A DNA stretch of 39,533 nt from a virus (IMGVR_UViG_3300045988_094722), one strand, 5' to 3'; positions 1 through 39,533 are shown, counted from the first letter of the stretch. Notes: a model not told the origin generated them from the letters alone. Program-made: numbers and translations.

Positions 1-86
1 GCGCGGCAACGTCCGGCGATTCCAGCAGCGCGGCAACGTCCGGCAATCGCAGCAGTGCGGCAACGTCCGGCAATTACAGCACGGCC
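1..86 (+). repeat. Distal end of the 27-bp in-frame tandem repeat array (see 39109..39533)
   Basis: Units of ACGTCCGGCnnnnnnAGCAGCGCGGCA. Confidence 0.9.
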
Positions 87-314
87 ACAGCAACAGGCGG
101 CTATTGCAGTGCACAAGTAGAAGGCAAAAACAGCCTTGCAATTGCAAACGGCGCTCATAGCAAGGCGCGTGGTGTGCTTGGCTGCTATCTGGTTTTGACC
201 GAGTATGCCGATGGCGGAAAGCTTTTGTGGGCTAAGATTGCAAAGGTCGATGGCACTGCAATTAAGGAAAATGTCTGGTATACGCTCAAAAATGGAGAGT
301 TTGAGGAGGTGTGA
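1..314 (+). CDS. C-terminal part of the junction-spanning 9-aa-repeat protein (continues 38767..39533; full protein about 341 aa)
   Basis: Frame 3 is open from base 3 to TGA at 312-314. The frame is continuous with 38767.. once the 55-bp overlap is removed. The tail reads ...GGYCSAQVEGKNSLAIANGAHSKARGVLGCYLVLTEY... Confidence 0.75.
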   Translation, partial: AATSGDSSSAATSGNRSSAATSGNYSTATATGGYCSAQVEGKNSLAIANGAHSKARGVLGCYLVLTEYADGGKLLWAKIAKVDGTAIKENVWYTLKNGEFEEV

Positions 315-316
315 AC

Positions 317-487
317 GTGACGCGCTACATCTGGATGGAAGTCACGCCGGACAAGTACGAACTGCCGGTAGCCGTGGCGGACAGCCTGAGAGCCCTTGCG
401 AAGCTGCGGGGCGTCACGCCCGCCGCCATCAGCCACAGCGTCCACAAATTTGGCGACAGAGGCAAGTACAGAAGAGTGGAGATATAA
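317..487 (+). CDS. Small early protein (56 aa), unknown function
   Basis: GTG start 7 nt after GGAGG (305-309). It is below the ORF-track size cut-off. Translation MTRYIWMEVTPDKYELPVAVADS... looks like a recurrent small phage ORF. Confidence 0.5.
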   Translation: MTRYIWMEVTPDKYELPVAVADSLRALAKLRGVTPAAISHSVHKFGDRGKYRRVEI

Positions 488-510
488 GCCAAAAGAGAGG
501 AGGATGCACC

Positions 511-732
511 ATGCGTCCCACAATGAGCATTCACGATTGTTGCGAGCTGATGCGCGCAAACCAAATTTCCATAAGCGAATCTACGCTTAAGGAAATGATT
601 CAGGCGGGGGCGTTTCCTGGGTGGTCTGTTCCGTCTGTGGGCACCAGAACCGCCGCGCCGCTGATTTCTAGCGCAGGCTTTATCGCATGGCTAAAAGAAT
701 TTTATAAGTTAAAGGTGGTATACGGATTATGA
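511..732 (+). CDS. Excisionase/MerR-like HTH DNA-binding protein (73 aa)
   Basis: Internal ATG of ORF 205..732, preceded by AGAGGAGGA. The HTH-like segment is CELMRANQISISESTLKEMIQAGAFP. Confidence 0.6.
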   Translation: MRPTMSIHDCCELMRANQISISESTLKEMIQAGAFPGWSVPSVGTRTAAPLISSAGFIAWLKEFYKLKVVYGL

Positions 733-1049
733 AACGACTGAACACCATTACCCTTGCCGGTTTCGCGGTGTGCGGCTTTCTGCTGGGCATGAAAGCCCTT
801 GACCTTGCCGAGGCGGGCATCACCCTGCTGCTGATGGTCTGGGGCGGCTACGCCTACGGTGCCGCCGCTGCCCGCGCTCCGCTGGTGCTGTGGGCTGTGC
901 TTTGCACGGCTGCAGGGCTTGCATTCAGCCTGTACGAGCTGCGCCGCGAGAACCGGCAATACAAGCGGAACAGCCCCTATGGCCGCATCGACCGCACCCA
1001 CGCCCGCACCCATGAGCCGGACTACCGGCAGAACCGGAGGGGAGCATGA
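729..1049 (+). CDS. Small membrane protein (3 predicted TM segments)
   Basis: ATGA start/stop overlap with the upstream gene, and hydrophobic stretches. Confidence 0.6.
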   Translation: MKRLNTITLAGFAVCGFLLGMKALDLAEAGITLLLMVWGGYAYGAAAARAPLVLWAVLCTAAGLAFSLYELRRENRQYKRNSPYGRIDRTHARTHEPDYRQNRRGA

Positions 1050-1147
1050 AAAAAGAGCACGCCGGTGCAGCAACACCGACGAGCCCCAGAGGTGATGGTT
1101 TGAACGACTCCACCACTTCGAAGAATAACATACTTTGGAGGTTTTGA
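1046..1147 (+). CDS. Possible 33-aa micro-ORF
   Basis: ATGA overlap with the previous stop, with GGAGGGGAG upstream. There is no other support. Confidence 0.25.
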   Translation: MKKEHAGAATPTSPRGDGLNDSTTSKNNILWRF

Positions 1148-1155
1148 CAAGCAAA

Positions 1156-1329
1156 ATGGCAATTTTGATGATCTTCGACGGGCAGAAGAACCCGCCAGCG
1201 TTCCGCACGATGCGCTACAGCGAAACCACACAGGAAATGGTCCGGATAGCCGACGACCTGGCCAAAGACCAGCCCGGTGATCTGTACGAGGTCTATGATA
1301 ACGTCGGCGTTCTGGCGTATCGGAGGTGA
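1156..1329 (+). CDS. Hypothetical protein (57 aa)
   Basis: Internal ATG of ORF 1135..1329, downstream of GGAGG. Confidence 0.5.
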   Translation: MAILMIFDGQKNPPAFRTMRYSETTQEMVRIADDLAKDQPGDLYEVYDNVGVLAYRR

Positions 1330-1335
1330 ATATTT

Positions 1336-1743
1336 ATGCAGTGCGATGAAAAAAAGGAGATCTGCCTGAACTACGCTGCCAATGTGCCGGAATGGCAGAT
1401 GGGCCTTACACTGGAAGCGCTTGCAGCCTTGGGCGAAGTGTCCAGCACCTGCGGCAAGGTCCAGAAGGCCGTCGCAGGGGACATGGCATGGACGAAGCTT
1501 CACCCGGACAGCGAGTATCTTGGGACGCTGCCCATCAACCGCGTAAATGCCTGCAAGGAGGCTGCTTCCGCTCTGGGCAAGGCGCTGTGGGCACTGGAAG
1601 TTTTGCTGGCGCAGTCGGAACAGTTTGGGTTTGCATTTGGGCTTGCGCGGGGCACCGAGTCTGCATACGGTACGCAGCACGACGTTCTGGAGGATATATG
1701 CAGGACACACGGATGCGCGGAGGTGGCATACAATCATGGATAA
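1336..1743 (+). CDS. Hypothetical early protein (135 aa)
   Basis: ORF track; operon context; 8-nt overlap with the next gene. Confidence 0.6.
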   Translation: MQCDEKKEICLNYAANVPEWQMGLTLEALAALGEVSSTCGKVQKAVAGDMAWTKLHPDSEYLGTLPINRVNACKEAASALGKALWALEVLLAQSEQFGFAFGLARGTESAYGTQHDVLEDICRTHGCAEVAYNHG

Positions 1744-2380
1744 AATGAGCATCTATAACAGTGCACGCGAGGTTCCAAAAGAAGCCCAGAAGCCTATCAC
1801 CGGCGGCCGACTGAACGGCATGACCGATATCAGCCCCATGTGGCGTGTGAAGAAGATGACCGAGCTGTTCGGACCCGCTGGCATTGGCTGGCGATTCGAC
1901 CCGCCGGTCTTTGAAGAGAAGCAGGGCGTCAATGGTGAAGTTATGGTGCACTGTTTCACGAATCTGTACATCAAGCAAGATGACGGCGCAGAGTGGAGCG
2001 CTCCCATCCCCGGTGTTGGTGGTTCTATGCTGATCGCCACGGAAAAAAGCGGTCAACGTACCGATGACGAAGCTTACAAGAAAGCCTATACGGACGCGCA
2101 AAGTGTGGCCTGCAAGGCCCTGGGCATTGGCGCGGACGTCTATTGGAGCAAGGACAGGACCAAGTACGACCAGCCTATGTTTCAGCAAAAACAGCCTGCA
2201 TCAAAACCGCCGGTCTGCGCCTGCTGCGGAAAGTCCGTCGGCCCGGTCAAACGAAAGGACGGAACCATTGCAAAAACGGCCGAGGAAGTGGCCGAATACA
2301 CCCAGAAAACCTATGGCCGGGTCCTGTGCTGGACCTGCGCCAAAAAGCAGCCGGAAGATGGAGGATTGACGCATGCTTAA
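1736..2380 (+). CDS. Rad52/Sak-type single-strand annealing protein with C-terminal CxxC...CxxC zinc ribbon
   Basis: ATG after GGAGGTGG. Motif TDISPMWRVKKMTELFGPAGIGWRF is typical of phage Rad52-like SSAPs, and the gene sits next to ssb. Confidence 0.7.
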   Translation: MDKMSIYNSAREVPKEAQKPITGGRLNGMTDISPMWRVKKMTELFGPAGIGWRFDPPVFEEKQGVNGEVMVHCFTNLYIKQDDGAEWSAPIPGVGGSMLIATEKSGQRTDDEAYKKAYTDAQSVACKALGIGADVYWSKDRTKYDQPMFQQKQPASKPPVCACCGKSVGPVKRKDGTIAKTAEEVAEYTQKTYGRVLCWTCAKKQPEDGGLTHA

Positions 2381-2840
2381 CATCGTCGCAATTATGGGCC
2401 GTCTGGTCTACGACCCGGAACTCAAGACCACCCAGCAGGGCACCAGCGTGTGCAGTTTCCGCATTGCCTGCGACCGCAGCTATGCCCCGAAGGGCAAGGA
2501 GCGGCAGGCCGATTTTATTGACGTCGTCGCCTGGCGGCAGACGGCGGAGTTCGTCAGCAAGCATTTCCAGAAGGGCAGCATGATCGCCATCGAGGGCAGC
2601 TTGCAGACCCGGCAGTATCAGGACAAGCAGGGCAGCAACCGCACGGCGGTGGAGGTTCTGGCGAACCATATCAGCTTCGCAGGGCCCAAGGCGGCAGAGA
2701 AGCCCGCTGTGCACGATTTCGACCAGCAGACGCAAAGTTATGCCCAGCAGGCAAATGCCTCTCACAGCGCACCGCAGGTGTCTCAGGGTGCCCCGGACTA
2801 TTTTTCCGTCATCTCGGATGATGACGATTTTCCATTCTGA
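2373..2840 (+). CDS. ssb: Single-stranded DNA-binding protein
   Basis: OB-fold N-terminus MLNIVAIMGRLVYDPELK, a Gln-rich linker and the acidic tip DDDDFPF. Confidence 0.95.
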   Translation: MLNIVAIMGRLVYDPELKTTQQGTSVCSFRIACDRSYAPKGKERQADFIDVVAWRQTAEFVSKHFQKGSMIAIEGSLQTRQYQDKQGSNRTAVEVLANHISFAGPKAAEKPAVHDFDQQTQSYAQQANASHSAPQVSQGAPDYFSVISDDDDFPF

Positions 2841-2848
2841 AGGGAGAA

Positions 2849-3262
2849 ATGAAAATGGGATATCGGCCCAAAATTGTCCTGTGTAGACTGAAAACAGGCG
2901 GAAAAAGCATTAAAGAGTTTCGGGAGAAATTCAAAGACCAAGGAATGTCGGATTTCGACCTCGAAAACATCCAGAAGGCATATGAGAAATTCGATGGACT
3001 GACCGTTCTCCTTTCGCTGTGGGAGTATGACAACCATGAAAGCTATCATCTGTACGACTGGAACCTCGTTGACGATGAAGCCATGATGCAGGGAATCTAC
3101 TTTGCAGAACAGGCCAATCCATTTACTCAGTACAAAGACAACTTTGACAAGTTTGCAGAGGATTGGAAAGACGGCGAGTATGATTCCGGCGGAGCGGTTT
3201 TGACTTTTTCACCCGAAGAGGTAAAAGAACTCAAGATAATTTCAGAAGAGAACCGCTCGTAA
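2849..3262 (+). CDS. Hypothetical protein (137 aa)
   Basis: ORF track; SD GGGAGAAATGAAAATG; AT-richer than its neighbours. Confidence 0.7.
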   Translation: MKMGYRPKIVLCRLKTGGKSIKEFREKFKDQGMSDFDLENIQKAYEKFDGLTVLLSLWEYDNHESYHLYDWNLVDDEAMMQGIYFAEQANPFTQYKDNFDKFAEDWKDGEYDSGGAVLTFSPEEVKELKIISEENRS

Positions 3263-3316
3263 TCGACAAGAAAGCTGTGCTATCTGGCGATACGGGCGCT
3301 CGGAAGGAGGTGAAAC

Positions 3317-4081
3317 ATGGAAGACGAAATCAGGCCCAAAGCGCTGATGATCCCATTCGACAAGTTTGTGATTTTGGATATCCTGCCGCCAGAACAGTAC
3401 AAAAACACCCTGACCAAGATGCGGCAGTATGTGGAGCACGGAGAAGAACCGGAAGGTCTGGAACCAATGGAGCAGATGGCATTCGAGTCTCTGCGGGCCT
3501 TTATGAACGAGAACATAAAGACGTATCAACGCACGATTTGGGCGAATCGTCAAAATGGGCGAAAAGGCGGAAGACCCAGAAAAGCGAAAGAAACCGATGG
3601 GTTTTCTGAAAAACCCACGGAAACCCATGGGGAACCCAACGAAACCCATAAAAACCAAAGTACAAAGTACAAAGTACAAAGTACAAAGTACACAGACTCT
3701 ATAGAGTCTATAGATATAGACGCTTCCGCGTCTCCATCCCCCAGAGCATCAAAACGGTTTTCTCCGCCGGGACTGGAAGAGATCGAGGCGTATTTTGCCG
3801 AGAAAGGCGGTACAGCTGCACAGGCGGAGCGTTTCCGGGACTTCTACGAGTCCAACGGCTGGAAGGTCGGCAAGAACCCCATGAAGAGCTGGAAGGCTGC
3901 GGCATCCGGCTGGATGTCCAGAGACAAGGAGAGCGCCAAGAAGGCCAGCGCTCCGCGCAGCAAGCCGTTCATGGCGTCCAGGCCCCCAGAAGAGGCAGCA
4001 GCGCATCCGAACGACTTCCTCAAGAATGCTGCGGCCCGCCGCCCTCTGAGCAAAAAGAAAGGAGAGGTTCACAATGCCTAA
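3317..4081 (+). CDS. Replisome-organiser-like protein (DUF6291-type N-domain, low-complexity linker, DnaD-like C-domain)
   Basis: SD GGAAGGAGGTG. N-domain motif NRQNGRKGGRPRK; C-domain motif AERFRDFYESNGWKVGKNPMKSWKAAASGW. Confidence 0.75.
   Translation: MEDEIRPKALMIPFDKFVILDILPPEQYKNTLTKMRQYVEHGEEPEGLEPMEQMAFESLRAFMNENIKTYQRTIWANRQNGRKGGRPRKAKETDGFSEKPTETHGEPNETHKNQSTKYKVQSTKYTDSIESIDIDASASPSPRASKRFSPPGLEEIEAYFAEKGGTAAQAERFRDFYESNGWKVGKNPMKSWKAAASGWMSRDKESAKKASAPRSKPFMASRPPEEAAAHPNDFLKNAAARRPLSKKKGEVHNA
3611..3720. repeat. Iteron block inside the organiser gene (candidate origin of replication)
   Basis: Five AAACCCA-like repeats about 10 bp apart (3611-3657), five perfect CAAAGTA heptamers (3656-3690), the 14-bp palindrome GACTCTATAGAGTC (3695-3708), then TATAGATATAGA. 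Confidence 0.5.
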
Positions 4082-4250
4082 ATACAACGTCATGGTCGAG
4101 TGCCGCAACGCAGGCGGTACAGACCTCCACTGCTGGCGGGTAGATGCCAGCAACCCCGGCGAGGCCGGTTACATCGCAACGCAGCTCGCACAAAGCCATT
4201 ACCCGGAGTTCGACGAGTTCGAGCCGGTGCGGACGGAGGCGGTCCGATGA
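4074..4250 (+). CDS. Hypothetical protein (58 aa)
   Basis: ATG after AAAGGAGAGG. Its stop overlaps the next start (ATGA). It is below the ORF-track cut-off. Confidence 0.5.
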   Translation: MPKYNVMVECRNAGGTDLHCWRVDASNPGEAGYIATQLAQSHYPEFDEFEPVRTEAVR

Positions 4251-4462
4251 CGAACTCGACCTGCAAGGGCTGCCCCGACCGGCACCCTGCCTGTCACGAC
4301 CACTGCGAGCGGTTCAAGGCATGGCAACAGATGCACAAGGCCGAGCTGGCCTATACCTACGATATGACCCACACCATGAGATGCTACCACCGTACATACG
4401 AGGACAAGCACCGTGAGCGGGGCCGAAAGCGCTATCTGGGCGCAAATGGAGGAGACGAATGA
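4247..4462 (+). CDS. Cys/His-rich small protein (71 aa), putative zinc binding
   Basis: Internal ATG of ORF 4100..4462 coupled to the upstream stop. Motif CKGCPDRHPACHDHC. Confidence 0.6.
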   Translation: MTNSTCKGCPDRHPACHDHCERFKAWQQMHKAELAYTYDMTHTMRCYHRTYEDKHRERGRKRYLGANGGDE

Positions 4463-4475
4463 AAGGAGAACAAAA

Positions 4476-5036
4476 ATGAGCAAAGCAGTCCTTTTGAGCA
4501 TCCAGCCAAATTGGTGCAAGTTGATTTGGAGCGGAATGAAAACCGTGGAGATGCGCAGGAACCGCCCGAAGCTGAAAACGCCGTTCAAGGTGTACATCTA
4601 CTGTTCCGGCAATAGCGGATGGCTAATGAGGACACCAAAGGGCTTGCGGAAGATGGACAGAAAAGTAATTGGTGAGTTCACCTGTGACAAAATCGACAAA
4701 CTTGTCCACGTCGGAACGATGATGGACATAAACATTTTGACATTGGACGGGTGGTATAAACCGGCAGATGCACTGCTTCAAGCCGCCTGTTTGACCGAAG
4801 AAACCGCTAAAAAATATCTGCAAGGTCGTAATGGCTATGGCTGGCACATTTCAGAACTTAAATTTTACGATAGGCCCGTGAATCTTAAAGAGTTATGGGC
4901 GATACAGCCCTGCACACATCGCGGAGATTGTTGCACCTGCCGCAGATGGGACGCAGAAAAGCTGATTTGCCGGGGAGAAGCATTCGGAATCGAACGCCCG
5001 CCGCAAAGCTGGTGCTATGTGGAGGACGGCAGATGA
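4476..5036 (+). CDS. ASCH domain protein
   Basis: ATG after GAAAGGAGAA. N-terminus AVLLSIQPNWCKLIWSGMKTVEMRR is the typical ASCH beta-barrel start. Confidence 0.75.
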   Translation: MSKAVLLSIQPNWCKLIWSGMKTVEMRRNRPKLKTPFKVYIYCSGNSGWLMRTPKGLRKMDRKVIGEFTCDKIDKLVHVGTMMDINILTLDGWYKPADALLQAACLTEETAKKYLQGRNGYGWHISELKFYDRPVNLKELWAIQPCTHRGDCCTCRRWDAEKLICRGEAFGIERPPQSWCYVEDGR

Positions 5037-5413
5037 AATTAACCCTCTACGGCGACCCCCGCACAAAGAAAAACAGTGCCCGCATCCTGCAAGGGCGCGG
5101 AGGACGGCGCTTCGTGGCCCCAAGCGCTGCGTTTGAGGATTACCAGACCGCTTGCCTGTGGCAGATACGCGCCCCGCCTGAGCCTATTTCTACCCGCGTG
5201 AACGTGCGGTGCGTGTACTACATGGCTACCCGGCGCAAGGTTGACCTTGCAAACCTGATCGAGGCCACCTGCGACATACTGGTGACAGCCGGTGTGCTGG
5301 CAGATGACAACAGCTGCATCGTTGCCGCCCACGATGGCAGTCGGGTGGATTACGACAAGAAAACCCCCAGAGCTGAAATTTGGATCGAAGAAATGGAGGA
5401 TGAAAGAGTATGA
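5033..5413 (+). CDS. rusA: RusA-family Holliday junction resolvase
   Basis: ATGA coupling. MKLTLYGDPRTKKNS... and VDLANLIEATCDILVTAGVLADDNSCIV match the RusA pattern. Confidence 0.75.
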   Translation: MKLTLYGDPRTKKNSARILQGRGGRRFVAPSAAFEDYQTACLWQIRAPPEPISTRVNVRCVYYMATRRKVDLANLIEATCDILVTAGVLADDNSCIVAAHDGSRVDYDKKTPRAEIWIEEMEDERV

Positions 5414-5490
5414 GAGTCATAACCGCACTGATAATCATTTCTATCGCGCTTTTTGTTGGATATTTAGGTGGAGGGCCTTATGCAAAATAA
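5410..5490 (+). CDS. Possible 26-aa hydrophobic peptide
   Basis: ATGA overlap with the rusA stop. Translation MRVITALIIISIALFVGYLGGGPYAK. Confidence 0.3.
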   Translation: MRVITALIIISIALFVGYLGGGPYAK

Positions 5491-5519
5491 TCGAACAATA
5501 TATGATTGGAGGAAGATAC

Positions 5520-6035
5520 ATGACCCGCACATGGACACATGACGCAGACGCGCCGAAACCAGAGGACCCCCGCGCACTGGAAGTACGGCGGTATTTTGAA
5601 CGCCTGCCCCAAATGAGGTCTCTTATTTTGCAGCAGAAGGAGCGCATCGCAGACCTCAAGAACGCAGCTACAACGACTACTTCCAGAGTATCCGGTGCGT
5701 CCGGGCGCTCTGGAGTCAGCGATAAGGTCGGAAACAACACCGATGCCGCGATGGACGCCGAAAAGCATCTGCACGAGATGAAATGCCAGTACGCCGAGAT
5801 GCAGAAAGAAGCCATCGGCTTCGCTTATCTCCTCAACGCGGACCCTGCGTCCATCAAGCGCAGTCGGTGTATCACGCTCTGCTATGTGGAGGGAAAGACC
5901 AGGGCAGCCGCCGCCGGAGAGGTCGGTTATTCAAACGCGCGGACGGTCTCCACAGCCATTTCGGAGGGATTTCGTCAGCTGGCAGAGATATGGGAGGATA
6001 CACCGTTCTGCGATTTTGACAGTTTTGCACAATAA
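5520..6035 (+). CDS. ArpU/RinA-like late transcriptional regulator (sigma region-4-like HTH)
   Basis: ATG after GGAGGAAG. C-terminal HTH CYVEGKTRAAAAGEVGYSNARTVSTAISEGF. It sits just upstream of the packaging genes. Confidence 0.6.
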   Translation: MTRTWTHDADAPKPEDPRALEVRRYFERLPQMRSLILQQKERIADLKNAATTTTSRVSGASGRSGVSDKVGNNTDAAMDAEKHLHEMKCQYAEMQKEAIGFAYLLNADPASIKRSRCITLCYVEGKTRAAAAGEVGYSNARTVSTAISEGFRQLAEIWEDTPFCDFDSFAQ

Positions 6036-6205
6036 TTCGCGGAACTTTTCGACAGTGAACATCATCGACACTTGAGCGGAATCAGTGGTATTGTAGTAGT
6101 ATCGGCAGAGCCGAAAAGGCCCACCGATGCAATGCAGCCCACGAACGTTCCGGCCCTGTGCTGTCCGTAGGTACAGGTCACCAACGTTTCGCGGGCTGCT
6201 TCTAT

Positions 6206-6307
6206 GCGAGATTTCGGCACGGCTCCGTTCAGAACGGCAGTTCTGGGCGAATGGGGCAGGGTGATCGCCTCCCTCTCCGCGTGGTTCGACTCCACGGTTT
6301 CGCACCA
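6206..6307 (+). ncRNA. Non-canonical tRNA-Leu(CAG)-like element with encoded CCA
   Basis: Perfect T arm CGTGG-TTCGACT-CCACG, a 7-bp acceptor GCGAGAT/GTTTCGC (3 wobble pairs), A73 and CCA, and a TTCAGAA loop. The D-arm region is only about 10 nt, and 39 nt lie before the T stem. Confidence 0.4.
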
Positions 6308-6424
6308 GATGGCGCATGGACTCATCCCCCACAAAGCTGCACGCTTAACCTCCCGTGCTACGAAAAAAAGCTTTGAATCCCTGAAGGTGTGGGTAGACTT
6401 CCCGACGGGATGTGCGTCAAACAA

Positions 6425-6453
6425 CAGCCCTGGCGGAGAACCAGGGCTGTTTT
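6425..6453 (+). terminator. Rho-independent terminator
   Basis: CAGCCCTGG-cggagaa-CCAGGGCTG followed by TTTT. Confidence 0.75.
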
Positions 6454-6458
6454 ATATG

Positions 6459-6525
6459 GCCGCCTGAGCGCAATGTGGAGCGCGGTGCGTGTGTAGACAC
6501 GGCTGGTTCGATTCCAAGGGCGGCG
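6459..6525 (+). ncRNA. Truncated tRNA-like element (67 nt) or tRNA remnant
   Basis: Acceptor GCCGCCT/GGGCGGC and D arm GCGC-aatgtgga-GCGC are present. The anticodon position holds CGTGT-GTAG-ACACG (a 4-nt loop), and the T stem has only 3 bp around TTCGATT. Confidence 0.35.
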
Positions 6526-6531
6526 TTTTAT

Positions 6532-6607
6532 ATTCCCGTAGCTCAAGTGATGGAGCAGCGGTCTCCAAAACCGCAGGCTGCAGGTTTGAGCCCTGCCGGG
6601 AATGCCA
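6532..6607 (+). tRNA. tRNA-Trp (anticodon CCA)
   Basis: Full cloverleaf with a perfect 7-bp acceptor. It has A1-U72 and G73 as in bacterial tRNA-Trp, anticodon arm GCGGT-CTCCAAA-ACCGC, T arm GCAGG-TTTGAGC-CCTGC and an encoded CCA. Confidence 0.9.
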
Positions 6608-6710
6608 GCTGCGTACCCTGTGAGGGGGCTGCGCAGATAGCGGGGCATCTGGCCGCGAAAGTTCCGGATGCAGCGGCTTTGTGTACGACAGGCAAAGCTG
6701 CTTATTATAT

Positions 6711-6846
6711 GCCGCCATAGCTCAATTGGGAGAGCGCCGCCCATTTAAGGCGGGACAACGTTGGTGACACCACGGGAACATCACTGCACAGCCAACCACT
6801 GCGCACATCCATTCCGTGGGTGCTGGTTCAAATCCAGCTGGCGGCA
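6711..6846 (+). ncRNA. tRNA-Lys(TTT)-like element with a 68-nt segment in the variable-loop position
   Basis: Perfect acceptor GCCGCCA/TGGCGGC, D arm GCTC-aattggga-GAGC, anticodon arm CCGCC-CATTTAA-GGCGG (A at position 33) and T arm GCTGG-TTCAAAT-CCAGC. There is no CCA, and 6754-6821 is extra. Confidence 0.45.
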
Positions 6847-6908
6847 CATTCGATATTTTAACCGTTCGATTTTTCGGGCGGCTTTTGTTTTACAGGGAGG
6901 TTTCTGCT

Positions 6909-7313
6909 ATGGCGTCAGGCAGCGGTTGGCAAGGCGGGTTTTCCGGAGCAGGCGGAGCGAAAAAAAGGAGAGAAAGCTATGAGAAGCCCTTTTCTGTCGA
7001 TGAGTTCAAATATTCCGGAACAGAAAAGCAAATCAAATACGCTCAAGATGTTATCCGTCAACCACTCGATTATGCAGACGCAAACATAAATCGTTACGAA
7101 ACGCTTGCGAGTCAGTCCAAAAGAGAGCAAACAAAAAAATCATACCTCGAAATGGCAGACGAATTTCGAGCGTTCAAACGAGATACGACACAGCAATTAA
7201 GAGGGATGGCAAAAACGGGGCAAACCGTTCAGGCGTCAAATGTTATAGATCACAAGCGCAGTTGGGATGGCGATTATATGTTCAACCAATGGAAGCGAAA
7301 CAAAAAAAGGTAG
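6909..7313 (+). CDS. Hypothetical protein P1 with Gly-rich/basic N-terminal leader (134 aa)
   Basis: ATG 9 nt after GGGAGG. The leader MASGSGWQGGFSGAGGAKKRRESY is shared with 8050.. and 8617... The gene is AT-richer than its surroundings. Confidence 0.7.
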   Translation: MASGSGWQGGFSGAGGAKKRRESYEKPFSVDEFKYSGTEKQIKYAQDVIRQPLDYADANINRYETLASQSKREQTKKSYLEMADEFRAFKRDTTQQLRGMAKTGQTVQASNVIDHKRSWDGDYMFNQWKRNKKR

Positions 7314-7328
7314 AAATGAGGTGAGCAC

Positions 7329-8057
7329 ATGGCACGGAGAAAGAAAGCAATGGACTTTTCTTCCCTCGACCTGAACCTTGATGCACTGGGCGACTGGGGA
7401 GGCGACGAGGAAAAGGCCGAGAAAGAGTTCATCCGCGCTGCAAAGCTGAACCTCTCCCCTGTCACATGGGACAACGCAGAAGCGGCAGCGGACGCGGTGG
7501 ACTACGACAAGGATTATTTTGCGCTCCTGAGTGGGCGCTTTATTTTTGGCGATTTCATCGAGGCGCTGGTCTACAAAAAAGAACTGCTGCCGCACCGGGT
7601 CTACATCACCACGCTGGGCATGAGCCGGGAAAACATAGACAGTATCGTCAACATTGCCGGGTATCTGGGTTGCGAGCAACTGAACCTGATCGTGTCAAAT
7701 TACTTTGTGGCAATGGAGCGGGCAAAGTTGGTACCCTACATGATCTCCCAGTTTACCGGGCAGCATATCAACGTGGCGGTGCTGGCATCGCATTGCAAGA
7801 TTTGCCTGATCGAGAGCGACAAGGGAAATCTGATCATCATGGGCAGCGCAAACCTATCCAGCTCCAACAACGTTGAGCAGATCATGCTGTTCCATGACGA
7901 CAAGCTTTTCCGCAAGATCAAAACGCTGCTGAACAGCATCATGAAAAAGTTCTGCATCCTGCGCGGATACAGCGGCAAGACGATTTTTGAGAACAACACC
8001 AACAACACCGGCAAAAAGGCGTTTGAAGCCGTAGAGGAGGGCATGACGGATGGCTAG
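7329..8057 (+). CDS. PLD-superfamily (single HKD-like motif) protein, putative nuclease
   Basis: ORF track. The motif HCKICLIESDKGNLIIMGSANLS (nt 7791-7853) resembles HxKx4Dx6GSxN. Confidence 0.7.
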   Translation: MARRKKAMDFSSLDLNLDALGDWGGDEEKAEKEFIRAAKLNLSPVTWDNAEAAADAVDYDKDYFALLSGRFIFGDFIEALVYKKELLPHRVYITTLGMSRENIDSIVNIAGYLGCEQLNLIVSNYFVAMERAKLVPYMISQFTGQHINVAVLASHCKICLIESDKGNLIIMGSANLSSSNNVEQIMLFHDDKLFRKIKTLLNSIMKKFCILRGYSGKTIFENNTNNTGKKAFEAVEEGMTDG

Positions 8058-8598
8058 AGGCTCAGGAGCATCCGGCTGGGGCGGCGGCTCTGGTGGTGGC
8101 GCAAAAGGGAGAAGAGAACAGTATGGAGACGGCTGGAAAAGCCTTGATAGCGAGTTGATAAGAAGGGCGGACGATTTTTCTTTGTTTGACGCAGGAAGTG
8201 CGACAAAGAGAGAATACGATGCAAACATAAAGAAAATAAAGCAGTCAAATCTTACCGAAAAAGAAAAGACTGATGCCGTTGATAAACTGCACCGCCTTAC
8301 CACGGAACAGTTAAAGTCGCAAACAAAAGTTGCAAATCCTTATGTATCCGGTGTTGCAAGGTTCAATCAAAAGCAAGTACAAAAGGCAGCAGATAGTACC
8401 GCACAAAAAAGGCAAAATGTCAATTCTTTCATGCGAGACGTGCAAAAAAAGTCTGCCGCAAATAAAAAAGCGGCAGAAACAAAATCCCTTTCCGCTGCGC
8501 TTGGATCTGCAATGGACAGCGGCGCGTTAGAAGTAACGTTCGGAGGGAAAACATATTACCGCGCGAGAAAAAATTCAAAAACATGGAGAATCAGGTAA
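8050..8598 (+). CDS. Hypothetical protein P2 with Gly-rich/basic N-terminal leader (182 aa)
   Basis: 8-nt overlap with the PLD gene, with GGAGG upstream. Leader MARGSGASGWGGGSGGGAKGRREQY. Confidence 0.75.
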   Translation: MARGSGASGWGGGSGGGAKGRREQYGDGWKSLDSELIRRADDFSLFDAGSATKREYDANIKKIKQSNLTEKEKTDAVDKLHRLTTEQLKSQTKVANPYVSGVARFNQKQVQKAADSTAQKRQNVNSFMRDVQKKSAANKKAAETKSLSAALGSAMDSGALEVTFGGKTYYRARKNSKTWRIR

Positions 8599-8616
8599 AG
8601 GGGGGGCAAGTAACTT

Positions 8617-8787
8617 ATGTCTGAACTTAGCGCAAGCACCGGATGGAACGGCGGCGGGGCAAAAAGCAGAGCCAAAGACAGGCGCAAGCTGTACGTCGCA
8701 AACCGCCGGGATACCAGGTGGTACAATCGCCGAACAGGCAGAGCGAAGCGGTATTCGAAGCCCGGCACACGGGATTTGGAGTTCTGA
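8617..8787 (+). CDS. Hypothetical very basic protein P3 with the same leader (56 aa)
   Basis: ATG after AGGGGGG. MSELSASTGWNGGGAKSRAKDRRKLY. I prefer this over the overlapping ORF 8643..8828 because of the paralogous leader. Confidence 0.5.
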   Translation: MSELSASTGWNGGGAKSRAKDRRKLYVANRRDTRWYNRRTGRAKRYSKPGTRDLEF

Positions 8788-8802
8788 GAGGGGGCGGACT
8801 GA

Positions 8803-9222
8803 GTGGCGCGGCACGTTCTGACCGATGAGGAGCGGCGCGCCGGGCAGTTCCGAAGCGGTGACGAAGCGGTGGCAAACGGCAAAAAAGGCGGCATCGCAAG
8901 CGGAGTCGCAAGACGTGCCCCAAGCCTTTCCAGCATCGCCAAGCGAATTGCCGCCGCTCCCATTACCAACAAAAAAAACAAGAAACAGATCCTCGAAGTC
9001 ATGGGCGGGGAAAAGGACGAAGAAATCACCAACAACGCCATGATCGTCATGGGCGTGTATATGTCCGCTGCATCCGGCGACATGAAAGCCGTGGAGAAGT
9101 GGGAAGAATGGACGCAGGAAGAAGCCTTTGCACAGGGCGACACCCCGGCGGACGAGTTGAGCAAGGCACTGTTCGAGATAAGCGATGGAGGAGAAAATGC
9201 CACTGGGTCAGAAACAACTTGA
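8803..9222 (+). CDS. terS: Terminase small subunit
   Basis: GTG start after GAGGGGG. Motif NGKKGGIASGVARR, and the position is immediately upstream of terL. Confidence 0.7.
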   Translation: MARHVLTDEERRAGQFRSGDEAVANGKKGGIASGVARRAPSLSSIAKRIAAAPITNKKNKKQILEVMGGEKDEEITNNAMIVMGVYMSAASGDMKAVEKWEEWTQEEAFAQGDTPADELSKALFEISDGGENATGSETT

Positions 9223-10426
9223 GATTCTGCGGTTCCGGCGGACATCCTACAGCTATCTCATCTGTGACGGTGCGGTTCGTTCCGGCAAGACCTCCCTCAT
9301 GATGGTGGGTTTCGTCGATGATGCGATGGAGCGATTCAACGCTCAGCGTTTCGGAATCTGCGGAAAAACCGTAGATAGTGCCATCAAGAACGTCATTGAG
9401 CCTTATATTTCCATGCGGTATGCGCAGCAGAGCTATCAGATCAAGTGGAGCCGCAGTGGAAAGATTCTGACCATCACAAAGGGCGGCGTGACCAACATCT
9501 TTGAGGTGTTCGGCGGAAAAGATGAAAGCAGCTATATGCTGATTCAGGGCCGCACTCTGGCGGGATGCCTGATTGATGAGGTGGTTTTGCAGCCGCGGTC
9601 GTTCGTGGAGCAGGCAATCACCCGTTGTTCCGTCACAGATTCGAAAATCTGGTTTTCCTGCAACCCGGCGGGAACACAGCACTGGTTTAACCAGGAGTGG
9701 ATTCTTCACGCAGAGGAGCGCAATGCGCTGCACCTGCATTTCGTTCTAACGGACAATCCGGGCTTGTCACCTGAGACCATCCAGCGGTATGAGCAGGCCT
9801 TTTCCGGCGTGTTCTACCGCCGGTACATTCTGGGCGAATGGGTTGACGCAGAGGGCCTTGTTTATCCATTCTTCGCGGCAAATGAGGACACATACTTATT
9901 CAAGGATTCCATTGCGGGTCTGGAAGGACGTTTTTTCGTCTCCATCGACTACGGAACACACAACCCTTGCAGCATGGGGCTTTGGGTGGTCAACAATGGC
10001 AAGGCTATCCGCATCAAGGAGAGCTATTACGACAGCACCAAGACCAAGGTGCAGCGCACGGACGAGGAGCATTACAGCGAGTTGGAGCGGCTTGTGAAAG
10101 GCTACTACATCCAATCCGTGATCGTTGACCCGTCCGCCGCGTCGTTCATCGAGACCATCCGGCGGCATGGGCGATTTGTGGTCATCCAGGCCAACAACGA
10201 CGTTATCAACGGCATCCGCTGCGTGGGGTCGCTGCTACAAGCTGGCCTTATCAAGATCCACGAGTCCTGCGCCGATTCCCGCCGGGAGTTCGGCCTATAT
10301 GCGTGGGATGAAAAGTCATCCGAAGATCGTGTGCTCAAGGAGTTTGATCACGCGATGGACGACATCCGATATTTCTGTTATACGATTTTTGCCCCGGAAG
10401 TTCGTTGGGCGGATTGGAGCCAATAA
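9185..10426 (+). CDS. terL: Terminase large subunit (PBSX/Terminase_3 type)
   Basis: Walker A DGAVRSGKTS, Walker B CLIDEV and a C-terminal nuclease region. The start could instead be 9197. Confidence 0.9.
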   Translation: MEEKMPLGQKQLEILRFRRTSYSYLICDGAVRSGKTSLMMVGFVDDAMERFNAQRFGICGKTVDSAIKNVIEPYISMRYAQQSYQIKWSRSGKILTITKGGVTNIFEVFGGKDESSYMLIQGRTLAGCLIDEVVLQPRSFVEQAITRCSVTDSKIWFSCNPAGTQHWFNQEWILHAEERNALHLHFVLTDNPGLSPETIQRYEQAFSGVFYRRYILGEWVDAEGLVYPFFAANEDTYLFKDSIAGLEGRFFVSIDYGTHNPCSMGLWVVNNGKAIRIKESYYDSTKTKVQRTDEEHYSELERLVKGYYIQSVIVDPSAASFIETIRRHGRFVVIQANNDVINGIRCVGSLLQAGLIKIHESCADSRREFGLYAWDEKSSEDRVLKEFDHAMDDIRYFCYTIFAPEVRWADWSQ

Positions 10427-11862
10427 TGTTCGACAAGCTGATTTCATGGCTGCGCGAAAAGGCACGGCAGCTGTTCGGGGAAAATACGACCGTGAGCGCG
10501 AACATTTCCGCGCCTATGGAAAACGCCGTCGAGCTTTGGGCGGATATGTACGACACCGGCGGCCCGTGGTGCCATAGCCTCAAGTCTGGCGACACGTTGC
10601 ACGGCATCGGGCTTCCGCAGAGCATTGCAAGCGAGCTGGCCCGGCTGACCACGCTTGAGATGGAGTGCATTGTTTCTGGCGGCGAGCGGGCCGACACCAT
10701 CAACGAGCTGATTCAACCGTTTATCGAGACCCTGCGGGCACCGGTGGAATACGGCTGTGCGCTGGGTGGAATCCTGTTCCGGCCAGTCATGGCCGCAGAT
10801 GGAACCATCAGCATCGACATGATTCAGGGCGACAGCTTTTGTCCGACCCATTTTGACAGCACCGGGCGGATGACCGGCGCAATCTTTTCCGAGCAGCTGG
10901 TAAAAGGAAATAAAATCTATACCAGGCTGGAAAATCATGAATACACCGACGGAAAGTATACCGTTGAGGTCAAGGCGTTCCGCTCGATGACCACGGCAGA
11001 TATCGGCCTAGAAGTTTCCTTGACCGAGGTTCCGGAGTGGGCGGACATCTCACCGACCAGCGTCGTGGACGGCGTTGACCGGCCATTGTGGGGCTATTTC
11101 AAGGTTTCTGGCAGTAACACCGTTGACCGACGGTCGCCTTTGGGCGTGAGCGTGTATGCCAACGCGGTCAAGCTGATCCGGGATTGTGATGAGCAATACG
11201 GGCGGTTGCTGTGGGAGTACGACGGCGGGCAACTGGCTCTTGATGTAGATCAGACCGCACTGCGGCCCACTCCAGACGGCGGTTCTGCGTTGCCACAGCG
11301 GGAACAGAGGCTCTATCGAAACTGGCTGAACGGCGGTTACGGGCAGGGCGGGCGCAACCTTTACGAGGTGTTCGCCCCCGGCCTGCGAGACGAAAACTAT
11401 AGGCGCGGTCTCGACACCATCCTCAAGCGGATCGAGTTCCAGTGTGGCCTTGCTTATGGCACCCTGTCAGACCCGCAGAACGTAGACAAGACCGCCGAGG
11501 AGATCCGCAGCAGCAAGCAGCGGAGCTATACCACAGTCAAGGATTTGCAACGGTCGCTCAAAATTGCTGTTACAGACCTGATTTATGCCATCGACGCGCT
11601 TATGACGTCCGCATGGCAAGAGGGAGCGGCGGTCGTATCTCCTAGTGAGTATGATGTGACGTTCGATTTTGACGACTCCATTATTTCCGATCCAAAGGAG
11701 CGCAAACAGATGTTCTGGGGCTACGTCACCGCCGGCAAGTTTCCATTCTGGCGGTATCTGGTCGAGTTTGAGGGATACAGCGAGGAAGAAGCCAAGGAGA
11801 TCGAGGCGGAGGCCAAAGACTCCCAGCAGCAACCAGGGCTTGAGTTTGGTGGTGATGCCTAA
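10426..11862 (+). CDS. Portal protein (SPP1 gp6-like)
   Basis: The ATG overlaps the terL TAA by 1 nt. Supported by size, gene order and sequence character. Confidence 0.85.
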   Translation: MFDKLISWLREKARQLFGENTTVSANISAPMENAVELWADMYDTGGPWCHSLKSGDTLHGIGLPQSIASELARLTTLEMECIVSGGERADTINELIQPFIETLRAPVEYGCALGGILFRPVMAADGTISIDMIQGDSFCPTHFDSTGRMTGAIFSEQLVKGNKIYTRLENHEYTDGKYTVEVKAFRSMTTADIGLEVSLTEVPEWADISPTSVVDGVDRPLWGYFKVSGSNTVDRRSPLGVSVYANAVKLIRDCDEQYGRLLWEYDGGQLALDVDQTALRPTPDGGSALPQREQRLYRNWLNGGYGQGGRNLYEVFAPGLRDENYRRGLDTILKRIEFQCGLAYGTLSDPQNVDKTAEEIRSSKQRSYTTVKDLQRSLKIAVTDLIYAIDALMTSAWQEGAAVVSPSEYDVTFDFDDSIISDPKERKQMFWGYVTAGKFPFWRYLVEFEGYSEEEAKEIEAEAKDSQQQPGLEFGGDA

Positions 11863-13034
11863 TGCTGCAACCGGATTATCTGGACCATGTACCAGACGAA
11901 ATGGTGCAGCTCTGGCAGACGGTCGAAGATGATATTTTGCGGGACGTCGCCCGAAGAATCGGCAAGATGGACGGCATGACACCAACGGCCAACTGGCAGC
12001 TCTGGCGTTATGAGCAGGTCGAGGCCGTCCGGGAAGATGTCATCAAGCTGCTGGCCAAGTACAGCGGAAAGAGCGAGCGCGAGATCCGGCGCATTCTGAA
12101 AGAAGCCTGCACCGCCGCGCTGGAAGCCGACGATGAGATCTATTACCACTACGGAAAGACCCCGACCCCGTTCGCGGAATCTTTGCCCCTGCAAAATCTT
12201 CTGAATGCTGGTTACAGGCAGACAAGCGGCACATGGAGTAATCTGACGGCTACGACCGCAAACACTGTCACGGGGGCCTTTGAACGTGTGCTGGATGAAG
12301 CATGGCTCAAGGTCAGTTCTGGGGCGTTCGATTACAAGAGCGCGGTCAAGACGGCAGTGGACACGCTGGCCGATGATATGCCCTATATCACCTACCCCAC
12401 CGGCCACACGGACACGCTGGAAGTAGCCGCACGGCGAGCCATCCTCACCGGAGTCAATCAGACTGCCGGGAAGCTGCAGGACGCGCGAATGAAGGAGCTT
12501 GGCGTGGAGTACGTCGAGACGACCGCCCACGGCGGCGCACGGCCTACCCATGCAGAGTGGCAGGGCAAGCGGTTCCATCTGGGCGGCGACAAGGTGCTTG
12601 ACGGCAAGATGTACAAGGATTTCGTGCGAGAAACCGGCTACGGCACCGGCGCAGGGCTTTGCGGCTGGAACTGCCGCCATCAATATTTTGCCTGTTTCCC
12701 AGAGCTGGGCGACCCTCCGTCATGGACGCAGGAAAGCCTTGAACAGCTCAACGCCCGCAATGTCGAGTATAACGGCCAGATGTACACCCAGTATGAGATA
12801 TCCCAGATGCAGCGCGCCCGCGAACGAAATGTGCGCAAGTGGAAACGGCGGTATCTGGCAGAAGATGCAGCAGGCAGCGACACAACGGCATCAGCAATTC
12901 GCTTGAAAGCCGCCCGCGAAAGCCTGAAGCAATTCACAAGGGACACCGGCGGGAAGCTCGACAGCGCCCGAACGATGGTTTCCGGATTTGGCCGCTCTCA
13001 GGCGGCGAGGGCTACCGTAAAAGCTCGAAAATGA
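11862..13034 (+). CDS. Head morphogenesis / minor capsid protein (SPP1 gp7, Mu F-like)
   Basis: Motif TTAHGGARPTHAEWQGKRF, and the position is directly after the portal gene. Confidence 0.85.
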   Translation: MLQPDYLDHVPDEMVQLWQTVEDDILRDVARRIGKMDGMTPTANWQLWRYEQVEAVREDVIKLLAKYSGKSEREIRRILKEACTAALEADDEIYYHYGKTPTPFAESLPLQNLLNAGYRQTSGTWSNLTATTANTVTGAFERVLDEAWLKVSSGAFDYKSAVKTAVDTLADDMPYITYPTGHTDTLEVAARRAILTGVNQTAGKLQDARMKELGVEYVETTAHGGARPTHAEWQGKRFHLGGDKVLDGKMYKDFVRETGYGTGAGLCGWNCRHQYFACFPELGDPPSWTQESLEQLNARNVEYNGQMYTQYEISQMQRARERNVRKWKRRYLAEDAAGSDTTASAIRLKAARESLKQFTRDTGGKLDSARTMVSGFGRSQAARATVKARK

Positions 13035-13040
13035 TTTTTA

Positions 13041-13071
13041 GCACCGTGCAAATTTTGCACAGTGCTTTTTT
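13041..13071 (+). terminator. Rho-independent terminator
   Basis: GCACCGTGCAA-att-TTGCACAGTGC (one mismatch) followed by TTTTTT. Confidence 0.7.
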
Positions 13072-13148
13072 GTTGCTTTCGCCTAATTGGTCAAGGCACC
13101 CGGCTCATAACCGGGCCCATGTGGGTTCGAGTCCCTCAAGCAGCACCA
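13072..13148 (+). tRNA. tRNA with CAT anticodon (Met, or Ile2 if lysidinylated)
   Basis: Cloverleaf with acceptor GTTGCTT/AAGCAGC, D arm GCCT-aattggtca-AGGC, anticodon arm CCCGG-CTCATAA-CCGGG, T arm GTGGG-TTCGAGT-CCCTC (one U.U), A73 and CCA. Confidence 0.85.
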
Positions 13149-13247
13149 CGCGGAGTCGGCGCGAAACCCCGACAAACCTGTAATCTCCAATGTGGACGAA
13201 AACCACGAGAAAAAACGCTGGACAGGACAGAACGAAAGGAGCAAACC

Positions 13248-13787
13248 ATGAAACGAGACGAAATCAAACAGATCATTCCAGGCATTACCCCGGAGCAGCT
13301 CGACAGCATTATGAACCTGCATAGTGCCGATGTGGGCGAGAAGGTCAACAAAATCAGCACCCTTGAAGCGGAGAAAACCACCCTTACCGCCCAACTGGAA
13401 GCCGCAAACGGCAAGCTGGAAGGGTATGACCCCGATTGGAAGACCAAGGCAGAGCAGGCCAAGACCGACGCGGCGAACCAGCTGGCAGAGATGCAGCGCG
13501 GCTTTGCCATCGAGAAAAAGGCCGGTGCCCTCAAGTTTTCCAGCGAGAGCGCGAAAAAGGCGTTTCTTGCCGATGCAAAGGCACAGAATTTTGCCATGAA
13601 GGACGGCGAGATTTTGGGTTTCGACGATTATGTCAAGACCTTCAAGGCCGCAGATCCAAGCGCGATCATCGCAAATGGTACGCTCCCGCGATTTACCGCG
13701 TCTGCTCCGGGAACTCCGGCGCAGGCATCCAACACGCACGAGGCCGCAAACGCAGCGTTCCGTTCGCTGTTTGCGGAGAAAGGTTAA
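13248..13787 (+). CDS. Scaffolding protein
   Basis: ATG after AAAGGAG. The sequence is coiled-coil rich and the gene lies directly upstream of the capsid gene. Confidence 0.8.
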   Translation: MKRDEIKQIIPGITPEQLDSIMNLHSADVGEKVNKISTLEAEKTTLTAQLEAANGKLEGYDPDWKTKAEQAKTDAANQLAEMQRGFAIEKKAGALKFSSESAKKAFLADAKAQNFAMKDGEILGFDDYVKTFKAADPSAIIANGTLPRFTASAPGTPAQASNTHEAANAAFRSLFAEKG

Positions 13788-13793
13788 TCCATT

Positions 13794-14723
13794 ATGGCAA
13801 CTAACATTATTGCCCGTACCGGCGCAGAAGCCCTTATCCGGGATCAGCTGATCAATACCATACAGCAGGATGTGCCGAAGTCCTCCATCGTCATGCAGCT
13901 GGCAACCCGCCTTGCAAACATGACCAGCAATCAGACCAAGATTCCCGTTCTGTCCATGCTGCCGCTGGCTTATTGGGTCAACGGCGACACCGGCATGAAG
14001 CAGACCAGCAAGCAGGAGTGGAAAAACGTCACCATGACCGCTGCAGAGCTGGCCGTGATCGTTCCCATCCCTGAAGCCGTGCTGGCGGATTCCAGCTTCG
14101 ACATCATGGGTGAGGTTCAGCCCCGTGTCCGTGAGGCGATGGCCGCGAAAATTGACGGCGCGGTTCTGTTCGGCAACGACAAGCCCACCGAGTGGACGAC
14201 CGACATCCTGACGCAGGCCACCGCCAACAAGGTCACAGGCCCTATCGACTACGCCAAGATTCTGGGCGACGGCGGCATGTTCGCCAAGGTCGAGGAAGGT
14301 GGTTTTGGTGTGGACGCTGTTGTGGGTGCTCTGTCCACCAAGGCACAGCTCCGTGGCCTGCTTGACAAGAACGGTCGGCCTCTTTTCCGCTCGGATATGC
14401 AGGGCGCAACCAACTACGCGCTGGACGGTGCACCGCTCTACTTCCCGGAGAACGGTTCCTTCGACGCTACCAAAGCGCTGATGATCGCAGGCAACTTCAA
14501 AAAGATCGTCTACTCCATCCGGCAGGACGTCACCGTGAAGATTCTGGATCAGGGCGTCATTCAGGACCCCTCGACCAAGGAGATCGTGTACAACCTCGCA
14601 CAGCAGGACATGGTCGCACTGCGCGTTGTTATGCGCATGGGCTGGGCTCTGCCGAACCCGTCCACCCGCCTGAACACCGACGGCAGCAAGGTGCCCTTCT
14701 CCTACATCGTCGCGGGGGAATGA
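13794..14723 (+). CDS. Major capsid protein (HK97 fold)
   Basis: ORF track; 309 aa; position and typical sequence character. Confidence 0.9.
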   Translation: MATNIIARTGAEALIRDQLINTIQQDVPKSSIVMQLATRLANMTSNQTKIPVLSMLPLAYWVNGDTGMKQTSKQEWKNVTMTAAELAVIVPIPEAVLADSSFDIMGEVQPRVREAMAAKIDGAVLFGNDKPTEWTTDILTQATANKVTGPIDYAKILGDGGMFAKVEEGGFGVDAVVGALSTKAQLRGLLDKNGRPLFRSDMQGATNYALDGAPLYFPENGSFDATKALMIAGNFKKIVYSIRQDVTVKILDQGVIQDPSTKEIVYNLAQQDMVALRVVMRMGWALPNPSTRLNTDGSKVPFSYIVAGE

Positions 14724-14744
14724 CAAGCCGGGAGGTAGCCGAAA

Positions 14745-15131
14745 ATGATCTACTGCACGTACAGCGATTATCAAGCCGCCGGGGGAAATCTCGAAGCGGC
14801 AACGTTTGACATCTACGCGGCCAGAGCTTCGCGTCTGATCGACGGCATCACATTCGGGAGGGCCGAAACCCATGTGGACGAGTGCGAACGCTGCCGAGCC
14901 GCGCTGTCGGACGCTTGTGTGCAGATCATCCAGCTTTTGACCGCAGCGCAGAACGCTGTTACGGCCAACGGCTACGCTCCCGGCGTATCCAGTGTATCCA
15001 ATGACGGCTATGCGGTAAGCTATACCAGCACCGGCAGCATGACGGCCACCGCCCGGAGCGAAGCGGCCGAAATCGTGCGCGAGTGCCTGGGCAACGACCC
15101 GCACGGTCTGCTGTACAGGGGGATTTGTTGA
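14745..15131 (+). CDS. Head-tail connector (gp6-like adaptor)
   Basis: Size and position after the capsid gene. Confidence 0.6.
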   Translation: MIYCTYSDYQAAGGNLEAATFDIYAARASRLIDGITFGRAETHVDECERCRAALSDACVQIIQLLTAAQNAVTANGYAPGVSSVSNDGYAVSYTSTGSMTATARSEAAEIVRECLGNDPHGLLYRGIC

Positions 15132-15132
15132 G

Positions 15133-15534
15133 ATGAACACATCGGTCACGATCATCAATCTCATCCATGATACGGCAACGGATAAGGATACACCAGTCTG
15201 CTGGGTATTCAATAACGCCACATGGCGGGAGACTTACGGCACGAGCGGAAACGGCACGGTCAAGGACCCGGCAAAGACCGTGCATGTCCGCATCATGGCC
15301 CGGCAGGGCGAACCGCCGTACATGCCCGCGTGGGCGTGGTATCAGCTCCCGGCGGATGCAAAACAAAAGGCATGGACACTGAAAAACGGCTGGATGATCG
15401 TCAAAGGTTCGATTCCGTCCATGACCATTGAGCAGTACAACCGCCTGAAGAAAAGCGCCGACTGCACCATGATCACATCATGGGCGGACGACCGGGAACA
15501 GTTTCTTCCGCACTGGCATATCTACGGAGGCTAA
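15133..15534 (+). CDS. Head-tail joining protein (Minor_capsid_1-like)
   Basis: Order and size; ends ...LPHWHIYGG. Confidence 0.6.
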   Translation: MNTSVTIINLIHDTATDKDTPVCWVFNNATWRETYGTSGNGTVKDPAKTVHVRIMARQGEPPYMPAWAWYQLPADAKQKAWTLKNGWMIVKGSIPSMTIEQYNRLKKSADCTMITSWADDREQFLPHWHIYGG

Positions 15535-15536
15535 CC

Positions 15537-15980
15537 ATGACCGAGTGGAAAAAGGGCAAAAACGGCCTGCTGCAAGTCAGCACACCCAAAGGTCGTGTCA
15601 TTTCCGTACGGCACAAAAACGGATCCGTCACAACAAAAATCGACTGGGCGGAAGGATTTGCGCGAGGAATGAACGTTGCAAGCAACACAACCCTCGCCAA
15701 GCTGACGCAGATCATCGCCCGCGATACGGACAAGTTTGTGCCGTTCCAGACCGGCATGTTGAAGAACACTGCCAACATTGCCAGCGACTATGACAACGGC
15801 CTGATCGTCTATTCCACGCCCTACGCCCGGCGGGAGTATTACTTGCACCCACAGGGCACTGACCTGCACGGAGACACCGGCTTGCGCGGTTCCTATTGGG
15901 GCCAGCGCAGCAAGGGCGCCAACATGTCAAGCTGGGAAACCACCGCCCATGCGCTGATGAAGAAGGAGAGCAAGAAATGA
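15537..15980 (+). CDS. Head-tail joining protein (Minor_capsid_2-like)
   Basis: Internal ATG after GGAGG. Motifs VPFQTGMLKNT and YSTPYARREYY. Confidence 0.65.
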   Translation: MTEWKKGKNGLLQVSTPKGRVISVRHKNGSVTTKIDWAEGFARGMNVASNTTLAKLTQIIARDTDKFVPFQTGMLKNTANIASDYDNGLIVYSTPYARREYYLHPQGTDLHGDTGLRGSYWGQRSKGANMSSWETTAHALMKKESKK

Positions 15981-16426
15981 AGCCTGTTATCAAATCCATG
16001 CAGGAATGGCTGAAAACCTGCCCTCTGGTAGCATCTGCGCAGGACGAGGGCGTTGCGTTCCGCGTTTCGTGGCTGAGCCCGGACGTGGATGAATACTCCA
16101 TCGAAGACGTGCCCACGCAACCGATTCTGGCCAAACGGCTCAACGGTACGATCCGGCAAAAGGTGTTTGCCCTGTCCTCACGCGAGGAGTACAACTCCGA
16201 CGTGGAGCATCAGGCCGAACGTTCCGGCTTCTGGGATGACCTGACCGCATGGGTAGAAGCCCAGAGCCGCACAAAGAACTTGCCCGCGCTCGGAGATGGC
16301 CGCATCCCGATCGGCGTGGCCGTCACGACCACCGGCTACATCATCACCGCAGATGATGGCCGGTGCCGGGCGCAGATTCAATTACAAATCGTATATTTTC
16401 AACCGAAAGGGGTTGCTATCACATGA
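15977..16426 (+). CDS. Tail completion / neck protein (Minor_capsid_3-like)
   Basis: ATGA coupling and position. Confidence 0.6.
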   Translation: MKPVIKSMQEWLKTCPLVASAQDEGVAFRVSWLSPDVDEYSIEDVPTQPILAKRLNGTIRQKVFALSSREEYNSDVEHQAERSGFWDDLTAWVEAQSRTKNLPALGDGRIPIGVAVTTTGYIITADDGRCRAQIQLQIVYFQPKGVAIT

Positions 16427-16923
16427 CTGTTACCGAAGCGATGAAGGGCATCACGCCCGACCCTGACAAGGTGGGCTTCCAGATGGCCGACGACTTCATT
16501 CTTGCCTTCAAAACTGCGGACACGCAGAACAAAGAGGGCGACTACATCGTGTGCGAGTCGATGGTGGAAGAGCATTCTGCTGCCGTCAATTCCAGCACGA
16601 CCGATAAAAACTACATCCGACAGGGACAGGTCACGATCAAGACCAATACCCAGCGGGTGTTCACCATCAACGCCGACCGCTACCACGACGAAAAGACCGC
16701 GTTCTTTGACTGGATCAGCTCGTTCAAGATGGTTCACGGCGTGGGGTCGGACGTCATTGCCGACTATGTGTATTTCAACATGTTCACCGGAAAGGGCGAG
16801 AAGGGCCGCGCCACCGTCAATGTGACTGCGGATTCCACCAACGGCGCAGGCAACATCGCGGGCTACACCGTCACCGTTTCCAGCGTAAAAAAGCCGGAAG
16901 AGTTTACATACGTCGCAGCCTGA
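16423..16923 (+). CDS. Major tail protein
   Basis: ATGA coupling, 166 aa, and followed by a strong terminator. Confidence 0.7.
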   Translation: MTVTEAMKGITPDPDKVGFQMADDFILAFKTADTQNKEGDYIVCESMVEEHSAAVNSSTTDKNYIRQGQVTIKTNTQRVFTINADRYHDEKTAFFDWISSFKMVHGVGSDVIADYVYFNMFTGKGEKGRATVNVTADSTNGAGNIAGYTVTVSSVKKPEEFTYVAA

Positions 16924-16936
16924 GCGCTGCATACAG

Positions 16937-16966
16937 ACCGTCTGGCACACCGCCAGGCGGTTTTTT
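16937..16966 (+). terminator. Rho-independent terminator
   Basis: 10-bp stem ACCGTCTGGC/GCCAGGCGGT (one G.U), a 5-nt loop and a T5 tail. Confidence 0.75.
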
Positions 16967-17029
16967 ACCGCCTGAAAAGAAAAAAGCCGGGGCAGTACCG
17001 GCAAAGGCGCATTTGAAAGGAGATAACAG

Positions 17030-17431
17030 ATGGAATTCCGTGGTATTACGTTCGATTTCAAGCCCACCCGCGCAAGCGACGCCGAACGGATGGAAAACGC
17101 CGACAAGACTCTCGGCAAAAGCTGGGGCACACTGAATGTGGAGAAGCTGGGTGCAGGTGCCGCAATTCTGGCAATGTGCAACCTGTATGACGACTATTTC
17201 AGCGATATTCTGGGCGACGACTACGCCGACAAGCTGGGCGTAGACACCGAAGATCTTGACGAAATGATGCCGCTGTACAGCGAGTTCCAGCAGACGACCA
17301 AAGCATTCGCCGACGACATGGTAGCAAAGGCTATGGCAAGCCTGCCAAAGAAGGGCGAAAACGCAGCCTCCCATGCACCGGTCAACCGTGAGCAGCGGCG
17401 GGCAGAACGCCGGGCACACCGGAAGCACTGA
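17030..17431 (+). CDS. Tail assembly chaperone
   Basis: Position between the major tail and tape measure genes; acidic protein. Confidence 0.6.
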   Translation: MEFRGITFDFKPTRASDAERMENADKTLGKSWGTLNVEKLGAGAAILAMCNLYDDYFSDILGDDYADKLGVDTEDLDEMMPLYSEFQQTTKAFADDMVAKAMASLPKKGENAASHAPVNREQRRAERRAHRKH

Positions 17432-18033
17432 TGAAACCGACCTGTTTTTTCGCAGACGCGCTGCCCGACGGCTTCAACCCGGATTTCCGGGCATGGATCA
17501 ACTATGAGGTCATGTCTAACGCTGCCACAACGCCGGAGGAACAAGCCGCCGTTGCAAGGTACGCCGAAGAGGTGCTTGTAGGGCGCAAGATCCGTGACGA
17601 CGACCTGCCCGCGTTCCTCAACTTCTACCGGTGCGGAGAAAACACCATCCAGACCGAGGAAAAGACCCGGCAGGTGTTCGGCAGCAAGGCCAGAAGCTAC
17701 GACTTCGCGGTGGATGGACAGCTCATCTACGCGGCGTTCTGGCAGGCCTACGGCATCGACCTCAACAACGTGAATCTGCATTGGTGGGAGTTCATGGCTC
17801 TGTTCCGTGGGCTGCCCGACGAGTGCCGCATCTGCAAGATCATGGAGTACCGCACCGCCGACACCTCCGATATGCCAAAGGAGACCAAGGCACAGTACGA
17901 CAAGCTCCGCCGGGTGTACGCCCTGCCGGAGACTTCTGGAGGTGAACGTCGGTATGCCAGTTTCGCAGACCGCAAGGCCGCTGCCATCGCGCGGCACAAC
18001 GCGCTTGACCACAAGCCCAGAAACGGGCAATAG
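17431..18033 (+). CDS. Gp15-family tail protein
   Basis: Motif SYDFAVDGQLIYAAFWQAYGIDLNNVNLHWWEFMALFRGL is typical of the Phage_Gp15 family. Confidence 0.8.
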   Translation: MKPTCFFADALPDGFNPDFRAWINYEVMSNAATTPEEQAAVARYAEEVLVGRKIRDDDLPAFLNFYRCGENTIQTEEKTRQVFGSKARSYDFAVDGQLIYAAFWQAYGIDLNNVNLHWWEFMALFRGLPDECRICKIMEYRTADTSDMPKETKAQYDKLRRVYALPETSGGERRYASFADRKAAAIARHNALDHKPRNGQ

Positions 18034-18040
18034 AAGCCCT

Positions 18041-18163
18041 GTGCGCTGCCCTTTTTGCGGCAAGGCAAGTTCAGTCTGGGCGGACGAAACCGCTCACGCA
18101 GGCGGTCTCTGGGTCAAATGCAAGAACCCCGTGTGCAAGCGGGAATTTGAAATAAAAATCTGA
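18041..18163 (+). CDS. Possible Com-like zinc-ribbon peptide (40 aa)
   Basis: GTG start with a weak SD. Translation RCPFCGKASSVWADETAHAGGLWVKCKNPVCKREFEIKI. The start is uncertain (TTG at 18005 is an alternative). Confidence 0.35.
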   Translation: MRCPFCGKASSVWADETAHAGGLWVKCKNPVCKREFEIKI

Positions 18164-18205
18164 GCGTGTGCCTTTGTGCCGGTGCTCCCACGGGGAGGGG
18201 TATAA

Positions 18206-20935
18206 ATGGCACAAAATCCGGATTTTGAAGTTCATGGACAGGTAACGCTCGACAATTCCGACGTCAAGCAGGTCCTTGACGACTCGCAGGCCAAGGCGGA
18301 AAAGACCGCCAAGGAAACCGGCACAAAAATCGGCGATGCGGCCGATGACGCGGCGGAAAAGGTCAAGAAAAAGAGCCAGGAGACCCGCGATCAGCTGGCC
18401 TCCGACACCAAAAAAGCCGGAAAGCAGACCGAGCAAACGGCAAAGGATACCACCGAGAAGGTCAAAAAGCAGTTTGAGGCGGGTTCCGTTGCTATCGGAA
18501 ACATTATTTCCGGGCTGGTCACAAAAATTGCCAGCGCAGGCAAAGACCTAATCAAGCAAGGCATTTCCTATAACGCCCAGATCGAGACCTACCGCACCGG
18601 CCTGACCAATATGCTGGGCGACGCGGAAAAGGCCAACACCGCCCTTGAAAACATCAAGCAGGACGCAGCCCGGACGCCGTTCGACACGGCTTCTCTTGTC
18701 AAGGCGAACCAATACCTTATCTCTGCCGGTGAGAACGCTGAATACAGCCGCAAGACCATCCTTGCGCTGGGCGACGCGGTTTCAGCCACCGGAGGCACCT
18801 CCGTCGAGCTTGAACGCATGGCGCAGAACCTCCAACAGGTCGCAAACGTCGGCAAGGCGTCCAGCGTGGATATCAAGCAGTTTGCGTTTGCAGGCATCAA
18901 TATCTATCAGGTGCTTGCAGATTATACCGGCAAGTCCATTCAGGACGTCCAGAACATGACGATCTCCTACGACCTGCTGACGAAATCGTTGCAGGCCGCA
19001 GCAGAAGAGGGCGGACGCTACTATAACAGCATGGAAACGCAGAGCGAGACGTTCAACGGCTCACTCTCCACCCTCAAGGACAACGTTTCACAGCTAGTTG
19101 GCGTACTATCATCCGAATTATCAGAAACCGTTGGTCAACTTATAACCAAAGCGAATGAGCTGACCGTGGCAATGAAGAACGGCTTCCAAACAGACGGCAT
19201 TGTCGGAATGATGAATGCCGCCAGCGAAGCCGAGCCTAAAATCTCCGGTTTGACCAATGCAATCAAATTTTGCATTGAAAACGGTTCAGCGTTAAAAATT
19301 CTGATTGGAACGCTCGTCGGTGCGTTAATCGCATATAAGACAGTGGCGACAGCTGCCACCATTGCGCAAAACTTGCTTAATGCCGCAATGAGCGCAAATC
19401 CGATTGGTATTGTCGTCGGCTTAGTAGGCGCACTTGCTGGAGGCCTGATTACAGCCTACAACAACAGCGAAACTTTCCGTTCCGGAGTCAACCATCTGAA
19501 ATCTGCTTTCGACAACCTCAAGTCTTCGATTGTTAATGCAACAAAAGCCCTTATAGGATATCAGGCCGCAACGGTGGACGACGATGGTTTTGGTGGTAGC
19601 GAGGGCGGAGAATTCACTCCAAAATCGGCCTACATCAACAAAACTACAGATGCAGAGCGAGAGAGAAGACAAAAGCTGCATGAACAGCGTGTTAGAAAAT
19701 CTCAGCTTGAACATCTAATAAGCAGTATTACAACCGGAGATGACAACGGCGGTTCCGGTGGATCTGGCGGCACGTCGCCAAATACAACAGACTCTCGGCA
19801 GGTAACAAAGACCGTCACCGACACCAAAAAGACCGTTGATGGTAGCATCAAGACCGTTACAAAAATTTTTGACGATGGAACGAAGCAGGTAACAAAAACC
19901 ACCACCAAAGCCGGAAAAGAAATGGTGGATGGGGTCGAGCGCAACGTCACCACTGTAGAGACCAAAGTTGATGAATTTGCAACCGAAACCGCAACCGTTG
20001 CAAAAAAGACCTCGACCACCGTTCAGAAAGAGATTACGGACATTGAGGAGCAGGCTGTAAAGTCTCTCCGAGAGGTCGAGAAAGAGCTGAAACAGAGCTT
20101 CACAAGCGAAACGTCGGATGGTATTCTCGGCATCCTCAAAGATGGCATTTCCAACATCAAGAATCAGGACTGGGGCGGCATTGCGCTCGACGTCGTCAAG
20201 CTGATCTGGGGCGAGGTCGATGCGGAACAACGCAAAACCGTCACCAAGTGGGCTGGCAACGTTCTCAAAGTCATCAACGACGAGTACGCAAGCGGCGGAT
20301 TGTCTAGTGTTGGAAACACCATCAAAACGCTGCTGTCCGGCGGCGAGTTGGTTCTGAACACCGAAGAAGGTGCAACGACCCTCGCTTCCATCAGCAAGAT
20401 CGTTTCTGACCTGACCGCAAGCGGCGGCATGGGCGAAGTGCTGGGCACGATGGCCACAAAACTGGGCAGTCTGTTCGGCACACTGGCCACTAAGATCGGC
20501 AGCGTCGGCACAGCCCTCAGCGGGCTGGCGACGAAGCTTGTGGGCGTGATCGCGGCAAACCCTGAGATCTTTGCCATCCTCGCCATCGTCGCCGGAGTCG
20601 CCGCCCTCGGCGCGTACATCTGGAAGAAGCACGGCAAGGAAATCAGCGGTTGGTGGAGCGGCCTTTGGGCGGATAAACCCACCGCCGCACCTGCCTCCAA
20701 CTACCAGCAGAGCGACAGCATCACCGCTGCCCGTCTGGTACAGGAATCTCAGGCCGCTGCAGCGGCCAACCAGCAGAGCACGACTCGTGTGCAGAGCGGA
20801 ACCGGAAGCGCGGCAAGCCAACAGCTGAACGCCAGCTGGCGCGGATCTTCCACCACCATCTTGAACCTGGACGGCAGAGAAGTGGCCCGCTCTACCGCGC
20901 CTTATATGGACGAAGAACTTGCATTCAGGTCGTAA
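18206..20935 (+). CDS. Tape measure protein
   Basis: 909 aa, helical and repetitive with internal TM segments, in the expected position. Confidence 0.9.
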   Translation: MAQNPDFEVHGQVTLDNSDVKQVLDDSQAKAEKTAKETGTKIGDAADDAAEKVKKKSQETRDQLASDTKKAGKQTEQTAKDTTEKVKKQFEAGSVAIGNIISGLVTKIASAGKDLIKQGISYNAQIETYRTGLTNMLGDAEKANTALENIKQDAARTPFDTASLVKANQYLISAGENAEYSRKTILALGDAVSATGGTSVELERMAQNLQQVANVGKASSVDIKQFAFAGINIYQVLADYTGKSIQDVQNMTISYDLLTKSLQAAAEEGGRYYNSMETQSETFNGSLSTLKDNVSQLVGVLSSELSETVGQLITKANELTVAMKNGFQTDGIVGMMNAASEAEPKISGLTNAIKFCIENGSALKILIGTLVGALIAYKTVATAATIAQNLLNAAMSANPIGIVVGLVGALAGGLITAYNNSETFRSGVNHLKSAFDNLKSSIVNATKALIGYQAATVDDDGFGGSEGGEFTPKSAYINKTTDAERERRQKLHEQRVRKSQLEHLISSITTGDDNGGSGGSGGTSPNTTDSRQVTKTVTDTKKTVDGSIKTVTKIFDDGTKQVTKTTTKAGKEMVDGVERNVTTVETKVDEFATETATVAKKTSTTVQKEITDIEEQAVKSLREVEKELKQSFTSETSDGILGILKDGISNIKNQDWGGIALDVVKLIWGEVDAEQRKTVTKWAGNVLKVINDEYASGGLSSVGNTIKTLLSGGELVLNTEEGATTLASISKIVSDLTASGGMGEVLGTMATKLGSLFGTLATKIGSVGTALSGLATKLVGVIAANPEIFAILAIVAGVAALGAYIWKKHGKEISGWWSGLWADKPTAAPASNYQQSDSITAARLVQESQAAAAANQQSTTRVQSGTGSAASQQLNASWRGSSTTILNLDGREVARSTAPYMDEELAFRS

Positions 20936-20945
20936 GGAGTAACAC

Positions 20946-21701
20946 ATGGAAAACACATTTTGGGTGGATGACCACGGCGGTTCTGAGTTTGGCGCGATGC
21001 TTCTGGCCGATTATTCGGTCGGAGCACCGAGCATCTCGCAGGATTACGTTGTTGCGTCCACCGGAAGCCGCATCACAGCAGGCGGCACCCGGTACGGGCT
21101 GAGAACCATCACACTGCCAATCGTCATCGAAGGGCGCAGCCCAGAGGATGCAGAAGATAAGAGAAGCCATTTAACAGCTGCTCTGCTGAAGCGCACGGTG
21201 GAGCTGTGCCTTCCGGACGGTGGGCTGTATACCTGTCTGCTGACCGATGGCGGCAAAAAGGCAGAGATCGACCGGGACGGAAAATTTATCGAGATGAGCT
21301 ATACGTTGGTCGGCTACAAGCACGGCCCGCTGGAAACGCTGGTCTTTACAAACCCGGATGGAACGATCAGCTTTTTCGCGGCTGGAACAGCAGAAACGAT
21401 GGAATGCCGCATCACGGCCACTGTGGCGAAAAGCCATTCCGGCACCGTGTACATCTTTTACCCCAACAGCACACAATCCAACTGCAATTTCAACAGCGGC
21501 GCACTGAAGGGCGGCGACACCGTTATCGTGGACGGCATCGAAAAGAGGCTCACCGTCAACGGTTCGGCTGGCATGAAACTGCTCAACAAGATTTCGGGCG
21601 GATGGCCAAGGGTCGTGCGTGGAGAAAACAAGCTGTACACATCGCAAAAAATTATGCCGTTCTCGCAGATCGCGATTGAGTACTATCCGATCTATATTTA
21701 A
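20946..21701 (+). CDS. Distal tail protein (Dit)
   Basis: Size and position after the tape measure gene. Confidence 0.75.
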   Translation: MENTFWVDDHGGSEFGAMLLADYSVGAPSISQDYVVASTGSRITAGGTRYGLRTITLPIVIEGRSPEDAEDKRSHLTAALLKRTVELCLPDGGLYTCLLTDGGKKAEIDRDGKFIEMSYTLVGYKHGPLETLVFTNPDGTISFFAAGTAETMECRITATVAKSHSGTVYIFYPNSTQSNCNFNSGALKGGDTVIVDGIEKRLTVNGSAGMKLLNKISGGWPRVVRGENKLYTSQKIMPFSQIAIEYYPIYI

Positions 21702-21714
21702 GGAGGTGCGCTTT

Positions 21715-22806
21715 TTGCTTTCCATCATTTTGGATACCGGGCAGGAGATCCCGCTGGATTATGACGGATACTGCATCGAACAGAATACAAACGGTTGGGA
21801 AGACAAGCTGAGGTTTACGCTTCCGCTCAACCACCCGCAGGCCTATTTACTGTCTGAGCGGGTGCGCATCTGGGAGACGACGCAAAATCAGGTATACGCC
21901 ATTTCCAGCGTCAGCAACGGAAAAACGGACACGGCCTATGAAGCCCGTCTTGACCTGGACAGCCTGTGCGCGGTTCTTCTTGCAGACTGGAACAACTTTG
22001 TTCAAACGGGCATTTTCAAAAAGGGTCCTCAGACGATGGAAGACACCATCAGGCGGGCCCTCAGTGAAATTTCCGGGTGGAGCCTTTTTGTTATGGGCGA
22101 AACGTCCGAAAAGTTGGCAATCGAGAATTTTTTCGGGACTCCTCTGGAGCTCATCAAAAAAACCGTGGAAGTCTGGCCGGATTACACGGTGCGGCTGCAA
22201 GTTCCCAAAAGCGGCCTCAAGCTAATGGACGTGCACGAACCTGGAAATGAAGCGGAAGCGACAGAGACGTTCTTCTCCGATGAGCTGAACCTTCGGGAAC
22301 GGCCTTCCTTCAAGGGAAAGGCCGAATCTGGGGACAGCTACTATACAGAGCTTCGTCTCTATGGGAAAGATGGGATCTATGTAGATGTGAGCTGTCACGA
22401 TTACGATAAGCGCGTCATCTGGCACACCGAAACGGACAGCTCCATTGAAGACACAAACGCACTGAGGCTAAAAGCAGACAAAATGATAAAATCGGCTGCT
22501 TTTCCGTCCCGGTCATACAGCTGCAACGTGATCGACCTGTACGAGCACGACAAACAAAAGTATCCCAATATGGAGATCGAGCTCTACAAGGCCATAACGT
22601 TGATGGATTCAGACACAGGATCCACGTCCACATTGCAGATCGCACAAAAAACGATCTATCCATACTACCCGGAAAAGAACCAGGTGCAGCTTAACACGGT
22701 GGCCGGAAACATCTCGAAGAAATCGCAGAAATATTCCGGCAGGGTCATCGAGTACACCGATTCAAACGCCACACAGGCAGAAGAAAACGAAAAGGAGACA
22801 GTATAG
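21715..22806 (+). CDS. Tail-associated/baseplate hub protein (Tal-like)
   Basis: TTG start 8 nt after AGGAGG. Position after Dit. Confidence 0.7.
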   Translation: MLSIILDTGQEIPLDYDGYCIEQNTNGWEDKLRFTLPLNHPQAYLLSERVRIWETTQNQVYAISSVSNGKTDTAYEARLDLDSLCAVLLADWNNFVQTGIFKKGPQTMEDTIRRALSEISGWSLFVMGETSEKLAIENFFGTPLELIKKTVEVWPDYTVRLQVPKSGLKLMDVHEPGNEAEATETFFSDELNLRERPSFKGKAESGDSYYTELRLYGKDGIYVDVSCHDYDKRVIWHTETDSSIEDTNALRLKADKMIKSAAFPSRSYSCNVIDLYEHDKQKYPNMEIELYKAITLMDSDTGSTSTLQIAQKTIYPYYPEKNQVQLNTVAGNISKKSQKYSGRVIEYTDSNATQAEENEKETV

Positions 22807-22809
22807 CAT

Positions 22810-25245
22810 ATGCAGACGCTTAAAATGGATTTCCAGAGCCAGAGCGCCCCACCGGTTGTTCCGGTCATGCAGTTTGATGCACAGAGCCGCTTTATCGGCA
22901 TCACCCTATACAACGGCGGCGTTCCGTACGAGGCCCCAGAGGGTGCAAGCTATACCGTGCAGTATTGCGGCCCCGGTGCCAACAACATGGGCTGGTACGA
23001 CACCATCCAGCTTTCCAGCGGCACACGCAAGGCGGTCATCGTAGACAGCGCCAGCAAAAACGTTGTCACCCTTGAGCTTGCAGAGCAGGCTTTGCGCGTC
23101 AGCGGAAACGTCTTTGTCAATCTCTGTGTAGTCACCAATACCGGATACATGCTCAAGACCTTTCCTATCCTCTGCCGCGTCACCGGCGCAGCGTTCCCCG
23201 ATACCGTCGCGGTGCAGTCTTTCTTCTACGTCACCGGCATCACCTCCGAGCAGTGGCTTGCCTATGTCACTGCCTGCCAGGACGCACAGAAACGGGCGGA
23301 GGATGCAGCGGCGAAGTTCGTCACTGACCCCACCCTCTCCCTCTCTGGCAAGGCGGCGGATGCGGCAAAGGTGGGAGAGGCGGTTGGCGAGCTAAAGGAA
23401 GATTTAACCGAAAAGATTCCGCTTGGTATTGATATAAAAAACTATCTTGATTCTGGGAATATGACAACTGATGGCTATATTGACACCAACACTGGTAACG
23501 TAATTGACTATAATTTATGGTGTTATAGCGATTATATCGCAACTAAGCCTGGTGCTACGCTTTGTACAATCGGATGGGATAGCAAGCAAAACCTATGGAA
23601 AATAAGAAATACAACGTATGTTGCGTTTTATAATGCAAATAAAACGTTTATATCAGGTTATATTGCAGAAGCAGGCAAAACATACAATGTCCCTAAAAGC
23701 TGCTCATACATGAGAGTATCTTTTTCTGTTGACGAACTAAACTATTCTCCGTTGATTGTGGAGAAAGATGCTTACGACAAAATGGCATTAGTTGAAGACA
23801 GGATTCCGTATGGGAATTTTATCCCAACCATTTACGACAAAATGGGCGGCGAATATGTTCTTATCAGAAACCCTTACTGTGTAAAAAGTTATGATAAGCT
23901 TTTTTTCAAATTTGACATGATTGTTTTTTATAAAAATGGGGTTCAAGTACAGCTTGATTATAATTTCTTGGCGTGGAAAGAAATGTTTCCGAACAATTGG
24001 CAGGGATACCCAACTTCAAAAATGTCTGACTGCGTATTTTTGAAAAATAACGAAATTTTCACGTTAGAAGTTAAAACAAAAAAGCCGAAAATAATCACTA
24101 GACCATATTTTCTTGATAATCCAGAAAAATACGTTTTAATACTTGGATATGATTCAACAAATCAATCGTACGGCCCGTTTGATGCGCAGTATCGCCTCTT
24201 AAATGATGATTCGTACGAAAGGCAAAGGTTTGAGAGCCTTTCCAACGAAACATTGACAAAGCTATACGACCAAGCAAGCCCTGTTTACAAAATTCTGAGC
24301 GATGAACATTTCTGCTTTGCGTGGTTATCGGACAACCATATGTACGGAACTGCGGGCGAAGATGAGACGGATATGACGGATCTGGCGATCGGCGAGATCG
24401 ACAAAACTCTAAATTTTAACGCTATTTTCAACACAGGTGACAGTATCCAAGAACGAGAAGGAGTTTCAGGGATAAAATCGCTTAGAAAAATAGCAAACCG
24501 ATTTGACCCTGATAAGCTTGTTTTTTGTGAAGGGAATCACGACAGAAATGTTGTTTCGCCACGATTAACAAAAACAGAATTTTACAATGTCGTTTATCGC
24601 CAAACCAAAAATAAAAATATCGTGTGGGGAAGCAAAGAAAATGCGTATTATTATCGTGATTTTCCAACATACAAAATTAGAGTTATCGTGCTAAATGTAT
24701 ATGAGCATATGTATGATAACGATAAATACGACGAAGGAAAATGTGGATATTCAAACACACAGCTTGAGTGGCTGGCAAATAAAGCGCTGCAAACGTTAGA
24801 AGACTGGTCCGTAATTGTTCTCACACACGATTCGCCGATAGAGATGGCTTATAACGGCGCGGCAAATCAGAACAATGCCATGCAGCTTGTTCAAATTCTT
24901 GAAGCCTTCAAAGACGGAAATAATATAGCAGTCCAATATACCGACGAAAGAAATTCTGGGCTGTTCTCGGTCAATGTAACAACTGCATTTTCGACGCCCG
25001 GAACCCTGATTGCTGTGCTATCAGGTCATGCTCACTGTGATGATGCAAAAAAAGTTAATGGCATCAATTACGTGCAAATTGTGTGCGCATATATAGACGT
25101 TGTAAATGATTATTCCGGCTATAAAAATCGACCGGCATTTTCCAGCAAAGCATACGCTTTCGACATCGGGATTATAAATACAGTCGAAAAATCTTTTCAG
25201 CTAAAACGTATCGGATACGGAAATGATAGAAATTTCACTTACTAA
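22810..25245 (+). CDS. Receptor-binding tail protein: BppU-like N-domain plus AT-rich distal part with calcineurin-like metallophosphoesterase domain
   Basis: The five phosphoesterase motifs SDNH, GDS, GNHD, LTHD and GHAH lie in nt about 24310-25060. There is a sharp compositional shift at about 23395. Confidence 0.8.
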   Translation: MQTLKMDFQSQSAPPVVPVMQFDAQSRFIGITLYNGGVPYEAPEGASYTVQYCGPGANNMGWYDTIQLSSGTRKAVIVDSASKNVVTLELAEQALRVSGNVFVNLCVVTNTGYMLKTFPILCRVTGAAFPDTVAVQSFFYVTGITSEQWLAYVTACQDAQKRAEDAAAKFVTDPTLSLSGKAADAAKVGEAVGELKEDLTEKIPLGIDIKNYLDSGNMTTDGYIDTNTGNVIDYNLWCYSDYIATKPGATLCTIGWDSKQNLWKIRNTTYVAFYNANKTFISGYIAEAGKTYNVPKSCSYMRVSFSVDELNYSPLIVEKDAYDKMALVEDRIPYGNFIPTIYDKMGGEYVLIRNPYCVKSYDKLFFKFDMIVFYKNGVQVQLDYNFLAWKEMFPNNWQGYPTSKMSDCVFLKNNEIFTLEVKTKKPKIITRPYFLDNPEKYVLILGYDSTNQSYGPFDAQYRLLNDDSYERQRFESLSNETLTKLYDQASPVYKILSDEHFCFAWLSDNHMYGTAGEDETDMTDLAIGEIDKTLNFNAIFNTGDSIQEREGVSGIKSLRKIANRFDPDKLVFCEGNHDRNVVSPRLTKTEFYNVVYRQTKNKNIVWGSKENAYYYRDFPTYKIRVIVLNVYEHMYDNDKYDEGKCGYSNTQLEWLANKALQTLEDWSVIVLTHDSPIEMAYNGAANQNNAMQLVQILEAFKDGNNIAVQYTDERNSGLFSVNVTTAFSTPGTLIAVLSGHAHCDDAKKVNGINYVQIVCAYIDVVNDYSGYKNRPAFSSKAYAFDIGIINTVEKSFQLKRIGYGNDRNFTY

Positions 25246-25287
25246 ACCAAAAAAGAGGGCTTTAACCAACTACAGAAAGGACGTGAC

Positions 25288-25974
25288 ATGATGGCAAAAA
25301 CTATTTTGGACGTTTCCCGCTGGCAGGGCCGCATCGACTGGGACAAGGTCAAGGCCAGCGGCCTTATCTCCGGCGTAATGCTCAAGACGGTATCCACCAA
25401 CAGCAAGCTGAGCAAACGCAAGGACGGGCTGTACATCGACCCGACGTTTGAGCACAACTATGCCGAGTGCAAGCGGCTGGGGATTCCGGTGGGCGTGTAC
25501 TACTACACCTACGCCGTCTCGCATACCAGTGCCGACGCAGAGCTTGCCCTGCTCAAAACTGCGCTGACCGGGAAAACCTTCGAGCTGCCGATCTGCGTGG
25601 ATGTGGAGGACAACAAGCTCCGCAAGCTTGGCAAGCAGGCGTTGACCGACCTGACCGCGTATGCGCTGGCGACCATCGAGCAGTGGGGCTTCTACGCTCT
25701 GCTGTACACCGGTCTCAATTTCGGTGAGACCCGGCTGTATATGGGCGGTGATGCATTGCGCAAGTACGATGTATGGCTGGCAAGATATCCCAGAGACAAG
25801 AGCAAAACCAAACCAGATGACAAGCCTAAAACAGACTTTTCTTTTGGCATGTGGCAGTACACCAGCAGCGCCAGCGTACCGGGCATCACGGGCAACGCAG
25901 ACCTTTCCCACGCTTACAAGGACTACGCCGCCATTATCGCGAAAAAGGGGCTGGACAGGCTCCGGGAGGGGTAA
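25288..25974 (+). CDS. Endolysin, GH25 muramidase
   Basis: LDVSRWQGRIDWDKVKASG..., GVYYYTYA and DVED are typical of GH25. Confidence 0.9.
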   Translation: MMAKTILDVSRWQGRIDWDKVKASGLISGVMLKTVSTNSKLSKRKDGLYIDPTFEHNYAECKRLGIPVGVYYYTYAVSHTSADAELALLKTALTGKTFELPICVDVEDNKLRKLGKQALTDLTAYALATIEQWGFYALLYTGLNFGETRLYMGGDALRKYDVWLARYPRDKSKTKPDDKPKTDFSFGMWQYTSSASVPGITGNADLSHAYKDYAAIIAKKGLDRLREG

Positions 25975-25979
25975 ACCGA

Positions 25980-26201
25980 ATGGAGAGTATCGCATCCGCC
26001 CTCATTACCGGTGCAATCACGCTGATCGGCGTTCTGATTGCCAATAGCAAAAGCCAAGCCGTGACCGAAACCAAGCTGGAAGAACTGACCAGAGAAGTCA
26101 GGGCACACAACAATTTCGCCCAGCGCATCCCCGTGCTGGAAGAGAAAATGAAGGTCGCCGATCACCGAATTGCCGACCTCGAAGAAAAGGAAAGGAACTG
26201 A
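25980..26201 (+). CDS. Holin-like protein (N-terminal TM plus coiled coil, BhlA-like)
   Basis: Internal ATG of ORF 25851..26201. N-terminus MESIASALITGAITLIGVLIANS. Confidence 0.55.
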   Translation: MESIASALITGAITLIGVLIANSKSQAVTETKLEELTREVRAHNNFAQRIPVLEEKMKVADHRIADLEEKERN

Positions 26202-26205
26202 TACC

Positions 26206-26454
26206 ATGACTAAAAACAAGATTTCCACCGGAACCATCGCTCGCACCGCCGTCCTCGCTCTGGCACTGACCAATCAGATCCTCAGCGCAACCGGCCACTC
26301 CCCGCTCCCCATAGAGTCGGAGCAGCTGGAGCAGATCATCACCACCGGCATCACCGTCGTCGCTTCCCTCGTGGCGTGGTGGGAGAACAACTCCTTCACG
26401 TCTGCCGCCATCCACGCCGATCACGTCCTCAATCAGATGCAGGGAAAGGAATAA
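26206..26454 (+). CDS. Holin, phiLC3 family
   Basis: TGTIARTAVLALALTNQIL... and VASLVAWWENNSFT are typical of the family. Confidence 0.8.
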   Translation: MTKNKISTGTIARTAVLALALTNQILSATGHSPLPIESEQLEQIITTGITVVASLVAWWENNSFTSAAIHADHVLNQMQGKE

Positions 26455-26468
26455 GGAGAAAACACATT

Positions 26469-26735
26469 ATGATTATTACCGGCATGGCAGAATATGAAAG
26501 CGTGTGCAAAAATGCACTGGTTGAGTGGTACAACGCGCACCGCGAGACCAAAATCACCCTCGAAAACGTCTTTGTGGTCTGGTCTTGCAAGACGCTCCAG
26601 AACTACAAGGCTCTACTGTCTACCACCGTGAACGGTGACGGCATCTATGCTGAGTACACCTACAACGGCGATAAGCAGGAGTTGTACGAGGATGTGTACA
26701 GCAAGCTGACCAATCGCTGCATCAAGCAGCTGTAA
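26469..26735 (+). CDS. Hypothetical protein (88 aa)
   Basis: ATG after AAGGAGAAAA. Confidence 0.7.
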   Translation: MIITGMAEYESVCKNALVEWYNAHRETKITLENVFVVWSCKTLQNYKALLSTTVNGDGIYAEYTYNGDKQELYEDVYSKLTNRCIKQL

Positions 26736-26745
26736 GGAGGATATC

Positions 26746-26985
26746 ATGGCAAGCACTACATACCACCATATCGGTGACGTTACCGGTATGTTCGCCGCAC
26801 AAGAGCAATTTCGGCACGTCACGAAAATGGTCTGCGCACGTCTTCGTGGCCTCACGAAAACATACCATTTTGCCGTCATTGGCAATATGGTGCGCAACGC
26901 TGGACAGCTGCCGCAGCCTTTCTGGCTCGGTGCTGCCTGTGGCGGCGGCTCGTGTAGTGCTGCCCGCTGCGCTGCAAGGACTTGA
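26746..26985 (+). CDS. Hypothetical protein, possibly the N-terminal half of a frameshifted regulator
   Basis: Excellent SD AGGAGG 6 nt upstream. The last 20 aa look like out-of-frame sequence. Confidence 0.5.
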   Translation: MASTTYHHIGDVTGMFAAQEQFRHVTKMVCARLRGLTKTYHFAVIGNMVRNAGQLPQPFWLGAACGGGSCSAARCAART

Positions 26986-26995
26986 CCGACAGCAG

Positions 26996-27163
26996 ATGAC
27001 CGCCGCCATCAAAAGCGCACCGCTTGGGAGGGTAGACCGTAAAATAGCCTTACTGCGGTACGTTGAGCGGCTCCCGCTGCCGGACATTGCGGCACGGACA
27101 CATTACAGCCGGACGGCGATAGGCTACCGGCTGAAAAGCATTGAAAAAATGTTAAATGTGTGA
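26996..27163 (+). CDS. Sigma region-4-like HTH peptide (55 aa from this ATG; frame open from 26774)
   Basis: HTH motif RKIALLRYVERLPLPDIAARTHYSRTAIGYRLKSIEKML. The start is uncertain. Confidence 0.45.
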   Translation: MTAAIKSAPLGRVDRKIALLRYVERLPLPDIAARTHYSRTAIGYRLKSIEKMLNV

Positions 27164-27228
27164 TATAATATTTTACGAGCTGAGTGTATGTAGGACGCAT
27201 GTTTAAGGCTGATTCTACAAACGCAACA

Positions 27229-27267
27229 AAGCGGCAGGCTATTCCAGAGCTTGCCGCTTTTCTTTTT
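27229..27267 (+). terminator. Rho-independent terminator ending the late/lysis transcript
   Basis: 11-bp stem AAGCGGCAGGC/GCTTGCCGCTT (one G.U) followed by a T-rich tail. Confidence 0.7.
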
Positions 27268-27277
27268 GCACGAATTG

Positions 27278-27385
27278 TGGTATAATATACTTAACAAATC
27301 CACCCGGCCTCTCGAAGAAGCGCATTAGGGTGGATATTTGAGAAACCCCCGGTGTCCACTGTGGACACCGGGGGCTTTTCTGTTT
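27278..27385 (+). ncRNA. Candidate small RNA (extended -10 promoter, 8-bp hairpin, terminator)
   Basis: TGGTATAAT at 27278-27286, hairpin ATCCACCC...GGGTGGAT, and the 13-bp terminator hairpin at 27346-27374. No SD-preceded ORF is present. Confidence 0.3.
27346..27385. terminator. Bidirectional intrinsic terminator
   Basis: Perfect 13-bp stem CCCCCGGTGTCCA/TGGACACCGGGGG with a 3-nt loop, a T tract on the plus strand and an A-rich 5' flank. It lies 3 nt beyond the stop of the minus-strand gene. Confidence 0.8.
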
Positions 27386-27388
27386 CGG

Positions 27389-27658
27389 TCACATATCTTC
27401 GACGGTGTAAGACACGCTGGAGCTGTCCAGCAGGTTGCCGTCCTCGTCGTACTGGTACTCAAAATCGGTATTGGTGCCGTTTGCGTAAGTAACGGCGTAG
27501 TCGATCAGATAATCGACATCATCCACCTTGTTCGCATCCAGCTCCATGTTGTAAGGGAGCTGACCAATCTCAAAGAACTCGTTCTCAAAGTCGATTCCCG
27601 TCCGGTCATCCGTCATGGAGATGCTCAGGATCTTCTTGCCGTCATAAAACTTCGTCAT
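27389..27658 (-). CDS. Highly acidic 89-aa protein (candidate DNA mimic / anti-defence)
   Basis: ORF track. 14 Asp plus 7 Glu against 4 Lys plus 1 Arg. It has its own consensus promoter and terminator. Confidence 0.8.
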   Translation of the reverse strand: MTKFYDGKKILSISMTDDRTGIDFENEFFEIGQLPYNMELDANKVDDVDYLIDYAVTYANGTNTDFEYQYDEDGNLLDSSSVSYTVEDM

Positions 27659-27774
27659 TGCTTGTTCCTCCGTTTATTTTGTGTTCCTTACCGCGATTTA
27701 ATTATAGCACAAAAGAATCATTTTTGCAATATAAAAACGCAAAAAAGATTCTGATTTGCAAAAATATTTTTGAA
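27656..27774 (-). repeat. 119-bp promoter/5'UTR repeat, copy A
   Basis: 114/119 identical to 30098..30216, from the start codon upstream. Confidence 0.95.
27701..27729 (-). promoter_or_regulatory. Consensus sigma70-type promoter (TTGCAA-17 nt-TATAAT with TGC extension)
   Basis: -35 at 27724-27729 and -10 at 27701-27706 on the minus strand. The left arm of the 10-bp inverted repeat ATTTTTGCAA/TTGCAAAAAT overlaps the -35. Confidence 0.7.
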
Positions 27775-27807
27775 GAAAGCCCCCGGCACTGATGTCATGC
27801 CAGGGGC
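27772..27807 (-). terminator. Terminator of the three-gene minus-strand operon
   Basis: Stem GCCCCTGGCA/TGCCGGGGGC (one mismatch) followed by TTTCTTCA on the minus strand. Confidence 0.6.
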
Positions 27808-27812
27808 CTGTC

Positions 27813-28247
27813 TTATTTCAAATATTCCCGGATCGCGGCAAGGATCAGGTCGTTTCTGTTGCACTTTTCTTTTTCCATCCGCTCCGTGAGCTTTTGCGCA
27901 ACTGCGGCAGGGATGCGGACCGTCGCCTGGACATCCTCGGCTGCACCCGGCTCGCCAAAGATCATCTCGTATTCGGTCCCATCCAGATGCGCTTCTGCCC
28001 ACTTGCGGGCGTCATCTTCCTCCAGCGGAAGAATTGATTCGCCGCTGGACCACTCGTTGACCCCGATCTGTTGGCTGTACTTGCTCCCGGCTCCGCCGTA
28101 GCCGTACAAAAAATAGTTTCCGGCCTTGTTCCGGTAGAGGATCTCTTCCTCGTGGTAGAGACCGCGATAGTCCTGATCGGACTCCCAGTATCCCAATTTC
28201 TTCGCGGTCTCCGTGTTGTAACGGCGGTTATTGATTACCTTGTACAT
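27813..28247 (-). CDS. 144-aa protein with C-terminal ribbon-helix-helix domain
   Basis: SD AGGAGG 6 nt upstream. C-terminus ATVRIPAAVAQKLTERMEKEKCNRNDLILAAIREYLK. Confidence 0.8.
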   Translation of the reverse strand: MYKVINNRRYNTETAKKLGYWESDQDYRGLYHEEEILYRNKAGNYFLYGYGGAGSKYSQQIGVNEWSSGESILPLEEDDARKWAEAHLDGTEYEMIFGEPGAAEDVQATVRIPAAVAQKLTERMEKEKCNRNDLILAAIREYLK

Positions 28248-29655
28248 TGTCGTCCTCCTGCTTTTGCTTCAAAATTTCTTCCCGTGCGGCCGAGGCCTCG
28301 GCTACCGTATCATACAAACCACAATACTTTCCATCCAAAACGAGCTCCCATTTCCCGGTCTTTGGATGTAAATGGATACCGGGGATTCCAGATTGCGGGT
28401 TGACAGGCCCTCGCGGTCCCAGCAGCCGAATGGGTTTTGCTCGCCCGGCGTTGACCTGCCCTCTGACGTTGTTTCGCCGCAACTGCTCAGCGGCACAATC
28501 AGCTGAGCACACAGATGTGCACGTAGGACTGTCAAAAGTCTTGCCACAAATCACGCAAACACGTCTTTCTTTTCGCATTTCGCGGTAATGCTCGTTAAAT
28601 CGTTCCCTGTTTTGGTCCATGTACTCCCGCTTGTGCTCCCGAATGTTATCTGCGACCACATATTTTGAGCAGTCGGGGCAATAACGCTGTAAACCAGAGG
28701 TCACGATATACGGTTTCCCGCAGTGCTGGCAAATGTCCGTACTGCCGATCTCGCGGACTTTTCCGGCTTTTTTCCGCTCTTTGCATCGCTTCGCCGCTTC
28801 TACCTTTGCGGCTTTTTGACATTCGGGGCAGTATTTTGACCGAGGATACCCCAAAAAAGTGACTCCACATGTTGCACAGATGCGGTTCTGATACACACCG
28901 GTTTTGCGGTTTTCCTCCGCACATTTTGGGCAAAGGTAGCTATCGTTTGATTTGGTCCAGTAGACTTCGCCGCATTTTTTGCACTTGCGGGGGACAAGGC
29001 CCTTATGCGCCTCTCTTTCGCTCTCCATTTTGGCAATTGCAGAGGCATTTTTTAGAGCATTTACAACATCATTATTTTTTGCATCTTTTCCGCAGCCCTT
29101 GTATTCGTTAGAGTTTTTCTTTTTTTTCGTCTGTTCGTCTTTTTTCTTTTGCTTGCATGTCGGACAATATTGACTGTTTGGGCCACCATCAAATTTGATT
29201 CCACAAATTTTACAGGTTCGAAGCGTTTTTGTGGACCTCTGACATGTGCATTTGACATTTCCTCTCAGAATGTAACTTCCTGTCATTATTTTTTCTTTTC
29301 CGCACAAGTTACACCGCGTAGTCCACAAATAGTGTTTATGACCGGATTTTGTTACTCTGAATCCGGCTGGGCCAATTACTGTAATTTGACCAAAAACCTT
29401 CCCTGTAATGTCTCCCGGTTCATTCAATCGTTCGTGATAAAGATGAGCTCGCCCAATTTTCGACTTACAACCACAGCTTGTTACATTCCCACCTGTAAGC
29501 TGTGATGTTCGCACCGTAATTTCGTTTCCGCAATCGCATTTGCAGACCCAGGCTCTCTCGGAAGTTCCACGCGGAAAAATATGTGGTTGTCCTTCGCATA
29601 AAACTGTTAGAGCCCCAAAACGCTGACCTGTAAGGTCCTTTCGAGCTCGGCTCAT
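28228..29655 (-). CDS. 475-aa zinc-ribbon-array protein with C-terminal AP2-type DNA-binding domain
   Basis: Start moved to ATG 29655 (SD AGGAAGGAGA 8 nt upstream). It has two LTGxxFGxLTV...CGC modules, five CxxCG...CxxC ribbons and the AP2 motif GIPGIHLHPKTGKWELVLDGKYCGLYDTVAEA. Confidence 0.85.
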   Translation of the reverse strand: MSRARKDLTGQRFGALTVLCEGQPHIFPRGTSERAWVCKCDCGNEITVRTSQLTGGNVTSCGCKSKIGRAHLYHERLNEPGDITGKVFGQITVIGPAGFRVTKSGHKHYLWTTRCNLCGKEKIMTGSYILRGNVKCTCQRSTKTLRTCKICGIKFDGGPNSQYCPTCKQKKKDEQTKKKKNSNEYKGCGKDAKNNDVVNALKNASAIAKMESEREAHKGLVPRKCKKCGEVYWTKSNDSYLCPKCAEENRKTGVYQNRICATCGVTFLGYPRSKYCPECQKAAKVEAAKRCKERKKAGKVREIGSTDICQHCGKPYIVTSGLQRYCPDCSKYVVADNIREHKREYMDQNRERFNEHYREMRKERRVCVICGKTFDSPTCTSVCSADCAAEQLRRNNVRGQVNAGRAKPIRLLGPRGPVNPQSGIPGIHLHPKTGKWELVLDGKYCGLYDTVAEASAAREEILKQKQEDDNVQGNQ

Positions 29656-29680
29656 TACTTGTTCTCCTTCCTCATGGCAT

Positions 29681-30100
29681 TTATGCCATGCAATCGCCAT
29701 AGCAGTAAGTGTGGCAGCGGGGGCACAGGCCGCGGATCGCGGTCACACTGGGGCGGCGCTCAAAGACGCGGGCAACCTTGGTCATGACCTCGATGGTCTT
29801 GGTCTTCTTGTCGTAGCTGCCCTCAACGGTCTGGCAGTTGCTGTACTCGTTTTTGTACTGAGAGTAGTGCATCCGGACGACACCGGCGGCTTCGCGCTTA
29901 GCGGCCTCCACTGCTGCACGCTTGGCAGCTTCGACGGCTCTTTCGGCAGCAGCAGCGGCTTCCTTGGCAACGGTCTTTGCCATGTTCCATGCCTTTTTCA
30001 AAGCGCTGGCAAAGATCACTTCGGACCCATGCCCGGCCTTCGCATTCCGGAAGATTCTCCATGCGTTGTTCATGATGTCGTGCAGATTGTACTTTTTCAT
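29681..30100 (-). CDS. 139-aa protein, helical Ala/Glu-rich centre, Cys-rich C-terminus CPRCHTYCYGDC
   Basis: ORF track. It is the first gene behind promoter repeat copy B. Confidence 0.8.
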   Translation of the reverse strand: MKKYNLHDIMNNAWRIFRNAKAGHGSEVIFASALKKAWNMAKTVAKEAAAAAERAVEAAKRAAVEAAKREAAGVVRMHYSQYKNEYSNCQTVEGSYDKKTKTIEVMTKVARVFERRPSVTAIRGLCPRCHTYCYGDCMA

Positions 30101-30216
30101 TGTTCGTTCCTCCGTTTATTTTGTGTTCCTTACCGCGATTTAATTATAGCACAAAAGAATCATTTTTGCAATAGAAAAGCGCAAAAAAGATTCGGATTTG
30201 CAAAAATATTTTTGAA
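30098..30216 (-). repeat. 119-bp promoter/5'UTR repeat, copy B
   Basis: 114/119 identical to 27656..27774. Confidence 0.95.
30143..30171 (-). promoter_or_regulatory. Consensus sigma70-type promoter (copy B)
   Basis: -35 TTGCAA at 30166-30171 and -10 TATAAT at 30143-30148 on the minus strand, with 17-nt spacing. Confidence 0.7.
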
Positions 30217-30496
30217 AATCAATCCTAGAGCGGAACAAAACAATAAACTTTTTGTGCTATTTGCACTGGTTTTGTCGAAAGTCTTGCTGTGCAAACGAAA
30301 ACGTGATATTTTATTCTTGCTTCTAAAGTGAAGCCCTTAACAGTTAAGCGCTCATGCGGCTTTGTGCCGTGTGGGCACTTTTCTTTTTTGCTTAAAATAA
30401 TCAAGCTTTAATCAAGCTTTTTGTCCTTCGTTGTGTCTTCGTTGTCTCTCGTTTTCTTCCGGTACGGTACACTGGGAGCAAAGGGAGGGGAGTGCA

Positions 30497-30955
30497 ATGT
30501 TCAAATTCGACCCTTACACGGGAAAACCGATTCCTCAACGTACCGGCTATAACTGGGGCTGGGAACCGCAGGAAGCGTATCAGCAGGCACAACAGCAACA
30601 GGAGCCTTCCACGCCGTGGACAATGGTTCCTTGTCTGGCAGATGTGGATAAGGTGAGCGTCCAGCCTGGCGAGACGAAGTGGATCATGGTTCAGTCTGAC
30701 CCGATTTTTGCGGTCAAGACAGCGAACGCGATGGGATACGCCCCGGCTGAATACTACCGCTTCGAACAGATCGACCCGGCGGTATTGGCTGCCCCTGCAT
30801 CTGTGCAGGCTTCGCAACAGCTCACACGTGCGGACGTGGAGAAAATCGTGGAAGATAAAGCGCAAGCGCTGATTTCGCAATATGGTGCAGCTCTTGCATC
30901 GCAGGCACCCGCCCAGACGTCCGCAAAAGCAAAGAAGGAGGTAGCACATGAGTAA
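30497..30955 (+). CDS. Cargo operon gene 1, hypothetical (152 aa, Gln-rich N-terminus)
   Basis: ATG after GGGAGGGGAG; internal start of ORF 30431..30955. Confidence 0.7.
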   Translation: MFKFDPYTGKPIPQRTGYNWGWEPQEAYQQAQQQQEPSTPWTMVPCLADVDKVSVQPGETKWIMVQSDPIFAVKTANAMGYAPAEYYRFEQIDPAVLAAPASVQASQQLTRADVEKIVEDKAQALISQYGAALASQAPAQTSAKAKKEVAHE

Positions 30956-31283
30956 TCCTTTGGCTGGCCGCTTCGGCGCACAGCAAGCCCCACAGGCGAC
31001 ACAGGGGAGCGGCCTGATGGCAAGGCTTCCAGGCGCGATAAAGCAGGCATCCAAGATGATGGCTGTCATCAAGGCGGCGCAGAACCCACAGGCAGCGCTT
31101 ATGGACTACTGCAAGAAATCCGGGGCCTTTAATGGTTACACCGGTCCACAGGACCCCGAAAGCATGACCCGCTGGTTGTGCGAAAGAAACGGGATCCCGG
31201 TGGATGATATTCTCAATATGGTTCAGAGCCCAGGTGCACAGGGGCTCGGAAATAAACTCACAAAACTTTTGAAAGGTGGCTAA
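30948..31283 (+). CDS. Cargo operon gene 2, hypothetical (111 aa)
   Basis: ATG after GGAGG, with an 8-nt overlap with gene 1. Confidence 0.7.
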   Translation: MSNPLAGRFGAQQAPQATQGSGLMARLPGAIKQASKMMAVIKAAQNPQAALMDYCKKSGAFNGYTGPQDPESMTRWLCERNGIPVDDILNMVQSPGAQGLGNKLTKLLKGG

Positions 31284-31286
31284 ACT

Positions 31287-31910
31287 ATGGCTATGGATGA
31301 CTCTATGGGCTTCGGTGGCGGCGGCATCTGGATTTTCGGGCTGCTCGTGTTGCTGGCCCTTTTGCTCGGCGGCAATGGCAATGGCCTGTTCGGTGGAAAT
31401 CGCGGCCCCATGTTCCCGCCCAATGTGGCAACGTCCGGCGACGTCCAGCGCGCAACCGATTTTGCAGCGCTGGAACGGCAGAACAACGAGGGCGTGTCGG
31501 CGACTCGACAGGGCGTCTATGATGTTGCCGCAGCTGTAAAGGATGGCAACTACAACATTCTCGGCGAGCTGCGCGACCTCGAAAGCGCTTCCAACGCTGG
31601 TTTTGCACAGCAGCAGGTGTGTTGCTGTGAGACCAACCGCAACATTGACTCTGTCCGCTACGACATGAGCAACTTTGCGGCCGCGATCAAAGAAAACCAG
31701 ACCGCAGGAATCCAGAAGGTACTGGATCAGCTGGCAACCAACCGTTACAGTGATCTGGAACGGGCTTACAACCAGCAGAGCACGCAGTTTGCGATTCAGC
31801 AGGCTGTTTGCGGCATTCCCAAGACTTCCCCCTATGCCTATCAGCTGGCCCCCACATGGGGCCCGGCTCCCGGATACGGCCCCGGTCCATGCTGGGGCAA
31901 CGCAGCCTGA
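31287..31910 (+). CDS. Cargo operon gene 3, membrane-anchored protein with Gly-rich TM segment and CCC motif (207 aa)
   Basis: N-terminus GFGGGGIWIFGLLVLLALLLGGNGNG, and a C-terminal Pro/Gly/Trp-rich tail. Confidence 0.75.
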   Translation: MAMDDSMGFGGGGIWIFGLLVLLALLLGGNGNGLFGGNRGPMFPPNVATSGDVQRATDFAALERQNNEGVSATRQGVYDVAAAVKDGNYNILGELRDLESASNAGFAQQQVCCCETNRNIDSVRYDMSNFAAAIKENQTAGIQKVLDQLATNRYSDLERAYNQQSTQFAIQQAVCGIPKTSPYAYQLAPTWGPAPGYGPGPCWGNAA

Positions 31911-31943
31911 TAGGTTATAAAACCTCGCTATAACAGCGCATAG

Positions 31944-31975
31944 CCCCCACGGCAAACGCTGTGGGGGTCTTTATT
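31944..31975 (+). terminator. Rho-independent terminator (possibly partial) inside the cargo operon
   Basis: 10-bp stem CCCCCACGGC/GCTGTGGGGG (one G.U), loop AAAC, then TCTTTATT. Confidence 0.6.
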
Positions 31976-31994
31976 ATGAAAGGAGTATCTTATT

Positions 31995-32444
31995 ATGATG
32001 AACTGCATGAAAAACCCGCACTACAAGAGCGCGGTGGAAAGTTACAACACAGCCACCCAGGCACTCACAACTACGCCCGCTCCGCTTGGTCTGACCGGCA
32101 CGGTGCTCACAAACACCGGCGTTTCTCTTGATCCGGAGCAGGCAGCTGTAAAAATCAACAACAGCGGCCTGTACAAGGCAGACGCGAACATTCAGGCGCT
32201 GGCAAGTGCTGCAGGCGACATCGTGATTGCGCTGTATCTAGATGGAGTTCTGCTGCCCGAAACACAGCGCACGGTGACTGCGGCCGCCAGCGCTACCGTT
32301 TCGCTGACCACTGACATGCTCCGGAGCGTTCCATGCAACTGCAATACCCACACACTGCAACTCTATGGATGGGTCATCGGTACCGCTGCTGCAAACGTCA
32401 CATTTGCACAGCTGGCTGTGGTCAAAGAAGCGGGGAGGGCATAA
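31995..32444 (+). CDS. Cargo operon gene 4, BclA-C-terminal/C1q-TNF-like beta-sandwich protein (149 aa)
   Basis: The pattern SGLYKADANIQAL...IVIALYLDGVLLPET...LQLYGWV...AQLAVVK resembles exosporium BclA C-domains. This call is from memory only. Confidence 0.6.
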   Translation: MMNCMKNPHYKSAVESYNTATQALTTTPAPLGLTGTVLTNTGVSLDPEQAAVKINNSGLYKADANIQALASAAGDIVIALYLDGVLLPETQRTVTAAASATVSLTTDMLRSVPCNCNTHTLQLYGWVIGTAAANVTFAQLAVVKEAGRA

Positions 32445-32447
32445 CCC

Positions 32448-32786
32448 ATGATGGACGAAACGAAGCTGGCCGGTTGCAAGCGGACTCTCATACAGGCCGC
32501 AAAGCAGATGGCAGAAGAGTACAGCGACGCGATGAACTACGCAGACTTTGCGGTTGAGTATAAGTCTGTGTGCCCGTCGGCTGCCTCCGAATGGTACAAG
32601 CTTTCCGGCGACGAAATCGAGCACGCCGAAATCAACTCCCGCATCGGACAGAAGGTGCTTTCCATGGTCGAAACAGAAGATGCTGCAGCAGCGGCAGACC
32701 TTCGCAGCATGTGGGCGATGGCGGAAGAACTGGTTTCTGGTCTTCACGAAGCCGTCACAAAGCAGCGGGCGGCGTATGTGAAATAG
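32448..32786 (+). CDS. Cargo operon gene 5, helical hypothetical protein (112 aa)
   Basis: ATG after GGGAGGG. Confidence 0.7.
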   Translation: MMDETKLAGCKRTLIQAAKQMAEEYSDAMNYADFAVEYKSVCPSAASEWYKLSGDEIEHAEINSRIGQKVLSMVETEDAAAAADLRSMWAMAEELVSGLHEAVTKQRAAYVK

Positions 32787-32860
32787 TGTTCCTTTATTTG
32801 TTCCTTTATCACAAGTATTCAGGATAATCTACGTTGTTTTTAGGTTTGAATTAAAAAGAA

Positions 32861-32906
32861 AAGCGGCAGAATTTCTCAAAAATGAGACGTTCTGCCGCTT
32901 TATTTT
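32861..32906. terminator. Bidirectional intrinsic terminator
   Basis: Perfect 11-bp stem AAGCGGCAGAA/TTCTGCCGCTT, with a T tract downstream and an A tract upstream. Confidence 0.75.
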
Positions 32907-32955
32907 GGAGCAGGATACGGGACTCGAACCCGCCGCCTACTGCTTGGGAAGCAAG
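32906..32955 (-). other. attP core: 3' 50 nt of a tRNA-Gly(CCC) gene (anticodon stem-loop to CCA)
   Basis: The minus strand reads CTTGC-TTCCCAA-GCAGT AGGCG GCGGG-TTCGAGT-CCCGT ATCCTGC-T-CCA. There is no D arm or 5' acceptor, and it lies 30 nt from the 3' end of int. Confidence 0.75.
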
Positions 32956-32985
32956 AAAAAACAGCGACAAAACGAGAAAATGTGG

Positions 32986-34176
32986 CTATTTGTTCTCTTT
33001 TTGTTCCTTTACATACTTGAACTTTTTCATCTCTTCGGCCAGATAATCGGCGCTGTGGGCGGTGTAATAGTCCGCCGTAGTGGTGAAATCGGAGTGGCCA
33101 AGAATGGCCTGTACGGCAGTCGGTTCTGCCTTGCCTTCCACAAGGCGGGTCGCAGCGGTTCGGCGAAGAGAATGCGGGGTGACGCGCTTTTCCTTCGGCG
33201 TGTCGGGCCTGTTGATCTCGCAGACTTCCATCATCCGGCGGAAAGAATGCTCGACCGTGTTCACGTCCTTCTTGCGCCCGTTGGCCGTTGGGAGCAGATA
33301 CTCGCTGCCCAGGCTATCCAGCATCCAACCGGCCAGGATGGTGCGGATGGGGTCGAGAATTGGAATCATTCGCTGACGGCCTGCATCGGTCTTTTCGCCG
33401 CCGATCAGATACCCGGCATCCAGATGCACATCATCCCGGCGCATGGAAAGCAGTTCATCAATGCGCATCCCAGTATAAACCAGCACAATGGAAAATTGAG
33501 CGGTAAAGCGGAACCGGTTGTTTTTGCTGCGATCATCGGCAAGAGCCTGAATCTTGGCAATCTCTTCGTCTGTGAGGGTGCGTTCTTTTTTGGGCGGGGG
33601 AGCGGGAAGCTTCAGCCCCTCCGCATAGTTTGTCGAAATGATATCGTTCTGCATGGCCCACTTGCAAAGCTGGCTGAAGAGCTGCCGTTGCTTCTCACAG
33701 GTGCTTCGCGAAAGCCCGTCCTCGGCCAGCTCAGTGATGATCTTTTGATAGTCCTCGGTCTTCAGCTCCCGCATTTCGCAGTCCCAGAGGGAAGAGGCCT
33801 TTGTATATGCCTGCTCGTAGCTGTACCGGCCATTTTCACCCACTTCCTTGAAATGCACAGCATTCCATCGTTCATAGACATCCTTGAAAGTGTACCGCAT
33901 CCGCGCGACGCTCGAATGTTTGGCGTTGTACTCGTCCAATGCGATGACCGCTTCGGATGACGTGGCGAACATCCCCAAAAGCTCCCCTTTGCCCGTTCTG
34001 GCCATCCACGGGCGGGATCTATGGGAGTCGGTCAATTTTCGCACACTGCCGCTGCCCTTTGGGCGGCGGCGCTTTTTTCTTTGCGCGGGCGGTGCGGTCT
34101 CCGGCTGACGCTTGCCACACCATGGGCAGAATGCAGCGCCGTCCGGGATCTCTCGCTTGCATCTGATACAGTTCAT
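32986..34176 (-). CDS. int: Tyrosine integrase with N-terminal zinc ribbon
   Basis: The R...HSLRRT...LGHS...Y catalytic pattern, and N-terminus CIRCKREIPDGAAFCPWCGK. Confidence 0.9.
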   Translation of the reverse strand: MNCIRCKREIPDGAAFCPWCGKRQPETAPPAQRKKRRRPKGSGSVRKLTDSHRSRPWMARTGKGELLGMFATSSEAVIALDEYNAKHSSVARMRYTFKDVYERWNAVHFKEVGENGRYSYEQAYTKASSLWDCEMRELKTEDYQKIITELAEDGLSRSTCEKQRQLFSQLCKWAMQNDIISTNYAEGLKLPAPPPKKERTLTDEEIAKIQALADDRSKNNRFRFTAQFSIVLVYTGMRIDELLSMRRDDVHLDAGYLIGGEKTDAGRQRMIPILDPIRTILAGWMLDSLGSEYLLPTANGRKKDVNTVEHSFRRMMEVCEINRPDTPKEKRVTPHSLRRTAATRLVEGKAEPTAVQAILGHSDFTTTADYYTAHSADYLAEEMKKFKYVKEQKENK

Positions 34177-34766
34177 TCTTTTTGCCCTTTCTTGGTCATA
34201 TAGGCGGTTTCTCCGCGTCTGGAAGCTTCCTTGCCTGCCTTGTACGAGGTCTCCAGCAAATCCAACGGCGGGTGCACATCATCTGGCACGGGGTCCGTAT
34301 GGGTGGCAACGGCGCAGTTATAGTTATCCAGCACCTGACCGCAGACCGAAACCTTGTTTTGCAGCGGCGTGTGAAGGTTGGCACAGATTTCGGCAATCGC
34401 CGCCGGGGGATAGCTGCCATGCTTTCCCAGCGCGATGAAGAGGATCATCTCTTTGACGATGCGGGGGGAATTATCCAAAAAGCCCGCTATCGCTGCATCC
34501 AGCTCCTCGTCCGTCATGTCGGTGGCCTGCTTCCGATACAGCTCTGGGTGCAGCATCTCCTGCATTGCAGCTAGTGGGGAAGCCCCGCAGGCGGTGAACC
34601 AGTCCATGATCTCGTCACCGTCTGGGCTTGACTGCCCTTTTTCCCAGTTCTGCACGGTGCGCTCGGTCATCCCGATCAGGTGCGCCATTTCCCGCTGGCT
34701 CAAGCCCGCTTCCACACGCGCCTTTGCAAGCGCAGTGCCAATTTTAGCCGCCGTAAAATAACTCAT
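34173..34766 (-). CDS. XRE-family HTH regulator with uncharacterised C-domain (197 aa), translationally coupled to int
   Basis: HTH motif LSQREMAHLIGMTERTVQNWEKGQSSP, and an ATGA overlap with the int start. Confidence 0.85.
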   Translation of the reverse strand: MSYFTAAKIGTALAKARVEAGLSQREMAHLIGMTERTVQNWEKGQSSPDGDEIMDWFTACGASPLAAMQEMLHPELYRKQATDMTDEELDAAIAGFLDNSPRIVKEMILFIALGKHGSYPPAAIAEICANLHTPLQNKVSVCGQVLDNYNCAVATHTDPVPDDVHPPLDLLETSYKAGKEASRRGETAYMTKKGQKE

Positions 34767-34797
34767 ACTCGTCCTTCCCCTCGAAATATATTGCGCG

Positions 34798-34833
34798 AAA
34801 CAAACAAAAAACGACGCAGAATTTTTCTGCGCC
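34798..34833 (-). terminator. Minus-strand intrinsic terminator upstream of the XRE gene
   Basis: The minus strand reads GGCGCAGAA-aaa-TTCTGCGTC followed by GTTTTTTGTTTGTTT. Confidence 0.5.
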
Positions 34834-34930
34834 GTTCGACAAAATGATTGCTGATTTCAATTTCCTCTGGCGCATGGTAAAATTTGGTACATAGATTGAC
34901 ACAATCGCCAAAAATCAGGAGGAAAACAAA

Positions 34931-35041
34931 ATGGATTTAGAGCAAAGAAACAGTAAAGAAAACGAAATGACCCTCATTGACGGAATGCCCGCCAGCGTTC
35001 TGACCGGCACCGACCGCACACCGCAGCCCTGGGAGGAATGA
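34931..35041 (+). CDS. Possible 36-aa peptide
   Basis: Strong SD CAGGAGGAAAACAAAATG. The same 18-mer precedes 35913. Confidence 0.4.
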   Translation: MDLEQRNSKENEMTLIDGMPASVLTGTDRTPQPWEE

Positions 35042-35044
35042 TCT

Positions 35045-35245
35045 ATGGATAAGATGCAGCTGTTTTGTCGCCACATCCGCGCCGCGCTTGCCTGCTATGA
35101 GGACATGCCGCCCGAAGGGCAAGCCCGCGCCCGGCTCTACGTCACCCGCAAGGCCGGTGCCATCCGCAACCTCAAAGCCGCTTCCGATGCTCCCGGCGGG
35201 GAGCTGGCAGGGGAGCTGTTTCAGAAAATGCAGCAGCTGGATTAG
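35045..35245 (+). CDS. Hypothetical protein (66 aa)
   Basis: ORF track; SD GGGAGGAA. Confidence 0.55.
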   Translation: MDKMQLFCRHIRAALACYEDMPPEGQARARLYVTRKAGAIRNLKAASDAPGGELAGELFQKMQQLD

Positions 35246-35805
35246 TACCCGTTTGCACTTACGCCATACTCCGCCTGACTCGGCGTGAAGCCTTCGTATT
35301 CAAGCTGCTGAATAAGTCCGGAACGAGAAAAGGACATTGTATTCAAGTAGTTTTTTGCACGTTTTGCAGCCTGCTCGTTCCAGTCGGCTCCACAGTTGTC
35401 GGCAGCATACGTTGCATCCTCTGTGGAATAGCCCTCATATTCGAGCTGATGAATCAGGCCATCGTGAGAAAATGCAATAGAGTTCAAATAATTTTCAGCC
35501 GAACGTAGTGCATTTTTTTGCCCCATCGTAAGATTTGACGTTTCGGACGAAACAGAAACAGAAGGTGTCCGGCTGGCCGTTCCAGTCGTGACAGATTCGC
35601 TATCCCCGCCGGAAGCAACCACGATTATCCAAAAAATCAAGACAAAAATAATGACCGTAAAGCAGCCAAGACCTTTCTTCTTTTTTGGCTTTTCCTTTTC
35701 AGGTTCCGGCGTGGAATACTGTTTTACACCACTTTTTATTGGTGTTCCGCATTCCGTGCAGAATTTTGCATCTCCAACCTCAGTACCGCAATTTGGACAT
35801 TTCAT
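35242..35805 (-). CDS. Ltp-repeat surface protein (candidate superinfection exclusion) with N-terminal zinc ribbon and TM anchor
   Basis: Start at MKCPNCG (SD GAGGTG). It has a TM segment and two Ltp-like repeats (...NALRSAENYLNSIAFSHDGLIHQLEYEGYS... and ...AKNYLNTMSFSRSGLIQQLEYEGFT...). Confidence 0.8.
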   Translation of the reverse strand: MKCPNCGTEVGDAKFCTECGTPIKSGVKQYSTPEPEKEKPKKKKGLGCFTVIIFVLIFWIIVVASGGDSESVTTGTASRTPSVSVSSETSNLTMGQKNALRSAENYLNSIAFSHDGLIHQLEYEGYSTEDATYAADNCGADWNEQAAKRAKNYLNTMSFSRSGLIQQLEYEGFTPSQAEYGVSANGY

Positions 35806-35912
35806 AAGCAATAGCACCTCACAACATATTTTTACAATATCTCTTGCAATGTACAACTGAAAGGTGTATAATGCAAGAGAACCCAAAACAATTTGAACAG
35901 GAGGAAAACAAA

Positions 35913-36041
35913 ATGCAGGATATCATCTTTACAGCCGAAATCTATCATCGTATAATAGAAGCGTATAAGACGAACCCTGCATTCAAGGACTCCCTTCTCA
36001 AGCTTCTCAACAACACCTCGAAAGGAGAAAACAATGCTTAA
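35913..36041 (+). CDS. Possible 42-aa protein
   Basis: The same CAGGAGGAAAACAAAATG translation initiation region as 34931. Confidence 0.45.
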   Translation: MQDIIFTAEIYHRIIEAYKTNPAFKDSLLKLLNNTSKGENNA

Positions 36042-36261
36042 AAACAGTATTAAAATTCACATCCCTGATCCGGACGACAAAATCCCTGTGGACGTAGAGG
36101 TGAACGGAGCAAAAATTGACAACATCCTGGCTTACTCCATCGTACAAAAAGAAGGGGAATACTGCGCCACCGTTGATCTCAAATTTGATGTTTACAGCAG
36201 AGTGGACATCAGTTTGAATGAAAAAATCACAGACGCATTTAAGGCAAAAGGACTGTGCTGA
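36034..36261 (+). CDS. Hypothetical protein (75 aa)
   Basis: ORF track; SD AAAGGAGAAAA. Confidence 0.6.
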   Translation: MLKNSIKIHIPDPDDKIPVDVEVNGAKIDNILAYSIVQKEGEYCATVDLKFDVYSRVDISLNEKITDAFKAKGLC

Positions 36262-36619
36262 CCGCTGATTTTGCAACTTCCTTTCCGATGTCGGCTATTT
36301 CTCGGATGGTTGCAGCACCGGCCTGCTGTGCAATGTTCTTTACCTTTGCCCATTGGCTGTTGTCTCTCACCGTATTCAAGAACTGATGGCCGGAATAAGT
36401 AATCCCCTTAACAACTCCGGCTATCTGATAGTTTGTATACCGTTTTATGATGGCGTCGATATATCCGGCGTCTTTCAGTTGCATGCAGGCATAAGTCACA
36501 TCATCATCTGAAAAATCCGGAAGCTTCTTTGCAAGAGACTTCGTATCAGTGATCTCTCCAAGCCGCAAATTTTCGAGTTGAAGCAGAACAGCGCGCATAC
36601 AATCCTCGTTGAAAACCAT
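36239..36619 (-). CDS. DUF2513-like winged-helix protein
   Basis: The pattern VLLQLEN... and YSGHQFLNTVRDNSQWAKVK matches DUF2513. Confidence 0.75.
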   Translation of the reverse strand: MVFNEDCMRAVLLQLENLRLGEITDTKSLAKKLPDFSDDDVTYACMQLKDAGYIDAIIKRYTNYQIAGVVKGITYSGHQFLNTVRDNSQWAKVKNIAQQAGAATIREIADIGKEVAKSAVSTVLLP

Positions 36620-36657
36620 AGAGCCTCTTTCTTCCCGCCCTTCCCGGCGGGATTTTT

Positions 36658-37020
36658 TTATAAGATGTGCATCGCCTTGAGGAGGTTATACATATCTTGA
36701 CAGCCTTCTTCCGTCTGGATCTTCTCAGTAACGGCGTTCAAAACTTCCAGCTGCTCCGGCGTATATTGTGTAGCATCCAGCCCGGCGGGTAATCCGCTGG
36801 GCTTTTCTTTTTGCTCTTCGCCCATAAGCTCTTCGATAGAAATTTGCAGGAAATCGGCCACAAGAGATAGCTTGTCTTTTGGCGGATACCGTTTACCGTT
36901 AGCCCATTTTCCCACCGTTCCGTTAGCAAAATTCAAATCCTTCTCCATTTTTGTAATGGAGCTGTTTTTGTTTTTGCACGATACACGGATAAATTCTACT
37001 AACTCAGGCAATGAACGCAT
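36658..37020 (-). CDS. cI-like XRE-family repressor (120 aa)
   Basis: Start at 37020 (SD GGAGG 8 nt upstream). It has an HTH and is divergent from the Cro-like gene. Confidence 0.85.
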   Translation of the reverse strand: MRSLPELVEFIRVSCKNKNSSITKMEKDLNFANGTVGKWANGKRYPPKDKLSLVADFLQISIEELMGEEQKEKPSGLPAGLDATQYTPEQLEVLNAVTEKIQTEEGCQDMYNLLKAMHIL

Positions 37021-37038
37021 AAAAAAATCCTCCAATAG

Positions 37039-37079
37039 CCTAATTTTCTATTGACAACTAGAAAATTAGGCTATATAAT
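37039..37079 (+). promoter_or_regulatory. Early lytic promoter (TTGACA-17 nt-TATAAT) embedded in a 12-bp perfect inverted-repeat operator
   Basis: CCTAATTTTCTA (37039-37050) and TAGAAAATTAGG (37059-37070) flank TTGACA (37051-37056). TATAAT is at 37074-37079, and a third half-site ATTTTCTA is at 37180-37187. Confidence 0.75.
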
Positions 37080-37219
37080 AGGGAGCGTAAGGAGCGAACA
37101 AAATAAAGCCCCTGACAATATTATATCGGGCAACCGCTAGATTTTATTCACTTTGTACCTTGCAAATACATAGTAGCATATTTTCTAGCGATTTTCAAGC
37201 CCGGAAAGGAGAATTGCTA

Positions 37220-37432
37220 GTGAATGTTTCAAAAATCGACCAGTTTTGCAAGCTGCATGGTCTGAGCCGTACCGATTTGGAAGAGGCGGCGGGCCTGAGC
37301 AACGGCGCAATTGGCAAGTGGGAGCGCAGCGTGTACGGGCCCAGTATCAGCCAGCTGATGAAGGTGGCCCGATACTTTAAGGTATCCGTGGACAAGCTGC
37401 TGGTGGAAGAAAAAGGAGGAAAGACAGCGTGA
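37220..37432 (+). CDS. Cro-like XRE HTH protein (70 aa)
   Basis: GTG start after GGAAAGGAGAA. HTH motif LSRTDLEEAAGLSNGAIGKWERS. Confidence 0.75.
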   Translation: MNVSKIDQFCKLHGLSRTDLEEAAGLSNGAIGKWERSVYGPSISQLMKVARYFKVSVDKLLVEEKGGKTA

Positions 37433-37665
37433 ACAACAGCAAAAAGCCCGGCGATCCTGTGGAAGAGGAAGGCCGGGAGGAGCTGGAGTACCAGCTTTGG
37501 AAATTTCGCAAGGAGATCGAAGAAGCAGATCGGCGAGACGACGAAAGAAGAGAACGCGAACGCAAATATAATCGAACCACCACCAAGATTATAATTGCGA
37601 CAATCGGGTTTCAACTGGTAACACTCATTTGCCAAGTCATCTATCTCGTGAGGAAATTCACCTGA
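37429..37665 (+). CDS. Tail-anchored membrane protein (78 aa)
   Basis: GTG start after AAGGAGGA overlapping the previous TGA. It has a charged helix followed by a C-terminal TM segment. Confidence 0.6.
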   Translation: MNNSKKPGDPVEEEGREELEYQLWKFRKEIEEADRRDDERRERERKYNRTTTKIIIATIGFQLVTLICQVIYLVRKFT

Positions 37666-37954
37666 CAAGTGCGAGAATTGCAGCGACCATCGAAACAAAC
37701 GAAATCAGAAGGGAAGCAACTGTAAGCCAGCGATTTACACGATTTTCCTTCGCCTGCTCACGTTTTTCGCCTTCTCTTTTTCTCTCGCTTTCCTCAAAGG
37801 CTTTTCGCAATTGTTCCGTTTCATCCGCAGCGCGGAGCGACCCGGACTTATGCAGAGCATTGAGCGTTGCTTCTTCCGCGCGTCCCTCGTCGTACAATCC
37901 TTGCGCCATCCGAGTTTGGCGCACAAGTTCCGCAGGATCTACACTACCCATCAT
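37658..37954 (-). CDS. Tail-anchored membrane protein (98 aa)
   Basis: Start at MMGSVD (SD GGGAGGTG). It has a charged helix followed by a C-terminal TM segment. Its 3' end overlaps 37429..37665 by 8 nt. Confidence 0.55.
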   Translation of the reverse strand: MMGSVDPAELVRQTRMAQGLYDEGRAEEATLNALHKSGSLRAADETEQLRKAFEESERKREGEKREQAKENRVNRWLTVASLLISFVSMVAAILALVR

Positions 37955-38017
37955 TTTCACCTCCCTTCCCAGACCATTATAACAGGCCAGAGGAAGAGCC
38001 ACAAGAAAGGAGTTTAC

Positions 38018-38755
38018 ATGACAGACATCATCTTATCCACCCAGAACGGCGAGCCGGTGGCATCCAGCCGCCAGATCGCCGAGAGTTTCGGCAAGGAGCA
38101 CAAAGACGTGCTTCGCGCAATCGAGAATATCAAAGCGCAAAATTGCGCTCTGACCTCCATGTTCTTTGAAGCTACCTACACCGCCGGAACAGGCAAGGCG
38201 TACCCCATGTACCTGATGAACCGTGACGGCTTCACCCTGCTGGCTATGGGCTTTACTGGCAAGGCAGCGCTGGAGTGGAAACTGAAGTACATTGCAGCGT
38301 TCAACGAGATGGAGAAGAAGCTGAACGCTCCGCAGATGCCCAAACTCAGCAAGGAGATGCAGGCGCTGTTCCTGTTGGACGACCGCACCCAGAAACAGGA
38401 GCAGCGGCTCACGGCGCTGGAGAACACCATGACGGTGGACTACAACCAGCAGCGCGTACTGCGCAAGAGCATCAGCCGGTCGGTGATCTGCGCCCTTGGC
38501 GATGAGAAAGCACCGGCCTACATCGACAACCATGTGCGCAGCAAGGTGTACAGCGAGTGCAACCACGATGTGCAGGACTGGTTCCGGGTGAACAGCGTGG
38601 GGAACATCCCCCGCAAGCGCTTTGACGAGGCTGTGGAGTACATTCAGCGCTGGAAGCCCAGCACCAACACCGTGATGCTGATCCAGCAGACCAATGGGCA
38701 GACCAGCCTGTTTGAGATGGGTGCACAAAATGACACTGACCGCATGGGTCGTTAA
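38018..38755 (+). CDS. Rha-family regulatory protein / antirepressor with ORF6C-like C-domain
   Basis: SSRQIAESFGKEHKDVLRAIEN...MNRDGFTLLAMGFTGKAALEWKLKYIAAFNEME is typical of Phage_pRha. Confidence 0.85.
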   Translation: MTDIILSTQNGEPVASSRQIAESFGKEHKDVLRAIENIKAQNCALTSMFFEATYTAGTGKAYPMYLMNRDGFTLLAMGFTGKAALEWKLKYIAAFNEMEKKLNAPQMPKLSKEMQALFLLDDRTQKQEQRLTALENTMTVDYNQQRVLRKSISRSVICALGDEKAPAYIDNHVRSKVYSECNHDVQDWFRVNSVGNIPRKRFDEAVEYIQRWKPSTNTVMLIQQTNGQTSLFEMGAQNDTDRMGR

Positions 38756-38766
38756 GGAGGATCCCA

Positions 38767-39533
38767 ATGAGTGACAAAATTATCGCCTACAAGGGCATGG
38801 ACGAGAATATGTGCTGCCGTGGCAAGCAGTACGAGATTGGCAAGACCTACACCGAGGACAAGGCCATCTGCAGTATCTCCGGTATGCACGCATGCGAAAA
38901 CCCTCTGGACGTGTTCCAATACTACCGCCCAGACGGCAAGAACCGATTCTTCGAGGTCGAGTGCAACGGAGCTATCAACAAGGGAGAAAACGATAGCAAG
39001 CTTGCATGCACAGAGCTAAAGGTTGCCGGCGAGCTTAGTTTGGCGAAATTTATTCGATTGTCTGTGCAAACAACTTTTGAGCTGGCAATGAACCGTGCAA
39101 AGAAAAAGACGTCCGGCGATTCCAGCAGCGCGGCAACGTCCGGCTATTACAGCAGCGCGGCAACGTCCGGCGATCGCAGCAGCGCGGCAACGTCCGGCTA
39201 TTACAGCAGCGCGGCCACGTCCGGCGATCGCAGCAGCGCGGCAACGTCCGGCTATTACAGCATCGCGGCAACGTCCGGCGATCGCAGCAGCGCGGCAACG
39301 TCCGGCAATTACAGCAGCGCGGCAACGTCCGGCGATTCCAGCAGCGCGGCAACGTCCGGCGATTTTAGCAGCGCGGCAACGTCCGGCGATTCCAGCAGCG
39401 CGGCAACGTCCGGCGATTCCAGCAGCGCGGCAACGTCCGGCGATTCCAGCAGCGCGGCAACGTCCGGCAATCGCAGCAGCGCGGCAACGTCCGGCGATTC
39501 CAGCAGCGCGGCAACGTCCGGCAATCGCAGCAG
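38767..39533 (+). CDS. N-terminal part of the junction-spanning repeat protein: Cys/His-containing globular domain plus 9-aa repeats (no stop in window)
   Basis: ATG after AAGGAGG. N-terminus MSDKIIAYKGMDENMCCRGKQYEIGKTYTEDKAICSISGMHACENPLDVFQYY. The frame stays open to the window end and continues at base 56. Confidence 0.8.
   Translation, partial: MSDKIIAYKGMDENMCCRGKQYEIGKTYTEDKAICSISGMHACENPLDVFQYYRPDGKNRFFEVECNGAINKGENDSKLACTELKVAGELSLAKFIRLSVQTTFELAMNRAKKKTSGDSSSAATSGYYSSAATSGDRSSAATSGYYSSAATSGDRSSAATSGYYSIAATSGDRSSAATSGNYSSAATSGDSSSAATSGDFSSAATSGDSSSAATSGDSSSAATSGDSSSAATSGNRSSAATSGDSSSAATSGNRS
39109..39533 (+). repeat. 27-bp in-frame tandem repeat array (17 units in total across the junction)
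   Basis: The unit encodes TSG-xx-S(S/I/T)AA. 21 of the 27 nt are almost invariant, including silent sites, and 6 nt are variable. Confidence 0.95.

Follow-up and report, generated by a model that had tools for sequence, protein, structure and literature searches.

What does a block of genes transcribed against the late genes of a gut temperate phage do for the phage that carries it? Faecalibacterium is among the most abundant human gut commensals, and immune evasion by its temperate phages is, to our knowledge, largely unknown. We analyzed a window of 39,533 nucleotides (the whole stretch of DNA under study), which we infer to come from a Lugh-like temperate phage with Faecalibacterium as its host. 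The first-pass annotation had singled out a trio of genes, called g1, g2 and g3 here, as its best candidate for an undescribed system, with a layout that pointed toward defence, exclusion or host reprogramming. Our preferred reading, to which we give a probability of roughly 0.6, is that the genes instead form a mosaic anti-defence locus of the anti-CRISPR type.

Two transcription units and their candidate operators

The three genes lie on the minus strand, with a TTGCAA-17-TATAAT promoter ahead of them and a strong hairpin behind. Downstream is a second transcription unit, in which a further gene, g4, follows a 94% identical copy of the promoter, so that the unit exceeds the 27772-30216 originally noted. 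The features are as follows.

30143..30171 (-): promoter P1, TTGCAA-17-TATAAT with an extended -10 TG, driving g1-g2-g3 (10/12 in a consensus scan, plus the TG)
30157..30214 (no strand): candidate operators at P1, an inverted repeat and a palindrome
29681-30100 (-): g1, 139 aa, pI 9.7, candidate inhibitor
28228-29655 (-): g2, 475 aa, pI 9.4, 35 Cys, CapR-CapR-(zinc ribbon x5)-AP2
27813-28247 (-): g3, 144 aa, predicted Aca-like repressor of both promoters
27773..27814 (-): T1, terminator of g3, a hairpin of -27.1 kcal/mol (z = -5.9) followed by UUUCUUC
27701-27729 (-), or 27701..27772 with its operators: promoter P2, in the second copy of a 126-nt repeat, preceding g4
27389-27658 (-): g4, 89 aa, pI 4.05, 21 D+E against 5 K+R, candidate acidic inhibitor
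27340..27380 (no strand; + in the terminator scan): T2, terminator of g4, a bidirectional hairpin of -33.3 kcal/mol (z = -7.4)

The antisense three-gene operon with its own promoter and terminator, the gene sizes of 139, 475 and 144 aa and the 20-nt overlap of g2 and g3 are thus as first described. The g2 frame also opens at an earlier ATG at 29700, which would give 490 aa (28228-29700, minus strand), while the ATG at 29655 has a GGAGAA Shine-Dalgarno sequence and is the start called for database cluster P0001 (96% identical). The extent of the locus had been seen only in part, as the trio was correctly outlined but the duplicate promoter and g4 with its own terminator were overlooked. Likewise, of the proposed location between the lysis genes and attP, the lysis side holds, the locus being adjacent to the lysis genes and opposite to them in strand, but since five plus-strand genes (30431-32786) separate the g1 promoter from the integrase (32986-34176), the unit is not immediately beside attP. 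The difference in composition on which the first-pass annotation had drawn is present but modest, with a GC content of 0.48-0.52 in the gene block compared to mostly 0.51-0.60 elsewhere in the window, and the region at 23-25 kb is lower still (0.39-0.45). The moron-like layout is borne out, in that the genes form a self-contained block that runs against the late genes and lies within a temperate phage's accessory region, and FP_Lugh, a related phage whose portal protein is 73% identical, has no counterpart of it.

The two promoters lie in the two copies of a 126-nt direct repeat (27649-27774 and 30091-30216, 94% identical), one in each. At P1, the arms of the inverted repeat are GAATCTTTTTTGC (30193-30181) and GCAAAAATGATTC (30169-30157), the right arm overlapping the -35 element and the spacer, and the palindrome CAAAAATATTTTTG lies beside the promoter at 30201-30214. 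Both elements recur at P2, the inverted repeat at 27751-27739 and 27727-27715 and the palindrome at 27759-27772. The pattern CAAAA-N3-8-TTTTG occurs seven times in the window against 0.79 expected, an approximately 9-fold enrichment; four of the seven fall within the two promoter copies, and the other three fall at start codons, those of a small ORF, a tape-measure-like ORF and the endolysin. In a relative whose g3 is 60% identical (L001), a perfect 18-bp inverted repeat of other sequence occupies the equivalent position in both promoters.

Domain composition of g2

As the first-pass annotation had reported, gene 2 contains two modules of the form LTGxxFG...CxCxC/CxxC...CxC and five zinc ribbons. 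The former are CapR domains, and the protein is built as follows.

29461..29637 (-): CapR domain 1, Cys 53, 55, 57, 76 and 78 in the spacing CxCxC-x18-CxC
29236..29412 (-): CapR domain 2, CxxC-x17-CxC
28492..29223 (-): zinc-ribbon array, five zinc ribbons alternating with helices
28234..28404 (-): AP2 domain, three strands and a long helix

The ribbon cysteines are 163/166-179/182, 240/243-257/260, 275/278-291/294, 324/327-341/344 and 382/385-398/402, and the array is supported by Pfam DZR_2 (2.1e-7), invariant Cys columns and the secondary-structure elements of an AlphaFold2 model. The Pfam AP2 model gave no direct match to g2. The earlier assignment of an AP2-type C-terminal domain is nonetheless backed by hhalign against the AP2 domains of CapR-AP2 proteins, a reference set with two Pfam PF00847-positive members (probability 95.9%, E 5e-9), and by a beta-beta-beta-alpha arrangement at the C-terminus in AlphaFold2 (strands 442-444, 451-455 and 458-463, helix 466-489).

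The combination of CapR and AP2 is the domain pair that defines the CasPRs (CasPRIB1, CasPRIB2 and CasPRIIA1), phage anti-CRISPRs that bind DNA within the coding sequence of cas8b or cas9 and obstruct RNA polymerase (bioRxiv 10.64898/2026.02.23.707548). When compared by pairwise BLASTP to a Listeria CasPRIB1-like protein (L106) whose gene adjoins AcrIIA1, CapR domain 1 of g2 was 44% identical (E 7e-10), CapR domain 2 matched at E 6e-5 and the AP2 domain was 26% identical (E 0.002). The preprint recognizes CasPRIB1 homologs by BLASTP E <= 1e-4 and >= 70% query coverage; g2 covers 67% of this proxy, in segments split by the zinc-ribbon insert of ~270 aa, and would probably fall outside that definition in a search at database scale. 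The AP2 arginines R138 and R149 are required for activity, with conservation reported among Listeria members only (bioRxiv 10.64898/2026.02.23.707548). The equivalent of R149 is kept in g2 (R473) and that of R138 is Leu. We describe g2, which fits the published definition by domains, as a predicted CasPR-like DNA-binding protein.

The g2 family varies in domain content, with members of 490, 382, ~330 and 196 aa. Its conserved core is the zinc-ribbon array, which also occurs as a stand-alone 196-aa protein; most members lack CapR, AP2 or both, and domain content changes drastically between near-identical phages.

Neighbouring genes and their exchange among relatives

In the g1 protein, an N-terminal helical module is followed by an Ala/Glu helix that varies, a beta-rich domain conserved in the middle and a Cys tail that is invariant (C126, C129, C133 and C137), the sequence ending in ...CPRCHTYCYGDCMA. 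The NCBIfam model AcrIIA3_fam was matched by all 25 of the g1-family members tested (best E 4.2e-12), all below the cutoff and over profile positions 1-~60 of 119, that is, the N-terminal half only. By itself, g1 scored 17 bits against the 70-bit cutoff of this equivalog (NF033948), with no full-length match, and the top listed score among nine family members scanned singly was 33 bits, also under 70. A profile search gave 505 representatives of the g1 family, and g1 is found elsewhere with quite different partner genes, such as a canonical CasPR-like protein with two CapR domains and AP2, an HTH protein and an Arc-like ribbon-helix-helix (RHH) protein (L036-38).

We found no match for g4 in Pfam, NCBIfam, PHROG or PADLOC searches. 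Its paralogs in four relatives (L007, L008, L015 and L029) lie between g1 and g2. In L001, the gene downstream of g3 encodes a 66-aa AcrIC5 homolog (79 bits, E 2e-22; Pfam cutoff 27) and stands behind a second copy of the g1 promoter of that phage, which is the slot of g4. A second AcrIC5 homolog, 54% identical to the first, takes the slot of g1 in a Faecalibacterium MAG (L060), directly upstream of g2-like and g3-like genes. No protein in the window matches AcrIC5 (PF22147) at the 27-bit Pfam cutoff, and none reaches a curated anti-CRISPR threshold; the partners of g3 in the window are candidate inhibitors only.

The start of g3 lies within g2, to which it is translationally coupled, and its product has two parts.

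27948-28247 (-): N-terminal beta-rich domain of g3, ~100 aa, uncharacterized
27816-27932 (-): C-terminal RHH domain of g3

That gene 3 ends in an RHH domain had been proposed before and is supported by NCBIfam YlcI/YnfO (YlcI_YnfO_N, 4.6e-7), by Pfam RHH_1 in homologs (27.9 bits in that of L007) and, in the PDB profile search, by CopG as the top match, followed by RHH antitoxins. The structure model (mean pLDDT 87) gave no significant match in the PDB, and in BFVD at E <= 0.001 nothing beyond two uncharacterized viral proteins. On the basis of its RHH domain and the operators described above, g3 is a predicted Aca-like repressor of P1 and P2.

Co-occurrence of the three genes, proposed earlier as a check, is seen in many related phages but is not obligate. 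Together g2 and g3 form the conserved core, and cargo is exchanged around a constant g3; one relative (L029) has an additional pair made up of a small acidic protein and an HTH protein. Among 66 phylogenetically diverse genomes with a g3-family gene, a Zn/AP2 gene is adjacent in nine, with unrelated backbones included and hosts spanning Faecalibacterium, Lachnospiraceae, Acutalibacteraceae, Anaerococcus and Gastranaerophilales, and is absent from the neighbourhood in the other 57. Since g1 swaps partners and g2 occurs as several domain variants, a cohesive three-component system is not supported.

Interpretation and comparison with known systems

The first-pass annotation held that family knowledge assigned no function to the trio. 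Our findings differ, and g2's CapR and AP2 domains, the AcrIIA3 match of g1, the AcrIC5 neighbours in relatives and the Aca14-like layout make counter-defence, rather than defence, the probable direction of the locus. Nor is the system wholly undescribed, since the CapR and AP2 pair already defines the CasPRs. In an anti-defence locus of this kind, the two units would share a duplicated strong sigma-A promoter carrying inverted-repeat operators. We propose that g2 may act as CasPRs do, attaching to specific DNA sites within host defence genes (cas genes being the likeliest) and blocking their transcription, mainly during lysogeny. The product of g1 would be a basic, Zn-binding candidate inhibitor whose N-terminal module is common to AcrIIA3, and unit 2 would contribute g4 as a small, very acidic candidate inhibitor. 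After an initial burst, g3 would assemble into dimers at the inverted repeats and repress P1 and P2 in the manner of an Aca protein, specifically the RHH regulator Aca14.

The same genes can be read in other ways. The lysogen-compatible orientation and the separate promoter and terminator would also suit a superinfection-exclusion or competitor-silencing moron, in which g2 binds to genes of mobile elements or other phages and represses them, g3 regulates the operon and the lysogen benefits. The CapR of PLE represses the ICP1 capsid operon (PMC8096241), competitor silencing is mentioned as a possible role by the CasPR authors (bioRxiv 10.64898/2026.02.23.707548), and the DNA-binding modules of g2 far outnumber those of characterised CasPRs. 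We nevertheless consider a silencing moron unlikely, since the neighbours are anti-CRISPR in kind (AcrIC5 homologs and an AcrIIA3-like module), g1-g4 matched no PADLOC defence component at E <= 0.1, and no effector or toxic domain was found. Alternatively, g2 and g3, which are both predicted to bind DNA and form a translationally coupled, conserved core, might control the phage's own genes (the divergent cluster at 30431-32786, or late or lysis genes), with g1 and g4 as unrelated accessories; the three palindromes on start codons outside P1 and P2 would fit such a role. It is quite improbable given that the region is missing altogether from FP_Lugh, that drastic domain variation of g2 among near-identical phages would be unusual for an essential regulator, and that pairs of g3-family and Zn/AP2 genes also occur in unrelated backbones.

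Gene 2 as a homing-endonuclease accessory protein had been named in advance as a finding that would count against the original proposal, and this applies in part, since CapR and AP2 are DNA-binding modules of homing endonucleases. All PHROG matches of g2 are to 'HNH endonuclease' families through CapR and AP2 (phrog_374, 1.6e-23; phrog_1271; phrog_99, 5e-4), and tblastn with g2 matched phage genes annotated as HNH endonucleases. That g2 is merely the decayed or domesticated, nuclease-less remnant of an HNH or GIY-YIG enzyme with no organismal function is, though, very improbable: Pfam and PHROG revealed no nuclease domain or remnant in it, the ORF is intact and 96-99% conserved over many contigs, and it has its own strong promoter, predicted regulation and translational coupling to g3. 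Least credible is that g3 is the RHH antitoxin, and g1 or g2 the toxin, of a toxin-antitoxin or abortive-infection module. RHH domains are common in antitoxins, including the next-best PDB profile matches of g3, but the RHH of g3 is C-terminal rather than N-terminal, no toxin family was matched in Pfam, NCBIfam or PADLOC, and partner genes are freely exchanged.

Returning to the anti-defence reading, we note that the zinc ribbons and g3 are the conserved core, and therefore the CasPR model leaves that core unexplained. A tentative extension, which we hold as possible but doubtful, is that the core is an unrecognised two-gene module, in which a g3-family protein (a beta-rich N-terminal domain with or without RHH) is coupled in translation to a multi-zinc AP2 protein of either the CapR type (CasPR-like) or a new zinc-ribbon-array type. 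The N-terminal domain of g3 could then be a dedicated partner or modulator of the silencer, giving g3 a role beyond repression of the operon; the zinc-ribbon-array proteins could make up a second class of anti-defence factors that silence transcription, with targets maybe beyond CRISPR; and g1 could represent a new, widespread inhibitor family. For new inhibitor families, the locus offers concrete candidates in g1, g4 and the zinc-ribbon core.

Among known systems, the CasPRs are similar to g2 in several respects. The Cys spacing of CapR domain 1 equals that of CasPRIB1, whose cysteines are C33, C35, C37, C56 and C58 (bioRxiv 10.64898/2026.02.23.707548); two CapR copies are present, as in CasPRIB2 and CasPRIIA1, with AP2 in the same protein; and g2 is likewise a Bacillota prophage gene, placed in an accessory locus near the lysis genes where relatives carry acr-family neighbours. 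Unlike in CasPRs, CapR and AP2 are split by the zinc-ribbon array, although CasPRs tolerate additional DNA-binding modules, such as the four HTH domains of CasPRIB2. If g2 is CasPR-like in action, silencing of defence-gene transcription would extend to gut Clostridia and to a much larger multi-zinc architecture.

Both CapR modules of g2 also align to the AP2 protein CD1801/phiCDHM13 gp27 (E 2e-11; CapR domain 1, as the best-scoring segment, at E 8e-12), and the C. difficile acr-locus AP2 protein matched by g2 is 92% identical to phiCDHM13 gp27. This 'AP2 domain protein' is the anchor of the C. difficile AcrIB2 locus (PMC10732046). Its gene lies directly after the endolysin, beside small uncharacterized genes, and encodes two CapR modules and a C-terminal AP2 domain as in g2, but at 214 aa the protein lacks the zinc-ribbon array, and a g3-like gene does not adjoin it. 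AP2-domain genes from acr loci of Clostridioides prophages did not detectably inhibit the type I-B system of C. difficile (earlier work as cited in bioRxiv 10.64898/2026.02.23.707548). In its first description, CapR repressed phage capsid genes, and its signature in PLE is CxxC...CxC (PMC8096241). The PLE CapR of Vibrio cholerae is the same Zn-dependent, homing-endonuclease-derived DNA-binding module put to use as a repressor; unlike g2, it comprises one domain only, comes from a satellite and acts on a phage capsid promoter.

The candidate inhibitors resemble known anti-CRISPRs less closely. AcrIIA3, a Listeria prophage anti-CRISPR, has the ~60-residue N-terminal helical module matched by g1, but its C-terminal half is unrelated to the conserved beta domain and Cys4 tail of g1, and scores fall well short of the equivalog cutoff. 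The type I-C inhibitor AcrIC5, which is small and acidic, is like g4 in size and strong acidity and occupies the g4 or g1 slot in relatives, while its sequence similarity to g4 is undetectable.

A recurrent g3 partnership would supply a new anchor for locating, through guilt by association, the anti-defence loci of gut phages, which Aca markers from Listeria, Streptococcus and Pseudomonas may not reach. Aca14 is the first RHH anti-CRISPR-associated regulator and represses its own operon and a neighbouring one (bioRxiv 10.64898/2026.07.27.740549). Compared by domain and operator layout, g3 differs from it in the additional N-terminal domain of ~100 aa and in an inverted repeat that overlaps the -35 element and the spacer, not the -10 element. 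Like Aca14, g3 has an RHH domain, AT-rich inverted repeats overlap core promoter elements, and one operator stands before its own operon and is repeated before the next operon downstream.

Organisation of the antisense unit and its surroundings

We confirmed the three minus-strand ORFs (g1, g2 and g3), the TTGCAA-17-TATAAT promoter and the terminator hairpin where the first-pass annotation had placed them. However, the coordinates proposed for the unit were too short, since a duplicated promoter, a fourth gene (g4) and a second terminator lie beyond them. The features of the locus and its surroundings are as follows.

30171-30143, minus strand: promoter P1 of g1-g2-g3, TTGCAA-17-TATAAT with an extended -10 TG
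29681-30100, minus strand: g1, 139 aa, C-terminus CPRCHTYCYGDCMA
28228-29700, minus strand: g2, 490 aa, or 475 aa if begun at ATG 29655
27813-28247, minus strand: g3, 144 aa, with a 20-nt overlap with g2
27389-27658, minus strand: g4, 89 aa, pI 4.05, 21 acidic versus 5 basic residues
25288-25974, plus strand: endolysin
30431-32786, plus strand: five genes (174, 111, 207, 149 and 112 aa) that diverge from the g1 promoter
32986-34176, minus strand: integrase

The internal g2 start at ATG 29655 has a Shine-Dalgarno sequence, and the same start is called in a 96% identical protein cluster (P0001). Folding placed a terminator hairpin (-27.1 kcal/mol, z = -5.9) with a short run of U behind it 3' of g3, and another at the end of g4 that is its own (-33.3 kcal/mol, z = -7.4). 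Through a direct repeat of 126 nt (27649-27774 and 30091-30216, 94% identical) the promoter recurs together with its 5' UTR and start; the second copy drives g4, and this duplication brackets the g1-g2-g3 cassette. Since these direct repeats flank a cargo that is mosaic in relatives, our findings suggest that the cassette may be exchanged or deleted via homologous recombination at the promoter repeats.

Each promoter copy contains an inverted repeat of 13 bp (GAATCTTTTTTGC / GCAAAAATGATTC), with its right arm lying over the -35 element and spacer, and a palindrome (CAAAAATATTTTTG) upstream of it. In the related locus L001, where g3 is 60% identical, a perfect 18-bp inverted repeat occupies the same position in both promoters with a differing core (GACTC versus GAATC). 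The window has 7 occurrences of CAAAA-N3-8-TTTTG where 0.79 are expected, and 4 of these fall within the two promoters. The other three (1152-1167, 18212-18227 and 25295-25308) each sit at or just past a start codon, namely those of a small ORF (ATG 1156), a 909-aa tape-measure-like ORF (ATG 18206) and the endolysin (ATG 25288/25291); these could be chance products of Met-Ala-Lys/Gln codons or extra binding sites. An RNA motif of the type used by Aca2, an anti-CRISPR-associated regulator (Aca), was ruled out, since the shared 5' UTR was unstructured on folding. An Rfam search of 26000-33500 returned only a chance miRNA match, on the promoter palindrome. Distal to g4, a near-consensus plus-strand promoter (TTGAAA-17-TATAAT with TG, 11/12) lies within 27141-27260 where the ORF at 26774-27163 ends, with a terminator-like hairpin about 60 nt past it (27228-27260), and a short transcript may arise from this intergenic region.

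The phage host is very probably Faecalibacterium, because the window's portal shares 73% identity with its counterpart in Faecalibacterium phage FP_Lugh and F. prausnitzii carries an annotated g1 relative (WP_097792861.1). No genes were found in FP_Lugh between the lysis cassette and the integrase-side genome end, and the window's entire 26-33 kb stretch is accessory. Among GenBank phages, the locus matched just three gut contigs at the nucleotide level, all unannotated and each over a small overlap. The five divergent genes are kept beside the locus in six relatives (L001, L002, L005, L007, L029 and L033), and in a Faecalibacterium MAG (L060) their counterparts share a strand with the g2-g3 pair. 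The sole PHROG match among the five was that of 31287-31910 (phrog_16490, unknown function), whose N-terminus is Gly-rich and hydrophobic. ARAGORN called a tRNA-Trp (6532-6607) and a tRNA-Met (13072-13148), the latter within a structural-gene ORF region.

Domain composition of the four proteins

CasPRs are phage anti-CRISPRs with CapR and AP2 domains, the CapR being Zn-dependent with conserved C33, C35, C37, C56 and C58, and some have two CapR or additional HTH domains (bioRxiv 10.64898/2026.02.23.707548). The first module of g2 (Cys 53, 55, 57, 76 and 78; CxCxC-x18-CxC) has spacing identical to the CasPR CapR, and the second reads CxxC-x17-CxC. Both modules align to the two CapR modules of the 'AP2 domain protein' of C. 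difficile phage CD1801 (E 2e-11), itself 92% identical to gp27 of phiCDHM13, which anchors the AcrIB2 locus (PMC10732046). An unannotated fragment of Listeria phage LM 4-11-1 (L106, 89-1060) encodes AcrIIA1 and then a 168-aa CapR+AP2 protein, whose cysteines follow the published CasPRIB1 numbering with a shift of three residues. g2 matched this protein in CapR1 (44% identity, E 7e-10), CapR2 (E 6e-5) and AP2 (26% identity, E 0.002).

Since the Pfam AP2 model matched neither g2 nor the clearly AP2-bearing 239-aa protein of L036, the AP2 domain was shown by profile-profile alignment, in which hhalign paired the g2 C-terminus with the AP2 domains of CapR-AP2 proteins at a probability of 95.9% (E 5e-9); two of these proteins are recognised by Pfam as AP2. 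Pfam reported only a double zinc ribbon in g2, and five zinc ribbons with invariant cysteines lie between CapR2 and AP2. Because CapR and AP2 are present and the zinc ribbons are extra, g2 falls within the CasPR domain definition as a divergent, much larger variant, one that the preprint's BLAST criterion would probably miss.

The g3 protein pairs a C-terminal ribbon-helix-helix (RHH) domain of 40 residues with an N-terminal region of about 100 residues, confidently predicted as an eight-stranded domain plus two helices (pLDDT 93-96). The N-domain is widespread, also without RHH, and occurs in haloarchaea and a methanogen virus; RHH-less copies in several haloarchaeal chromosomes and a Methanomethylophilaceae MAG (L094-L102) mark a very broad spread.

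The AlphaFold2 model of g2 (mean pLDDT 77.6) ends in the three strands and long helix of an AP2 element, within a flexible multi-domain chain (pTM 0.24). Foldseek against the PDB gave nothing significant for g3 (best PUR-alpha 3nm7, E 0.24) and was uninformative for full-length g2 (best E 0.12); against BFVD, two uncharacterized viral proteins alone matched g3 at E <= 0.001. Sequence searches with each protein and with family profiles found no PDB relative of g1, g2, g4 or the g3 N-domain.

Clustering at 90% identity divides the g1 family into at least 164 groups, and a profile search recovered 505 representatives at the 50% level; the family's only name in any source is 'hypothetical protein'. 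All 25 aligned members matched NCBIfam AcrIIA3_fam (best E 4.2e-12), but none reached the cutoff of 70 bits and the alignments stop after about 60 of the 119 positions in the profile; therefore g1 was rejected as an AcrIIA3, and the two have an N-terminal helical module in common. A literature search on AcrIIA3, in which most matches were to AcrIIA30-32, found nothing on its mechanism. The Ala/Glu helix previously described in g1 is present but is a variable insert, while the remainder combines a strongly conserved region rich in beta structure with a Cys4 tail that is invariant (C126, C129, C133 and C137). Elsewhere, for example in Flavonifractor phage Cormatin, the N-module is joined to other C-terminal domains. 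The middle beta-rich region (profile positions ~47-105) is an independent domain, since it was found alone or as 2-3 tandem copies, in proteins reaching 490 aa (for example P0320, P0338, P0357 and P0370, from the profile search).

Mosaic relatives and recurrent partners

In all related contigs examined, g2 and g3 overlap and occupy the same genomic position. Despite this constant pair, the locus is mosaic. Forms of g2 range from 490 aa (two CapR, zinc ribbons and AP2) through 382 aa (two CapR and zinc ribbons) and ~330 aa (zinc ribbons and AP2) to 196 aa (zinc ribbons only), and one relative (P0022) has the order CapR-CapR-AP2-zinc ribbons. Identity of g1 is 65-100% among phages with 95-99% identical g3; g1 is missing in L004-6 and a 105-aa protein takes its place in L010 and L016. 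In L033-35, g1 is accompanied by two unknowns and an HTH protein; in L036-38 its partners are a canonical protein of 239 aa with two CapR and AP2, an HTH protein and an RHH protein of the Arc type. The trio, whose co-occurrence in other prophages was to be checked, is therefore often found together, yet its three components do not form an obligate system.

Paralogs of g4 lie between g1 and g2 in L007, L008, L015 and L029. In L001 the second copy of the promoter precedes a gene for a 66-aa protein that scores 79 bits on Pfam AcrIC5, against a cutoff of 27, and in L060 an AcrIC5 homolog is immediately upstream of g2-like and g3-like genes. Downstream of g3 in L029 (6366-6944) is a second acr-aca-like pair, a 59-aa acidic protein then a 107-aa HTH protein, with two direct repeats in its promoter (CACTCAATGGGTG).

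Genes of the g3 family have a same-strand multi-zinc protein abutting or within ~200 nt (~330 nt in L068) in 9 of 66 diverse genomes. Several of these neighbours carry AP2. They are of CapR (CasPR-like) type in L062, L064 and L074 and of zinc-ribbon type in L042, L055, L060 and L068, with AP2 too in L042 and L055; those of L052 and L081 were picked up with the CapR-AP2 query P0048. Pairs with coordinates, each on one strand, are as follows (g3 here stands for a g3-family gene).

L062 1457-2587: g3 with two CapR and AP2
L064 2952-4092: g3 with two CapR and AP2
L074 6001-6986: g3 with two CapR and AP2
L042 6001-7156: g3 with zinc ribbons
L055 5261-6429: g3 with zinc ribbons
L068 1270-2753: g3 with zinc ribbons

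Most of these abut or overlap, in phylogenetically distant genomes, and hosts of g3/multi-zinc pairs include Lachnospiraceae, Acutalibacteraceae, Anaerococcus and Gastranaerophilales. This recurrent adjacency suggests a functional tie of the g3 family to multi-zinc DNA binders beyond this phage group.

Proposed counter-defence role and comparison with known systems

The evidence best fits an acr-aca-type locus for counter-defence. From the domain identities, operator architecture and neighbourhood shown here, we infer every activity in it: g2 would be a CasPR-like silencer, g3 an Aca-like RHH repressor acting on both promoters, and g1 and g4 candidate inhibitors. The earlier proposal of a moron encoding a defence, exclusion or host-reprogramming system is partly supported: the unit is moron-like and accessory, but its role is probably anti-defence rather than defence. 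What weakens this reading most is that the CasPR model leaves precisely the conserved core, zinc ribbons and g3, unexplained, and silencing of competing phages and an internal phage regulator are rivals. A literature search established no host CRISPR type.

A known defence system is unsupported, since PADLOC had no match to any of the four proteins. That g2 is a decayed homing endonuclease ranks low: PHROGs did return 'HNH endonuclease' families (phrog_374 at 1.6e-23 on the N-terminus, phrog_99 at 5e-4 on the C-terminus), but through DNA-binding parts only, and no nuclease domain was found with Pfam or PHROGs. CapR in a Vibrio PLE satellite is a domesticated homing-endonuclease DNA-binding domain (PMC8096241). 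A toxin-antitoxin module likewise ranks low. In the PDB sequence and profile searches, the sole matches to the g3 C-terminus were CopG and RHH antitoxins.

Rather than the undescribed system first envisaged, the locus is largely accounted for by families described in 2017-2026. CasPRs bind within the coding sequence of cas8b or cas9 and obstruct RNA polymerase, are abundant in Bacillota prophage acr loci and are active during lysogeny (bioRxiv 10.64898/2026.02.23.707548). g2 resembles them in CapR cysteine spacing, two CapR and AP2, whereas its five-zinc-ribbon array is absent from the CasPRs characterised in the preprint. Aca14, the first RHH-type Aca, represses its own promoter and that of the next operon via AT-rich inverted repeats (bioRxiv 10.64898/2026.07.27.740549), and the inverted repeats in the window's two promoters match this reported architecture.
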